From the NCBI GenBank assembly GCA_964016885.1, contig OZ024740.1, forward strand, positions 280,674,001-280,738,000: 64,000 nucleotides of DNA. Reading direction: 5' to 3'. The notes beneath the pieces are model-generated. The model worked only from the letters and a program-made list of their open reading frames with translations. It made no database searches and was not told the DNA's origin. The translations under genes and the position numbers were made by a program. Each line of letters opens with the position of its first letter. Position 1 is the stretch's first letter. This document shows, piece after piece, positions 1 to 64,000 of the stretch. Source of the stretch: Eledone cirrhosa. Lineage: Eukaryota.

Positions 1-166
1 AATGGCGACTTGTTCATCCACTGGGAGAAATGAGGCCGTCTGTTTTCTCTGTTGTTCTTTTTTTTTCTTCGTCCTATTTGTCTTCTACGCTCCGCCTTTT
101 TGATTCCTATTCGATATTGTCTTAGCTACGCGAGTCTATGTAATATATATATATATATATAGTCTA

Positions 167-233
<67 letters not shown>

Positions 234-234
234 A

Positions 235-305
<71 letters not shown>

Positions 306-461
306 AATAATGATAGATTTAGTTTGAAACTGGGTAGACCATTACGCACCAGAGCACTTAATACTTAGTGTAGTAGAGTATGGTTACATTATAAAGAGTC
401 GGGACCCCAATGGCTGAGCTCTTGCCGTTTCAACAACTAGTTTCAGACTAGTTCAGGCTCT

Positions 462-540
<79 letters not shown>

Positions 541-964
541 ATCTATATATATATATATATTTATATATCAAAAGTAAGTGTACAAACCAATCAAGAAGGA
601 GAGATAAGATATTAGTTGTGAGAATTATAAGCCAGTAGTGAAGAGGACAGTGTGCTCAACGCGTATTAAGTGCAAGACAAGCGGACAATGAAAGTAAGCA
701 AGAGAATAATACTTCATGAAAAAAGTGTATATTGATACCATCCGTACTTATCGAATCTCTAATTGATAGATTTTATTTTTACGGACTGAATTGTTGTCTG
801 GTTTCTGAAACAATTGTAAACCAATAAATATTAATAAATATTTTTTCAGGAATTTGGTTGTGCATTCTCTAATAATTGTTTCTACTTTTGGCACAAGGCC
901 AGCAATTACCCAGTGCATTACTGGTATTCTCTAATAATAATAATTATATATATATATATATATA

Positions 965-1915
965 TAATATAGAAATGGCTTCTACAGGACTAGAACTGTT
1001 TCATTCTGGAGAAACCCTCAGAAAGCATCAGGTGCTTCCTGATGATTTCTCCCGAATGGAACAGTTCTAGTTCTGTAGAAGCCATTTCTATATTAAATAT
1101 TAATACTCTGCTATGTATTGAGTACCTTACTTACTGCGGTTACCCCCATGATTCACTAGCACTTTTCCTCCACTATCTTCTTCTTAGTTCCACCTTCTCC
1201 ATCTCACCAGTACTCTCTCCTGTTCCCCCTCTTACTCTACCTTCCACCCATGTTTTCGCCTCTTCTTTCCACCACACCACGTCCTTCTCTCCACCGCACC
1301 GCTAGTCTCCTGCTATTACTTCTACACTTTCTCTCCATTCTCAGCCCTCCATCATATCCAATTTCAAATCCTTCCTCTGCCAGCTCCATTCTACTTTCAA
1401 ACGCTTCTTCCGACCTCTTCCCCTATTTATATCCAATGCTCCTTGCATCTCCAAACTCATCTTCACAAAAAACACGCTACGATAGTCTACATCACCTTTT
1501 ATAAGTCGATGTCTCCACCACCACCTTATTCCCCAAGATTTCCGTGTCAAATTCCACCCCACCTCATACTCTGCTCCCACCACTAAGCCCTGGGCCATCC
1601 TTACGCGCTCCTCTCACCATCTCATGCGGGCGACTATCCGTTCCACTCTCTCTCAAATCCGTTCTCTCTTCAAGATGGCCGACTGAATACGCACAAGTGG
1701 TTTTTTTTCTCCCCATTTTATTTTCTCATTTTCCCCCGTTCTTTCCTCTCATCACTCTTTACTTTCTATTTATATCTCTATCTTCTGACGAAGGTCTAGT
1801 GTCCGAAACGTTAAGACTCTCTTGGTGCTACTTCAAGCGTTAAACTAATATATTTCTTCCATGTACTGTACCATTTGTTTTGTTATTTTTGTTATTTCTG
1901 TTTATCTTTTACCTG

Positions 1916-1916
<1 letters not shown>
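965..1916 (+). mobile_element. Internally deleted PLE remnant with 5' fold-back and 3' minimal hammerhead
   Basis: Fold-back at 965-1095, degraded PLE N-terminal-like codons near 1480-1560, HHR at 1781-1816, flanked by (TA)n on both sides. Confidence 0.55.
1781..1816 (+). ncRNA. Minimal type I hammerhead ribozyme motif
   Basis: TCTT-CTGACGA-A-GGTC-TAGT-GTCC-GAAAC-GT-T-AAGA; stem I TCTT/AAGA, palindromic ACGT stem III. Confidence 0.7.
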
Positions 1917-1982
<66 letters not shown>

Positions 1983-2576
1983 CAAGAGAGTGAAAGGGGT
2001 GAACATTGGACTGTGGGAGGGAATTTATTTAATTTTGTTATGTTCGACCGGAGATTTTAGTATTTTATCAGTACTATACTTATTACGGTGCTTGTTATTT
2101 GAAGCCCTTTATCATATTGAAATATATTACTTGATTGAAATGTTTTGCAGTTTATTACTTTCCATGAATCTAATAATATCTTGCAGCAACCCCCATATTA
2201 TTATTAATATGCGTCATTAACCATGATAGATTCTACTCCAAACCCACACAATCTGCATATTGTGGTTTAGTTGAACCGTACGGGAAACCACTCTAGTTAT
2301 AAATATGATTAAAATGGTAGTAAAAATAACAGAGTATGTGGGTGGACAATCCCAATTTATCAAGGTTCTTCAATATCTATTACATTCCATTGCATAAGTT
2401 CTTACCATTCCCCCTAACGCTGCCTTGTACTTTGTTGTCATTCCTACAATGTTAAAAATTCAGTACCCGGAAACACTTAGAATTCACTAGAAAATTACTT
2501 CCGCAGTGATTCCTCCTGAAATCCATATAAATAAATACAGCACTGAAAATTGTTATCAAAACGTTTATATGAAGTG

Positions 2577-2584
2577 TATAAAGA
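2577..2584 (+). promoter_or_regulatory. Putative TATA box of VWA gene 1
   Basis: TATAAAGA about 90 nt upstream of the signal-peptide ATG at 2667. Confidence 0.4.
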
Positions 2585-2666
2585 GTACATAAAGAAGTGT
2601 TTATGAAGAATATACAGTACATTCGAACAACTAAACTTCCACTTTGAACGTGAATTTACCAAGAAA

Positions 2667-2714
2667 ATGAATACTATTGAAATAATGTATATTGCAGCCA
2701 TTTTTCTAATATTG
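2667..2714 (+). CDS. VWA gene 1 coding exon 1 (signal peptide MNTIEIMYIAAIFLIL)
   Basis: AAAATGA start, hydrophobic stretch, strong donor TTG|GTAAGT in phase 0; joins exon 2 to give ...FLILAQVHS/KS with a V-X-S cleavage motif. Confidence 0.75.
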
Positions 2715-3581
2715 GTAAGTTAAGTTTCATTTTTCGAGTAGTATGAGCGAATCCATTTATTTAATGGAACAACAATGACCAAATCCCTAATATAGAATAT
2801 GAAAATCGTAATTATAACTATCACCATTTATCATAATCTGCAACTAAACGAGAATGAAAAATCCCTAGCTCTTGTGTGACTTTAGTGGGGTCTACTGTGT
2901 TACAATATGCGGCGAATTGGCAACTTTGCCTTTTATCCTTTCGAGGTCGATAAAAACAGTACCAGTCTAGTACTGGGGTGGATTCTTCCTCTATATCTCT
3001 TTCTCATTTCCTCTCTCCCACTTTCTATCTTTCTCTCGAAGAAATCTGCTGTACTACAGAGAAGGATGGGCTCCACAAGGCTTAAAATGCCCAAGAAATG
3101 CCTTATGTCAATACGGCGCCTCTACGACTCTATCAGGAGTTACGGCACCATACATACGTACTGTGTTACAAATATTCGGGTCATCATCCGGTCTGAGAAG
3201 AATTTTCTTTTATCAAACTCCCTGGTAATGCAAAGTATCACGGTCTCTACTCTTCATTCACTGAATTTGTTATTCGAAAATAGAAGATATCGGGATTCAG
3301 TCTTTTCAATTAAATCTATTTAAATGTTCAGAATACATGTTAGTGAGGACACATTCACTGAAAGACATTCTATATTAAATACATTCGAACATATTAGATT
3401 TCAAGTAGAACATTTGTAGAGGAGTATAGATGCAATTAAGTTAACGGACTATTGAATTTTTAAAAATTGATTATGATAAAGTATTCATACATTTGTTTAC
3501 AATTATATATAAATGTATAAAATATCTTGTCCCATATGTTTATGTGACAAAACACAGACGGATAACGCATACATATGTGTG

Positions 3582-3649
<68 letters not shown>

Positions 3650-5992
3650 TGATGCACTCATATTTTATCAGCCAAATTCTAAATTTCAAATATCACCAAC
3701 TTGTTTTAATGTAATGAGCTGACATTAAAATTAGTTTAAATTTGTTTAACTTTGCCTTTCATCCTTACGGGGTCGATAAAATAAAGTACCAGTAATGTAC
3801 TGGGTAATTTCTGGCCTTGTGCCAATAGTAGAAACAATTAAAATTAGTTTAAATTTCAAACTGGAAAAAATATTTCGTTTTAACTCATCTTTGGAAATCT
3901 AGTATTAAATTACTAATCACATTTGTAAGTATACACTTACATATTTACAAACACGATATGAAATTATATGTATAATTTTTCACCAAAGCAGAATGTATTA
4001 CATATGTTATGTTTGACGACTTTCTGTAACTTCTTTCTATAATTATTGTTATTATTTTGACAATGTGGGAATCCCAAACGCAGAAAATAACAATAATTGG
4101 TCGCTATAAATAATAGCTTAAAAGGAAAAATGTGGCCAGCAGCCACTACATATCTCTGTAAAGACTGTTGGTCACTTCTGTCCATAAGGGTATTTTATCC
4201 TATTTCGTAAGCTATTATTTATAGCAATCGATTGTTGTTCTAGTTATTTTTCGCGTTTGGGATTCCAACATTTCTAACATTTCAAATCACCCAACATTTC
4301 GGTAATTCATAAGAATTATATTTATTCTCTTTAAATTTCACCGTTTAGTTGGCTTTACGCAATGGAAATTTTGTTAAATTAACCAATCTAAGAGAAACAG
4401 TTTATGTTAGTAAGAGAAAGTATGCAAAACTATATTTAAGTATTTTACATAAAAATTAAGAGCCTTTTAGAATTACCAAAATGTATTTTTTCTAATTTAA
4501 TTCTGTTTCCCATTTCTCTCATTTACAGAATTCATTTATCGAATTTCAATACGTTTCATATTACAGCATGTCTTTCAATAGCTTGGTTTTAACATGTCAT
4601 TTAGTTCGTTACTCGCTTTTCAAACAACAGAAGAAAATAAGAGGAAGAATAGGGCTTTAAATAGCAAAACGAATTCATGACTTTGTTTTCATTTGCTTTA
4701 TACTAGCAATGTCCTCCATTGAATATCACCTCGTTTAATGCGTATGCTTCTTTTCTTTTTACCTCCTAAGTAACAAATGGTAGATGTAATTAAGAAAGAA
4801 TTGCAAATATCAAACACACATTTTACAACTTTCCACTTTAGTTAGAACTATCTCAAATTATCGAAGAACATGCAGGGCGTATGGTGGATATGGACAACAT
4901 ACATCAACTGGTCCTTATGTGAGTCAGTATGGAATCTGAAAAGACATTGAAGACACCATTTACTCATAATACTCAGATTACTCGTAAAACAGCAACAAAA
5001 AGAGAAAGCTGATACATATATATAAATGGAACAGCGAAATATGAACATTTAAATGTTCATTTATTTTAATTAAAATGTTACCGTAGGATATGAGATATTT
5101 TCTAACAGAAATATACTTGTCGCCAATTTCCGGGCCATTGAATTTGCTGAATGGCATGCCATCGTAACCAATTTGAAATATGGGTCGCTTCAAAATATGT
5201 TATGTCATTAATAAGATAAATATAATAGTTATTTTGCTTATTTAGTAATTGTGTGAGGAACGGCTTCTTACAGTCTGCTGAACTACTGATGTGAATAGGT
5301 AGACATGGTATTACTAATTTAATTTCTTTCTGAAAGAATGATTTCTATATTAACCTTTACGAGTTCAGTCTGTAAGGGAGGTAGGCTGGCAGAGTAATTA
5401 GGGCAGCAGATAACATTTTTTTGTGGTATTTATTCCGGCCCTCCGTGTTCTGAGTTCAAATCTCGCCGAAGTCAACTTTGCCTGTCCTCTTTTCGTGTTC
5501 GATTTAATCGACCCTCTCACTTTCTGGCATTCTATTTAAATTAGAAACCATTATTTCAGTCTGTACTATGTTGGCTTGACGGTCTTCTATAATGGAAAAC
5601 CAGATTCAAAAAATAAAAATATTCGCAGATTCCAGCAAATAGTCCACTGCGGTGGATTGGCTGTATCGGTAGAGCGTCGGACAATATGCTTTACGACATA
5701 GAGTTACGGTTCTTTACGTTCTGAGTTCAAATCCCGCCGAGGTTAGCTTTCCTTTCATCCTTACAGGGTCGATAAAGTAAAGTACTAGTAACACACTGGG
5801 GTCGATTTAATAGACTTATCCCTCCCTTTCCAATTGCTGGCCATGTGCCAAATGTAGAAACAATTATTTTATACTAAAACTACAACTAAAGTTAAAACTA
5901 TATATAAAGGTGTTCTATATTTTACGTTTAATATCTAATATATCTTATACTTTAATAACTAACAATTAATCCATTTCTTTTTTTGTTTATAG

Positions 5993-6023
5993 GCTCAGGT
6001 TCATAGCAAGTCCATAGAAACAC
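5993..6023 (+). CDS. VWA gene 1 exon 2 (AQVHSKSIET)
   Basis: Long polypyrimidine tract with TAG acceptor, donor GTATGT, phase 0 to 1; C+AA gives Gln joining the VWA exon in frame. Confidence 0.8.
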
Positions 6024-6541
6024 GTATGTACCCTTTTCGAAAGTAATAATGCAATTTTAAGATTGTTATATAATGGAAAATATATGAATTAATAGAAGAA
6101 ATCTATTAGGCTGTTGTTAAGAGGATACTAACAATATTAATATTTAAGAGGGGAAATGAGAAGCTGAAAGTTTCTGTCCTTTCAGAAGTCATTGATAAGC
6201 TGGGAAAAGGTGATATGTTTTAAAAGAGGTGAAAGATAACGCATCACAAACTAGCTACGTCGAGGATTTATTAATATAGATATCTAAAGTAATTGGATAT
6301 AAATATATGCTACAGATTGCAACAGTTCGGAAATTGTGCTTACACACGCTGTTTATTAGTAGATATATTTGAATTGAATTCAGAGTGGAAAGGAACTTGT
6401 ATAAATATTGCAGGTTTCAGCATTATTGTATCTCCACCACCTTCATTGTAGATATACAGTTTAGAAATATAATTATACTAAATGTAGCTTGTCAAATATG
6501 TACAAAAGTTTTGAAATATATTTATAACATTTTATTTACAG

Positions 6542-7105
6542 AATGTAGCGGGAAGGCAGCAAATATTGTATTTGTTATGGACTCATCAAGTAGTATTTGG
6601 GTTGTTGACTACAGAAGGCAGATAACATTTGCCCAGAAACTCATAAAAAACTTTCATATTGGGCAAAGTAATTCACATGTGCGAGTTGGCGCCATAACAT
6701 TTAGTGATCGTGCGCATTTGGAATTCTCTCTCGATAAATTCACCAACAAAGAGGATTTGGAAACAGCTTTAGGTGCAATTCCTTATAGAAAAGGGCAGAC
6801 CAATACAGCGGAAGCATTACAGCTTTTAATGAAAGAAGTGAAACCGAAACTGAAAATATATACAGCACCATTCATTGCGATTGTCATAACTGATGGAAAA
6901 TCCCGTGATGCAAATTCTACTCGGAACGCCGCAAAGTTACTCCATGATGCTGGGGTAAACGTCTATGCTATAGGAGTTGGATATAATCTAGATACCAAAG
7001 AGTTAAACGCAATAGCAAGTGACCCTGTACATAATGTCCTCCTCGTCGCTAGCTATACAGCTTTGGAGAAAATTGCCAGCTCTTTTGGTGTTAAAACCTG
7101 TAAAG
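6542..7105 (+). CDS. VWA gene 1 exon 3: von Willebrand factor A domain (matrilin/collagen VI-like)
   Basis: CSGKAANIVFVMDSSSSI (DxSxS MIDAS), VRVGAITFS, GQTNTAEAL, IVITDGKS, VYAIGVG, terminal Cys; acceptor TTTACAG, donor AG|GTATGT, phase 1-1, 564 nt. Confidence 0.95.
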
Positions 7106-7696
7106 GTATGTGCATATAAAATACATAAATAATATACACTTTATTTCATTGCTAATCTTGTGACTAGTTATCTTTAATCAATGTTTTACAAATACGTATT
7201 TCATACGATCTGATCATGATTTCATTATTGGTTAAGTGACTTTGAGGAACACTAAAACGAAAAAAGTGTGTCCGTTTGTTTTCCTGTGTGCCAAAAAGGT
7301 TGATTACTTATTGGGAAACATTTTGTATCACTTTTTCTTGTTCAAATATTTATACTGGCGATTTCATATTTCAAATTCATCAAGAATAGTTAAATAAAAA
7401 TAAACCAGAACAGTGAAGAATGTATTTCGTTTTTTATATCTAGAATAAAAAAGTTGATTGAAAATATGAAGTAGATTTTCATGAATTTAATTGTAAATAA
7501 GCATTATCTATCTGAAATAATTATGGCTAATTATTAGGACAACATTATAGAGTTAAAGGTACTTACAATATCAGATATTGTAAACCTATGGATATATGTT
7601 CCATACTAATAAATATAAAATTATATGAGTTACTCTTATGCACTGAAACTATTTTCTCATTTCGACTCTTACACATCAATTCATAAAATCTTTCAG

Positions 7697-7726
7697 CTTT
7701 GTACTCCTCTACGGCTAAGGATGTAG
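7697..7726 (+). CDS. VWA gene 1 probable 30-nt micro-exon (ALYSSTAKDV)
   Basis: TCTTTCAG acceptor, AG|GTTTGC donor, symmetric phase 1-1, open frame. Confidence 0.55.
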   Translation, partial: LCTPLRLRM

Positions 7727-8046
7727 GTTTGCATACAATCTCGTAACATTTCGAGCGAAATTAAGTTTGTACAATAAAAAACATAATAGATGCTTCTAAG
7801 AAACAAGTAAATGAGTATAACAAATTATGTTAAAAGTCTGAATACTAAAAGGGGAAATGAGATCTTATGAGTTTCATCACTTTCCTAATTACAAATTCAG
7901 CATAAAAATATCGATATCCAAGCTGAGATTGAATCCGAATCACTGAATGAAAGGAGTCTAGTCACTTTATTTTTTTCTTGTATTGGTTTCAGCTATAAAC
8001 CTATTTATATTTTAAATCAAATTTTATAACGTACATTCTATTTCAG

Positions 8047-8247
8047 CTATTACAACTTTACCAACAACAATACCAACAACAATACCAACAACAATACCAA
8101 CAACAATGTCAACAACAATGTCAACAACAATGCCAACAACACTTCAAACTACAACCACAACACCAGTACATACTACAACAACTACGACAGTAACAACTCT
8201 ACCGACCACGACAACAACAGAAATGCCCCTCCAACGAGACCAGTCAA
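8047..8247 (+). CDS. VWA gene 1 Thr-rich mucin-like linker exon
   Basis: TTTCAG acceptor, A|GTAAGT donor, phase 1-1; encodes (P/S)TT(I/M) repeats and poly-Thr. Confidence 0.9.
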
Positions 8248-8393
8248 GTAAGTTTCGCTAAATATTGGCACGTGAAACATTTTAAGATTGGCAAAGCAGG
8301 AATGAACAATTGGAATTAGATAATAAAACATTCTAGTAAACCAGGTGGCTAGCTAGCATGTAGAAAGATAAATTTCCTTCCATTATTAAATGA

Positions 8394-8585
8394 AGGGCGG
8401 TGAATTGGCAGTATCGGTAGAGGGTCGGACGCCATGCTTTCTAGCATAGTTACGTCCCTTTACAGTCTGTGTTCAAATCCCGCCGAGGTTAACTTTGCCT
8501 TTCATCCTTACGGGGTCGATAAAATAAAGTAACAGTAATGTACTGGGTAATTGCTGGCCTTGTGCCTAAAGTAGAAACAATTATT
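8394..8585 (+). mobile_element. Full-length Deu/Nin-domain tRNA-SINE with TSD
   Basis: Same family; TSD ATTATTAAATGAAG at 8382 and 8580. Other copies or fragments at ~873-925(-), 3745-3840, 5375-5555, 5648-5866, 25533-25645(-). Confidence 0.9.
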
Positions 8586-8623
8586 AAATGAAGAATTAGA
8601 ATTCCGTATTAATTAGTCCTCAA

Positions 8624-8671
<48 letters not shown>

Positions 8672-8874
8672 ATGTATGACCCCGACGGCAGAGATCAAGC
8701 CGTTTCGACAGCTATTTCTGGACTAAATTCAGAATTTAGTCCAGAAATAGCCGTCGAAACGGCTTGAGCTCTACCGTCCGGGTCATACATTTTCCTATTA
8801 CCCACTCTAATACACTAAGTATTGAGTACTCTGGTGCGTTATGGTACATCTGGTTCCTTACTACAACTCCTTCG

Positions 8875-8936
<62 letters not shown>

Positions 8937-8964
8937 GTGGTTACACAACAGTTAGTTCACCATA

Positions 8965-9004
8965 CCGAGAACAATTGTTTCACCTTAGCGGATCCTCAGC
9001 TCAG
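8965..9004 (-). ncRNA. Minimal type I hammerhead motif (same family as 14758/14806)
   Basis: Minus strand CTGAG-CTGAGGA-TCCGCTAAGGT-GAAAC-AATT-GT-T-CTCGG. Confidence 0.65.
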
Positions 9005-9559
9005 AATTGGCATGGTTATAGGAACAGGAATATGTGTGTGTGTGTGCATGTGTGTGTGTGTGTTTATTGGCAACAAAGTATAACAATATATATATATATC
9101 ATAAAACGATGGTTTCATGAGCCAACGAAGCTTGCAGAACTCCATGCTATGGATGTTAGTCATAACTTCAAACTAATGTGCATATAAATGACCGAAGGAG
9201 TCTCATGTGTAAAAATGAGAAAAAAAAATGAAAGAATAAAAATGATAGAGAGGAGGTAATTCTGGTATGTAAACCAGTTTGTACTTTCAAAAAATAGCTG
9301 GGACAAACGAAAAATACATGCATATATATTATCAATAATTATCAACATATATCTATACACCCATTTACATGTACGCACACATACTCGTGCTGACCGAAAT
9401 TTAACTTTGATTGGGAGGAAATGTAGAAAAGGAAAGAATAAGGGGAGAAAAGCAACAGATGGATATGAAGGTAGTAAGTTCGTGTTCAGGGAGTTGATGC
9501 TAGTCTGGTAGTGTTAAACCCGTCGTTAGTAAGGAGAGTTGTATATAAAGTGAATGGAT

Positions 9560-9890
9560 GATATTCTGAGAGAGGTTATGGTTGAAAATGTTGTAAAATA
9601 AGGTATGAAGGTTGCAAACTTGATTTGTCCGTTTAGCTGCAAAGGATTTAGATCTAGAAACTGGTATCTCTGAGAAGATACTAAATATTTCTAAAACTAT
9701 AAGTAATTCCTGAAAATCTCACGTTTAGAGGATTTTAAATCCTGGAATATTCTTGGTTTTATCATTGGTACTAAGCATAGTTGATGTATGTTTTGGGTCT
9801 TTTCCAGTATTCTCCATTTTATTTCATGGGGTTTAAGTTTGTATTTTTATTCCAATGCATGTTTCACCAGGGTAGGCAATGGTTTTAATT
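9560..9890 (-). mobile_element. Degraded PLE GIY-YIG C-terminal fragment in gene 1 last intron
   Basis: Minus translation TLVKHALE*K...EIKWRILEK...LCL resembles the TTLAKKIWELK...INWS..L...CRLC part of the PLE at 58900-59040. Confidence 0.45.
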
Positions 9891-10243
9891 AAGAGTCTCT
9901 GAGAGTCGAAACATACGAGTAAAATTTAATAAGGTTATAAACATGTGTGTTATAAAATAGCAGAAAATTGAGGACTATAATAAAAACATCATAAAGTGAA
10001 AACTACTCATTTCTGATAAACATCTAGAACATTCTACATTCATCAGCTTCCTCATACTCAATTTCCTTTCTTTTGAAAAAAGAGTTCTCACACGAAAATA
10101 TAAAATATTACGTTGCCTTGTTTTGTGTTTTAAATTACTCTTATTTTCACATATATTTATAACATGCATTTACTGGCTTTCCTAAAACAATCTCAACCAC
10201 AGTATTCTCTGATTTAATAAATATAACTTTCTTCTTTTTAAAG

Positions 10244-10791
10244 GTACTGTCTCATTTGGATATGATATTTTAACCTTGGGGTTATACCGCACCGATATGA
10301 TTACACAGTTTATTAACATGATGCTTCCAAACACAATATATGGAAGTTTCAGAACATTCTCTTTCGTTGACTGTTCTCAAAGTTATAGTCAGCCCTTCAC
10401 CAGTTTAATTAATAAAACAAGCTCTGACATTGAAGAAATCCTTAAACCAGTACCTCATGGATTAGCTGATATTGTACGAAATATGAGAACAGGACTCACT
10501 ATGCATCCAAATTTATACACAAAACAATTAGCTGTTTTATTCATGGATGCATCACTGACTATTATAACTCCTAAATTGATATCCGAAATAGAGAATCTTA
10601 AACAGTTAGGAACTCAAGTATACTTAGTCAATATTGGACAAAATATATGGCCGAATGTTCAGACGTTTTACTCTCTAAGCAGTCAACCCTACAATTATTA
10701 TATTCAAAATATTCCAACTTATAATCAACTAGTGTATAGAGCCCAACACTCCCCATGCAGTTTTCGGCCAATGTGTAATCAAACTATCTGA
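10244..10791 (+). CDS. VWA gene 1 terminal exon: divergent, possibly degenerate VWA-like domain
   Basis: Polypyrimidine + AAG acceptor in phase 1 continuing into ORF 10276..10791; TGA followed directly by AATAAA (10792-10797); LKQLGTQVYLVNIG...LSSQP resembles the VWA C-terminal half. Confidence 0.85.
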
Positions 10792-10851
10792 AATAAATAT
10801 TTACTTAAAAAAAGCACATAATGTTTTGCAACTTCATTTACCCCCCCCCCC

Positions 10852-10899
<48 letters not shown>

Positions 10900-10901
<2 letters not shown>

Positions 10902-11040
10902 GAGGTTCAACTGAAAAGTTCATAGGCTGACTATGAAGGATTGGTGCTACATCTTGGAAATCTTGGCATGCATGAATTTCAACTCTTATTAATAACGGCA
11001 ATATTACTTTCCGCTTATGAACCTTTCAGTCGGCCCTCGA
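10900..11040. mobile_element. Mariner/Tc1-like MITE
   Basis: Imperfect TIRs CGAGG..C..CTGAAAAGTTCATA and TATGAACCTTTCAGTCGGCCCTCG next to TA; related copies at 23272-23375 (partial) and 62580-62787. Confidence 0.65.
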
Positions 11041-11104
11041 GTATGTATGTATATATGCATGCATGCATGTATATATATAGAGAGAGCGAGAGAGAGAGAG
11101 AGAG

Positions 11105-11330
11105 AGGAACGATCGACTTTCGTCAAATCGGACCGAGGAAACAATGTTTCCATTGGTCTTTCCAATTGCTAATACTATCTATCGGTCGCAACTCCAGATA
11201 GAAGGAGCAACGTGAAATAAAGTGTCTTGTATCTTGCTCAAGGACATAACGTATTGCCCGGTTCGGGAATCGAGCTCACAACCTCACGATTGAGAATCCA
11301 ATTCTCTAACCACTCAGTCACACGCCTTCA
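11105..11330 (-). mobile_element. tRNA-derived SINE with Meta-like core
   Basis: Minus strand A box TGACTGAGTGG, B-box-like GCTCGATTCC, core TGTCCTTGAGCAAGA..CAC; close copy at 49647-49864. Confidence 0.75.
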
Positions 11331-11336
11331 CAATAA

Positions 11337-12939
<1,603 letters not shown>

Positions 12940-13062
12940 GGAGGTGAGTTTTATTGTAGTACAATAAAGCAATGCAGACATCGGATAAGAAGCACTCTAC
13001 AGTTTGTAGGACTGGAGTATACATAATATATAAGATCAAAAGATGGTTAAATGAGTTCCATG

Positions 13063-13133
13063 TATTTTATTATGCGCATTTCAAAAACAAATATCACCAT
13101 GCAATAACATTTGTGTTTTCATCAGATAAAATA
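13063..13133 (-). ncRNA. Type I hammerhead ribozyme motif
   Basis: Minus strand TATTTTAT-CTGATGA-long stem II-GAAAT-GCGC-AT-A-ATAAAATA; 8-bp stem I, palindromic ATGCGCAT stem III. Confidence 0.8.
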
Positions 13134-13491
13134 GGAAGACATGATATGAAGGTTAAAAACACTTGTGGATAGTGCAGTTTTAAATCAACATATGAAAAGT
13201 AGTTTTAGATTGATGTGTGATATTGGGGAACATTTTTTTTTTGAGGGGTGGGGAGGTTGGAAAGGATAAAAAAGAGGAGGAGATGAGAGTAAAAAGTGGA
13301 GGGGAGGAGTATAATGAGGAAGGATGAGATAGGAGGAGAGATGGGTGATAGAGAGAGAGAGAGATAGCTTTTATAACTGAGAAAAATATATTGCTTTACA
13401 TAGAGAGGTTGAAAAACCGTTGGAAGATAATGTATAAATTAAAAGAATTTGAAAATTAACGAAGAGAACAATAATGTAAAGTTAAGGTTTG

Positions 13492-13668
13492 TATATTGAA
13501 GGGTTTAATAATATGTGCGATGAAAATAAATTGTTAATATGTATTAAGAATAATATTTGAGGGTTTAATAATATGTGCGATGGAAAGAAAATGTTAATAT
13601 GTATTAAGAATAATATTTAAGGGTTTAATAATATGTACGATGGAAAGAAAATGTTGATATGTATTATT
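13492..13668. repeat. 60-bp minisatellite, about 3 copies
   Basis: GGGTTTAATAATATGT recurs at 13501, 13561 and 13621. Confidence 0.85.
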
Positions 13669-14584
13669 AAAAAAAACAAAAGTAATGTAAGTAAGGATAT
13701 ATTGTGAGATGAGCATGAATAAGTTAGATGAAAGTGAGAAAAAATAATGAATAGAGGATGAATAATCTAACGTCAAAAAAAATGTTTATGTTTACGAAGG
13801 ATTTTTTCAAGGTGATATAAAGTAAGAATATAGTGTATTGTGTAATAATTGTTTCTATGTTAGGCACAGTGAGAAAAGGTACAGATTAGGGGTTAGAAAT
13901 TAAAAGAAAAAGAAAAGAAAAGGAAAAGGCAGAAAGGAAAGTGATAAATAGGAGTGATATAGAATATAATAAATAACTTTGAAATAAGGTAGAAACATGG
14001 GTATATTTTTAAAGAAGTATATATATATATATATATATATGCCTTTGAGAAAAGGATTCTGAATTGGTAAAGTTTAGGATATTAGCTGTATACTTTATGG
14101 AAAGTTCTGTGGAATTTATGCAAGCAGATAGAAAACAAGTCAGTGCGTCTATTTATTATAGAATCTAAATTAGATATAATGGTAAATTTTTCATTTAGAC
14201 AGAGATTGCAAGTCTTGGATAGAGAAGAAGCAGAGGAAACCTTTTTCCAAGAGATGTTATATTTAATATTTTTGTCTTTCAAGGACACAGCTCTCTCAGA
14301 ACGCATATGGTCCTTGAAAGACAAAAATATTAAATATAACATCTCCTAGAATTCTGCCTTGACAAAGGCTAAGGGCTCATCTCTCCCGGTGATTTTGGAT
14401 GGCCATTGACTCTTAAGAGCTCCTTTGTCCTTTGACAGGTTTTGTTTTTAGTCCTGCAGGATGTCCAAAGTCACCCTCCTCACAAAGAAACCTTGGTGGG
14501 GTTGCCAGTTTAGTCGCCAACGACCCGACCATGAGACAGGTTGTACTGGGATACATGTTACCAGTAGCACCAACTGGTGACCTG

Positions 14585-14878
<294 letters not shown>

Positions 14879-15666
14879 CCTAACTCGTCCCTTGGACTGA
14901 GTGTTCTACCACTACGGATATTACCTTCCAGTGTTCCACCACTCTCACTCTCTATATATATATATTTATATTTTGGAATAGTCAACGAAATAAGAAAAAA
15001 GTCTTTACCTACTTACTTTAATGTCCCGACTGCAGTTTCGCTGAGTAACAATAATATTATGAGTATTGTGAGAAACTCAGCTCCAGAGGAAATTTCTCAA
15101 TGAAGAAAGAAAATTCAAGAAAATTCAAGACAGAAAAATCCTTCCGCGTTACCCGCCACGAGTGATAATTTCATATGGTAACTGAAATATATATATTTAA
15201 GAGTTTTAATAATAATTATTATGGCTCAAGTATAATCTCTACTTAAATGTTTTTACGAGATACTTTTACACATGGTGAATGACCAACCATTAAATGATAA
15301 TTGAGGCAAAAATCTAGATTAAAATCAATCCGATTGTTTTCTGAAAATCGACTGAAATTTAAAACAGCCTAAATGTCCAAGAGTTAAATTTTCTAATTAA
15401 AGATAATTTCTGCGAGATAATAGGAAAATGTTGAAAAATTAATGATTTTACCAATAAAAGCTTTTCGTTTAATTAGTTTTGAGATTTTATAGCAGTTAAA
15501 AACGGATTTTTCTTTCTCAATTTACAATGAACACGCCCCCCTTTTATTCTTTTCCTGGTATCGACCATTGGACAATTGTAATGCTGGAGCAGTGTTTTCT
15601 AGGATTTTTGCTCGACTATATCGACACTAATTTATCTGATAATTACTAACACAATGTTTTCAAACG

Positions 15667-15779
<113 letters not shown>

Positions 15780-15922
15780 CATAATCGGAGAAAGCTAATA
15801 GCGATACTCCGGCCAAATCTTAACTCATTCAACAAACATTAGGAAATAACTGAGTATATTCCTAATTAAACGTTCGGGGTGCTAACTAATTGTATTGTGT
15901 GGAAAATTGGCTGTATCATTTC

Positions 15923-15976
<54 letters not shown>

Positions 15977-16349
15977 ATATATCAATCTGTAAATGTAAAA
16001 TGAACATATATGAATACTGCAAATTTAATATATACACACACATGCCTCCCACAACACATCTAGACACATACACACATGCACATATACACACATGCAAGCA
16101 TATATTTGTGACATCTAATTATTTGGTTGTGAATGAAATTTATTGATACACAGTTGTGCATTGTTTCTACGAAGTAGCTACGTGGCTATTACTACTTCTA
16201 CAACGCTGGTGTCACAATATTTTAGTGTACATTTGAGCAATTTCTGTCTTGGTAACATATATAGTTTTTATTTAAGTCGAAGTTCAAATCCCACCGATGT
16301 CACCGTTGTTTTTTATCCTTCCTTTGCTTTTTATCTTCCTCGAGGAGGT

Positions 16350-19035
16350 GCGTAGCCTGTTAATTTATAATAGTTTATAACTTACAATAGTTTATAACTT
16401 TGCCTATTGATCCGTATGGTGAGTAAATGGGGTCCCACGTGCTGGCTTCCCCACAACCCCAGTGGACAGGATGGAGAAGGGGTTTCCCCCGAGGATGGTA
16501 ATGGAGTTGCGCTGGAAGAGCCATTCCAACTCGCGAGGCTTACACCTGCGGCTGACCAGCTTAGCGCCTATGGTGGTGAATAGGAGGTAGCAATAGAGCC
16601 AAGGAACCAGAAGTCTCCACTGCTAAGGGCGCGAACCGCGAACCTGTCGGAGTGCGACCGGTACTTGGAGGGTTTGGCCTCCTCAGCCCGAAGTGCAGCA
16701 GTACCTGGGTTAGTAGTATACTGCACCAGGTTGCGGTTGGAGAATGTGTCGGTGCAATTGGCATCCCAGACGAGGGGTTTGCCACCGCGGAACGGGAAGA
16801 TGGTCATACCATCTGGCCTTTTGCCGTCCCCTCGGTCCAGCTCCACCGGCTCGATTTGGGAGAGGAAGCCTGCAGCGTCCAAGCCATGCTTTATGACCTT
16901 GTTGAGGGCAGCATGGCGTGGAAGGCGGCCTGCACTGTGGCGACGGGAAAGCGGGTGGAGGCCGAAAAGTCCACGGTAGATCCACAGCGACATTTATGTG
17001 GCTCGCAGATCCGGAGTCCAAGTCTGAAGGAAACGCCGATGCGTAGGCTATCGTTATCCAGCTGCGAGCCATTGGAGAGGGAGGGAAAAGCATGGAGCCA
17101 GGCACCACTCTGGAGTTTGGAGGCCGCGCGAAAACAGGCAAGGCAGTGTTGGTCGAGCTGGCGCGTGAGCCTGTCTGAGGCCAGGTTGCACTGGATGGCA
17201 TCCCAAATGCTTTGGCGTATTTGACGTCAGCAGGGGGAGAAGTAGGAGGGACGTCTACTTGAATAAGTCCCAATCTGTCCCACGTCACATAGGCGGCATC
17301 ACGTTCCCTGAACCCAGAGGGTTCTATTGCGTTTTGGAGAACCCTGCTGACGAGGACGCGGCATGAGGTTACCGATGAAAGAAACGCCGGCAAAGCCAGT
17401 GAGATCGGGGACCGGAGACCAAGGCTGCCATATCTGACAGGTAAAGTGGCCTGTTGCCATCCAATGTCGTCAAACCTGACGTTGCATATCTCCTCAGCTG
17501 CCGCTCGGATACAAGTATGGACGTCAACGAGGAGAGATGCGTGGCTGTAGCACGGAGCGCTGCGAAGGGTGTAGAGGAGCTTCGGCATGGCGAAGCAGTT
17601 TCTCAACAGGAAGAGAGTTGGGTTGCCGTCGATCAAGCCCAGTCGGCTCATGAGGGACTGGAGTTGTTGGAGTTTAGACCTGGTAGAGCGGGTGGATCGG
17701 TGACCCGAGACGGAGGCTGCAAAACTCTCAGCATGATGACTGACATTCACCACCTCCGACTTGGACGAGTTGACCTGGAGGCCGATTCCCGCCAGGGCAG
17801 GAACCACCGATTGAAGGTCATGGCAGACAGTCTCTACGGGCCCACCCAGCGTAGCATCATCCAGGTACCAATCATTGAGAGGAAGGGCAGTGATACTCCG
17901 GGAAATGTGGTCTATATCAAGGACAAACAGGAGGGGGTCCACAGGGTCGCCCTGTTGGACCCCAGTGGCCGAAGGTATGATCGTCTCAGCAGTTAGGAAC
18001 ATGCTCGGGTTCCATATGACAAGTAGGCGGAGGGGGATCGGCTGAAGTAGGCATCGAGCAGATGGTCCCGGCGTATGCAGTTAAAGGCATTCCTCATGTC
18101 AAGCTTGACAATGAGGTGCCTGGAGTCCCTGGAAGCCGGTTCCGGTGGGCAGCTGTTGAAGAACTGCCTGGTTGCTTGTGCGGCCTCCTCAAAGCCACCA
18201 GACACGCTGACACCAAGTTGCACCGGACTGAACTCCCGACCCAATTCAGGTGTTATGGACCTGCAGACCACCTTAGCAGCCAGCCTCCGAAAGACATTGC
18301 CCACAGCGATGGGGCGTATGCCACCCTCTTTGTTCCCGAGAGCGGCCAGGCTAGCCGAAAAAAAGAGGCCTCGGGCGTGAGGATCCATGGGACCATGGAT
18401 AAGTCTATTGGTGAGTGCCACAATTGGACTCAGAAGGCGGCGCCCGGCCTCAGCGGAGAGGGGGGATAGCAACTCCTTGAGATGGCCTGGTCGGAGACCA
18501 TCAGCACCTCCGCTGCTGCTAACTGGGAAGGACTTGATGGTAGACATGATGTCTGCGTCAGAAGCCACAAGGAGCAGGTGGCGATCGGGTGGGGGTATGG
18601 GTCGGAGGTCAACGGGTGGCTCAGGGTGCTTGAGTCGCAGGGCAGCCAGGACCTCCTCGGTGGGTTGGAGGACAGTGTCCTCTGAGGCAACCACTCTGAC
18701 TGCGGCCGAGACATCCCCCATGATAAGTTTAGCGTTTACGTGGTCACGCAAACGCTTGGCGCTCTGGCCTCAGGGGTGGAGGATTGGAGGCACCCAAGAG
18801 CAAGAGGTGTAGCGTCCTTCGGCACGCTTGGTATGGGCGCTTGCCCAAAGGACGAAACATTGGCCTTGACAAAGTCTGCTCTCGACAGGCCGCCTCGGTC
18901 AGCGCCAAAGGTGGGGAGGCCGAGGGTGAGTGGCGCGAAATAGAAGAGGCGCTCCCAGTCGCTGGCTCGATTGGAGTTCAGAGCACTCTCGATTGAGAAA
19001 GCGAGGGCATCGGCTACCGGCACCCATATTTGCCA
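16350..19035 (-). mobile_element. CRE-clade-like non-LTR retrotransposon (RT + restriction-like endonuclease), 5'-truncated and frameshifted
   Basis: GGIRPIAVGNVFRRL, LDMRNAFN, GVQQGDP, WYLDD, QQATLPVRYGSLGL, RH..LN, RPDG...GKPLVWD, AEEAK.SKY across ORFs 16561-19059; GC-rich relative to flanks. Confidence 0.85.
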
Positions 19036-19390
19036 TAATCCAGCAATTGTTAAATGCAAAGATCTCTACCCTTACAATTCATGTATACACTTAGATGTAT
19101 AGTAAACCTACGTACATGTGTATTTATAGAAGCACACCTAAACATGTAAACATACTAATACAGTATGTCAATGTAAATAGGGATCTAGATATATGAAGCC
19201 ACACACGATGAATTTTGTAAATACGTAGCCGTGTTTAAGTAATGTGTGTGTGTGCGCTTGTTGCACCCCCGTCGGTTCCGACGACAAGTGTTCCAGTTGC
19301 GTGACCAACGAAATTAACGTACAAATGGTTGAACACTCTACACACGCAGAGAGAACTAAATAGAGAGAAGAGAGAATGAAAGAGAGAAAG

Positions 19391-19465
<75 letters not shown>

Positions 19466-19539
19466 CAGACACACACACAGAGTTTTCTTAGTTGAAAAAC
19501 CAAATATAAATGAATATTCCATACATATTAATTACGGTT

Positions 19540-21520
19540 AACCTGGCGGTTGCTGCAGACTCCTGAACAATTAAAAATTAAAGCGCCCAAATGTTGCAAG
19601 ACCTCTGAGTAGGATGCAATTCGGCCCAATATGTTAATCAGGAGTGGTATTTCCAATGTTCCCGAAGGAAGACTAGAGATATTGCTCTAATTATAGAGGA
19701 ATCTCATTGTTAAGCCTCCCATATTAAGTATAGAATCTGGCAAAGTATAGTTGAGTCCAAGCTAGCTGATGAAGAGTTTATTTATAGCCCCAGGCGTACC
19801 ACTGCCGACCAAGAATACCTGCCACAGAGTGAATATTTGAGTGAATATGTAGAGGAAGAAAACTGATGAACCGCAAAATCTTGGCCATAAAGTGGATGGA
19901 TTGCCGGAATATACAACATAAGTAGACTATCAGTGATAGTCAAATCTTCAGAATAACTAGTAACTTCTATTCAATACCAGACCAATACATGGCACACCAC
20001 ATTGCTTCTTAGAAGCGATAAAAAGTAAATTGAATCAGATATACACTATCAAAACGTTACCATGCAGGTTGATAATTTGTTAGTGCAGCGCTTTGTCCTT
20101 TCGCACAACCTACTATCGTACCTGGTCACAAAACATAGTGGTCATAAAATGGACCTTCCAAAGTTTCTTTGGCGAGAACCTGAAGTTTATGAAGCAAACA
20201 TCAACCATATTAAAAAGCAATTAGATTGCATTACCCAATTTTCCATAGACATTGGAATGTAATTTTGCAAGTCCAAATGAGCATTTTTCGTGATAGGTCG
20301 TCCCTTCCGTTTCCCGAAAATCTAAAAATGAACCGCTTGACGATACAACTACTACGATTAAATGACTACTATTGGTATCCTGAACAGGACAAGAATGGTA
20401 TACATAATAGGATTTGGAATGAATACCCTACGAGGGTAAGAGAATATAGTCATCAAAACTCTCAGCCTACAACAAGCACATTGTCCCCAACAAGCACATT
20501 GTCAGCTTTACTGTGTCCATCCTAGCTTTAACATTTGGTCTTCTGAACTGGTCACTGCAAGAATTCAACAAAGTGGATGAAATAAGTTGTATGTTGCACA
20601 ATATTACTGGATATTTCAACATCAACGGGATAGCAAATAGGGTGATAGGGGCATAAGATCCCCATTAACATCATACGAAACTGGATTGAAGCACAACAGC
20701 TTCAACTGAAGAAAAAGGCCATTATCCATCTCACCCTTCTTTATGAGCATAAACAAAGCAATAGTGTTAGGATAGCCATTGAAATAGAAGAAAGCTATGA
20801 AATATAAGCTGATATAAATCTCTTTCCCAAGAACACAGGAAAACATTAGTCAATGCTGGAGCAAAAATTGCTTAGTTCATTGAGAAAGTTGTACATGGGT
20901 ACTTGAGAACAAAAGCGCAAACTACAGAGGGAATAAACCACACTAAAATCCTGACATGGAATTTCGACAAGTATTTAATATTTAATCTTGAAGGATGCCT
21001 TCATGCAATCTAGTAAGAAGATATCCTCACTAAGAACCTACTGCATTAAATAGGAAAACCACAGGCTAAAGACCAAAGCTATTAGCTACATAACTGCCAA
21101 CTGTGAAAGAATATCTTCCTACTCGTTATTATCTCCTATGAGACACGATATGATAGAGCAATTTGGAATACACAATCTGGAAATAAATAAGAACAAATTA
21201 TAATGAATATAATGTGATTGGTGGTTCAAATTAATATTGGTAGAAACCATGACCAAATTAAAACAGCCAATATGATTGTTTGTGTCCACTCGAGGTTAAT
21301 GAAGTAAGAAGGATACAAGAGGAGAATATATACAGACTATTGATGTGTATCCAAAATACACCTGTTTCATACCTATCATTATTGATGTCACATGATATAT
21401 ACCAATCGACGACCTGCACCAAAGAGTGACTTCTTGAAGGAAGAACAATATTTGAAACCATAAAAGTCTGTAAAACATTCATATGATTCAAAGGGTGAAC
21501 GACTGCATAACGGCCCAAGG
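19540..21520 (+). mobile_element. Highly degraded R4/Dong-like non-LTR retrotransposon
   Basis: Remnant RT motifs FVLSHNLLS, QFSIDIGM*F..SK, EY..RVR with many stops and frameshifts. Confidence 0.55.
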
Positions 21521-21770
21521 AGATTTCGTTTTCTATACAACCTTGATGCCGGGATGGTGACCATTAAAAAATAAACTGAAAATTAAAAAAAGGATATACA
21601 CATAAATATATATATACATACATACATAAATACATACATACATAAATACTGGATTTTCACTCTGAAACTGGATATACACCCGGAGTCTACCTGAACTTCC
21701 ACCAGGAAATCTTTTCGTATCACTGATATTTTCTTTTCTTCTTACATACATACATACATAGATACATACA

Positions 21771-22090
21771 TGGTGGCTGCCAACTCGTTTTCGAGTACGG
21801 CCACTACTTTATATCCATGTAGGAGAACCCCTACCGATGCGCTGAACGAGTGTAACTTTTTAGTTCAGCCAGCGACTTGAAAACTCTGGTACAAACACTA
21901 CACTTGTGACAATTATTGACACATAGTGCTGGGCCCATGGTACCATGTGACGACAAGTGCAGAGAGATCTCCAGATATAAAGCAATGCCTGTGTCGTGAA
22001 GCTTTTATAGTGAGCAAAGGCACTGCACAAAGCCAGTCCCACTCTCTTAACCAAAAAGAAGAACAAGTCAACATCATTGGATACCATCAT
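21771..22090 (-). mobile_element. RTE-like LINE 3' end with C-terminal C2H2 finger
   Basis: Near-identical to 53135-53460, which encodes CSVCTRVFRSLAELKSHTRSAHR*; diverged copy near 60920-61100. Confidence 0.6.
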
Positions 22091-22874
22091 ACATACATAC
22101 ATGCACGATAGCTGCATCTCACTTTTGAGAATTGCCATTACTTGAGCCTTTTCTCACATATGAGTGGCGCGAACGTGATGTTTTCTCCCGAAAGGACTTA
22201 TATTCATCTTTGCATATGCTGCAACAAAAAGACCATGCCTTTTCAACTACGGTCAGTCATATTCATGCAACACACGTGTAAGATATTTAGTTTTTAATTG
22301 ACGAAAGACCTTGCGCTGGATCAATCCCATACACTAAAACAACGGTGACAGGTATTCCCCAAAAGAACAGGTGAACATTATTGGTTGGCATCGAGTTGTA
22401 GGGCTTATACCAGAGTTTTCCTGCTCCTAAAATGGAATGATGTCTTAACAAGGGCCATGGGTCTACCACTCCAGATTGGCTAACCACGCGCTTGTGTACC
22501 AAACCGAGTATTTTCATACTCTCCCACCACACACACACACACCCATACACACACATATATATATATATATACATACATACATAATTACATACATACATAA
22601 TTACATATATAAATACATACATACACTTGACGCGAGTATTCGCACATGCAACGTAGGAAACTATTCATTAAATTTAAGATGAATACTCTATCCAACGGTA
22701 ATGCCACAACTACCAGCATTGTTAAATAACTGGTTATTCTTCTGAAAACAGATTAATTCCAAAACAGAAATATTCATACAACCATTGCATTCAGCTTACA
22801 AAGATATGCTACAAACAATATGGTTGGACACGACAACATCGACAACTAAACAGAAATTCATTATTTCATATATA

Positions 22875-23265
22875 AGGGCGGTGGATTGGCAGTATCGGTA
22901 GGGGGTCGGACGCCATGCTTCTCCAGCATAGTTACGTCCCTTTACGATCTGAGTTCAAATCTCGCCGAGGTTGACTTTGCCTTTCATCCTTACGGGGTCG
23001 ATAAAATAAAGTACCAGTAAAGCACTGGGTAATTGCTGGCCTTGTGCCTAAAGTAGAAACAATTATTTCATATATAAGGGCGGTGGATTGGCAGTATCGG
23101 TAGGGGGTCGGACGCCATGCTTCTACAGCATAGTTACGTCCCTTTACGGTCTGAGTTCAAATCCCGCCGAGGTTAACTTTGCCTTTCATCCTTACGTGGT
23201 CGATAAAAGAAAGTAATGCACTGGGATAATTGCTGACCTTGTGCCAAACGTAGAAACAATTATTT
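22875..23265 (+). mobile_element. Tandem pair of Deu/Nin-domain tRNA-SINEs
   Basis: Two ~190-bp copies with A box TGGCAGTATCGG, B box GTTCAAATC, core GCCTTTCATCCTTACGGGGTCGATAAAA and tail GTAGAAACAATT; ATTATTTCATATATAAGGG occurs three times. Confidence 0.9.
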
Positions 23266-23415
23266 CATATATAAGGGTGGGTTGACAAGCTCATAGGCTG
23301 ACTATGAAGGAATGCTGCTAATGCTGTGAAATCTTGCATGCATTAATTTTAAATCTTATTAATAACTGCATTGTTTCTTTCCAGGGACTATTTACACACG
23401 CACACACATACATAT

Positions 23416-23512
<97 letters not shown>

Positions 23513-23522
23513 CGGAATGTAA

Positions 23523-23588
<66 letters not shown>

Positions 23589-24869
23589 ATATATTCCGTA
23601 AATCAATTGACGACATTACAATTACCATTCTGTTCCCGTTTATGATAGAAAAATAAAAATCTTGACTCTATTACCGCTTTCTTTGTTTCTCTCTCCAAAT
23701 TATCCAGTAATTATATTATAAGAACTAAAAGGAGGAAAAAAGGTTAAGTCGCCACAAAACGAGCAAACGAAATTAAATTGAAACAGTTTAACTAAATCAA
23801 TCCAATAGGTGCTATGCTTCTTCAATCATTGCCCGTTTCTGTTGTGGCGAATATTGTAAATTCGGAAACACATGCTGCCGAAACACTTATAGTTTACCCT
23901 CAACATATCATGTAAACAATTGCTGTTTTCCGTCACAACGATCAAGTCAAGTGAATGGGAACGGAAGCAGTTTCCGTTTTCCCATCAGTTGCCAAAAGAA
24001 ACAATTAATTCATATTTGTCCATAAATTCTCCCACGGTATTCAATATGAATCTGGTGTGCTATCCAGTAATTGTTTCTTTCTTCTTCCGGCCAATATTTC
24101 ATTCGGTAATCCAATTTGTAGATGAATAAAATATATCGGACTGATATTGATTTGGTATTGAAAGAGTGAAAATACTGTGCAAAGAATAGTATTCTCAAAT
24201 ATATTGTATGTATATTATGTTAATATACAAAGTTAGTTGATATATCATTTAGTGCCATATGTTCATACACATTGTTTTATCGCTATGAGTATTATTCTCA
24301 TCAACAGTTATTTAAAATGTGGCTACTTCTTATAAAATGGCTGCTCTGAAAAGCGCTATTGATAGAGAAACCTTTCGTAGTACATGCATCTAGAAATAGC
24401 TTAGTCTGATTCCCCAAGAACAGTTTTCTGTGTATAATACGTTTAAATTCAGACAGGCTTCTATCTCTTGCCTACCTTGCTTGGAAAAATAAAAATATTC
24501 AAATCTGGTTATAAATCTTTAACGAGATGACTCTCTCTCTCTATTCCTCATTAACCACTCTCTCTCTATGATTGTCTCTCTCTCTCCCCCTCTCTCTTAC
24601 CTTTTATCTCTCACTTCTTGTTTAAAAATATGTTTGTTTGTCTATACCTATGTGTAAACGATATAGTCTAAAGTAGAGTTTCTTTCATGGCTTGTAATTG
24701 TAAGTTTCAAATTAGTTATGTGATATCTAGTTTCGCGAGATCCGTACTGAGACAGCTACCTATATAATAAATCTTAAGTTATAGTGTGAGCGTAGTATGT
24801 TCAGATTTCTGATTATTACAACATAGGTGTTTTCTCTTCTTTTATTTTTAACATTATGCTAACGTCTAC

Positions 24870-25150
24870 TGGCGGGAGCGAATGGTAGAGTCGTTAGAAC
24901 GTCGGACAGAGTGCTTTGTGGTATTCGTTCAGGCTCTCTGAAGTCTGAGATCAGCTTTGAATTTCTTCCTTTCGAGGTCGATAAAAAAGAACCAGTCTAG
25001 TACTGGGGTCGATTATTCCTCTATATCTCTTTCTCACTTCCTCTCTCTCACTTTCTGTCCTTCTCTGGAAGAAATCTGCTCTTCTCAGGCTTGGCGAGAG
25101 GATGGGCTCCGCTAGGCTTAAAATATCCCCCCAAAAGCCGTATGTAAATA
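24870..25150 (+). mobile_element. Long-tailed Deu/Nin SINE subfamily
   Basis: tRNA head + Deu core + CT-rich tail; related copies at 2907-3150, 44340-44540, 63203-63530 and minus copies at 44830-45117 and 47153-47330. Confidence 0.75.
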
Positions 25151-27379
25151 AAGAATGATAGCTTGTTGAATTATAAATAATAACAAAAGAAGTATGAATG
25201 TATGTTCCTTGTGTGTATGTAGTAGCGAACGGTACAGCATGAATCAGTCAATGAAAGGTTATGCTCTCCACGTTCTTTCGCTCTGCCTCTCCAAAGTGCA
25301 GAATCCCAGGCGTATGACGCTTCACGTTACATGATGTTGCAAACATCATGTCTCAGAGGTAAATGATATTGTGATAACATAATCGAACCGCTGTTTCTGA
25401 TATGGATAATATATTAGGTATTAATCCCTACCTTTTTTATGTACCAAATATTTTGTTATATCCCTGCTCCTTTTGAGTTGAGATTTTCAGTCTCTGAATT
25501 ACAAAAGCACTCATACAAAGTGAGAGTTAATATAATTGTTTCTACTTTTGGCACAAGGTCAGCAATTATCCCAGTGTATTACTGGTACTTTATTTTATCG
25601 ACCCCTTAAGGATGAAAGGTAAAGTTAACCTCGATGGGATTTGAGAGTTAATATAATGACTGTTTATCGAGGATAGCTATGCATGAAATTCTGGTTATAA
25701 GTAAAAAAAACAACCTTTCCTCTAATTATGTGTAGCAGGAGAGCTGTGAAGTTTCCCTGTGCGTCCATTCCAAGGTATTCTCAACAAAGGAGTACTTTTC
25801 TAGGAGCTCCTTTCTAACTCTCATGATGCTATTTGTTTCATGTGTGCAGACGTGTCCCTTGGATACAAAGTAAACGTTTGACGTTAGCAAAAGCTCAATA
25901 ATGGATATGGTATGAATTTTAAAGGCTGTTCGAGTCAATATGACGCATGTCATTTAAAGAAAAGTATCAGTTTTGATGTGGAAATTACTGGGAGGAGTTA
26001 ATATCTTCAAACTTCTAACACGTATGTTCAGGATATCATCTTATATCTAACTGAGTAACCGAGAATTGGTATGAGTATGGAATACATGTTGGGTGAATGC
26101 TGTATAATAAATCGAATTCTAGGACCATACATTTGTTTTCACCCTGCTATAAAATTCCTTGTTATATATGATAGAGATTTTACTAAACAGGCTTGTAGGT
26201 TTTCCTCTATTTACAACCAAAAAGGAAGATTTAACTTTGCCAAATGTCCTTCCTGTATTATGCGGAAATATCATAAAAGAACCTATGTGTCAGACTGGTA
26301 TTTCTGTTTTACTGCGAATTAATCACATATCTTTCGTATTTTCTCAAGAAATAGGAAAATACGTTTATTGGCAGTATTACGAAAATAATCTACTTGGATT
26401 ACACAGAGAGAATATTTATTTATCTTTTCAGAGAAAAGCTAACACTTCCTATATTTAACTTAAGGATAGTTGCCCAAGATAGTGACACAGGACGGTGAAC
26501 CAGAATGTTAGTCCAGGACGATGCCAAGTTTTCTATATATGTCTGACACTTTAACATTCATGCCTGTAGATATAAAGCTTTACATAATGCGTTGGTGCAC
26601 CTAAAGCAACATATTTATCTATATTGGGAATTTTGCAGTCTCTGCATTTGCCTATCAACGTAGGAAACGAAAATAATGGCGTGCTGACAAAACATGAAAT
26701 TTACTTAAAACAATATAAATTGTTCGTTTCGGTTATAATATTGAACGGTATACATATTTAAACAGAGATTGGATACGTAGTTAGATGGACAAAAACAGAA
26801 TACCTATGAAAAACGAATAACGACACGAACAAAGCTGCAAAATAAATGGACAAAAACAACAGAAAAATAACTCCCCCACCATCACCACGACCGCCAACAA
26901 AACCAGATAACAACAACAGCATCAACAACATCAACAACATCGACAACAACAAAAACCACAACTACAGCAGCAACAACAACAACCACAAATGACCACACGA
27001 ATGTTGCCTTCTTTTAAGGATAGAGAAACATAAAGGTCACAATGAATGAGACTCGGGGTTTCCCTGAAGTTTGATCCTCCGGATCTGCGATCCACACAAA
27101 TGTCGCTGCGGATCCACCGTAGACTCTTTCAGATATATGGATATAACGTACAGAGATATAACTACGATGGAGGTTAAGAATATTATGGGATTATATATGA
27201 TGATGATAGTTGTGGTGGTGGTGTGTGTATGTGCCTATGTGTGTGCACATAGGATATGAGATAAGAGGAATAAAGAAAATAAGGAAAAAATGGAAAAGAT
27301 GAAAAGTTGAAGAATTTAGAAGATGAGAGAAATGACAATGGCAAAATGAAGGAAAAGAAATAAAAAAATATAAGAAAAT

Positions 27380-28790
27380 GAGGATCTTATAGTAGCGGTG
27401 CGTGGTAGGGAAAAGCTTTCCTATAAGGGAAAGTGTTCGGCTATGTTGGTAGATACCTTGGGACTGTAGGTGGGTATATCAGATGATCTTCCTGGCTCTG
27501 TGTTCTCTTGGTACAGGTAGGCTGAATATATGTTAGCTTCTCACTAAAACCACTTTTTTAATGCATGGATGAGTTAGGGGACCGCCGTGTCGAATATCTG
27601 TCTATTAGAAGATATGCTGGATATCCACCTGATCAAGTTCGTTATTCTTTGATGCGTAATGCTGGAGGCTTTGTTGATGTAGTGGCAGTCTCCGTTAGGT
27701 TTCTGAAACGGTCGGTGTTAGCCCATGTTTAGATCCAGGGTTATATGGGTTATATCCAGGAAATCTGCAATGTTTAGGTTGCGTATAACAGTCGATCTCA
27801 GGCCTTGCTGACTCACCACGCTAATTAGGGTTTATCTCAGCTTATCCATATCGTGTCCGTTACAGTTGCGGACTATACCAAGTCCATCGTCCTTATACAG
27901 TCCAAGTTCAGCGCCTGGGTGTTTATTCTTCGGGGGGTGTAACAGGTATTGAGTGACAAGATCTGCCACCCCCGCCCATCGAAACTATCCATTTCAACGT
28001 CGAAAAGGAGGAGTAGCTCGCGAGAGACGAATGGGTAGAAACCAACAATGTCAAATTGTATGAACTTGCAGCTATGTTTGTTATCTATGTTGTTAAACCA
28101 TTTGATGGCGGCACTGCTGAAGTTCCATTTCATGAGATTGGTATATTTGATTGTGGTGTTTATATTGTCGAGAATTTCCTTGCTGTCCTTACCCATTTCA
28201 CTCTTCATGGGGTTGATTAGACGACATTTTGGGTTTACAGTAAAACTTTCTTTATGGTCCTTTAGCAGAAACAAGGGTTTTAGTTGTACACACTATGGTT
28301 GTTTTATTTTTGTAGGTATCCGTGATGTTACTGGACAGTAGTGAATCGTACAAAGATGTATCTAATTCGTAGGTGTTCCTGGTTTTATCAGCCCGTACGA
28401 ATAGATTCCTTAAGTTTTTGAAAGGGAGTGTGTTATCTTTGAAGTCTTGTTGGAAGTTATTAGTGTATTTGTAAAATTTTACTTTTTTATTTAGGTTGAT
28501 TAGGTCAGTTTCAAAGGGGGTAGCATATCCTTGTTGTAAGGGTGATTCTTCTGTGAATTAAATCCGAACTTATGTTCATAAGCGGATGCAGGTGCATTCT
28601 TATCGAAAAAAATAGGCCTTTCTTCCATTTCATACGCTTAAGAAAACATTCCGTTTTTTCAATAGGTCCCTTGGTGTAGAAATTCCTAGTGGGTATTCCA
28701 ATGCTCTTCAGCGAATGTGTTATGTGTCATCGGGAGTCTTTCTATATTTTTAACCAGAAGATTTCCGAGCGTCGAGAGTGGTCTACCGGC
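27380..28790 (-). mobile_element. Degraded PLE RT fragment (Naiad-like)
   Basis: ORF 27873-28274 LKDHKESF..NPKCRLINP.KSEMGK.SK.ILD...AIKWF......FIQFDI..FYP, homologous to the 57159-57905 RT. Confidence 0.8.
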
Positions 28791-28962
28791 TGCAAGTAGT
28801 TGGGGGGGGGGGGGCAAAGGTCAAAGGTTAACATGCGTGTCCTTGTATCTTGTATATGTATATATACATCTTTAAAATTTGTTATTACTTTTACAATTTT
28901 TTTATATATTTCCTTGAATATTCATTATAAGTATAGGTATATTTTTCTGTATATATATATTT

Positions 28963-28998
<36 letters not shown>

Positions 28999-29471
28999 TT
29001 ACATATAGCGCCTGTATATGTGGATTTCGATGTATGTATGTGTATGTGCAGATATGTTTGCGTGTAGGCATGTATATTTATGTACATGTGTAATTATATA
29101 CATATGTATATTCCACTACCACTATATCCTTTCAGCCCACCAACATTTTCACTAACTTCCTATACACCCACCTTCACATTCACTACCTGCCGCCTACTGA
29201 CCTGGTAAAATTCTATGGCTATATCCATTGAACAGTTAAATTTCTATGGATATACTCACTACCACCCTTTATCGCTTCTCCTTTTTTTTCACAGCCATAC
29301 CACCACTGCCACAACCACCCTGCCTATCTTCATTACCCCTTCTCAATCAAATCCTCCTTCCCCACCTTAAGTCTTCCTCATTTATACTGTGTCTGCCATT
29401 GATACGTTAGTTCTTGTCTGATGACCCTGTGATAGACAGGCAAAAACTCCAGAAAACATGACTCTCTCTCC

Positions 29472-29504
<33 letters not shown>

Positions 29505-29514
29505 GGGTCGTCAA

Positions 29515-29550
29515 GTATGAAATTTGTAGAAATTTCTACAAATTTCATAC
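29515..29550. repeat. Perfect 36-bp palindrome
   Basis: GTATGAAATTTGTAGAAATTTCTACAAATTTCATAC equals its own reverse complement; follows a mariner-TIR-like TATTGGGTCG. Confidence 0.9.
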
Positions 29551-29636
29551 GAATTTCATAAGAATTTTGAGCAGCTTATCTGTTGAGAAACAAATTCAAC
29601 ATACATATTATATACGATATGATGCTTTAAATTAGT

Positions 29637-29689
<53 letters not shown>

Positions 29690-29694
<5 letters not shown>

Positions 29695-31914
29695 TATGAA
29701 GAGAGAAGAAACATTTAGATATAATTAGTAATAAAATGTATCATACCCAAACTGTTCCTAAATTCCTCGACTACGTAGTTTCGTGGCATAAACAAAAACA
29801 ATATATCAAAGATGTAGAGTCCTTGCGAGGTCTGCCGACTTATCAAGAGGATACCTCATTTTACTAGTCTCAAGAACGCGTCTACACGACGTGAGAAAGA
29901 ATCCCAAAAGGCGGAGGGGGAGATAGTCACGCGATATAACGGTCGAGAAACAGAGCTAAGCCTCTTATAACCACGAAAAAAATACCACGGAGGCGGAGGG
30001 GGTATTCATATCGAGGCCGTAGAAGAGGTAGTGAAGAAGGCGAGAAGTATGAGTAATGGAAGCTTTCCAGTTGTCCCCACACCTCAAAGATTGCTCGACC
30101 AGAGGGAGTTATTAATACATTTAGAAACACACAGATACATGCGGACACACACATATATACATGAATGCATCCGCACCCAACTGTGAGTTAAGGGTGCCAA
30201 CTTCACCGATGTTGCTCAATGAATGACTGGGACAGACCAATTCAGTTTGAACCAGACTGAACCAGTATCAGAGTTAAAAATACATTATGAAGAGAGAAGA
30301 AACATTTAGATATAATTAGTAATAAAATGTATCATACCCAAACTGTTCCTAAATTCCTCGACTACGTAGTTTCGTGGCATAAACAAAAACAATATATCAA
30401 AGATATAGAGTCCTTGCGAGGTCTGCCGACTTATCAAGAGGATACCTCATTTTACTAGTCTCAAGAACGCGTCTACACGACGTGAGAAAGAATCCCAAAA
30501 GGCGGAGGGGGAGATAGTCACGCGATATAACGGTCGAGAAACAGAGCTAAGCCTCTTCCTCTTCATAATGTATTTTTAACTCTGATACTGGTTCAGTCTG
30601 GTTCAAACTGAATTGGTCTGTCCCAGTCATTCATTGAGCAACATCGGTGAAGTTGGCACCCTTAACTCACAGTTGGGTGCAGATGCATTCATGTATATAT
30701 GTGTGTGTCCGCATGTATCTGTGTGTTTCTAAATGTATTAATAACTCCCTCTGGTCGAGCAATCTTTGAGGTGTGGGGACAACTGGAAAGCTTCCATTAC
30801 TCATACTTCTCGCCTTCTTCACTACCTCCTCTACGGCCTCGATATGAATACCCCCTCCGCCTCCGTGGTATTTTTTTCGTGGTTATAAGAGGCTTAGCTC
30901 TGTTTCTCGACCGTTATATCGCGTGACTATCTCCCCCTCCGCCTTTTGGGATTCTTTCTCACGTCGTGTAGACGCGTTCTTGAGACTAGTAAAATGAGGT
31001 ATCCTCTTGATAAGTCGGCAGACCTCGCAAGGACTCTATATCTTTGATATATTGTTTTTGTTTATGCCACGAAACTACGTAGTCGAGGAATTTAGGAACA
31101 GTTTGGGTATGATACATTTTATTACTAATTATATCTAAATGTTTCTTCTCTCTTCATAATGTATTTTTAACTCTGATACTGGTTCAGTCTGGTTCAAACT
31201 GAATTGGTCTGTCCCAGTCATTCATTGAGCAACATCGGTGAAGTTGGCACCCTTAACTCACAGTTGGGTGCGGATGCATTCATGTATATATGTGTGTGTC
31301 CGCATGTATCTGTGTGTTTCTAAATGTATTAATAACTCCCTCTGGTCGAGCAATCTTTGAGGTGTGGGGACAACTGGAAAGCTTCCATTACTCATACTTC
31401 TCGCCTTCTTCACTACCTCTTCTACGGCCTCGATATGAATACCCCCTCCGCCTCCGTGGTATTTTTTTCGTGGTTATAAGAGGCTTAGCTCTGTTTCTCG
31501 ACCGTTATATCGCGTGACTATCTCCCCCTCCGCCTTTTGGGATTCTTTCTCACGTCGTGTAGACGCGTTCTTGAGACTAGTAAAATGAGGTATCCTCTTG
31601 ATAAGTCGGCAGACCTCGCAAGGACTCTATATCTTTGATATATTGTTTTTGTTTATGCCACGAAACTACGTAGTCGAGGAATTTAGGAACAGTTTTGGTA
31701 TGATACATTTTATTACTAATTATATCTAAATGTTTCTTCTCTCTTCATAATGTATTTTTAACTCTGATACTGGTTCAGTCTGGTTCAAACTGAATTGGTC
31801 TGTCCCAGTCATTCATTGAGCAACATCGGTGAAGTTGGCACCCTTAACTCACAGTTGGGTGCGGATGCATTCATGTATATATGTGTGTGTCCGCATGTAT
31901 CTGTGTGTTTCTAA

Positions 31915-31919
<5 letters not shown>
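29690..31919. mobile_element. Retrozyme-like array B: 591-bp unit, about 1.5 inverted + 2.3 direct copies, between (TA)n tracts
   Basis: Period 591 (ORF copies at 30699 and 31290; HHRs at 31002 and 31593); inversion junction at 30557/30559; copies differ by only a few substitutions. Confidence 0.9.
31002..31089 (+). ncRNA. Variant (U3-A8) type I hammerhead of array B; copies at 31593-31680(+), 29764-29851(-), 30355-30442(-)
   Basis: TCCTC-TTGATAA-GT(C)GGCA-44-nt loop-TGCCAC-GAAAC-TACGTA-GT-C-GAGGA; 10-nt palindrome ACTACGTAGT; GUC site after 31084. Confidence 0.8.
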
Positions 31920-31963
<44 letters not shown>

Positions 31964-31968
<5 letters not shown>

Positions 31969-32072
31969 CGATGATTTGATCAGAGACACACACTGTATTT
32001 AAGGTCGAGTGACGCAACTTCGAGTGATTAGCGGCCTTTAGACTCACCTGATCAATGAAACAATTGTTAATA
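31964..32072 (+). ncRNA. Variant (CCGAUGA) hammerhead-like motif with long stem II
   Basis: TATT-CCGATGA-T-TTGATCAG...CTGATCAA-T-GAAAC-AATT-GT-T-AATA. Confidence 0.65.
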
Positions 32073-32128
32073 CTGTAAATAAAACCCTTTTTGTACAGCC
32101 GGCCATGTTATTCTTCACTCTTTCACTA

Positions 32129-32247
<119 letters not shown>

Positions 32248-33074
32248 GACAGGGGGGAAGAAAAAATGGCTTCACTTGTGCTTTCAAAAAATTTATTTTC
32301 TTCACAAAATCCAAAAATAATTTTTTTCCGGATTAGAAAAAATTATTTTCTTAAAAAAAATTATTTTATAAATTAAGTTGTTGGTTGTTGGTTAGGTCTT
32401 AGGAGTTCTTGGTTAACGTAGGAGGTATTGTTTCGTTTTTAGAACGACCTTTCACGCTGAGGTGCGCTTGTCAAACTGATGTGTATGTGGTGTGTTGTTC
32501 TATATATTGGGATTTAACATGTCTGTGGTGTGGTGGGGGTTTCTTTCCTCCCCCTTTAATAAGTGTATGGGTGTAGGTGTGTTGAAAAAGTGTTAATAGC
32601 AGTAATGAGTTGAAACGGTGAGTAGGGTTGGGTGGGGAGAAATGTAGCAAGTGCGGCCTGCCCCGGTCATTCTCGAAAAATTCCTTTATTCAGGGGAAAA
32701 AGCTTTTAGTATTCCTTTTGTGTTGAGAATGGTCACAGGCAAATCGCACCTGTCAAGTTTGTAAATAATTATTTTTTTATTTTTTTCTGAAGAATTTTTC
32801 TACGTCCATCCCAAAATTAGTCCTTTGTTCAACACACACACATGTGCGTATATACGTACATACACACGCGGGCATATGTAGGAATATATAGGCACACACC
32901 ATCAATCACACACCCATGTACAAATACATCCACATACATACACAAAAACATATAGAGACATATAAAAACACACATACGTACACACACGTGACCTGAGGCA
33001 TGTTGCCACAGTAATGCAACAACGATATATCAAACAGGTCGAAAGACAAACGTGGACCTTCTCGAAAGATATGA

Positions 33075-33131
<57 letters not shown>

Positions 33132-33775
33132 CATACAGACATACACATACATATATATATATATATACATATATACTTAACGTGTGTGTGTGTGTGTGTG
33201 TTGCGTCTATATCCACTAGCTCATGTGTATTTAAATGAATTCTATTTGCAGAATCAGCCCAGACGCCATTTCGTACACATTGCACGAATACATATTAGTT
33301 TGCTTGTTTGTTTAACACATGTGTGAAGTATAAATGTATGACTGAGTGTGGAGAAGAACAAAACTAGATTATGACATCCATTGAATATTGGCATCAGCAA
33401 AGAGAAACAAACTCATAAGGCTTCTGTAAGAGCATCCGACAAAAGCTGTGGTAGCTACCATCAGTATGGTGTCTATATATACCATAACACTTCAAAATAA
33501 AAGATCATATTGTATTATGTTTTCTAAAATTGGGAGGTAGCGTTGGTGTGCTCCCAGCTGGAATTTAGGTACAAATGTACGGAATGTATATTCTGCATAG
33601 GTAAGCTAGTTAAATAACCCACGTGAGATTATATAAAGCTTCTAAACAAATTAGCAAAAATACATACATGATAAAATAAAGAAAACCATTTTTCGGTTTT
33701 CAAGGTTGCAGTATTCAGAAATACACTACAATGGACTACTTTCTTCTTTGTCTTTTTTGCCCTTAGGCACAAGTC

Positions 33776-34051
33776 TCAGCGGGTCCTGTCAGAAACAACT
33801 TTCTCCACATTATCTGACTGAACTCCCGAGCAACACAAGCTGAGCTCATGGATGTTATCCAACCATCTTGCACGGTGTCTACACTTGGGTATCCTCCCGA
33901 TTTGGTCTTTATTGTAAACTTTGTCCAACGATTCTTTCCTTAGACATACTTGTAGTCGGAGCGGTAATCTCTCAATTTGGAGTTGTAGTCGCTCTACCTG
34001 AAGTGACTCTCTGATCTCTGAGCTACGCATTCTATCGACTAATATTACCAC
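33776..34051 (-). mobile_element. RTE-like LINE C-terminal fragment
   Basis: DRMRSSEIRESLQV...IER..LR...G.IP..R.R.RWLDNI. Confidence 0.6.
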
Positions 34052-34759
34052 ATAAACATTAGAAATAACCCAATTTTGGCCGCTGGTATATTTTTCATAT
34101 TTTTTAGGTCATTGTTGGAACGAATACCTGACATGGAAAGGCGTGATTGGAAGGACGACTATCTCTATCTAAAGCCTTATTAGACTTCTGTTCGTGTAAT
34201 GGGCTCTCTATTATAAACAACATCTTCCAACATAAAGACATCCATAAATACAATGGACTATTTTCGATACATTCCCTGAAAATTGGAATTCAGATTCTGA
34301 ATTTTGATATATAAATTGAAAAATCTATCTTTCCAAAGCACTATAATATCTGGTTTGAATTTAACAAAAAATTAAGTAAAAATGTCCAAACATAATGTAA
34401 TGTAAATCAATACACTCGCTATCTCACTTACAAATTGAAGGCATAAATAACACTTTGAATAGGAAACAATGATTTCACAGAAAAAAAAATGTCTTCATTT
34501 AGAATACAACATTCACAAATCAATACAATATTCACAAATCTCCACGAATACAGAGCCGTGAAAACCTTATGCAACTAGAAAACTATAATAAAATATCCAC
34601 GTTAAGACTATAAAAATATTCAGTAAAAGATAACGAAAATAGTGAATATATAAAACGAATATATAACATTAACAAAACAAAACAAAAAAAACTGTTTTCA
34701 GTCTTAAACAAGATAGAATACATCTACACTGACAGAGCTGCTGCTTTCATACACTGTGG

Positions 34760-35620
34760 AATTATGTTAGCATTATGAAATACCGAGAGAAAAGAGCTAC
34801 GGAAAGTTACAAATCGACCATAATGTGGGACATGCTAAGCAGCCAATACTAACAACTCAAAGCTAATCGACTAGATATCATCGTCAGAGACCACCAAGAA
34901 AGGATGTGCCTCCTGATCGAAGTAACATTCTCAACAGAAAGCAATATATTTCTTAAAGAACTGTAGTAATTTTATACATGTATGTATGGTTCCGTAATTT
35001 CTGGCCTGAGTACAAGAGATTTCTTTCAGAGAAAGATAGAAAGTGAGAGAGAGGAAATGAGAAAGAGATATAGAGAAAGAATCGACCCCATGACTGGTAC
35101 TTTTTTATCGACCTCGAAAGGCTGGATTTGAACTCAGAGATCAGAGAGCCGGAATGAATACCACAAGGCATTCTATCAGACGTTCTAACGACTCGGCCAA
35201 TTCGCCGCCTATGTTGTATTTACGCAATCATAAAGAACTTGAAGTAGTGAAAGTCAGAATGAAGGGATTGAAATTAGTAATAAAACCTGAAATAATAAGG
35301 ACCTTGAGTATGATTAAGAAAATATACTATCAAATACATATTTGTTTCTACGTTAGGCACAAGGCCAGCAAAATACCCAGTGTATTACTGGTACTTTATT
35401 TTATCGACCCCGTAAGGATGAAAGGCAAAGTTAACCTCGGCGGGATTTGAACTCAGAATGGCAAGGGCCGTAACTCTATGCGCCAAAGCATGGCATCCAA
35501 CACTCTACCAATACTGCCAATCCAACGCCTATCCATACTATCAAATACATAATGTAAACCAGAAGGATATAGAAATATACACGAGTACATGACGCTGTAG
35601 AAATATAACTCAGATTACAT
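34760..35620 (+). mobile_element. R4-like RLE endonuclease remnant interrupted by SINEs
   Basis: IMWD...KANRLDIIVRD....CLLIEV (PD-D/ExK-like), continued after the SINE at 35225-35335. Confidence 0.5.
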
Positions 35621-36103
35621 TAAATACAATAATTGTTTCTACTTTAGGCACAAGGCCAGCAATTACCCAGTGCATTACTGGTACTTTATTTTATCGACCC
35701 CGTAAGGATGAAAGGCAAAGTTAACCTCGGCGGGATTTGAACTCAGATCATAAAGGGACGTAACTATGCTGGAAAGCATGGCGTCCGACCCTCTACCGAT
35801 ACTGCCAATCCACCGCCCTTCTTTAAATACAATAATAAACACAAAACCAAAATATAAAGGTACACTTAATTGCGTGAAGAAGAAAGAAGAAGAAGAAGAA
35901 GAAGAAGAAGAAGAAGAAGAAGAAGAAGAGGGCGCCGACGACGAAGAAGGAGAAAAATAACCAATTTGGAAAGAGGACAACGTCGATGAGAACGACGACG
36001 AATAATAATTGTTTCTACTATTGGCACAAGGCCAGCAATTAAACAGTACATTACTGGTACTTTATTTTATCGACCCCGTAAGGATGAAAGGCAAAGTTAA
36101 CCT
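34990..36103 (-). mobile_element. Cluster of four Deu/Nin SINE copies (34990-35210, 35340-35531, 35630-35820, 36006-36103)
   Basis: Reverse-complement SINE cores; TSDs ATACTATCAAATACAT and TTAAATACAATAAT flank the second and third copies. Confidence 0.85.
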
Positions 36104-39100
36104 CTGGCCACAAGGGCCGACATATAGGGGACAATACAAAAGACTGGGACAGTGGGGTTTTACAGAAAAATCGAGTAAACAATATGAATAACAATAACAA
36201 AGTAAGAATAAAGTAACAAGAAAATTACAAGAAAAAATTCCACAATAGGGGGGATGACCACCTAGGCTACGCTCAGGTAACCCACCAGTCCTGAACGACC
36301 CGACGCTTAGAGAGCACTCTGGAAGGGCTCCCCTCTCCTCTTCAAATTTACCTACCTACAGCCGCATGACCAGAGTAGGCTCACTCACACGGGCCATTCT
36401 CGCCACATTCACCCACCTTTCAGTAAATGTACTGGGGGGCAGCACTTCTCTCTCCACCCTCACCTTCCTTTCCAAATGAAACTTGAAAAAGTTGATGAGG
36501 GATTGGCCGAAGAGAAAAGTGTCTGTCTTCAGTCCTTTCAACCTCGTCCACCATACAACCTCTTTCGCTACTGCCACCAGATAGAGGAAAATTGCCTGCC
36601 CTTCCTGGCCAAAAGAAGGAGGCGGGTCGATCTTCACTATGGACTCGGCCGATAGCCCGATCCGTTCTACACGCGACAACAGCTGTTCAACATAACTCCA
36701 CAAGTCAGTAATGCACGGACACTGGACGAGTGCGTGCAGAACGGTTTCGTCGCTCTGCGCGCATCTCGGGCAGGTCCGTCTGACAGCACTTCCGTGCCTG
36801 TAGAGTTTATCTCGAACCGGCAGTGCCCCTCGGTAGCACTGCCAAGCGAGGGATTTTTGGAAATTATCCATCGTCCCCGGCTCGAAAGTCCTCCGGTACA
36901 GACTGGTTAGTTCGACTTCGTTGACTCCCAGAGCCTCTCCGAGTGCGTCGTCGCACTTGCCCACCACTAATCCTCTATAGAACTCGAGAGTGGAAGTTCC
37001 ACTGACCGCATTTCCCACCTGGTAGAGGGCAATGAGTGCCTGGCAACATTCCAGATGCCAGTCACCCAGTCTCGGTCTCTTCTTGTCCCAGGACTGCAAC
37101 TCAGTCAAAGAAATGAGCTGCGGAAAGGCCCGTCTGACAAACGGCGACCACACCTTTTCACCGTTTAGGCAGAATATCTGGAGATCCCGAGGCCTCAGCG
37201 CGTGCCTGCGCATCATTAGCCACGGCATGCCCAGCCCTCCACGTAGAGGGTGCTGGCAGCAGATGGAGCGCCTCACCAGCGGAACCTGACCCTTCCACAA
37301 GAATTTGAAAGGAGCCGCTCCAAGATGGCGAGGCGAGAACGGGGCAAGGGACGACAGTCAGACGGCAGTAGATGACGGACGCGATGTACGCGTTCGCCAC
37401 CTCCGCCCGACCTTTCAGTGATAGCTTCATCGTAGCCCATTTCTTGGTGAGACTGACTACCCTGCCCGTCACCTCGTCCAAATTCTTATCCACCTGGAGG
37501 TCTGGCCCGAACCAAACCCCTAGCAACTTTACCGGTCCGTCCGTCCAGCGCCTAACGACGCTGTTGGACGGCATGGACTTGCCTCTCCAGGTGCCGAGTT
37601 GCAAGCCCACTGACTTTTCCGGGTTAAGTTTTGCTCCCGTCAACCTTTCACATTCTTCCAATAAGTTGCCGACCACCTCGATTTCTGAGGTGTCCGACAG
37701 CATCGCGGTGATGTCGTCCGCATAAGCCGACACAGCCTTTCCGCGTCCCGGTTCGAGCGGGATGCCCTGCAACAGCTCCAGCTTCCGCAGTAAATGCTCG
37801 AGAGTCAATACGTACAGAAGGGAGGAGAGAGGGCACCCTTGACGGACCGATCGGGAGACCTGAAACGGTTCCGAGAGGTGGCCATTAATTTTGACCATCG
37901 AGCAGGTGCCGCTGTGCATTGCAGCGATCCAGCTTCTGAAGACGGGGCCGAAGCCAGCCGCCTTGAGGACAGCCTCCAGGTACCGATGGTCGACCCTATC
38001 GAATGCTTTCGATTGATCTAAATTGATCAGAGCCCCACCGAAGCTAGGTTTACACCCTACCCTCTCTATGATGTATCGCATTAGGTGGAGATTGTCGTGT
38101 ATGGACGTGGTTGGGATTGCGCAAGTTTGCGCCTCCCCAACCAAATCCCCGACGACAAGCGCCAACCTCTTCGCTAACACCCTGGCCCAAATCTTAAACT
38201 CTGTGTTGAGCAGAGTTATGGGCCTGAAATTGTCTAATGTGTCCCTCTTGTTCTGGTCTTTCCTTATCAGCGTCACTACGCCCCGGCTCACAGAACTGGG
38301 AATACTCCCGTTTTGCTGCCAGTTACAGTAGAGGGCTTCGAGGAGATTGCAGAACAAGTCTGGCATATTTACGTAAAGCTCGTAGGGCAGACCATCCAAA
38401 CCGGGTGACTTGCGCCTCATGCAGCCGACAAGGGCATCCTGAACCTCGGCTGAAGTAGTTGGCCTTTCGCAGCGCCCAGCGTCAGCCGTCGAGAGTTGCT
38501 GCAAGCCATCGAGGTAGGGACTGAAGTCCGCCACAATCTCTGACCCGCCACTTCCCCCGAACAACCGAGCAAAATGTTGGCGAAAGGCCTCACACATCCT
38601 CTTGGAATCACTCAGCTCGTGCCCGTCTCGGTTCGTCAAAGACCGAATCGTGGTTTTATTACCACATTGCGCCTATGCCACGCGGGCCCATCGAACAGCT
38701 TTGGTTCTCAGATCACGCGCCTTAGCTCTGACAATGCAACCTTCGTGTTTCGCATTGAAGAAATGGTCTAATGCCATTCTCGCCGCTAGCACATCAGTTG
38801 CATTGCCACTACCAATAGCCTAGTCTAACTTATCTACCAACTCCCCCTCCTTTCTATTTTTCTCTAATGCTACTTCTTTGCTAAACTCTATCAACATTAC
38901 TCTAATCTCTCTTTTGAGAGGCCCCCACCATCTATTGTTGACAACTCCCCCTGTCAACTTTTTCTTAACTAAATTGTTGACCTGGTCCCTGTAAACCTTA
39001 CGTGCCGGAAATGACATGTTTAGCTTCTTATCTAGGTCGACCATACAGATCACAAACTTGTGATCTGAATAGGCGACCGTTTTAAAACGTGGACAGCTTA

Positions 39101-41820
39101 CACTATTTCTGTCTATTTTCCTAATGAATATCCTGTCTATATACGATCTAGATGACCCTATGCGGTTAGCCCAGGTCCACACTGGCGCATTAGGGAAATC
39201 TAGTCGGTACCTGTCAGAGAGTTGGAACTGGCTGATCAGGTTCTTGAGGCTTTTGCACCCCCCGCTCCTATCAGATACTCCTACACAGTCTCAGCGTGCG
39301 TCTAAGATGCCGTTCCAGTCCCCCGCTAACAGTAAAGGGCGAGACGTACCCAGAAAGGCTTCCAGGCGTCTAAAGAAGTCCGGCCGTCCTTCCCCAGTAG
39401 GAGCATAGAGGGCCACCAGTCTAAAGGCACCACCTTCGTTATTGTTCACGTCCAGGACAACCAACTTCCCGTCCGGGTCCCGGAAGATCGACCTTACCTC
39501 GAGATCCAGGCCTTTCTTAAACAGCACTGCCACCCCGCCTCCAATTCCCGGCCGGCTAACAGATGCAAAGATCTGATAGTCGTCGAAAATGGAGGATAGT
39601 GCGCGCGTATCGGAAATCCTGGTCTCGCTGACGGCAATTACATCCATTTCTATAGACCTGAGGTCGTTGAGCAGGTTACCCTGCTTTCAGGACGATCCCA
39701 GGCCTCGAACATTTAAACATCCTACTCTTAATACGGCCATGTTGGCAGGTTAAAAAGAGGGAGGAAGGTTTACTTACCTTCCGGGCTCTTGTGAAGGTTA
39801 GGTTGTTCGACCTCCATAGTTGGTGGGGTTTCTTTTGGGAACCCCTTTAAAAGTCTTGAAGTGGGTTTTACGTTCGGGGTTCCCACGTCCCGAGGAAAGC
39901 TGTCTCGTATTTCTTTGAATATATCGAGCGACATTCGCACCAGAACCAAATCTTCCGGCACGCGAAATGTGCTCGATTTAAATATTTCCCCCTCTTTTTG
40001 TATATTTTCACTTCGTGCTACGAGGGCCATCAGTTCCTTGTTGGCCCTCCTGACGAGCACGAAGTTTTGTATGTTTTGTTGGTGTGATTTTATTTGTTTG
40101 ACTGGCTGTGGTGGTGATGGTTTTGGTGGTGTTGTTTCGGTTGTATCTGTGTTTGTTGTGAGTGCGGTGTCTGTGGTTTCAGATGTTTGTGTGTATATTT
40201 GTTCTTGCGTCTGTTTAGGTTGTTTGCGTTTGGGGGATTCTGGTGATGGTGATGGTGGTATTGATGTTGGTGTTATTGGAGAGATGTTTGCGTGGGTGGT
40301 GGCTGCGTTTTTTTTATTGTGGGTGATTTTGTGCTTTGTTGATTTTTTTTTTTCTTTTTGTGCTTCCTTTTTTGTATTTTGGGGGATTTGGGTTTTCCCT
40401 CATCTTCACTACTGGTAGATGAGGGGTCTGTGTCTGTAAGTGTGTCTGTATGTATGTTTATGGTTTTATTGGTGTGTGTATTTTTGGGGGGAGGGGCAAT
40501 TTGACAGCTTTCCTCGTTTCCCCCCTGGGTGGTCAATGTTGGTGGTGGTCTTTCTATTGGTGTTGTTGCTGGTGGTTTTGCCGGTGCTGGTGTTGGTTGT
40601 GGTCCTCGCCCCGGCGTCGGCAGCAGTGTAGCCTTTCGAACCCTTGCCTCTTTCAGCAGTTGAGGGCAGAAGGCTCGCAAATGGGTTTTTCCCCACAAAC
40701 AAAACACTGCGGCCTTTTGCCTTCGGTCATAATGTGAATGACCGTCCCATTCTGAAGGCGGATGTGGTCCGGGATTGTCTTCACATTCTCGAGCCTGATC
40801 TGGAGAAGGATCTCCAGGTCAACCCCGGACCAGTCCTCTCTGGCCGTTCTGGTCACTTCTATAGGGACGGTATCCGTCCCCCCCACAATCACACATCCCA
40901 GAAGCCACCACATGTCAAGTTCTGGTGGGATTCTGGGAATGCGGAGACGGGCCGTTCTTTTTCCCATGTGGGAGGGGTACATTATGACCTTGCTGGTTTT
41001 TCAAGGAGTCATAGCGTGTTTCATAGCGAGGGGTTCTTACTTGAACAACTCCGAAATGGCGCCGTACTGTCTGCTCCTCTCTATGTATTCGGTGTCTTCT
41101 CTGATGCACCTCAGCGCGACTTCGACATCTTCTTGTGGGATTAAAGCTGCCCTTTTGGTTTGTGCTGAGATGCATCTATAATGCACCGTTCTGCGCTCCA
41201 CTGTCTCAATAGCCTCTACACGGACAGTTAAGTTGGTCCAGGTTTGCTCTTGCTTGATGAGTTTCCAGGCCTGGGCCAACTTTTCATCTTTGTTTGAGAG
41301 GTCCATGTTGAAGCATGGCCTCTTTTTGGCTGCTGCCGCAGCGAAAGTGTTTTTGTTGTCGTTGGGGGGTGTTGTTGTTGTTGGCGTTGTTCTTGTTGGT
41401 GTTGTTGTTAGCACTGTCGCTGTTATCATTGTTGTCTTTGTTGCCACCGTTGTTCTCGGTGCAGTTGGTATTGTTGCTGTTGGTGTCTTTGTTTACATTG
41501 TTTGTGGTGGTGTTTGTGTTATCAATTTGTGTTAATTTCGCTGTAGCGCTCCTCTCAACTTCTACGTCGTTGTCGCACGACAGCCGACATATCGCTGGGG
41601 GGCGTGGCTCAGCCATGTTTTTTTTTCTCCGTAAATGTTTTAACATGTGAAAAAAATTCAAATATTTGGGCCAAAAGGCTCAAATATTATACTTTCCCCT
41701 TAACAGGGCAAAGTCTAAGGGCTTATATCCCTTATACACAAGAAATATTTAACAACAAATAATTTTAACAGGCAAATATAGCGACTTACTGGGAGCGAGC
41801 AAAAAACGTCCGCTTAGACC
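36104..41820 (-). mobile_element. Near full-length Tx1/L1-clade LINE with frameshifted ORF1 and ORF2
   Basis: ORF1 from 41616 to 39770 with CCHC knuckle CFVCGEKTHLRAFC split by a frameshift; ORF2 from 39740 to 36356 with APE (LNVRG, SET, GDWN, IDRIF, SDH), RT (SPGLDGLP, RPITLLN, DQSKAFD, RQGCPLS, YADD) and zf-RVT (CPRC..ETVLHAL..C). Confidence 0.92.
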
Positions 41821-41869
<49 letters not shown>

Positions 41870-42905
41870 CTTTATTTATTAACCACAAGGGCTTACACAA
41901 AGAAGACATTAAGGACAGTACAGGACAATACAGGACGGTACAAATGGGCATTTCTGCGTGTAAAAAAACAAAAAAACAGAGGATGTAACAAAAAAAAGAA
42001 CAATGAAAAATTCCCCAATAGGGGGGAGACTTCCGAGGGCCATCGTGGAGAAAGCCCATTAAAAAAAAGCCACGGTGACTCTGACCACCAGGGCAAGTGC
42101 CCTCTACCAGTTTTCCACCTTCAATTTACAGGCATATACTCAGAGTAGGTCCATTCACTCGGGCCATTCTTGCCTCTCTCACCCATCTTTCAACAAAATG
42201 ATGGGAAGAGAGCACTTCCCTCTCTACCCTGATTTTCCTTTTCAATTGAAATTTGAAAAAGTCAATCAGGGCATCGCCGAAGAGGTAAGTGCTCGTCTTC
42301 AGCCCTTTCAGACGTGTCCACCATACTATCTCTTTCGCCATGGCCACCAGACAGATAAAAACTGCCTACTCTTCCCGGCTAAAAGAAGAGGGCGGGCAAT
42401 CCTCACGACGGACTCAGCAGGTGTTCGACATAAACCCACAAGTCAGCAATGCTCGGACACTGGACGAGTGCATGCAGGACATGCCCGGCTGAAAGCACTT
42501 CCGTGCCTGTAGAGTTTATCCCGAACTGGCAAAGCTCCTCGGTAGCACTGCCAGGCCAGGGATTTCTGGAAGTTGTCCATAGGCCCTGGCCCGAAAGTTC
42601 TTCCGAAGAGATTGGCTAGTTGATTTTCGTCGACGCCTAGAGTTTCCCCAAGTACGTCGTCGCTCCTCCCCTCCACTAAATCTCTATAGAACGCTAAGGT
42701 GGAGTTTCCACCGATCACATTGCCCGACTGGTCGAGGGACGTGAGCGCCTGAAGACATTCCAGTCTCCAAGCGCTCCCTCTCGGTCTTCGCTTGACCCAG
42801 GACTGCAGCTCCGTCAAGGAGACGAGCTGGGGAAAGACGCGTCTAGCAAACGGCGACAACACCTGATCACCGTCGAGGAAGAGGTGGAGATGTCGTAGCC
42901 TGAGC
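41821..42905 (-). mobile_element. 5'-truncated related Tx1-like LINE with AATAAA and (TTA)n tail
   Basis: ORFs 42126-42862(-) homologous to the 36356-37300 C-terminus; 3' end CCCTTGTGGTTAATAAATAAAGCA followed by (TTA)n at 41821-41868. Confidence 0.88.
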
Positions 42906-43066
42906 TTCTACTATTGGCACAAGGCCAGCAAATAACCAATACATTACTGGTACTTTATTTTATCGACCCCGTAAGGATGAAAGGCAAAGTTAACCTCGGC
43001 GGGATTTGAACTCAGACCATAAAGGGCCGTAACTCTTTGCTGCAAAGCTACCGATACTGCCAATCC

Positions 43067-43112
<46 letters not shown>

Positions 43113-43256
43113 CAATGATGATAATAATAATAATAATAATTGTTTCTACCTTTGGCACAAGGCCAGCAATTACCTAGTACATTACTGGTACTTTATTTTA
43201 TCGACCCTGTGAGGATGAAAGGCAAAGTTGACCTCGGCGGGATTTGAACTCAGAAT
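42906..43256 (-). mobile_element. Two Deu/Nin SINE copies within (AAT)n
   Basis: SINE cores at 42906-43067 and 43139-43256. Confidence 0.85.
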
Positions 43257-43259
43257 GGA

Positions 43260-43312
<53 letters not shown>

Positions 43313-43770
43313 GAAGAAGAAGAAGAAGAAAACAGAAGAAAAAAGAAGAAAAAAGAAGAAAAAAGAAGAAGAAAAAGGAGAAAGAAGAAAAAAGGAAGAA
43401 GAAAAAGAAAAAGAAGTAAAAAGAAGGAAAAGAAGAAGAAGAAGAAGAAGAAGAAGAATCAATTTGGAAGGTCAGTGGTTTTTATTGCTGATGCTAAAGA
43501 ACATTGACTGCCTTAGTGCAATACAATTAAAATTAGATAAACTTACATAGTGACATCAACTTCCCAGAACTTCCTATTTTCTATGCTTAAAAATATTCTG
43601 AACTCCAGAATTAAATGCCAAAATTGTAAGGTGTAACTATCCTTTACGACCCTATCTTATTTATTATCTTCCTTCTTCCATTTACACATACACACTTAAA
43701 TATGCATATGCGTGTATATGCGTATTTATGGGTACACACAGATACACACATACGCGCGCACACACACACA

Positions 43771-43840
<70 letters not shown>

Positions 43841-43994
43841 CATATGATTGTGTGTTTGTGAGTGTGTATAGTATGAGTCAATGTTTCATATGTTTTCGTA
43901 AAAACCTTTCCCTTCTGACATTCCTCCATCGGGTGCACTGCAAAATGTCACACCCATTGAAGTCAATGGTCACTGACCATCCGGTACTTTTCTC

Positions 43995-44026
43995 TATATA
44001 AGCTTGCTTGACCTTACTGATTCAGT
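43995..44026 (+). promoter_or_regulatory. TATA box + initiator of VWA gene 2
   Basis: TATATAAG at 43995 and TCAGT (Inr-like) at 44022-44026, about 29 nt apart; ATG at 44060. Confidence 0.65.
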
Positions 44027-44059
44027 AGTCTTCATCTGACGAACGAGTCTGCATCGAAA

Positions 44060-44104
44060 ATGTCGCTTGTATTCTTTGCGTTCATCTCGGTTCTTCTTCT
44101 CATG
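44060..44104 (+). CDS. VWA gene 2 coding exon 1 (signal peptide MSLVFFAFISVLLLM)
   Basis: AAAATG start, hydrophobic core, donor ATG|GTAAGT in phase 0; mirrors gene 1 exon 1. Confidence 0.75.
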
Positions 44105-45467
44105 GTAAGTAAGCAAATTTAATTTCAACGCTACTTCGATTATAAAAAAGGCACACACACACACACACACGCATACACAGACACAGACACACACACACAC
44201 ACACGCATACACACACACACACACACACACACACGCATACACACACACAAACACACACACCCACAGACACAAACACACACACATTTATTCTTTTGACGGT
44301 TTCAGTCCTTCAACTGTGGCCATGCTGAGGCTCCGCTACCAGTCATGTACTTGGGTCGATTCTTCCTCTATAGTTCTTTATCACTGCCATTCTTTCACTC
44401 TCTCAATCTTTCTCTTGAAGAAATCTGCTGTATTCAAATCTGATGAGGATTGGGCCCCACCAGGTTTTAAAATACCCTAGTAACTCCATAAGTCAATAGG
44501 GTGCTCCTACGACTCCCTCCGTAGCTACGGGACCATGCCTGCATTCATAGAACTAAACAACGATATATCTAGCTAAATATGCATACCTTTCATATCATGA
44601 AAATTGAGACAGTTACTTACAAGCTTCAGCGTAAGCTCGTTTTTTTTTTTTTACTCGAATTACCTTCCCAGAGTTTGGCTAAATAAATCCCTCTATTGTG
44701 ACACTAAATTTACGAACCCTATTATCCGAGTACCTCCCTAAAATTAAAAACAGGCTTTCTTCTTATTTCATTCTACACTAAACCCTATCGATGAAAATAC
44801 TTTCTCTTCTTTCCCCGTAACTTCTGATGGAGTCATATGAGTGCTGTATCGACATACGGCGTTTCTAGGTAATTTTAAAACACGGTGGAGCCCATCTCCT
44901 CTCCAAGTCTGAATACAGCAGATTTCATCCAGAGAAGGATAGAGAGTGAGAGAATGAAAGTGAGAAAGAGAGGCAGTGGAAGAATCAACACAGGTACCTT
45001 GAATGGATGAAAGGCAAAGTTGACTTCGGTGGAGTTTGAACTCAGAGACAGCGAGTTGAAACAAATACCGCAAAACGTTCTGTCCGACGTTCAAATGATT
45101 CTCCCAATTTGCCACCGTGAAAATACTTTGCAGGGTTAATTTACCAATATCTTGAGTTAATTGGTTATTCATATACTTTAATCTAGTTCGTCTTAATGTC
45201 AACATTCAACGTGTGTTAACTATATAACCGGACATCTTCGTAAACGGCTTCTATTCAGAGCAAACAAACTGAAGTACAATGTTGGGTCCTTTGCTGGTTT
45301 TAACGATTCAATTGTTTGACCAACTGAACGTTTGGCTTGAGAAATAACATGTAAGTGGTTGAGTATTCCACAGATACGTGTACTTTTAACATAATTCACA
45401 AGCCGAATCAGTGTGGCACAATATATCACAAAACCATCCGATGGGCTTCCACTCAGTTTCACTCACA

Positions 45468-46190
45468 AGGCTGAGTGGTTAAGACGTTTTCTTCGCAATC
45501 ATGTGGTTTCGGGTTCAATCCCGCTTCGTGGTATCTTGAGCAAGTTTCTTTACTATTTGAATTGAGACTCAACGACAGAAAGATCAACGGAAACGTAGTT
45601 TTATTAGTTCGATCTGATGATCGGCTATTTCCTCTGTTTGCCATAACCTACAAAAGGATCTAACGGCTTATTCATAAACTCGATGTCACCATACGCCGAA
45701 CCGAGATTCTCAAACTGTATACCCACCCTTGGAACAATTTTTTACCAGTTGGTCTGACTTAGCTCCTAGGCAAATATTAAATCCTTCACTCATATAGACA
45801 TCAATATATAACTGAGAAGGTATAGACAGATCCAGAGGGTATAATGTAGAATAAATGGAGGCTCGTAGCTTATAGTGCTTACGTGGTTATAGTGCTACGT
45901 TCACAATCGTTAGGTCATGAATTTTATTCCCGGCAGTCTGTTGTGGCCTTAACTGAGAAAGTGATTTTATGTCACGTTGCTCCCGTCCACTCAGCTGGAA
46001 CTGAAACTGAACAGACGAAAACTGCTGGCCAGATCGTCGGATAGACTGTCTATAAATCCAAGGGCAAGTCTTGCCACCATTGTGTAACGCAGAATTTCCT
46101 AGGGAATTACGTTAAAGATACACGTGTTTCTAGAATGCTCACCCACTTACAGGTAATTTCATGAGTGGACAGTTCCATTGACTAAACAAC
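45468..46190 (+). mobile_element. Two old Meta-like tRNA-SINE remnants (45468-45560, 45870-46190)
   Basis: GGCTGAGTGGTTAAG...GGTTCAATCCC...TCTTGAGCAAG, and a second degraded head with TCACGTTGCTCC. Confidence 0.5.
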
Positions 46191-46434
46191 TGGAACACTC
46201 ATCGTCGAAACCCACAAAAGTCAATTCTATTCAGGTTTGTGCTTTAGTAACAAACTACTATGGTACAGGACAACAATGGATCTTATGCTTGCTTGTTCGA
46301 CCATACTCATATCATATCCTACCGTCTTAAGAAACAGACAGATATTGGACAATGTAATTATACACATATATAAAAATAAGATATTCATTGTTGGAGCGCC
46401 ATTGATTTATTCGACCAGAAATTTCCTGGAGCTG

Positions 46435-46893
46435 AACAACATCAACAACGGCAACAACAACAGCGGCAACAACAACAACAGCAACAAACACAAGAACAAC
46501 AACAACAGCAACGACGACAGCAGCAGCAACAGCAACAACAACAACAGCAACAGCAACAAACCAAACAACAACAACAACAGCAACAAACCAAACAACAACA
46601 ACAACAGCAGAAGCAACAACAACAACAACAAACCCAACAACAACAACAACGGCAACAGCAGCAACAACAGCAACAACAACAACAGCGACAACAACAACAG
46701 CGACAACAACAACGACAATAGCAGCAGCAACAACGACAACAACAGCAACAACAGCAACAACATCAGCGTCAACAACAACAACAACAACAACAGCAACGAC
46801 AACAGCGTCAACACCAGCAGCAACAACAACAAAAACAACAACAGCAACAACAGCAACAACAACAATAGCGACAACAACAACAACAACAACAAC
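46435..46893. repeat. Degenerate (AAC/AGC)n microsatellite in gene 2 intron 1
   Basis: Continuous AAC/AGC/GAC triplets. Confidence 0.9.
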
Positions 46894-47460
46894 CACTTCT
46901 AGAAGGTTTACGCATTTCTAAACCAGCAATTTAAAAAGTATTCAAGTAGCCCTTTCCACAAGATGACACAGTAAGAGGAAAACACGGAAGTTTGATAACA
47001 TGTGACAATCTATATAAGTTTCCAGTATTCAATAACAAACTGGGACGGAAATTATCTTCTGTCTGAAGCGGCTTTCAGAGTTTCAAATTGTTTTAAGTTT
47101 AATTCTAATTTTCATTAGATTTCCACTTCCATATTACTATATATACATATATAGTGAGAAAGAGAGGCAGTGGAAGAATTAACACAGGTACCTTGAATGG
47201 ATGAAAGGCAAAGTTGACTTCGGTGGAGTTTGAACTCAGAGACAGCGAGTTGAAACGAATACCGCAAAACATTCTGTCCGACGTTCAAATGATTCTGCCA
47301 ATTTGCCACCGTGAAAATACTTTACAGGGTTAATCTACCAATATCTTGAGTTAATTGATTATTCATATACTTTAATCTAGTTCGTCTTAATGTCAACACT
47401 CAACGTGTGTTAACTATATAACCGAACATCTTCGTAAACGGCTTCACTTCTATACATATA

Positions 47461-48074
47461 TCTATATATCTATATATCTAAAACAGAGAATGTCTGTCTG
47501 TCTGTCTCCCTAAAACTCGAGAACCGCCCAACCGATTGTTTTCAAACTGTACACATGTAATACTTATGGTCCTGTGAATGTTTTGAGCAAAAAGAATTTC
47601 AAATTTTCAATGCCCTAGGGACCGCATTTGGCGCCGGTTAGCGATCTCTCTCTATAATTCTTAGTCTTTCTTTTTAGATAGATACATAGATATAACGTTG
47701 CGCCCTTATAATATCTGTCTGTATGTCTGATGTCTGCATTACGACATTATGACGCTATACGTGTGTGTATATATGTATATATATAGTGTGTGTATATATA
47801 TATATATAGTGTGTAACGTTTTTAGAAATATTTACTTCTGCGTTTCAGAAGATCCCATTAAGGGTGAAAGCAGCGATTCTTTGCTTAAACTTTAATCTGT
47901 TATTTTAATATATATATATATATAATTATATATTCGTGTACAGATATGTTTGCATACACAATAACAAAATATATACAAACGTATTTATTTCACGAGGCTC
48001 GATAAGGATAAATATATATCAAATATATAAGAAGCCTAGAGCAAATCCCGAGCAACGCCGGGCCATTCTGCTAG
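47461..48074 (+). mobile_element. Non-autonomous Helitron
   Basis: 5' TC after A (TCTATATATC...AAAACAGAGAATGTCTGTCTG); 3' hairpin CCCGAGCAACGCCGGG then CTAG before T; no TSD. Confidence 0.75.
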
Positions 48075-48080
48075 TATATA

Positions 48081-48266
<186 letters not shown>

Positions 48267-48290
48267 TTATATATATATATTATATTTTAA

Positions 48291-48400
48291 CAGTTTCCGA
48301 AGATCTAATAGAGTTAACATCGTATTTAAAATTGAGTGGCACTGCTTTCAGTGTTCAGCAATTTTTAGACAACTTTATCAGTGAAACAATTGTTAGACTG
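48291..48400 (+). ncRNA. Variant (CCGAAGA) hammerhead-like motif with long stem II
   Basis: CAGTTT-CCGAAGA-TCTAATAGAGTT...AACTTTATCAGT-GAAAC-AATT-GT-T-AGACTG. Confidence 0.6.
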
Positions 48401-49112
48401 CAAATAAATCCCTTTTTTGTACTTTGACCATGTTATTCTCCACTTTTTCAATTTTATATATTTATATATATATACACACTCACTCACACACACGTGCACA
48501 CGCACACACACACACATATATATATCCAAAATTATTCCCTGTGATTGTTTCATGTATTTATTTTATATATATATATGTCAATCTATTTCTAGTTGATATG
48601 TAATGCTCGGATCTAATCTTTGAGCTTATTCTACGGTGGATATGGCGCATGTCTCTCAGACATGACAACCCTTAATTTTAATTTTGGATATATATACGGC
48701 CCTTTAATTGTTGAGCTAATTCAGTTGAATAGGCTCGGCTGCTATTTCTGGCTGTCGATGGTCCTATTCACGCCACTGGGGTGACGTTGTTCAACGAGTG
48801 TATTTTTAAAAAAATGCAACACGTTGTTCGAATCATTCACAGATTTGCATTTGCTTTGTAAACGCAGATGGTTATTATTCTTCTCCTTTGGTGACCAGCC
48901 AAGAATTTAACTGCTGTGATTTACAGATTAATAGGTGAAATATATTTCTTACTTAAAGAAATATATACAAAGGAGATTAATCATTTTAAAAGGTATCTAT
49001 ATTTGAAGTTCTAGTCAAACTTTAATTAGTTACCTACCTAGCTATGTGTGCCTACATTCTTTACAAATTATTCCCTGTGATTGTTTCATGTATTTATTAT
49101 ATATATATATGT

Positions 49113-49301
49113 AGGGTGGTGGATTGGCAGTATCGGTAGAGGGTCGGACGCCATGCTTTCCAGCATAGTTACGTCCCTTTACGATCTGAGTTCAAATCCC
49201 GCCGAGGTTGACTTTGCCTTTCATCCTTACGGGGTCGATAAAATAAAGTACCAGTAATGCACTGGGTAATTGCTGGCCTTGTGCCTAAAGTAGAAACAAT
49301 T
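49113..49301 (+). mobile_element. Full-length Deu/Nin SINE with TSD
   Basis: Flanked by TTATATATATATATGT on both sides; further copies at 52230-52403(-) and 52419-52605(-). Confidence 0.9.
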
Positions 49302-49602
49302 ATATATATATATGTCAATCTATTTCTAGTTGATATATATATATATATATATTTAGGTGGCGAATTGGTAGAATCGTCAGACGTCGGCTCTCTGCTTTCT
49401 GCGTTCAAATTCCAACTCCAGTATCGATCTGCTCGTCAGACTGGTACCAACACCAGTAATTTTCTGTATTACCCACACTATATTACACATTACTTGCACA
49501 TATTTCAGCATACACTTCCAACATCTAGTGCAGAGTAGAAAAGCCATTTATATTAGGACCCCTTTAGAACGCACATATACATACACAGACATACTCGTAC
49601 GT

Positions 49603-49645
<43 letters not shown>

Positions 49646-49646
49646 G

Positions 49647-49861
49647 AGGACGATCGACTTTCGTCAAACCGGACCGAGGGAACAATGTTTCCGTTGGTCT
49701 TTCCAATTGCTAATACTATCTATCGGTCGCAACTCCAGGTAGAAGGAGCAACGTGAAATAAAGTGTCTTGCTCAAGGACATAACGCATCGCCTGGTCCAG
49801 GAATCGAACTCACAACCTTACGATTGCGAATCCAATTCTCTAACCACTCAGCCACACGCCT

Positions 49862-49864
<3 letters not shown>
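49647..49864 (-). mobile_element. Meta-like tRNA-SINE
   Basis: Minus strand TGGCTGAGTGG...GAGTTCGATTCC...TGTCCTTGAGCAAGACACTTTA. Confidence 0.8.
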
Positions 49865-49893
<29 letters not shown>

Positions 49894-50779
49894 TTAGACA
49901 TACATGCATACATACACTCGTACATATATATATATAAAGGCACTGAAGTTGAGCATGAAATAGTATGAAAGAATATAATATATTTAAATTATAACAACAT
50001 TTTATTAACTTAACCAGCTGTTTACGCCGTACATGAAACTTAATTAGGTTTTCTAACGTAAAACTTATAATTTAGTAATCAAATTAAATTGAGATCTATA
50101 TTTTATTAGGTTTAATATTCTATACTTTTATAAGTAAAAAAAAGAAAATATTTGATATTTGGGAATTAAGAAGTAGTATAAAAAAGTATAAAGATATATA
50201 TATATGAAAGTAATAACAGAATTGGATTGTTTGAACTGCAAGAAACACAGGAGTATGTGGTTTGGAGGAAGCCTATACACGAATTGTTTATTGTTTTTTT
50301 AAATATATAGTAAGGTTGGATAAGTATATTAAGTTGGGTTTAATGTAATTCTAAGGAGTTGGTAGTAAATTATTATCGGAAGTTTGTATATAGGATTTGA
50401 TTATTGATTTTTGTTATGATTACGGCTGGATTAACAACTGCGCAGGAATACTGGGGGAGATAAATACATTGAGGTGAGATAAAAACTTTTGGTCTGGCGG
50501 CAAGATGACTATTGTTTAGTGTTGGCCAAAATTAGTGTATTGGACAATAATATTATAACAAAATTAATATAATTTAGCTGGAGGTTTTTCTGTAGAACTT
50601 GACAATGTGGTAAAATTAAACCAAAAAGTAAATTGAGGTGCTAAAAATGTGTTTGCTCTCTTTTTGAACACTATCTAGAGCAGGTTTTTGTCTTCAATTA
50701 TTGTCATCATTATGTGACCCCCAGAGCCTTGCCTCTTCAACTTTTCTCGTATTTCGGAAGACTTCCTTTTGTATCACAA

Positions 50780-51950
50780 GACAAGCAAATACCGAGGATT
50801 GTTCGGCTGCTTCCTCTATGCACCAGTTGCCGTCAAGACCTTAGGTGTCCTCGGACTCCGTACAGCCGAGCTCCTCCGTAAGATAGCAGCCAGTCTGAGG
50901 AAAGATTTCCGCCAGGTGGAGTGGCTGTTACAGCAGGTGTCATTGGCCATTGTCCGCTTTTGTAGTTGTGTCCGCGCAGAGCGGCCGAAACACTGCCCCG
51001 GCACGGACGTAGAATCTGTCACCCGCTCCATCTCCCCCCCCCCACCCTCTGTTTCTATCTTGCCTAATAGTTAGTCCTTTGATAATTTAGGCAATTAGTG
51101 GTTTGACTAGTACAATAAGGTTCGGTTTTAGAGGGTCGCTGAAACTTTGTTCTACATATTTTCTTCCCCTCCTCCTTCTCCACGATCTCTTTCTCCACCT
51201 CCGCACCGATTATCCCTCCTTCTCCTCCTCCTCCAACCCCACACCCATCGTCGTCCCCCCCTCCCTCTCCTTCTTTACCCTCCCCACACCCAACAGAGGT
51301 TCATTCAGCAGCAAACATTCGTTCGAAATATCCGGCTTCGAACTTGCCACTAAGAGACTGCGAGTTACAAGGATACAGTAGCAGTAGACAACACTGCAGT
51401 GTCACGTAATCTTAAAAGAGGAAGGTCACTTGACAAACGTTTAGAGCGGAAATCATGAAGAGGATAGAACAAAGAGATGTTGACGACCTAAAAAATATGC
51501 TCTCGCCTAGTCTTTATAAATAAATTAACCAAAAAATTCAAAAGCCAGAAGCCAAACCTTATTTAGTAAGAACAAAAAAAGTGGAGGGAGGGGGGGGGGG
51601 GCGGGGGCGGACAAAAGGAAATAGAGAATAGGGAAATATAGAAAGAAAAAAAGAGCGAAAGAAAGAAGAAAAAGAACGGGGAAGGGAGGGGATGGCAAGA
51701 ACTCTGGTGTCGCAGAAGCGAGGGTGGTGGTGAGTGGGGAGGTTGATTGGCTTTGAACCTAGGGCAAGCATAGGGTGTAAGACGGTAAAAGCATTCTCCC
51801 CGACAATGGCCAGTGACACCCGCTGTAACATCCACCCAACCTCGCGAGGGGTCCCTCATCAGACGGGCCACCGACGCTCCGGTTTTGCGGAGGAGCTCGG
51901 CAGTACGAGGTCCCAGTACGACTGAGGTCTCGACGGTGACCGGTAACAAA
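50780..51950. mobile_element. Two CRE-like endonuclease-tail fragments in opposite orientation (50780-51040 plus, 51720-51950 minus)
   Basis: PVAVKTLGVLG.RTAELLRKI...WLLQQVSLAIV and PVTVETSVVLGPRTAELLRK...LQRVSLAIVGENA; another CRE fragment at 27050-27130. Confidence 0.7.
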
Positions 51951-52902
51951 GTGAATCAATTATTTATTTAAAATTTTAATAAACAATGCCTGAGGCAAGA
52001 ATATTTATTTCAAAAAATCTTATTAATAGAATGTCGCAACACAAAAGGGGCTATGGATTTTCTAGATTTTTTATCCAGATACTGGTGTGAGTGGTAATCT
52101 TAAGACGAGGAAAAAATAAGACATTTAAGTAATTATGAATCACTACGGACAACTGACGCTGCACACCAGGTCCGAATACAGAAGAGCCGAACTCCCATTG
52201 TCATCGCCTCCATCTCTTTCTAATTATAATAATTGTTTCTACATTTGGCATAAGACCAGCAATTACCCAGTACATTACTGGTACTTTATTTTATCGACCC
52301 CGTAAGGATGAAAGGCAAAGCTAACCTCGGCGGGATTTGAACTCAGATCGTAAAGGGACGTAACTATGCTGGAAAGCATGGCGTCCTACTCTCTACCGAT
52401 ACTCTTTCTAATAATAATAATTGTTTCTACTTTTGGCACAAGGCCAGCAATTAACCAGTGTATTAATGGTACTTTATTTTATCGACCCCGTAAGGATGAA
52501 AGGCAAAGTTAATCTCGGCTGGATTTGAACTCAGAATGGCAAGGGCCGTAACTCTATGCGTCAAAGCATGGCGTCCGACCCTCTACCGATACTGCCAATC
52601 CACCGCTCTTTCTAATAATAATAATAATAATAATACACACACACACACATATATATATATTTACACACACACACATATATATATATATACACATGTATTA
52701 TATATACACATTATTTGAGGCCCTACTTGGTCACGAACAACCATGGTTTTGCACGTAGAAATTTCCCTCTGAGGCACAAGTGCTCAATGGACTAGGAAGA
52801 AGCCAGAGCAATTAACATACGTTATAAGGACCAGACACATTATAAAATTGTTTATATTTATGTAAGAATATTTTCAAAACAGCGAGTGGGTTTGAAATTA
52901 TT

Positions 52903-53043
52903 ATAAATGTAAGCTATCGCCGTATTTTGACTAAAGAAATTAAAGAAATTATTTAGCCTGCTACTGGGGTTCTTAACCCCACTAGCAGGCTAAATAATTT
53001 CTTTAATTTCTTTAGTCAAAATACGGCGATAGCTTACGTTTAT
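52903..53043. repeat. Long near-perfect fold-back palindrome
   Basis: About 67-bp arms AAGCTATCGCCGTATTTTGACTAAAG...GGGGTT and AACCCC...CGGCGATAGCTT around a CTT loop. Confidence 0.9.
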
Positions 53044-53134
53044 ATTTATATTTATATTTATATATATATGGTAATGGAATAATTATATTGTGTTGTTTAT
53101 TATGTAATTAAATATATATGCATATGTATATATA

Positions 53135-53458
53135 TGGTGGCTGCCAACTCGTTTTCGAGTACGGCCACTACTTTATATCCATGTAGGAGAACCCCTACCG
53201 ATGCGCTGAACGAGTGTGACTTTTTAGTTCAGCCAGCGACCTGAAAACTCTGGTACAAACACTACACTTGTGACAATTATTGTCACATAGTGCTGGGCCC
53301 TTGGTACCATGTGATGACAAGTGCAGAGAGATCTCCAGATATAAAGCAATGCCTGAGCCGTATCCAATGATGGTATCCAATGATGTTGACTTGTTCTTCT
53401 TTTTGGTAAATATCATCTTGGTTAAGAGAGTGGGACTGGCTTTGTGCAGTGCCTTTGC

Positions 53459-53465
<7 letters not shown>
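53135..53465 (-). mobile_element. RTE-like 3' fragment with 5' inversion
   Basis: Matches 21771-21990; 53363-53465 is inverted relative to 22005-22090. Confidence 0.7.
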
Positions 53466-53535
<70 letters not shown>

Positions 53536-54105
53536 ATACTTGGGGAGGGTCATATTTGCGTAATATTGCCAGAATTAATAACAGAACACACTCACTGTTT
53601 GGTTGGTTTTCGCTTCTCGCTGTCTTTTATATCTGCGATCTAACTTACTCGGTCCTCAATGTTGCCATTGACTGACCGACGGTAAACAATAATACAGATA
53701 CAATATAGGCACAAACACATATATATAGTTTACTTAATTTACATAAATCTTTCGTTGCACATCTGCAACATCGTCAGTGGTGTTATATTTTTTTTTCCTT
53801 TTTTCCTCATGTTGTGTTGTATGTCTACGCCATTTTTTTTATTCAGTCTGTCTATATATTTATTTATTTTTTTGCTTGTTTGTTTCTTTTATTTTATTTT
53901 GTCTTCTTTGCGCATGCGTTTGCGTTTGTGTATAGTGTTATGTGTGCTGTGTGACTAGTGTGTATAGTGTTGTGTCTGCTGGGTGACTAGTGTGTGTTAA
54001 TGTGCTTGTTGTTATTGTGCTTGTGTATGTATTTATTTATCTTATTTTATTTAATTTAATTTATTTCATATAAAAAACCTCGTTAAACTAATTCATCGCC
54101 GCTAT

Positions 54106-54150
<45 letters not shown>

Positions 54151-54454
54151 CACACGCATATATATATATATATATGTGTGTGTGTATGTGTATGTGCGTC
54201 TAAGTGTGTGTATATCTGTATGTGTATGTATCTAACCTCACACATCATATACAAGCCTCAAACAGTCGGACTCATGCACCTGTTTTGTTACTGAAGTAAA
54301 CACCGACGCCAATGACATTTTGAACTCCATTAGTGCCATAGAAGTTATCTTCTTTTCTACAAGGATATTTATAGATATGAATTAAAAGTTTCAAATGAAT
54401 GTGTGAGAAGGCGAGACAGAGAGAGGGATAGAGGGAGGGATAGAGAGAGGATAG

Positions 54455-54490
<36 letters not shown>

Positions 54491-54494
<4 letters not shown>

Positions 54495-54900
54495 GATATA
54501 TTAACAAATGGAAACTATATTTATAAAACCATATTTATTTCATTATACATATTTCAAGGACACCAAGTTAAATTATGGTGTGCTTTCATCAGATAAAATA
54601 TAATATAGAGCAGTTTTATAAATAAATATTGACATACCCTTAAAATATGCCACCATTACTGTTGGAAGCTCCCGGATAGTATCTATTTATAAAACTGCTC
54701 TATATTATATTTTATCTGATGAAAGCACACCATAATTTAACTTGGTGTCCTTGAAATATGTATAATGAAATAAATATGGTTTTATAAATATAGTTTCCAT
54801 TTGTTAATATATCGTATTTTTACTCCAATAATTTGTTGAGTGCTTTATATCAGTTATAAAAATATTTGCTTGTCGTATCCCAACAATTTAAATTGAAATT
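54491..54900. mobile_element. Short PLE-type insertion with 134-bp inverted arms, each carrying a hammerhead (54536-54600 minus, 54708-54772 plus)
   Basis: TATTTTAT-CTGATGA-AAGCACACCA-loop-TGGTGTCCTT-GAAAT-ATGT-AT-A-ATGAAATA; flanked by (TA)n. Confidence 0.8.
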
Positions 54901-54901
54901 C

Positions 54902-54984
<83 letters not shown>

Positions 54985-55071
54985 TGCTCCAAGATAGAAA
55001 TCATATAACACAACTTGCAAAATAATGTCTATTAATTTTATCCTAATTTTAATTTCTAAACGCTTTTTCAG

Positions 55072-55096
55072 GTCGACACAAGCCAAGCACTTAAAA
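55072..55096 (+). CDS. VWA gene 2 exon 2 (VDTSQALK)
   Basis: Branch-like CCTAAT, acceptor CTTTTTCAG, donor A|GTAATT, phase 0 to 1; gives S-Q-A signal cleavage and A+GA = Arg joining the VWA exon. Confidence 0.7.
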
Positions 55097-55139
55097 GTAA
55101 TTATACATATTTTTATTTTTTTTATTTCTTTTATATGTG

Positions 55140-56192
<1,053 letters not shown>

Positions 56193-56770
56193 CAGGAAAG
56201 AAGAGTGACACGGTTTGCTATACAAAAAAGGTTTTTAATCTCATTGCTGACAATTGTTTCTCTGAACTGGTCGGTCTAGAGATCGCTAGCCACTTATTTT
56301 CACGTCATTCGATCACCAATACAAAGTTATAACCAGTCAATTCATCGGAGCTTGTGAGAATGAAAAGAATATACAGGCATGGCTACTATATATAGTAGTA
56401 ATGGCTTTCAATCAGAACAATAACAACAATATTAACAATGCTAGCAATACATTATTTGAAATAATCACAACATCAATCTAGGTGGGAAGTATAGTATATC
56501 TACGATTTTAGCGTGTAAAACTAGCTGACATGAGGCAGATGTATAAAATTGACATGTAAAAGCTATCATATATCTAGTGTAAAGATAAGCCGGTGGCTTT
56601 AAACAATGTAGTTCTGGTGGCCGTAAGATGAAGAATTTATCACTGTAGTGAGGATAGTACTATTTGTGTGGTCTATATTAGATGAAAGGGTTGTCTAGCT
56701 TTCTCATCATCAATAACATACATGTATAAGACAACATTAACAGAGTAGCAATATAATGGGCAAGTTAATA

Positions 56771-59147
56771 CTGAAAAACATACCTATACCTACAAATAAG
56801 GACTATACACTGGGCATGATACAACGGACTAATGATTTCATCCGTAGGGTCCGATGGAAGTCTTACCATTTCGACAAATGACCAGCTATTCACGCAAGAG
56901 AATTTTCTAAAGAGAATTACGGATTTAAATCCTGCAAAAACCCTCGAAACCACCCCACACTCGATGCCTTCGAGCTGGACCTTATGAATATGATAAGTGG
57001 AACTAAGTTAAAAAAAAGATCACATCACAACAAATTACAAAATGACATCAATACACTACTAAAAAAACTAAAAGACACTAACGGTATCATAGTAAAGGCA
57101 GACAAAACATCAAACGTATACTCTATGGACCTTAACACATACAATAATTTTATTCAGCGTGAACTACATAAAAAATACAAAAAAAACAAATGAATCCACA
57201 CTCACCAGCATTAACGTGGAGGGCCTTAGGATAGTAAATAAACTCGGAATACCTGATAGGACCGAGCCTCTAACCCCATGCAACCCCACATTTAACCTGA
57301 AGGATCACAAAAATAATTTTGAAACAAACCCTACTATTAGATTAATATGCCCATCTAAGTCAGATATAGGTAAAATTAGCAAGAACATTCTAGATAGGGT
57401 AATCGCACAAATAAAGGGTAAACTAGAAATCAATTTATGGGGTAATACTAACGAGGCGATTGAATGGTTCAATAAAATACGAAATAGGGAGACATGTAAC
57501 TTCATACAATTTGATATAAACAACTACTATGCATCCATATCCCCAACCACCTTAGAGAAAGCGCTTATATTTGCCCAAAATAATTCCGATCTTACCCCTG
57601 AGGAAATTGAAATAATAATAGCGGCTAGAAGGACTATCATAAAATTTAAAAATAGCTACTGGGTAAGAAGATATAGGATAAACAGCTTCGATATCACAAT
57701 GGGATCAAATGACTATGCGCAAATCACTGACATCGTAGGGCTATTTATAGCACACAACCTACATAAGGAATTCAGTAACCTCCAAGGAGGGATTTATGAA
57801 GACGACACGCTCCTTATAGCTAGCAACTTAAACAACCAGAGCATGGAAAGATTAAGAAAACACATTAGAACATTCTTCAAAAAACTAGGCCTAAGTAATA
57901 CCTAGGAACTGAACCATAAGAAGGTAAACTTTCTAGATGTGACTCTAAATCTAAATACGGGATTAATAGAACCTTTCCACAAAAATAATGAAAATCTGGC
58001 CTACATTAGTTATAACTCAAACCACCCCAAATCCATAATCAGATCCATAGCACGTAGTATATCCCTTAGAATATCACGCTTATCCTCAAACCTTAAAATG
58101 GTTAATGAACATGCTAACTTTTATAACGCAGCATTACATAGGGCTGGACATAAAGATAAACTGCATTATATAGCGAATAAAGACAACTTAAACAAACCTA
58201 ATAGCAATTACACCAACCGCTCACACAAAAATAGAGGTAACACGACTAGACATAGAGTTAGGCAGGTAGAACCTAGAGTAAGCGGTCTAAACACCAATAA
58301 TGTAAACCCTAGAAACAATAGAAGAATCAGAGAAAGAAAATACCTATGGTTCAACCCAATCTTCAACTCCTCTGTAAAAACCAGACTGCCTTCTACATTC
58401 TTTAAACTAATAGATAAACACTTCCCTATTTCACACAGATATCATAAAATACTCAATAGAAACACTATAAAACTCTCATACTCTACGGCAGCAAATATAG
58501 AATCGCACATACACAAGATCAACCACAGAAATATCTCTAGGGAATCCGGCCCACCTATGCGCAACATAACACCAAATTATAAGCATAAACACATCACAGT
58601 ATCACAACCGCAAGCGCATACAAGCACGCAGCAGCAAAACCCCAACGGGCATGAATCACAACCCACTTATAGCAGTGTACAAAACAGCAGTGTAGAAGCT
58701 GCACGAAATAACACCTCAAACTGTAACTGCCACCTACCGGATAGGTGCCCATTGGCGAATAGATGCCTCGATTCGAGCCTAGTGTACATGTGTACGGTCA
58801 ACTCAGACAACTCCACTTGGCATTACATTGGATCCACCGCGAGTACTTTTAAAAACAGATGGTATGTGCACAAACACTCGATGAAAATTCGTGCACTTAT
58901 GGGTTCTACAACCCTCGCCAAAAAAATCTGGGAACTTAAGGACAACAACACCAACTACAGTATCAACTGGTCTAGGTTGTCGGCCGCAAAGACCTACAGT
59001 ACCGGTATGTCCCACTGTAGGCTATGTGATCTAGAATTACTGTATATCCTTAGAAATGTAAAAAGGCTACTTAACAACAAGTTAGAAAGATCTATCTTCT
59101 GCAGACACAGGATCACCACTAAATTCACAAGATTTAAACCTCCGTGA
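56771..59147 (+). pseudogene. Disrupted PLE RT + GIY-YIG endonuclease ORF
   Basis: LKNIPIP..RVRWK, ADKT.N.Y, LKDHK, RLICP, FDI..YY.SI, MGS, YEDD, FLDV, SNHP, CNC..CP...C, VY..YIG, CRLC..E, CRH; disrupted by TGA 56879, a frameshift in the A-run near 57180 and TAG 57903. Confidence 0.88.
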
Positions 59148-59907
59148 ATCGAACCGACGTAACTTAGCTTTCAACTTAGGATACCCACTACACTGCACGA
59201 AGCACCACAGAAATATAATCATTAAGTACATTCTAGCCTTCTTAGTTCTATACCACACTAATGTCTGTAAGTACCTCATCAACCCATAAACATATCTCTT
59301 CTCAGCTGCTGTCAGCGCATGAACCTAAATCCAAGAACATTTCAAAATACTACTACACCAGAACTTTACCTTCCTCCTGTTATAATTATAGTCAGCATGT
59401 TTTCTCTTTATATGTATGTATATATGTGTATGTATATATATATATATATATATGTTTGTGTGCATGTATGTATATATATATATTGCCTCCTTAATTTGCC
59501 CATTATATTGCTACTCTGTTAATGTTGTTTTATACATGTATGTTATTGATGATGAGAAAGCTAGACAACCCTTTCATCTAATATAGACCACACAAATAGT
59601 ACTATCCTCACTACAGTGATAAATATATCATCTTACAGCCACCAGGCCTACATTGTTTAAAGCCAGCGGCTTATCTTTACACTAGATATAATACACCCCA
59701 TGACAGCCTTTACATGTCAATTTTATACATCTGCTTCATGTCAGTTAGTTTTACACGCTAAAATCGTAGATATACTATACTTCCCACCTAGATTGATGTG
59801 ATTATTTCAAATAATTTATTGCTAGCATTGTTAGTATTGTTGTTATTGTTCTGATTGGATGCCATTACTACTATATATAGTAGCCATGCCTGTATATTCT
59901 TTTCATT

Positions 59908-60026
59908 CTCACAAGCTCCGATGAATTGACTGGTTATAACTTTGTATTGGTGATCGAATAACGTGAAAATAAGCGGGTAGCGATCTCTAGACCTACCAGT
60001 TCAGAGAAACAATTGTCAGCAATGAG
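59908..60026 (+). ncRNA. pLTR hammerhead variant (CCGAUGA, ~80-nt stem II domain); antisense copy at 56240-56358
   Basis: CTCA.CAA.GCT-CCGATGA-ATTGACTGGT...ACCAGTTCAGA-GAAAC-AATT-GT-C-AGC.AA.TGAG. Confidence 0.65.
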
Positions 60027-60246
60027 ATTAAAAACCTTTTTTGTATAGCAAACCGTGTCACTCTTCTTTCCTGATTTATCATTACTCCAAGTGTTTACAA
60101 CATAGGAATTACAGCGTACTCGCAGCATCACTATGGAAACGCCTTGTTGAGTCAAACTTAGCCAAACGTTGATATCATCCACTACGCGGAGTACCATAAC
60201 TGGACTACACTTAAGTGGACTACCTATAACAATAATTTGTTACCCC

Positions 60247-60296
<50 letters not shown>

Positions 60297-61178
60297 TATA
60301 CACAGACACTCAGAATCAAGATGGCAGTTATAACTTTTCATGTTTAATTACGCTCTTGCTTTAGACTGATTTGGTAACATGCAAATGTTTCTCTTCGTTA
60401 ATCACTACCAATGTAAGCACAATGAATTGAAGAATTATAGACAAGTAATTGAATTGAAACCAAGTTTAAGATGAATCAATTGAAAACCATTAAAACGATA
60501 CCTTTCATGCTAATATAGAATTCATATAGGAACAAACTGTTAAACATTTCTTACTCTTGGTAAATCGTAGAGGCAATTCAAATATTTGAAGCATTGTATA
60601 ACGAAACTAATATATATTTAAAATCATTATATTTCATATGAAGATTAAGTATATTATATGCGAATACTTGCAACGATACACGCATATCATTCCATACAAA
60701 AGTTTTCTCCTTTGAAAAGTTTGTTAGTATACACACACACACACACATACACATACATACATACATAAATACATATGTACATGATGATGGATGCAATTCG
60801 ATTTCGAGTAATGCCATCGTTTGATACTTAAACATGAGCATCACGGGCGTGTATTTTATTCCTGCTAGGGACTTGCCTATAGTCAGCCATGCCTTGCATA
60901 ACAAAAAATGCCACATATCAAGCGGTGCCTGTGCTTGAAGCTTTTATAAATGAGGAAAGGGTTTGCGCGAGACCAATCTCACTCTCTGAACATCGAATGC
61001 ATTTACCCAAAAAGTAGAATTGATCTACATCATTGGATACAAACGAAGTCGCAGGTCTTATATCAGAGTGAGCTTCTCCTAGAGAGATGTCTTCATGAAG
61101 ACTAGGAGACTCCCGCGCCACAAAAAAAGAAAAAATACATACATACACATAGATAGAGGCATGCATGCACACACACAC

Positions 61179-61238
<60 letters not shown>

Positions 61239-61429
61239 GCACACATTCATACACACACACACACGCACATACACATATATATATAAAGCAGCGATTCTTT
61301 GCTTAAACTTTAATTTGTTCTTATAATATATATATATCTGACTCTTTTCCTATAACCCACTCTACTACCCTAAGTAGCGAGTACTCTGGTGCGTTATGGT
61401 CCACCTGGTTCCTTACCACACTTCCTTTG

Positions 61430-61513
<84 letters not shown>

Positions 61514-61576
61514 TAAGACTATATTATCTACTGTATTTGGTGTATATATTTATATGAATATCTTTGCATTTTCTAG

Positions 61577-62140
61577 GATGTTCGGGAAAGGCAGCTAGCA
61601 TTGTGTTTGTCTTAGATTCTTCAAGTAGTGTTTGGATAGAAGACTACCGAAGACAATTAAAATTTGTCACCAAACTAGTGGACAGCTTTGATATTAACCC
61701 AAAGGGAACTAGTGTTCAAGTTGGAGTAATAACGTTTAGTAGCAGATCGAATTTAGATATCTCCTTAAACAAATTTACTACGAAAGAATATCTCAAAGCT
61801 GCCATTTTGACTATTCCTTACCGAAGTGGAACAACAAATACCGCGAAGGCATTAATTTTACTGAGAAAAGAAATGCAATCTGTGCTCGCAAAACGTCCCG
61901 GTCCTTTCATTGCTATTATTGTCACAGATGGCCATTCCCGGCAACCTAATGCAACAGCAAAAGAAGCCAAACAACTTCATCAACTGGGAATCAATGTTTA
62001 TGCTATAGGTGTTGGTAATAAGTACAGTCTTGCAGAATTGAAAGTGCTTGCCAGTGATCCCGAAGAAAACGTCTACCAAGTCACTGACTATCACGCGTTA
62101 GAAACGCTCTCTCAACGACTCGACATAAAGACATGCAATG
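61577..62140 (+). CDS. VWA gene 2 exon 3: VWA domain (downstream exons not identified in the window)
   Basis: CSGKAASIVFVLDSSSSVW, GTTNTAKAL, IVTDGHS, VYAIGVG, KTC; same 564-nt length and phases as gene 1 exon 3. Confidence 0.95.
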
Positions 62141-62579
62141 GTAAAGTTAATGACATTACTGTTTTTACTATATTTTAAAAAAATGTTTCCATCTTACTTG
62201 AAATTCATTTTGCTGCAGATTTACAATCATTACTCAATAGTTTAAACTAGTCAAGTAGTTTGTATCATCAGTGTCTGTTATAAGTGAAATACATATACAT
62301 TTTGATTACTTTCTTATCTATCTTAAGGAAATCTACATTTTTATATAGTCGAGCTATGGATTCGGACATTCGAATAGTTATCAAATATATACACACGAAT
62401 ATTGACAAACTTGTGAATATACGTATAAAATATTTCCATAATGCAACTCCAGTTAATATTTTAAAACTATTTTGAAAATAGCATAATTAAAACCATCTTT
62501 AACTTTATATTAAGCTGATACTAACACACTATATTAAATGTTGATATCGTTTTGTCAGTAACATGAGAGATTAGTGTAT

Positions 62580-62787
62580 ACGAGAGTCAGCTAAAACGTT
62601 CATACTCTGAAACGTTTAAGGCTGACCAAGATAGAATGATCAAATAGGGTTTATTTGTCAACATAGTCCCTGGAAGGAAATAGTGCAGTTATTAATAAGA
62701 AGGGTTGAAATTAATGCATGCAAAGATTTCACAACCTTAACATCACTCCTTCATAGTCACCATATGAACTTTTCAGCCCACCGTCAT
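62580..62787. mobile_element. Mariner-like MITE (family of 10900-11040)
   Basis: TA-CGAGAGTCAGCTAAAACGTTCATA ... TATGAACTTTTCAGCCCACCGTCA-TA. Confidence 0.55.
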
Positions 62788-64000
62788 ATTTTTCGTATAT
62801 AATAAAGGGATAAACGGAGAAGTACATCAGTTGCAGAGGCTAAATAACAGAGGAATAGTTCAGAATCTCTGACGTAGAGGGTTCCTTGCTGGTTGGAAAC
62901 CTATATATTAAGACATAGATCAGCCCTAGGTCAGCCCTAGGTCACGCCTACGTCAGCCCTAAGTCAGGCATAAGTCATAGGCCGTAATTGAGCAGAATAT
63001 TCTGAAAGCATTCAAAGTTGTGAACGGCTCTATTTGTTGATCTTAATCGTAGTAGTTCAGAAGCTACCATAGACTCAAGGGTAAAAACAGAGTATTGTAT
63101 AATTAGATGTATTCATGTTCTTTCAACATAGCAATGTTGTTTCAGCAAACTATATTAGCTACGCTTCATCAGAGAAGAAATTATTTAGTCGTTGAAAGTG
63201 CGGGCGGCGAATTGTCAGAGTCGTTAGAACGTCGGATAAAATGCTTTTTAGTATTCATTTCGATTCTCTGAGTTAAAATTCCGCCGAGGTCAATTTTTCC
63301 TTTCATCCATTCTATGTCGATAAAAATTACCAGTTGAGTACTGGAGTGGATGCTTCCTCTATATCTCTATCTCACTTCTTTCCTCTCACTCTCTATCCTT
63401 CTCTGAAAGAAATCTACTGTATTCAGGCCTGGAGAGGGGATGAGCCCCACCAGGTTTTAAAAATGCCCTAGAAATGCCGTATGTCAATACGGCGCCCTTA
63501 CGACTCCTCAGGAGTTACGGGTCCATAACATACTATACCAGTGCAATATATATATGTGTTTTTGTTTAATGCAATCACATACTTGATAGTCCTACACTCA
63601 TTCAATCTCCTGTGATAACACAGCTTTGAACTTATCACTCGTAGTCCATGTTTAAGAACAATTAGCAGTGTTTCTCTGGCAGGTCTTGTATATTTCGGAT
63701 AGTCATTGCTGGTGGGTCATGAGTTCATTATCTAATGGTAATATAATATTGTCTATTGTTTTTCTGTAGTATGTCAATATCGTTTGGGAGGTTAGTATTC
63801 TGTTTTAGCTGTGTATTATTATTTCGATCGATTTCTGTTGCTTCTAAGTGTTGGCGAATAGTAATTGTAGCAGCATATTGTAAAACATTCAACGTCTAAA
63901 CTTGGGAGCTTCAATTTGTGTTAGGTGTTCTTAGAAAATTGATTGAGCACGGATAATATCAAGTCAGGAGGTTTGTGACACAATCGTTTGTTAATTTAGT

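What the first reader, a model, noticed from the sequence alone, without database searches (positions are those of the whole stretch)
30540..30580. Junction geometry suggests twin-primed reverse transcription of a circular or multimeric RNA into (TA)n
Seen: the outer end of the inverted block (29690) reads CTCTTCATAATGTA in sense, exactly where the direct block starts (30559). The internal junction shares CTCTT microhomology. Both genomic ends finish in AATGTAT merging into (AT)n. Established: this matches twin-priming 5' inversions of TPRT elements. Inference: the cDNAs span several intact cleavage sites, which is most simply explained by RT going around a circular monomer.
Basis: partly seen in the sequence, partly recalled or inferred. 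Interest (0 to 1): 0.75.

Follow-up and report, generated by a model that had tools for sequence, protein, structure and literature searches.

The report
Editing-barcoded rolling-circle ribozyme insertion
This is one of about two thousand genomic copies of a 591-base repeat with a predicted self-cutting RNA motif; each copy's repeats carry the same A-to-G marks in every unit and in both mirror-image arms, which likely means a Penelope-type jumping-gene enzyme copied one edited RNA circle round and round from both sides of a DNA break.

Summary
The inversion is real and is the family's normal form: a 591-nt hammerhead-bearing unit (non-LTR retrozyme), at least 1,837 exact ends in the genome, inserted in (TA)n. 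L1-style twin priming is not supported. The match between direct-block start and inverted-block end is chance (4 of 72 within 20 nt, 5.0 expected). Instead, 95 of 100 two-armed copies pair two fixed 3' ends, A and B, 165 nt apart, one per arm. A young Neptune-type Penelope element here does the same (28 of 30). The circular template is well supported: 351 passes cross the predicted cut site without an indel, inner ends are circularly permuted, and arms share one haplotype. Recurrent sense-strand A>G changes are all-or-none within an insertion (82 vs 5), while one-unit-only changes are strand-symmetric. That is what an ADAR-edited single RNA read on every lap would leave. Not shown: RNA, cleavage, ligation, the partner enzyme, and reads across this junction. 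One A>G sub-test did not replicate. The circle model is proposed in the papers read, not demonstrated. The scan noted the same two-armed build, and editing marks, on other families in this genome.

The parts
29636..29691 (.). Left (TA)n target tract
   Evidence: related loci show the same impure repeat motif on both sides of an insertion (L033, L039, L049, L057), so tracts pre-exist
29690..30557 (-). A arm: 1.47 units (unit 329 -> 15), outer 3' end at fixed site A
29689..29712 (-). Site A end (..TTTCTTCTCTCTTCATAATGTAT), 80 nt 3' of the predicted ribozyme cut; inferred RT start
   Evidence: 1,837 exact genome matches, control 0; distance
29760..29855 (-). Type I hammerhead copy in A arm (predicted cut after 29769)
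   Evidence: unit 440-535 mapped through; motif
30351..30446 (-). Type I hammerhead copy in A arm (predicted cut after 30360)
   Evidence: unit 440-535 mapped through; motif
30553..30563 (.). Head-to-head junction of the two arms, CTCTT-C-CTCTT
30559..31920 (+). B arm: 2.31 units (unit ~586/1 -> 180), outer 3' end at fixed site B
30998..31093 (+). Type I hammerhead: stem I, U3-A8 core TTGATAA at 31007, long stem II, GAAA at 31071, palindromic stem III ACTACGTAGT, predicted cut after 31084
   Evidence: found by eye and pattern; sister family keeps core with stem III ACTGTACAGT; 0 of 47 shared-variant sites fall in the 21 core/stem III positions; Rfam has no match
31589..31684 (+). Second hammerhead copy in B arm (predicted cut after 31675)
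   Evidence: 591-nt repeat of the above
31899..31920 (+). Site B end (..TGTGTTTCTAAATGTAT), 165 nt 3' of A in the unit; inferred second RT start
   Evidence: 139 + 677 exact matches for two spellings, lower bound
31918..31966 (.). Right (TA)n target tract
30770..30770 (+). Unit 212 G (family A), also at 31361 and in the A arm: a recurrent array-wide A>G mark, present in 3 of 3 passes of this insertion

Best explanation
This is a two-armed insertion of a 591-nt hammerhead-bearing retrozyme in a (TA)n tract, likely made when a Penelope-like element's endonuclease and reverse transcriptase cut both DNA strands and copied one circular, A-to-I-edited RNA monomer round and round from two fixed internal start sites. 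Steps. (1) Tandem units are transcribed, cut by the hammerhead and ligated to a circle: inferred from the motif and from other animals' retrozymes. (2) ADAR edits some adenosines of that molecule: inferred from the A>G pattern. (3) A PLE protein, probably a dimer, cleaves (TA)n on both strands: target shown, enzyme inferred. (4) One DNA end primes at A, the other at B: pairing shown (95 of 100), priming inferred. (5) Each RT runs until it drops off at random (mean about 600 nt, up to 8.8 units): lengths shown. (6) The two cDNA ends join head to head, often by 1-8 nt microhomology: shown. Single-armed copies have a second arm that is absent or lost.
For: A/B rule: 79 of 83 two-armed copies in 138 loci (2 are tandem duplicates) and 16 of 17 in 32 more loci; no BB; 47 of 48 copies picked by an A end have a B partner and none an A partner. 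Same rule in an autonomous PLE of this genome: 28 of 30 pairs, p=1e-8; its ORF has RVT_1 + C-terminal GIY-YIG, a U3-A8 hammerhead and cut-to-A distance 82 nt vs 80 here. Circle: 351 passes over the cut site, no indel at unit 518-529; 2 of 201 inner ends at the cut, 2.4 expected; inner ends at all positions; lengths fit an exponential (KS p=0.31, 0.08). The PLE's own short copies pile up at one 5' start 30 nt after a TATA (6 of 31 arms at -70 to -72); the retrozyme's sharpest peak holds 10 of 201. Clonality: 0.37% within arm, 0.38% between arms, 2.25% between insertions; 47 haplotypes in 54 A-picked insertions. Editing barcode: 12 of 15 array-wide variants that recur on separate backbone subfamilies are A>G; array-wide events A>G 93 vs T>C 14 of 169; one-pass-only changes A>G 18 vs T>C 41 of 274. 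At the 12 hot sites G is in all passes 82 times, partial 5 times; in A-picked loci 37 vs 3, against 3.6 vs 86.9 if passes were independent. L082 has 7 A>G among 9 fixed variants in 7-8 passes of both arms; its 48G/49G word occurs 7 times in the genome, all in that insertion. 358G sits on backgrounds from oldest to youngest and is in every pass in 6 of 7 multi-pass loci. Literature: circRNA templates proposed (PMC7229834, PMC4209133, passages); two internal RT starts and two-strand cleavage shown in vitro (PMC11167929, parts 1-2 of 4).
Against: No RNA, cleavage or ligation shown; the hammerhead was recognised by eye, Rfam missed it and the region's fold is not better than shuffles (z -0.73). 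The PLE's own short copies cross an uncut hammerhead from a linear 5' start, and uncleaved RNA is the main substrate in vitro (PMC11167929). The rare-variant A>G test (15 of 47 vs 13 of 199) did not replicate in the 32 added loci (3 of 27 vs 7 of 86; pooled p=8e-5). Event counts are not independent (shared ancestry), L033 and L216 were dropped, and subfamilies were assigned by hand-picked sites. A>G sites do not show more four-gamete conflicts than others (p=0.76) and the ADAR neighbour bias is weak (5' G 4 of 32 vs 28 of 133). Three arrays (L088, L093, L095) show later unit duplication at DNA level. PLE and retrozyme ends do not align better than shuffles, so the partner is unassigned. In vitro the two starts showed no strand preference (PMC11167929), unlike the strict pairing here. 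No laid record spans this junction.
Confidence: 0.75

Rival explanations
1. Same Penelope-type two-site priming, but the template is a linear, uncleaved multimeric transcript of an existing array.
For: PLE short copies here derive from linear uncut RNA; uncleaved RNA is the dominant substrate in vitro (PMC11167929); PLE hammerheads cleave poorly (PMC4209133, passages). Unedited multimer-derived arrays would be invisible to the barcode test; 18 of 44 well-covered A-picked insertions have no array-wide hot-site G.
Against: Edits on a multimer should hit units independently, giving A>G in single passes; one-pass changes show no A>G excess (18 vs 41 T>C). Needs a long homogeneous source array for each of dozens of haplotypes; none exists for L082 in this assembly. 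No dominant 5' run-off site.
Confidence: 0.1
2. The template is one cleaved linear monomer whose ends are held together; the RT jumps from its 5' end back to its own 3' end on each lap, with no covalent circle.
For: Gives the same clonality and editing barcode; an earlier scan note on another family words it as reverse transcription of cut units (e1-8803865, unchecked).
Against: 351 crossings with no indel at the cut and no pile-up of ends there; end-to-end jumps usually leave added or lost bases (recalled from R2 work).
Confidence: 0.08
3. Short insertions are expanded afterwards by unequal crossover or gene conversion, which also homogenises units and arms.
For: Proposed in bioRxiv 10.64898/2026.07.22.740005 (parts 1-3 of 5 read); duplicated mutated units in L088, L093, L095; private variants shared by single passes of both arms in L051, L060, L064.
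Against: Cannot give sense-strand A>G bias; needs an arm already longer than one unit; lengths are smoothly exponential; DNA-level one-pass mutations stay unhomogenised (274 of them).
Confidence: 0.04
4. L1-type twin priming: fixed 3' end plus a second primer at a variable internal microhomology, direct block starting where the inverted block ends.
For: Fits this one copy's geometry; junction microhomology.
Against: Second end is fixed, not variable; geometry not enriched (4 of 72 vs 5.0; A arm start near B 2 of 72); no poly(A); no AA or BB pairs.
Confidence: 0.02
5. The inversion is an assembly or fold-back read artefact.
For: No laid contig spans this junction; no long reads were available.
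Against: About 95 copies with different junctions and different flanks on each side; arms end at different sites and carry own mutations, so they are not mirror copies; same build in a PLE and a sister family.
Confidence: 0.01

Closest known systems
Metazoan non-LTR retrozymes (Cervera and de la Pena 2020, PMC7229834, passages read; Li, Clavereau and Pollet 2026, 10.64898/2026.07.22.740005, parts 1-3 of 5 read)
   Same: Non-coding tandem unit with a type I hammerhead and palindromic stem III, GC below 45%, dispersed dimers to multimers, PLEs in the same genome; circRNA as RT template is proposed there.
   Different: Longer unit (591 nt) with U3-A8 core and about 57-nt stem II. The passages read do not describe head-to-head arms, two fixed ends or editing marks; the preprint favours local amplification for the tandems.
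Penelope-like elements: inverted 5'-truncated copy and 30-40 bp tail at one end (Craig et al. 2021, PMC8557442, passages, section 11, supplement rows); two internal RT starts (Frangieh et al. 2024, PMC11167929, parts 1-2 of 4)
   Same: Head-to-head build, tail at one end only, (TA)n target, hammerhead just upstream of the ends.
   Different: No ORF; tail is 165 nt; arms are multimers of one small unit; strict one-site-per-strand pairing, whereas the in vitro study saw no strand difference in start site.
L1 twin priming (recalled; not read here)
   Same: Both target strands prime on one RNA, giving an inverted 5' block joined by microhomology.
   Different: Second site is fixed, not variable; no poly(A); no relation between one arm's start and the other's end.
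DRT2 bacterial defence RT making tandem cDNA from a non-coding RNA (PMC12039810, search listing only)
   Same: RT makes many tandem copies of one RNA template.
   Different: Bacterial, no genomic integration, no ribozyme; a functional analogy only.

Membership tests
Non-LTR retrozyme | Tandem units each with a type I hammerhead motif | tested here: met
   core, stems and palindromic stem III in each unit; covarying sister family; Rfam negative
Non-LTR retrozyme | Non-coding, no LTR features, dispersed multimers | tested here: met
   no ORF >=150 aa in 29.6-32 kb; 1,837 A ends genome-wide; 0.05-8.8 units per arm
Non-LTR retrozyme | Self-cleavage in vitro | not testable with these tools
   needs transcription assay
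Non-LTR retrozyme | Expressed as circular RNA | tested here: inconclusive
   no run on record as RNA was available; circle inferred from genomic copies
PLE-mobilised insertion | Inverted 5'-truncated arm with a tail at one end only (two fixed 3' ends) | tested here: met
   95 of 100 two-armed copies A+B
PLE-mobilised insertion | (TA)n target and an active EN+ PLE in the genome with the same end rule | tested here: met
PLE-mobilised insertion | Sequence homology to a partner's pLTR | tested here: inconclusive
   alignment to the L140 pLTR not above shuffles; only 50 of 10,596 GIY-YIG candidates were examined
Neptune clade (candidate partner L140/L141) | C-terminal GIY-YIG, GxKF and DKG motifs, CX2-5CxxC linker, CCHH | tested here: met
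   motifs against definitions in PMC8557442; no tree built; Hydra features (DKT, CxCX5C, no CCHH) absent
L1-type twin-primed inversion | Variable internal second priming site, with direct block starting near it | tested here: not met
   second end fixed; 4 of 72 vs 5.0 expected
ADAR A-to-I editing trace | Strand-specific A>G excess at recurrent sites | tested here: met
   93 vs 14 array-wide; 12 of 15 recurrent sites; one sub-test did not replicate
ADAR A-to-I editing trace | Neighbour preference and paired context; editing seen in RNA | tested here: inconclusive
   5' G 4 of 32 vs 28 of 133; pairing probability 0.72 vs 0.56; no RNA reads

The most novel reading that the evidence does not exclude
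A Penelope RT dimer binds one circular ribozyme RNA asymmetrically, primes the two strands of a (TA)n break at two dedicated sites and runs two rolling-circle reverse transcriptions at once; ADAR edits on that single molecule are copied on every lap, so each genomic insertion is a molecular record of one edited circRNA. This would prove the retrozyme circle model from genome sequence, explain the one-sided PLE tail, and make RNA editing a main source of heritable variation in this family.
Probability: 0.55. Interest if true: 0.82.

Novelty: new variant of a known kind. Interest (0 to 1): 0.66.

Why it matters
How hammerhead repeats spread in animal genomes, and why Penelope insertions are inverted with a tail at one end, are open questions; the papers read propose circular templates but do not show them. 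Thousands of young copies give two direct tests: a strict one-start-site-per-strand rule and an editing barcode that separates a circle from a multimer. A 591-nt RNA with mapped start sites is also a ready substrate for rolling-circle target-primed reverse transcription in vitro, and it shows a route by which RNA edits become inherited DNA.

Tried and rejected
Rfam scan found only low-complexity miRNA matches, no hammerhead. Free folding of the hammerhead region was not better than shuffles. No RNA holder listed. Laying contigs of four coded runs gave no piece across the junction; a 621-nt self-closing contig in one run is what any tandem repeat gives in a de Bruijn assembly and was not used as evidence for a circle; holders under many organism codes at low depth were not interpreted. 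Twin-priming geometry, a pile-up of inner ends at the cut site, equal inner ends of both arms (8 of 72, 5.0 expected) and arm-length correlation (rho -0.07) were tested and not found. Parent hunt: the two other loci with L093's 338T do not share its haplotype. Four-gamete and neighbour tests for editing were uninformative. End homology to the L140 PLE was not significant. A heterogeneous multimeric circle does not explain the variants shared by single passes of both arms in L060 (order reversed). Not-in-print claims rest on searches of open-access text; bioRxiv supplements were closed, and the model figure S9 of PMC7229834 and Repbase were not seen.

Full report
Observation. The window holds a 591-bp unit in two opposed arms between (TA)n tracts. 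With unit position 1 at window 30559, the left arm (29690-30557, minus strand) runs from unit 329 round to unit 15 (1.47 units) and the right arm (30559-31920) from about unit 586/1 round to unit 180 (2.31 units). The junction reads CTCTT-C-CTCTT, best aligned as a 4-nt overlap with a 1-nt deletion.

The unit. Rfam gave no ribozyme and the free fold is unremarkable, but each unit carries a type I hammerhead motif: stem I, core TTGATAA (U3-A8 in place of C3-G8; the C3-G8 pair and its compensatory rescue are described in PMC11167929, the U3-A8 reading is my inference), long stem II, GAAA, palindromic stem III and a GTC triplet with the cut after window 31084. A sister family at about 78-82% identity keeps the core with another palindrome, and none of 47 shared-variant sites falls in the 21 core and stem III positions. 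This is the build of metazoan non-LTR retrozymes (PMC7229834, passages).

The family. The genome is about 3 Gb; a cephalopod host is an inference from earlier scan notes and recall, not tested. An exact A-end word occurs 1,837 times, two B-end spellings 139 and 677 times. I fetched 138 loci (38 best hits, 80 picked from the first 100 listed A ends, 20 from the listed B ends) and later 32 more picked by variants. Outer ends are fixed at A (unit 15) or B (unit 180-182). Of 83 two-armed copies 79 pair A with B, two of them tandem duplicates; exceptions are one compound locus with a piece of target between arms and three arms ending elsewhere. In the added loci 16 of 17 are A+B. About 57 copies are single-armed.

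Twin priming tested. The B arm starts within 20 nt of A in 4 of 72 copies (5.0 expected) and the A arm within 20 nt of B in 2 of 72. The coincidence in this window is therefore chance. Junction microhomology is above random.

Penelope signature. PLEs are known for an inverted truncated copy and a tail at one end (PMC8557442, passages), and the tail lies between two internal RT starts in vitro (PMC11167929). A GIY-YIG search gave 10,596 candidates. One young family (L140, L141) has RT and C-terminal GIY-YIG, Neptune-type motifs, a U3-A8 hammerhead, and two ends 66 nt apart with 3,068 and 6,894 exact matches. In the first 48 Mb of contig 1, 28 of 30 head-to-head pairs join one end of each kind. 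Cut-to-A distance is 82 nt there and 80 nt here.

Circle or multimer. A lies 80 nt and B 245 nt downstream of the cut, so longer arms cross it: 75 of 83 A arms do in A-picked loci, 36 twice. All 351 passes cross without an indel at unit 518-529, and inner ends do not pile up there (2 of 201). Inner ends cover the whole unit, with peaks at 111-115 and about 290-345 that I cannot explain fully. The PLE's short copies, by contrast, stop at one site 30 nt after a TATA box, the mark of a linear uncut transcript; this shows both that a linear template leaves a sharp mark and that uncut templates are used in this genome. Arrays are clonal: 0.37% within arms, 0.38% between arms, 2.25% between insertions; arms disagree at 18 of 1,473 diagnostic comparisons against 16% in controls, and 47 haplotypes occur among 54 A-picked insertions.

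The editing barcode. Variants fixed in every pass of an insertion are mostly sense-strand A>G. Of 15 such variants that recur on two or more backbone subfamilies 12 are A>G (10 of 13 without the sites used for picking); events are A>G 93, T>C 14 of 169, although the unit has 133 A and 212 T. Variants seen in one pass only are strand-symmetric (A>G 18, T>C 41 of 274) (167 insertions, L033 and L216 dropped, 14 unassigned). At the 12 recurrent sites G is all-or-none (82 vs 5). L082 carries seven A>G among nine fixed variants in both arms, and its double change occurs nowhere else in the assembly. L223 combines 155G, 275G, 286G and 358G, each found separately at other loci (one search listed 100 of 128). 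358G arises on all backgrounds and fills every pass in 6 of 7 multi-pass loci. This window's copy has 212G in 3 of 3 passes and 547G in 3 of 4. Edits on a linear multimer would fall on single units; edits on one circle are read on each lap by both RTs. Caveats: the rare-variant version of the test was strong in the first set (15 of 47 vs 13 of 199) and flat in the added set (3 of 27 vs 7 of 86); events share ancestry; ADAR is inferred from the spectrum alone; unedited multimer templates would escape the test.

Against and unexplained. Three arrays show later DNA-level unit duplication and three show private changes in single passes of both arms. No RNA run was on record and no laid contig spans this junction. 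An artefact is unlikely because arms differ in length, end site and flank at about 95 loci.

Comparison and verdict. The element is a non-LTR retrozyme by structure and works like a Penelope insertion; it is not an L1-type twin-primed inversion. Rolling-circle copying is proposed in PMC4209133 and PMC7229834, while the 2026 preprint favours local amplification; nine searches showed no paper with the A/B rule for retrozymes or an editing barcode. I reached both readings before seeing earlier scan notes, which report two-armed retrozymes and A>G marks on other families in this genome; these are unchecked and are not counted as support. Confidence in the full mechanism 0.75; interest 0.66.

Noticed in passing
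window 6373-7119 (+) and 61558-62178 (+): Two reading frames with VWA domains; the insertion probably lies in an intron of a multi-VWA gene.
   Followed up: no
window 36356-38672 (-) and 16710-18769 (-): Broken non-LTR retrotransposon frames: RVT_1 plus zf-RVT, and a weaker RVT_1 remnant.
   Followed up: no
window 57096-59147 (+): Two adjacent frames of 269 and 413 aa with no Pfam match.
   Followed up: no
window about 14950-15040 (-): Another hammerhead-like motif with U3-A8 core and palindromic stem III.
   Followed up: no
window 22860-23277 and 52214-52593: Two-copy tandems of 202 and 188 bp that look SINE-like (look recalled, not tested).
   Followed up: no
L140 (G000:C1:145867500-145877000), L141, L144, L147, L148, L150: Young Neptune-type PLE, period about 4,979 bp, thousands of ends; many short head-to-head stubs of 260-390 bp whose arms start at a likely transcription start 70-72 nt before the hammerhead cut.
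   Followed up: partly
L145, L151, L156, L157, L158, L112: Several other PLE families in this genome also carry U3-A8 hammerhead cores.
   Followed up: no
L071 6016-6350, L084 218-436, L108 1-700, L214 4603-5271: Diverged sister retrozyme family (75-83% identity) with the same hammerhead plan and A-type and B-type ends.
   Followed up: partly
L051, L060, L064, L177: Private variants shared by single passes of both arms in no common template order; gene conversion between arms or a damaged template base are possible.
   Followed up: partly
L088, L093, L095; L073, L211: Later duplication of single mutated units, and tandem duplication of whole two-armed insertions.
   Followed up: partly
unit 111-115 and about 290-345 (window 30669-30673, 30848-30903): Peaks of inner 5' ends; the first lies in the loop of a GC hairpin (pause or nick), the second near GC boxes and a TATA-like word.
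   Followed up: partly
L082 3405-3465: Junction filled with several tandem copies of a short unit-derived word, suggesting repeated slippage during joining.
   Followed up: no
one search run list: The unit is held by runs under 17 organism codes and 16 studies, at low depth in the three non-best runs laid, as the majority haplotype; carry-over or mixed samples are possible.
   Followed up: no
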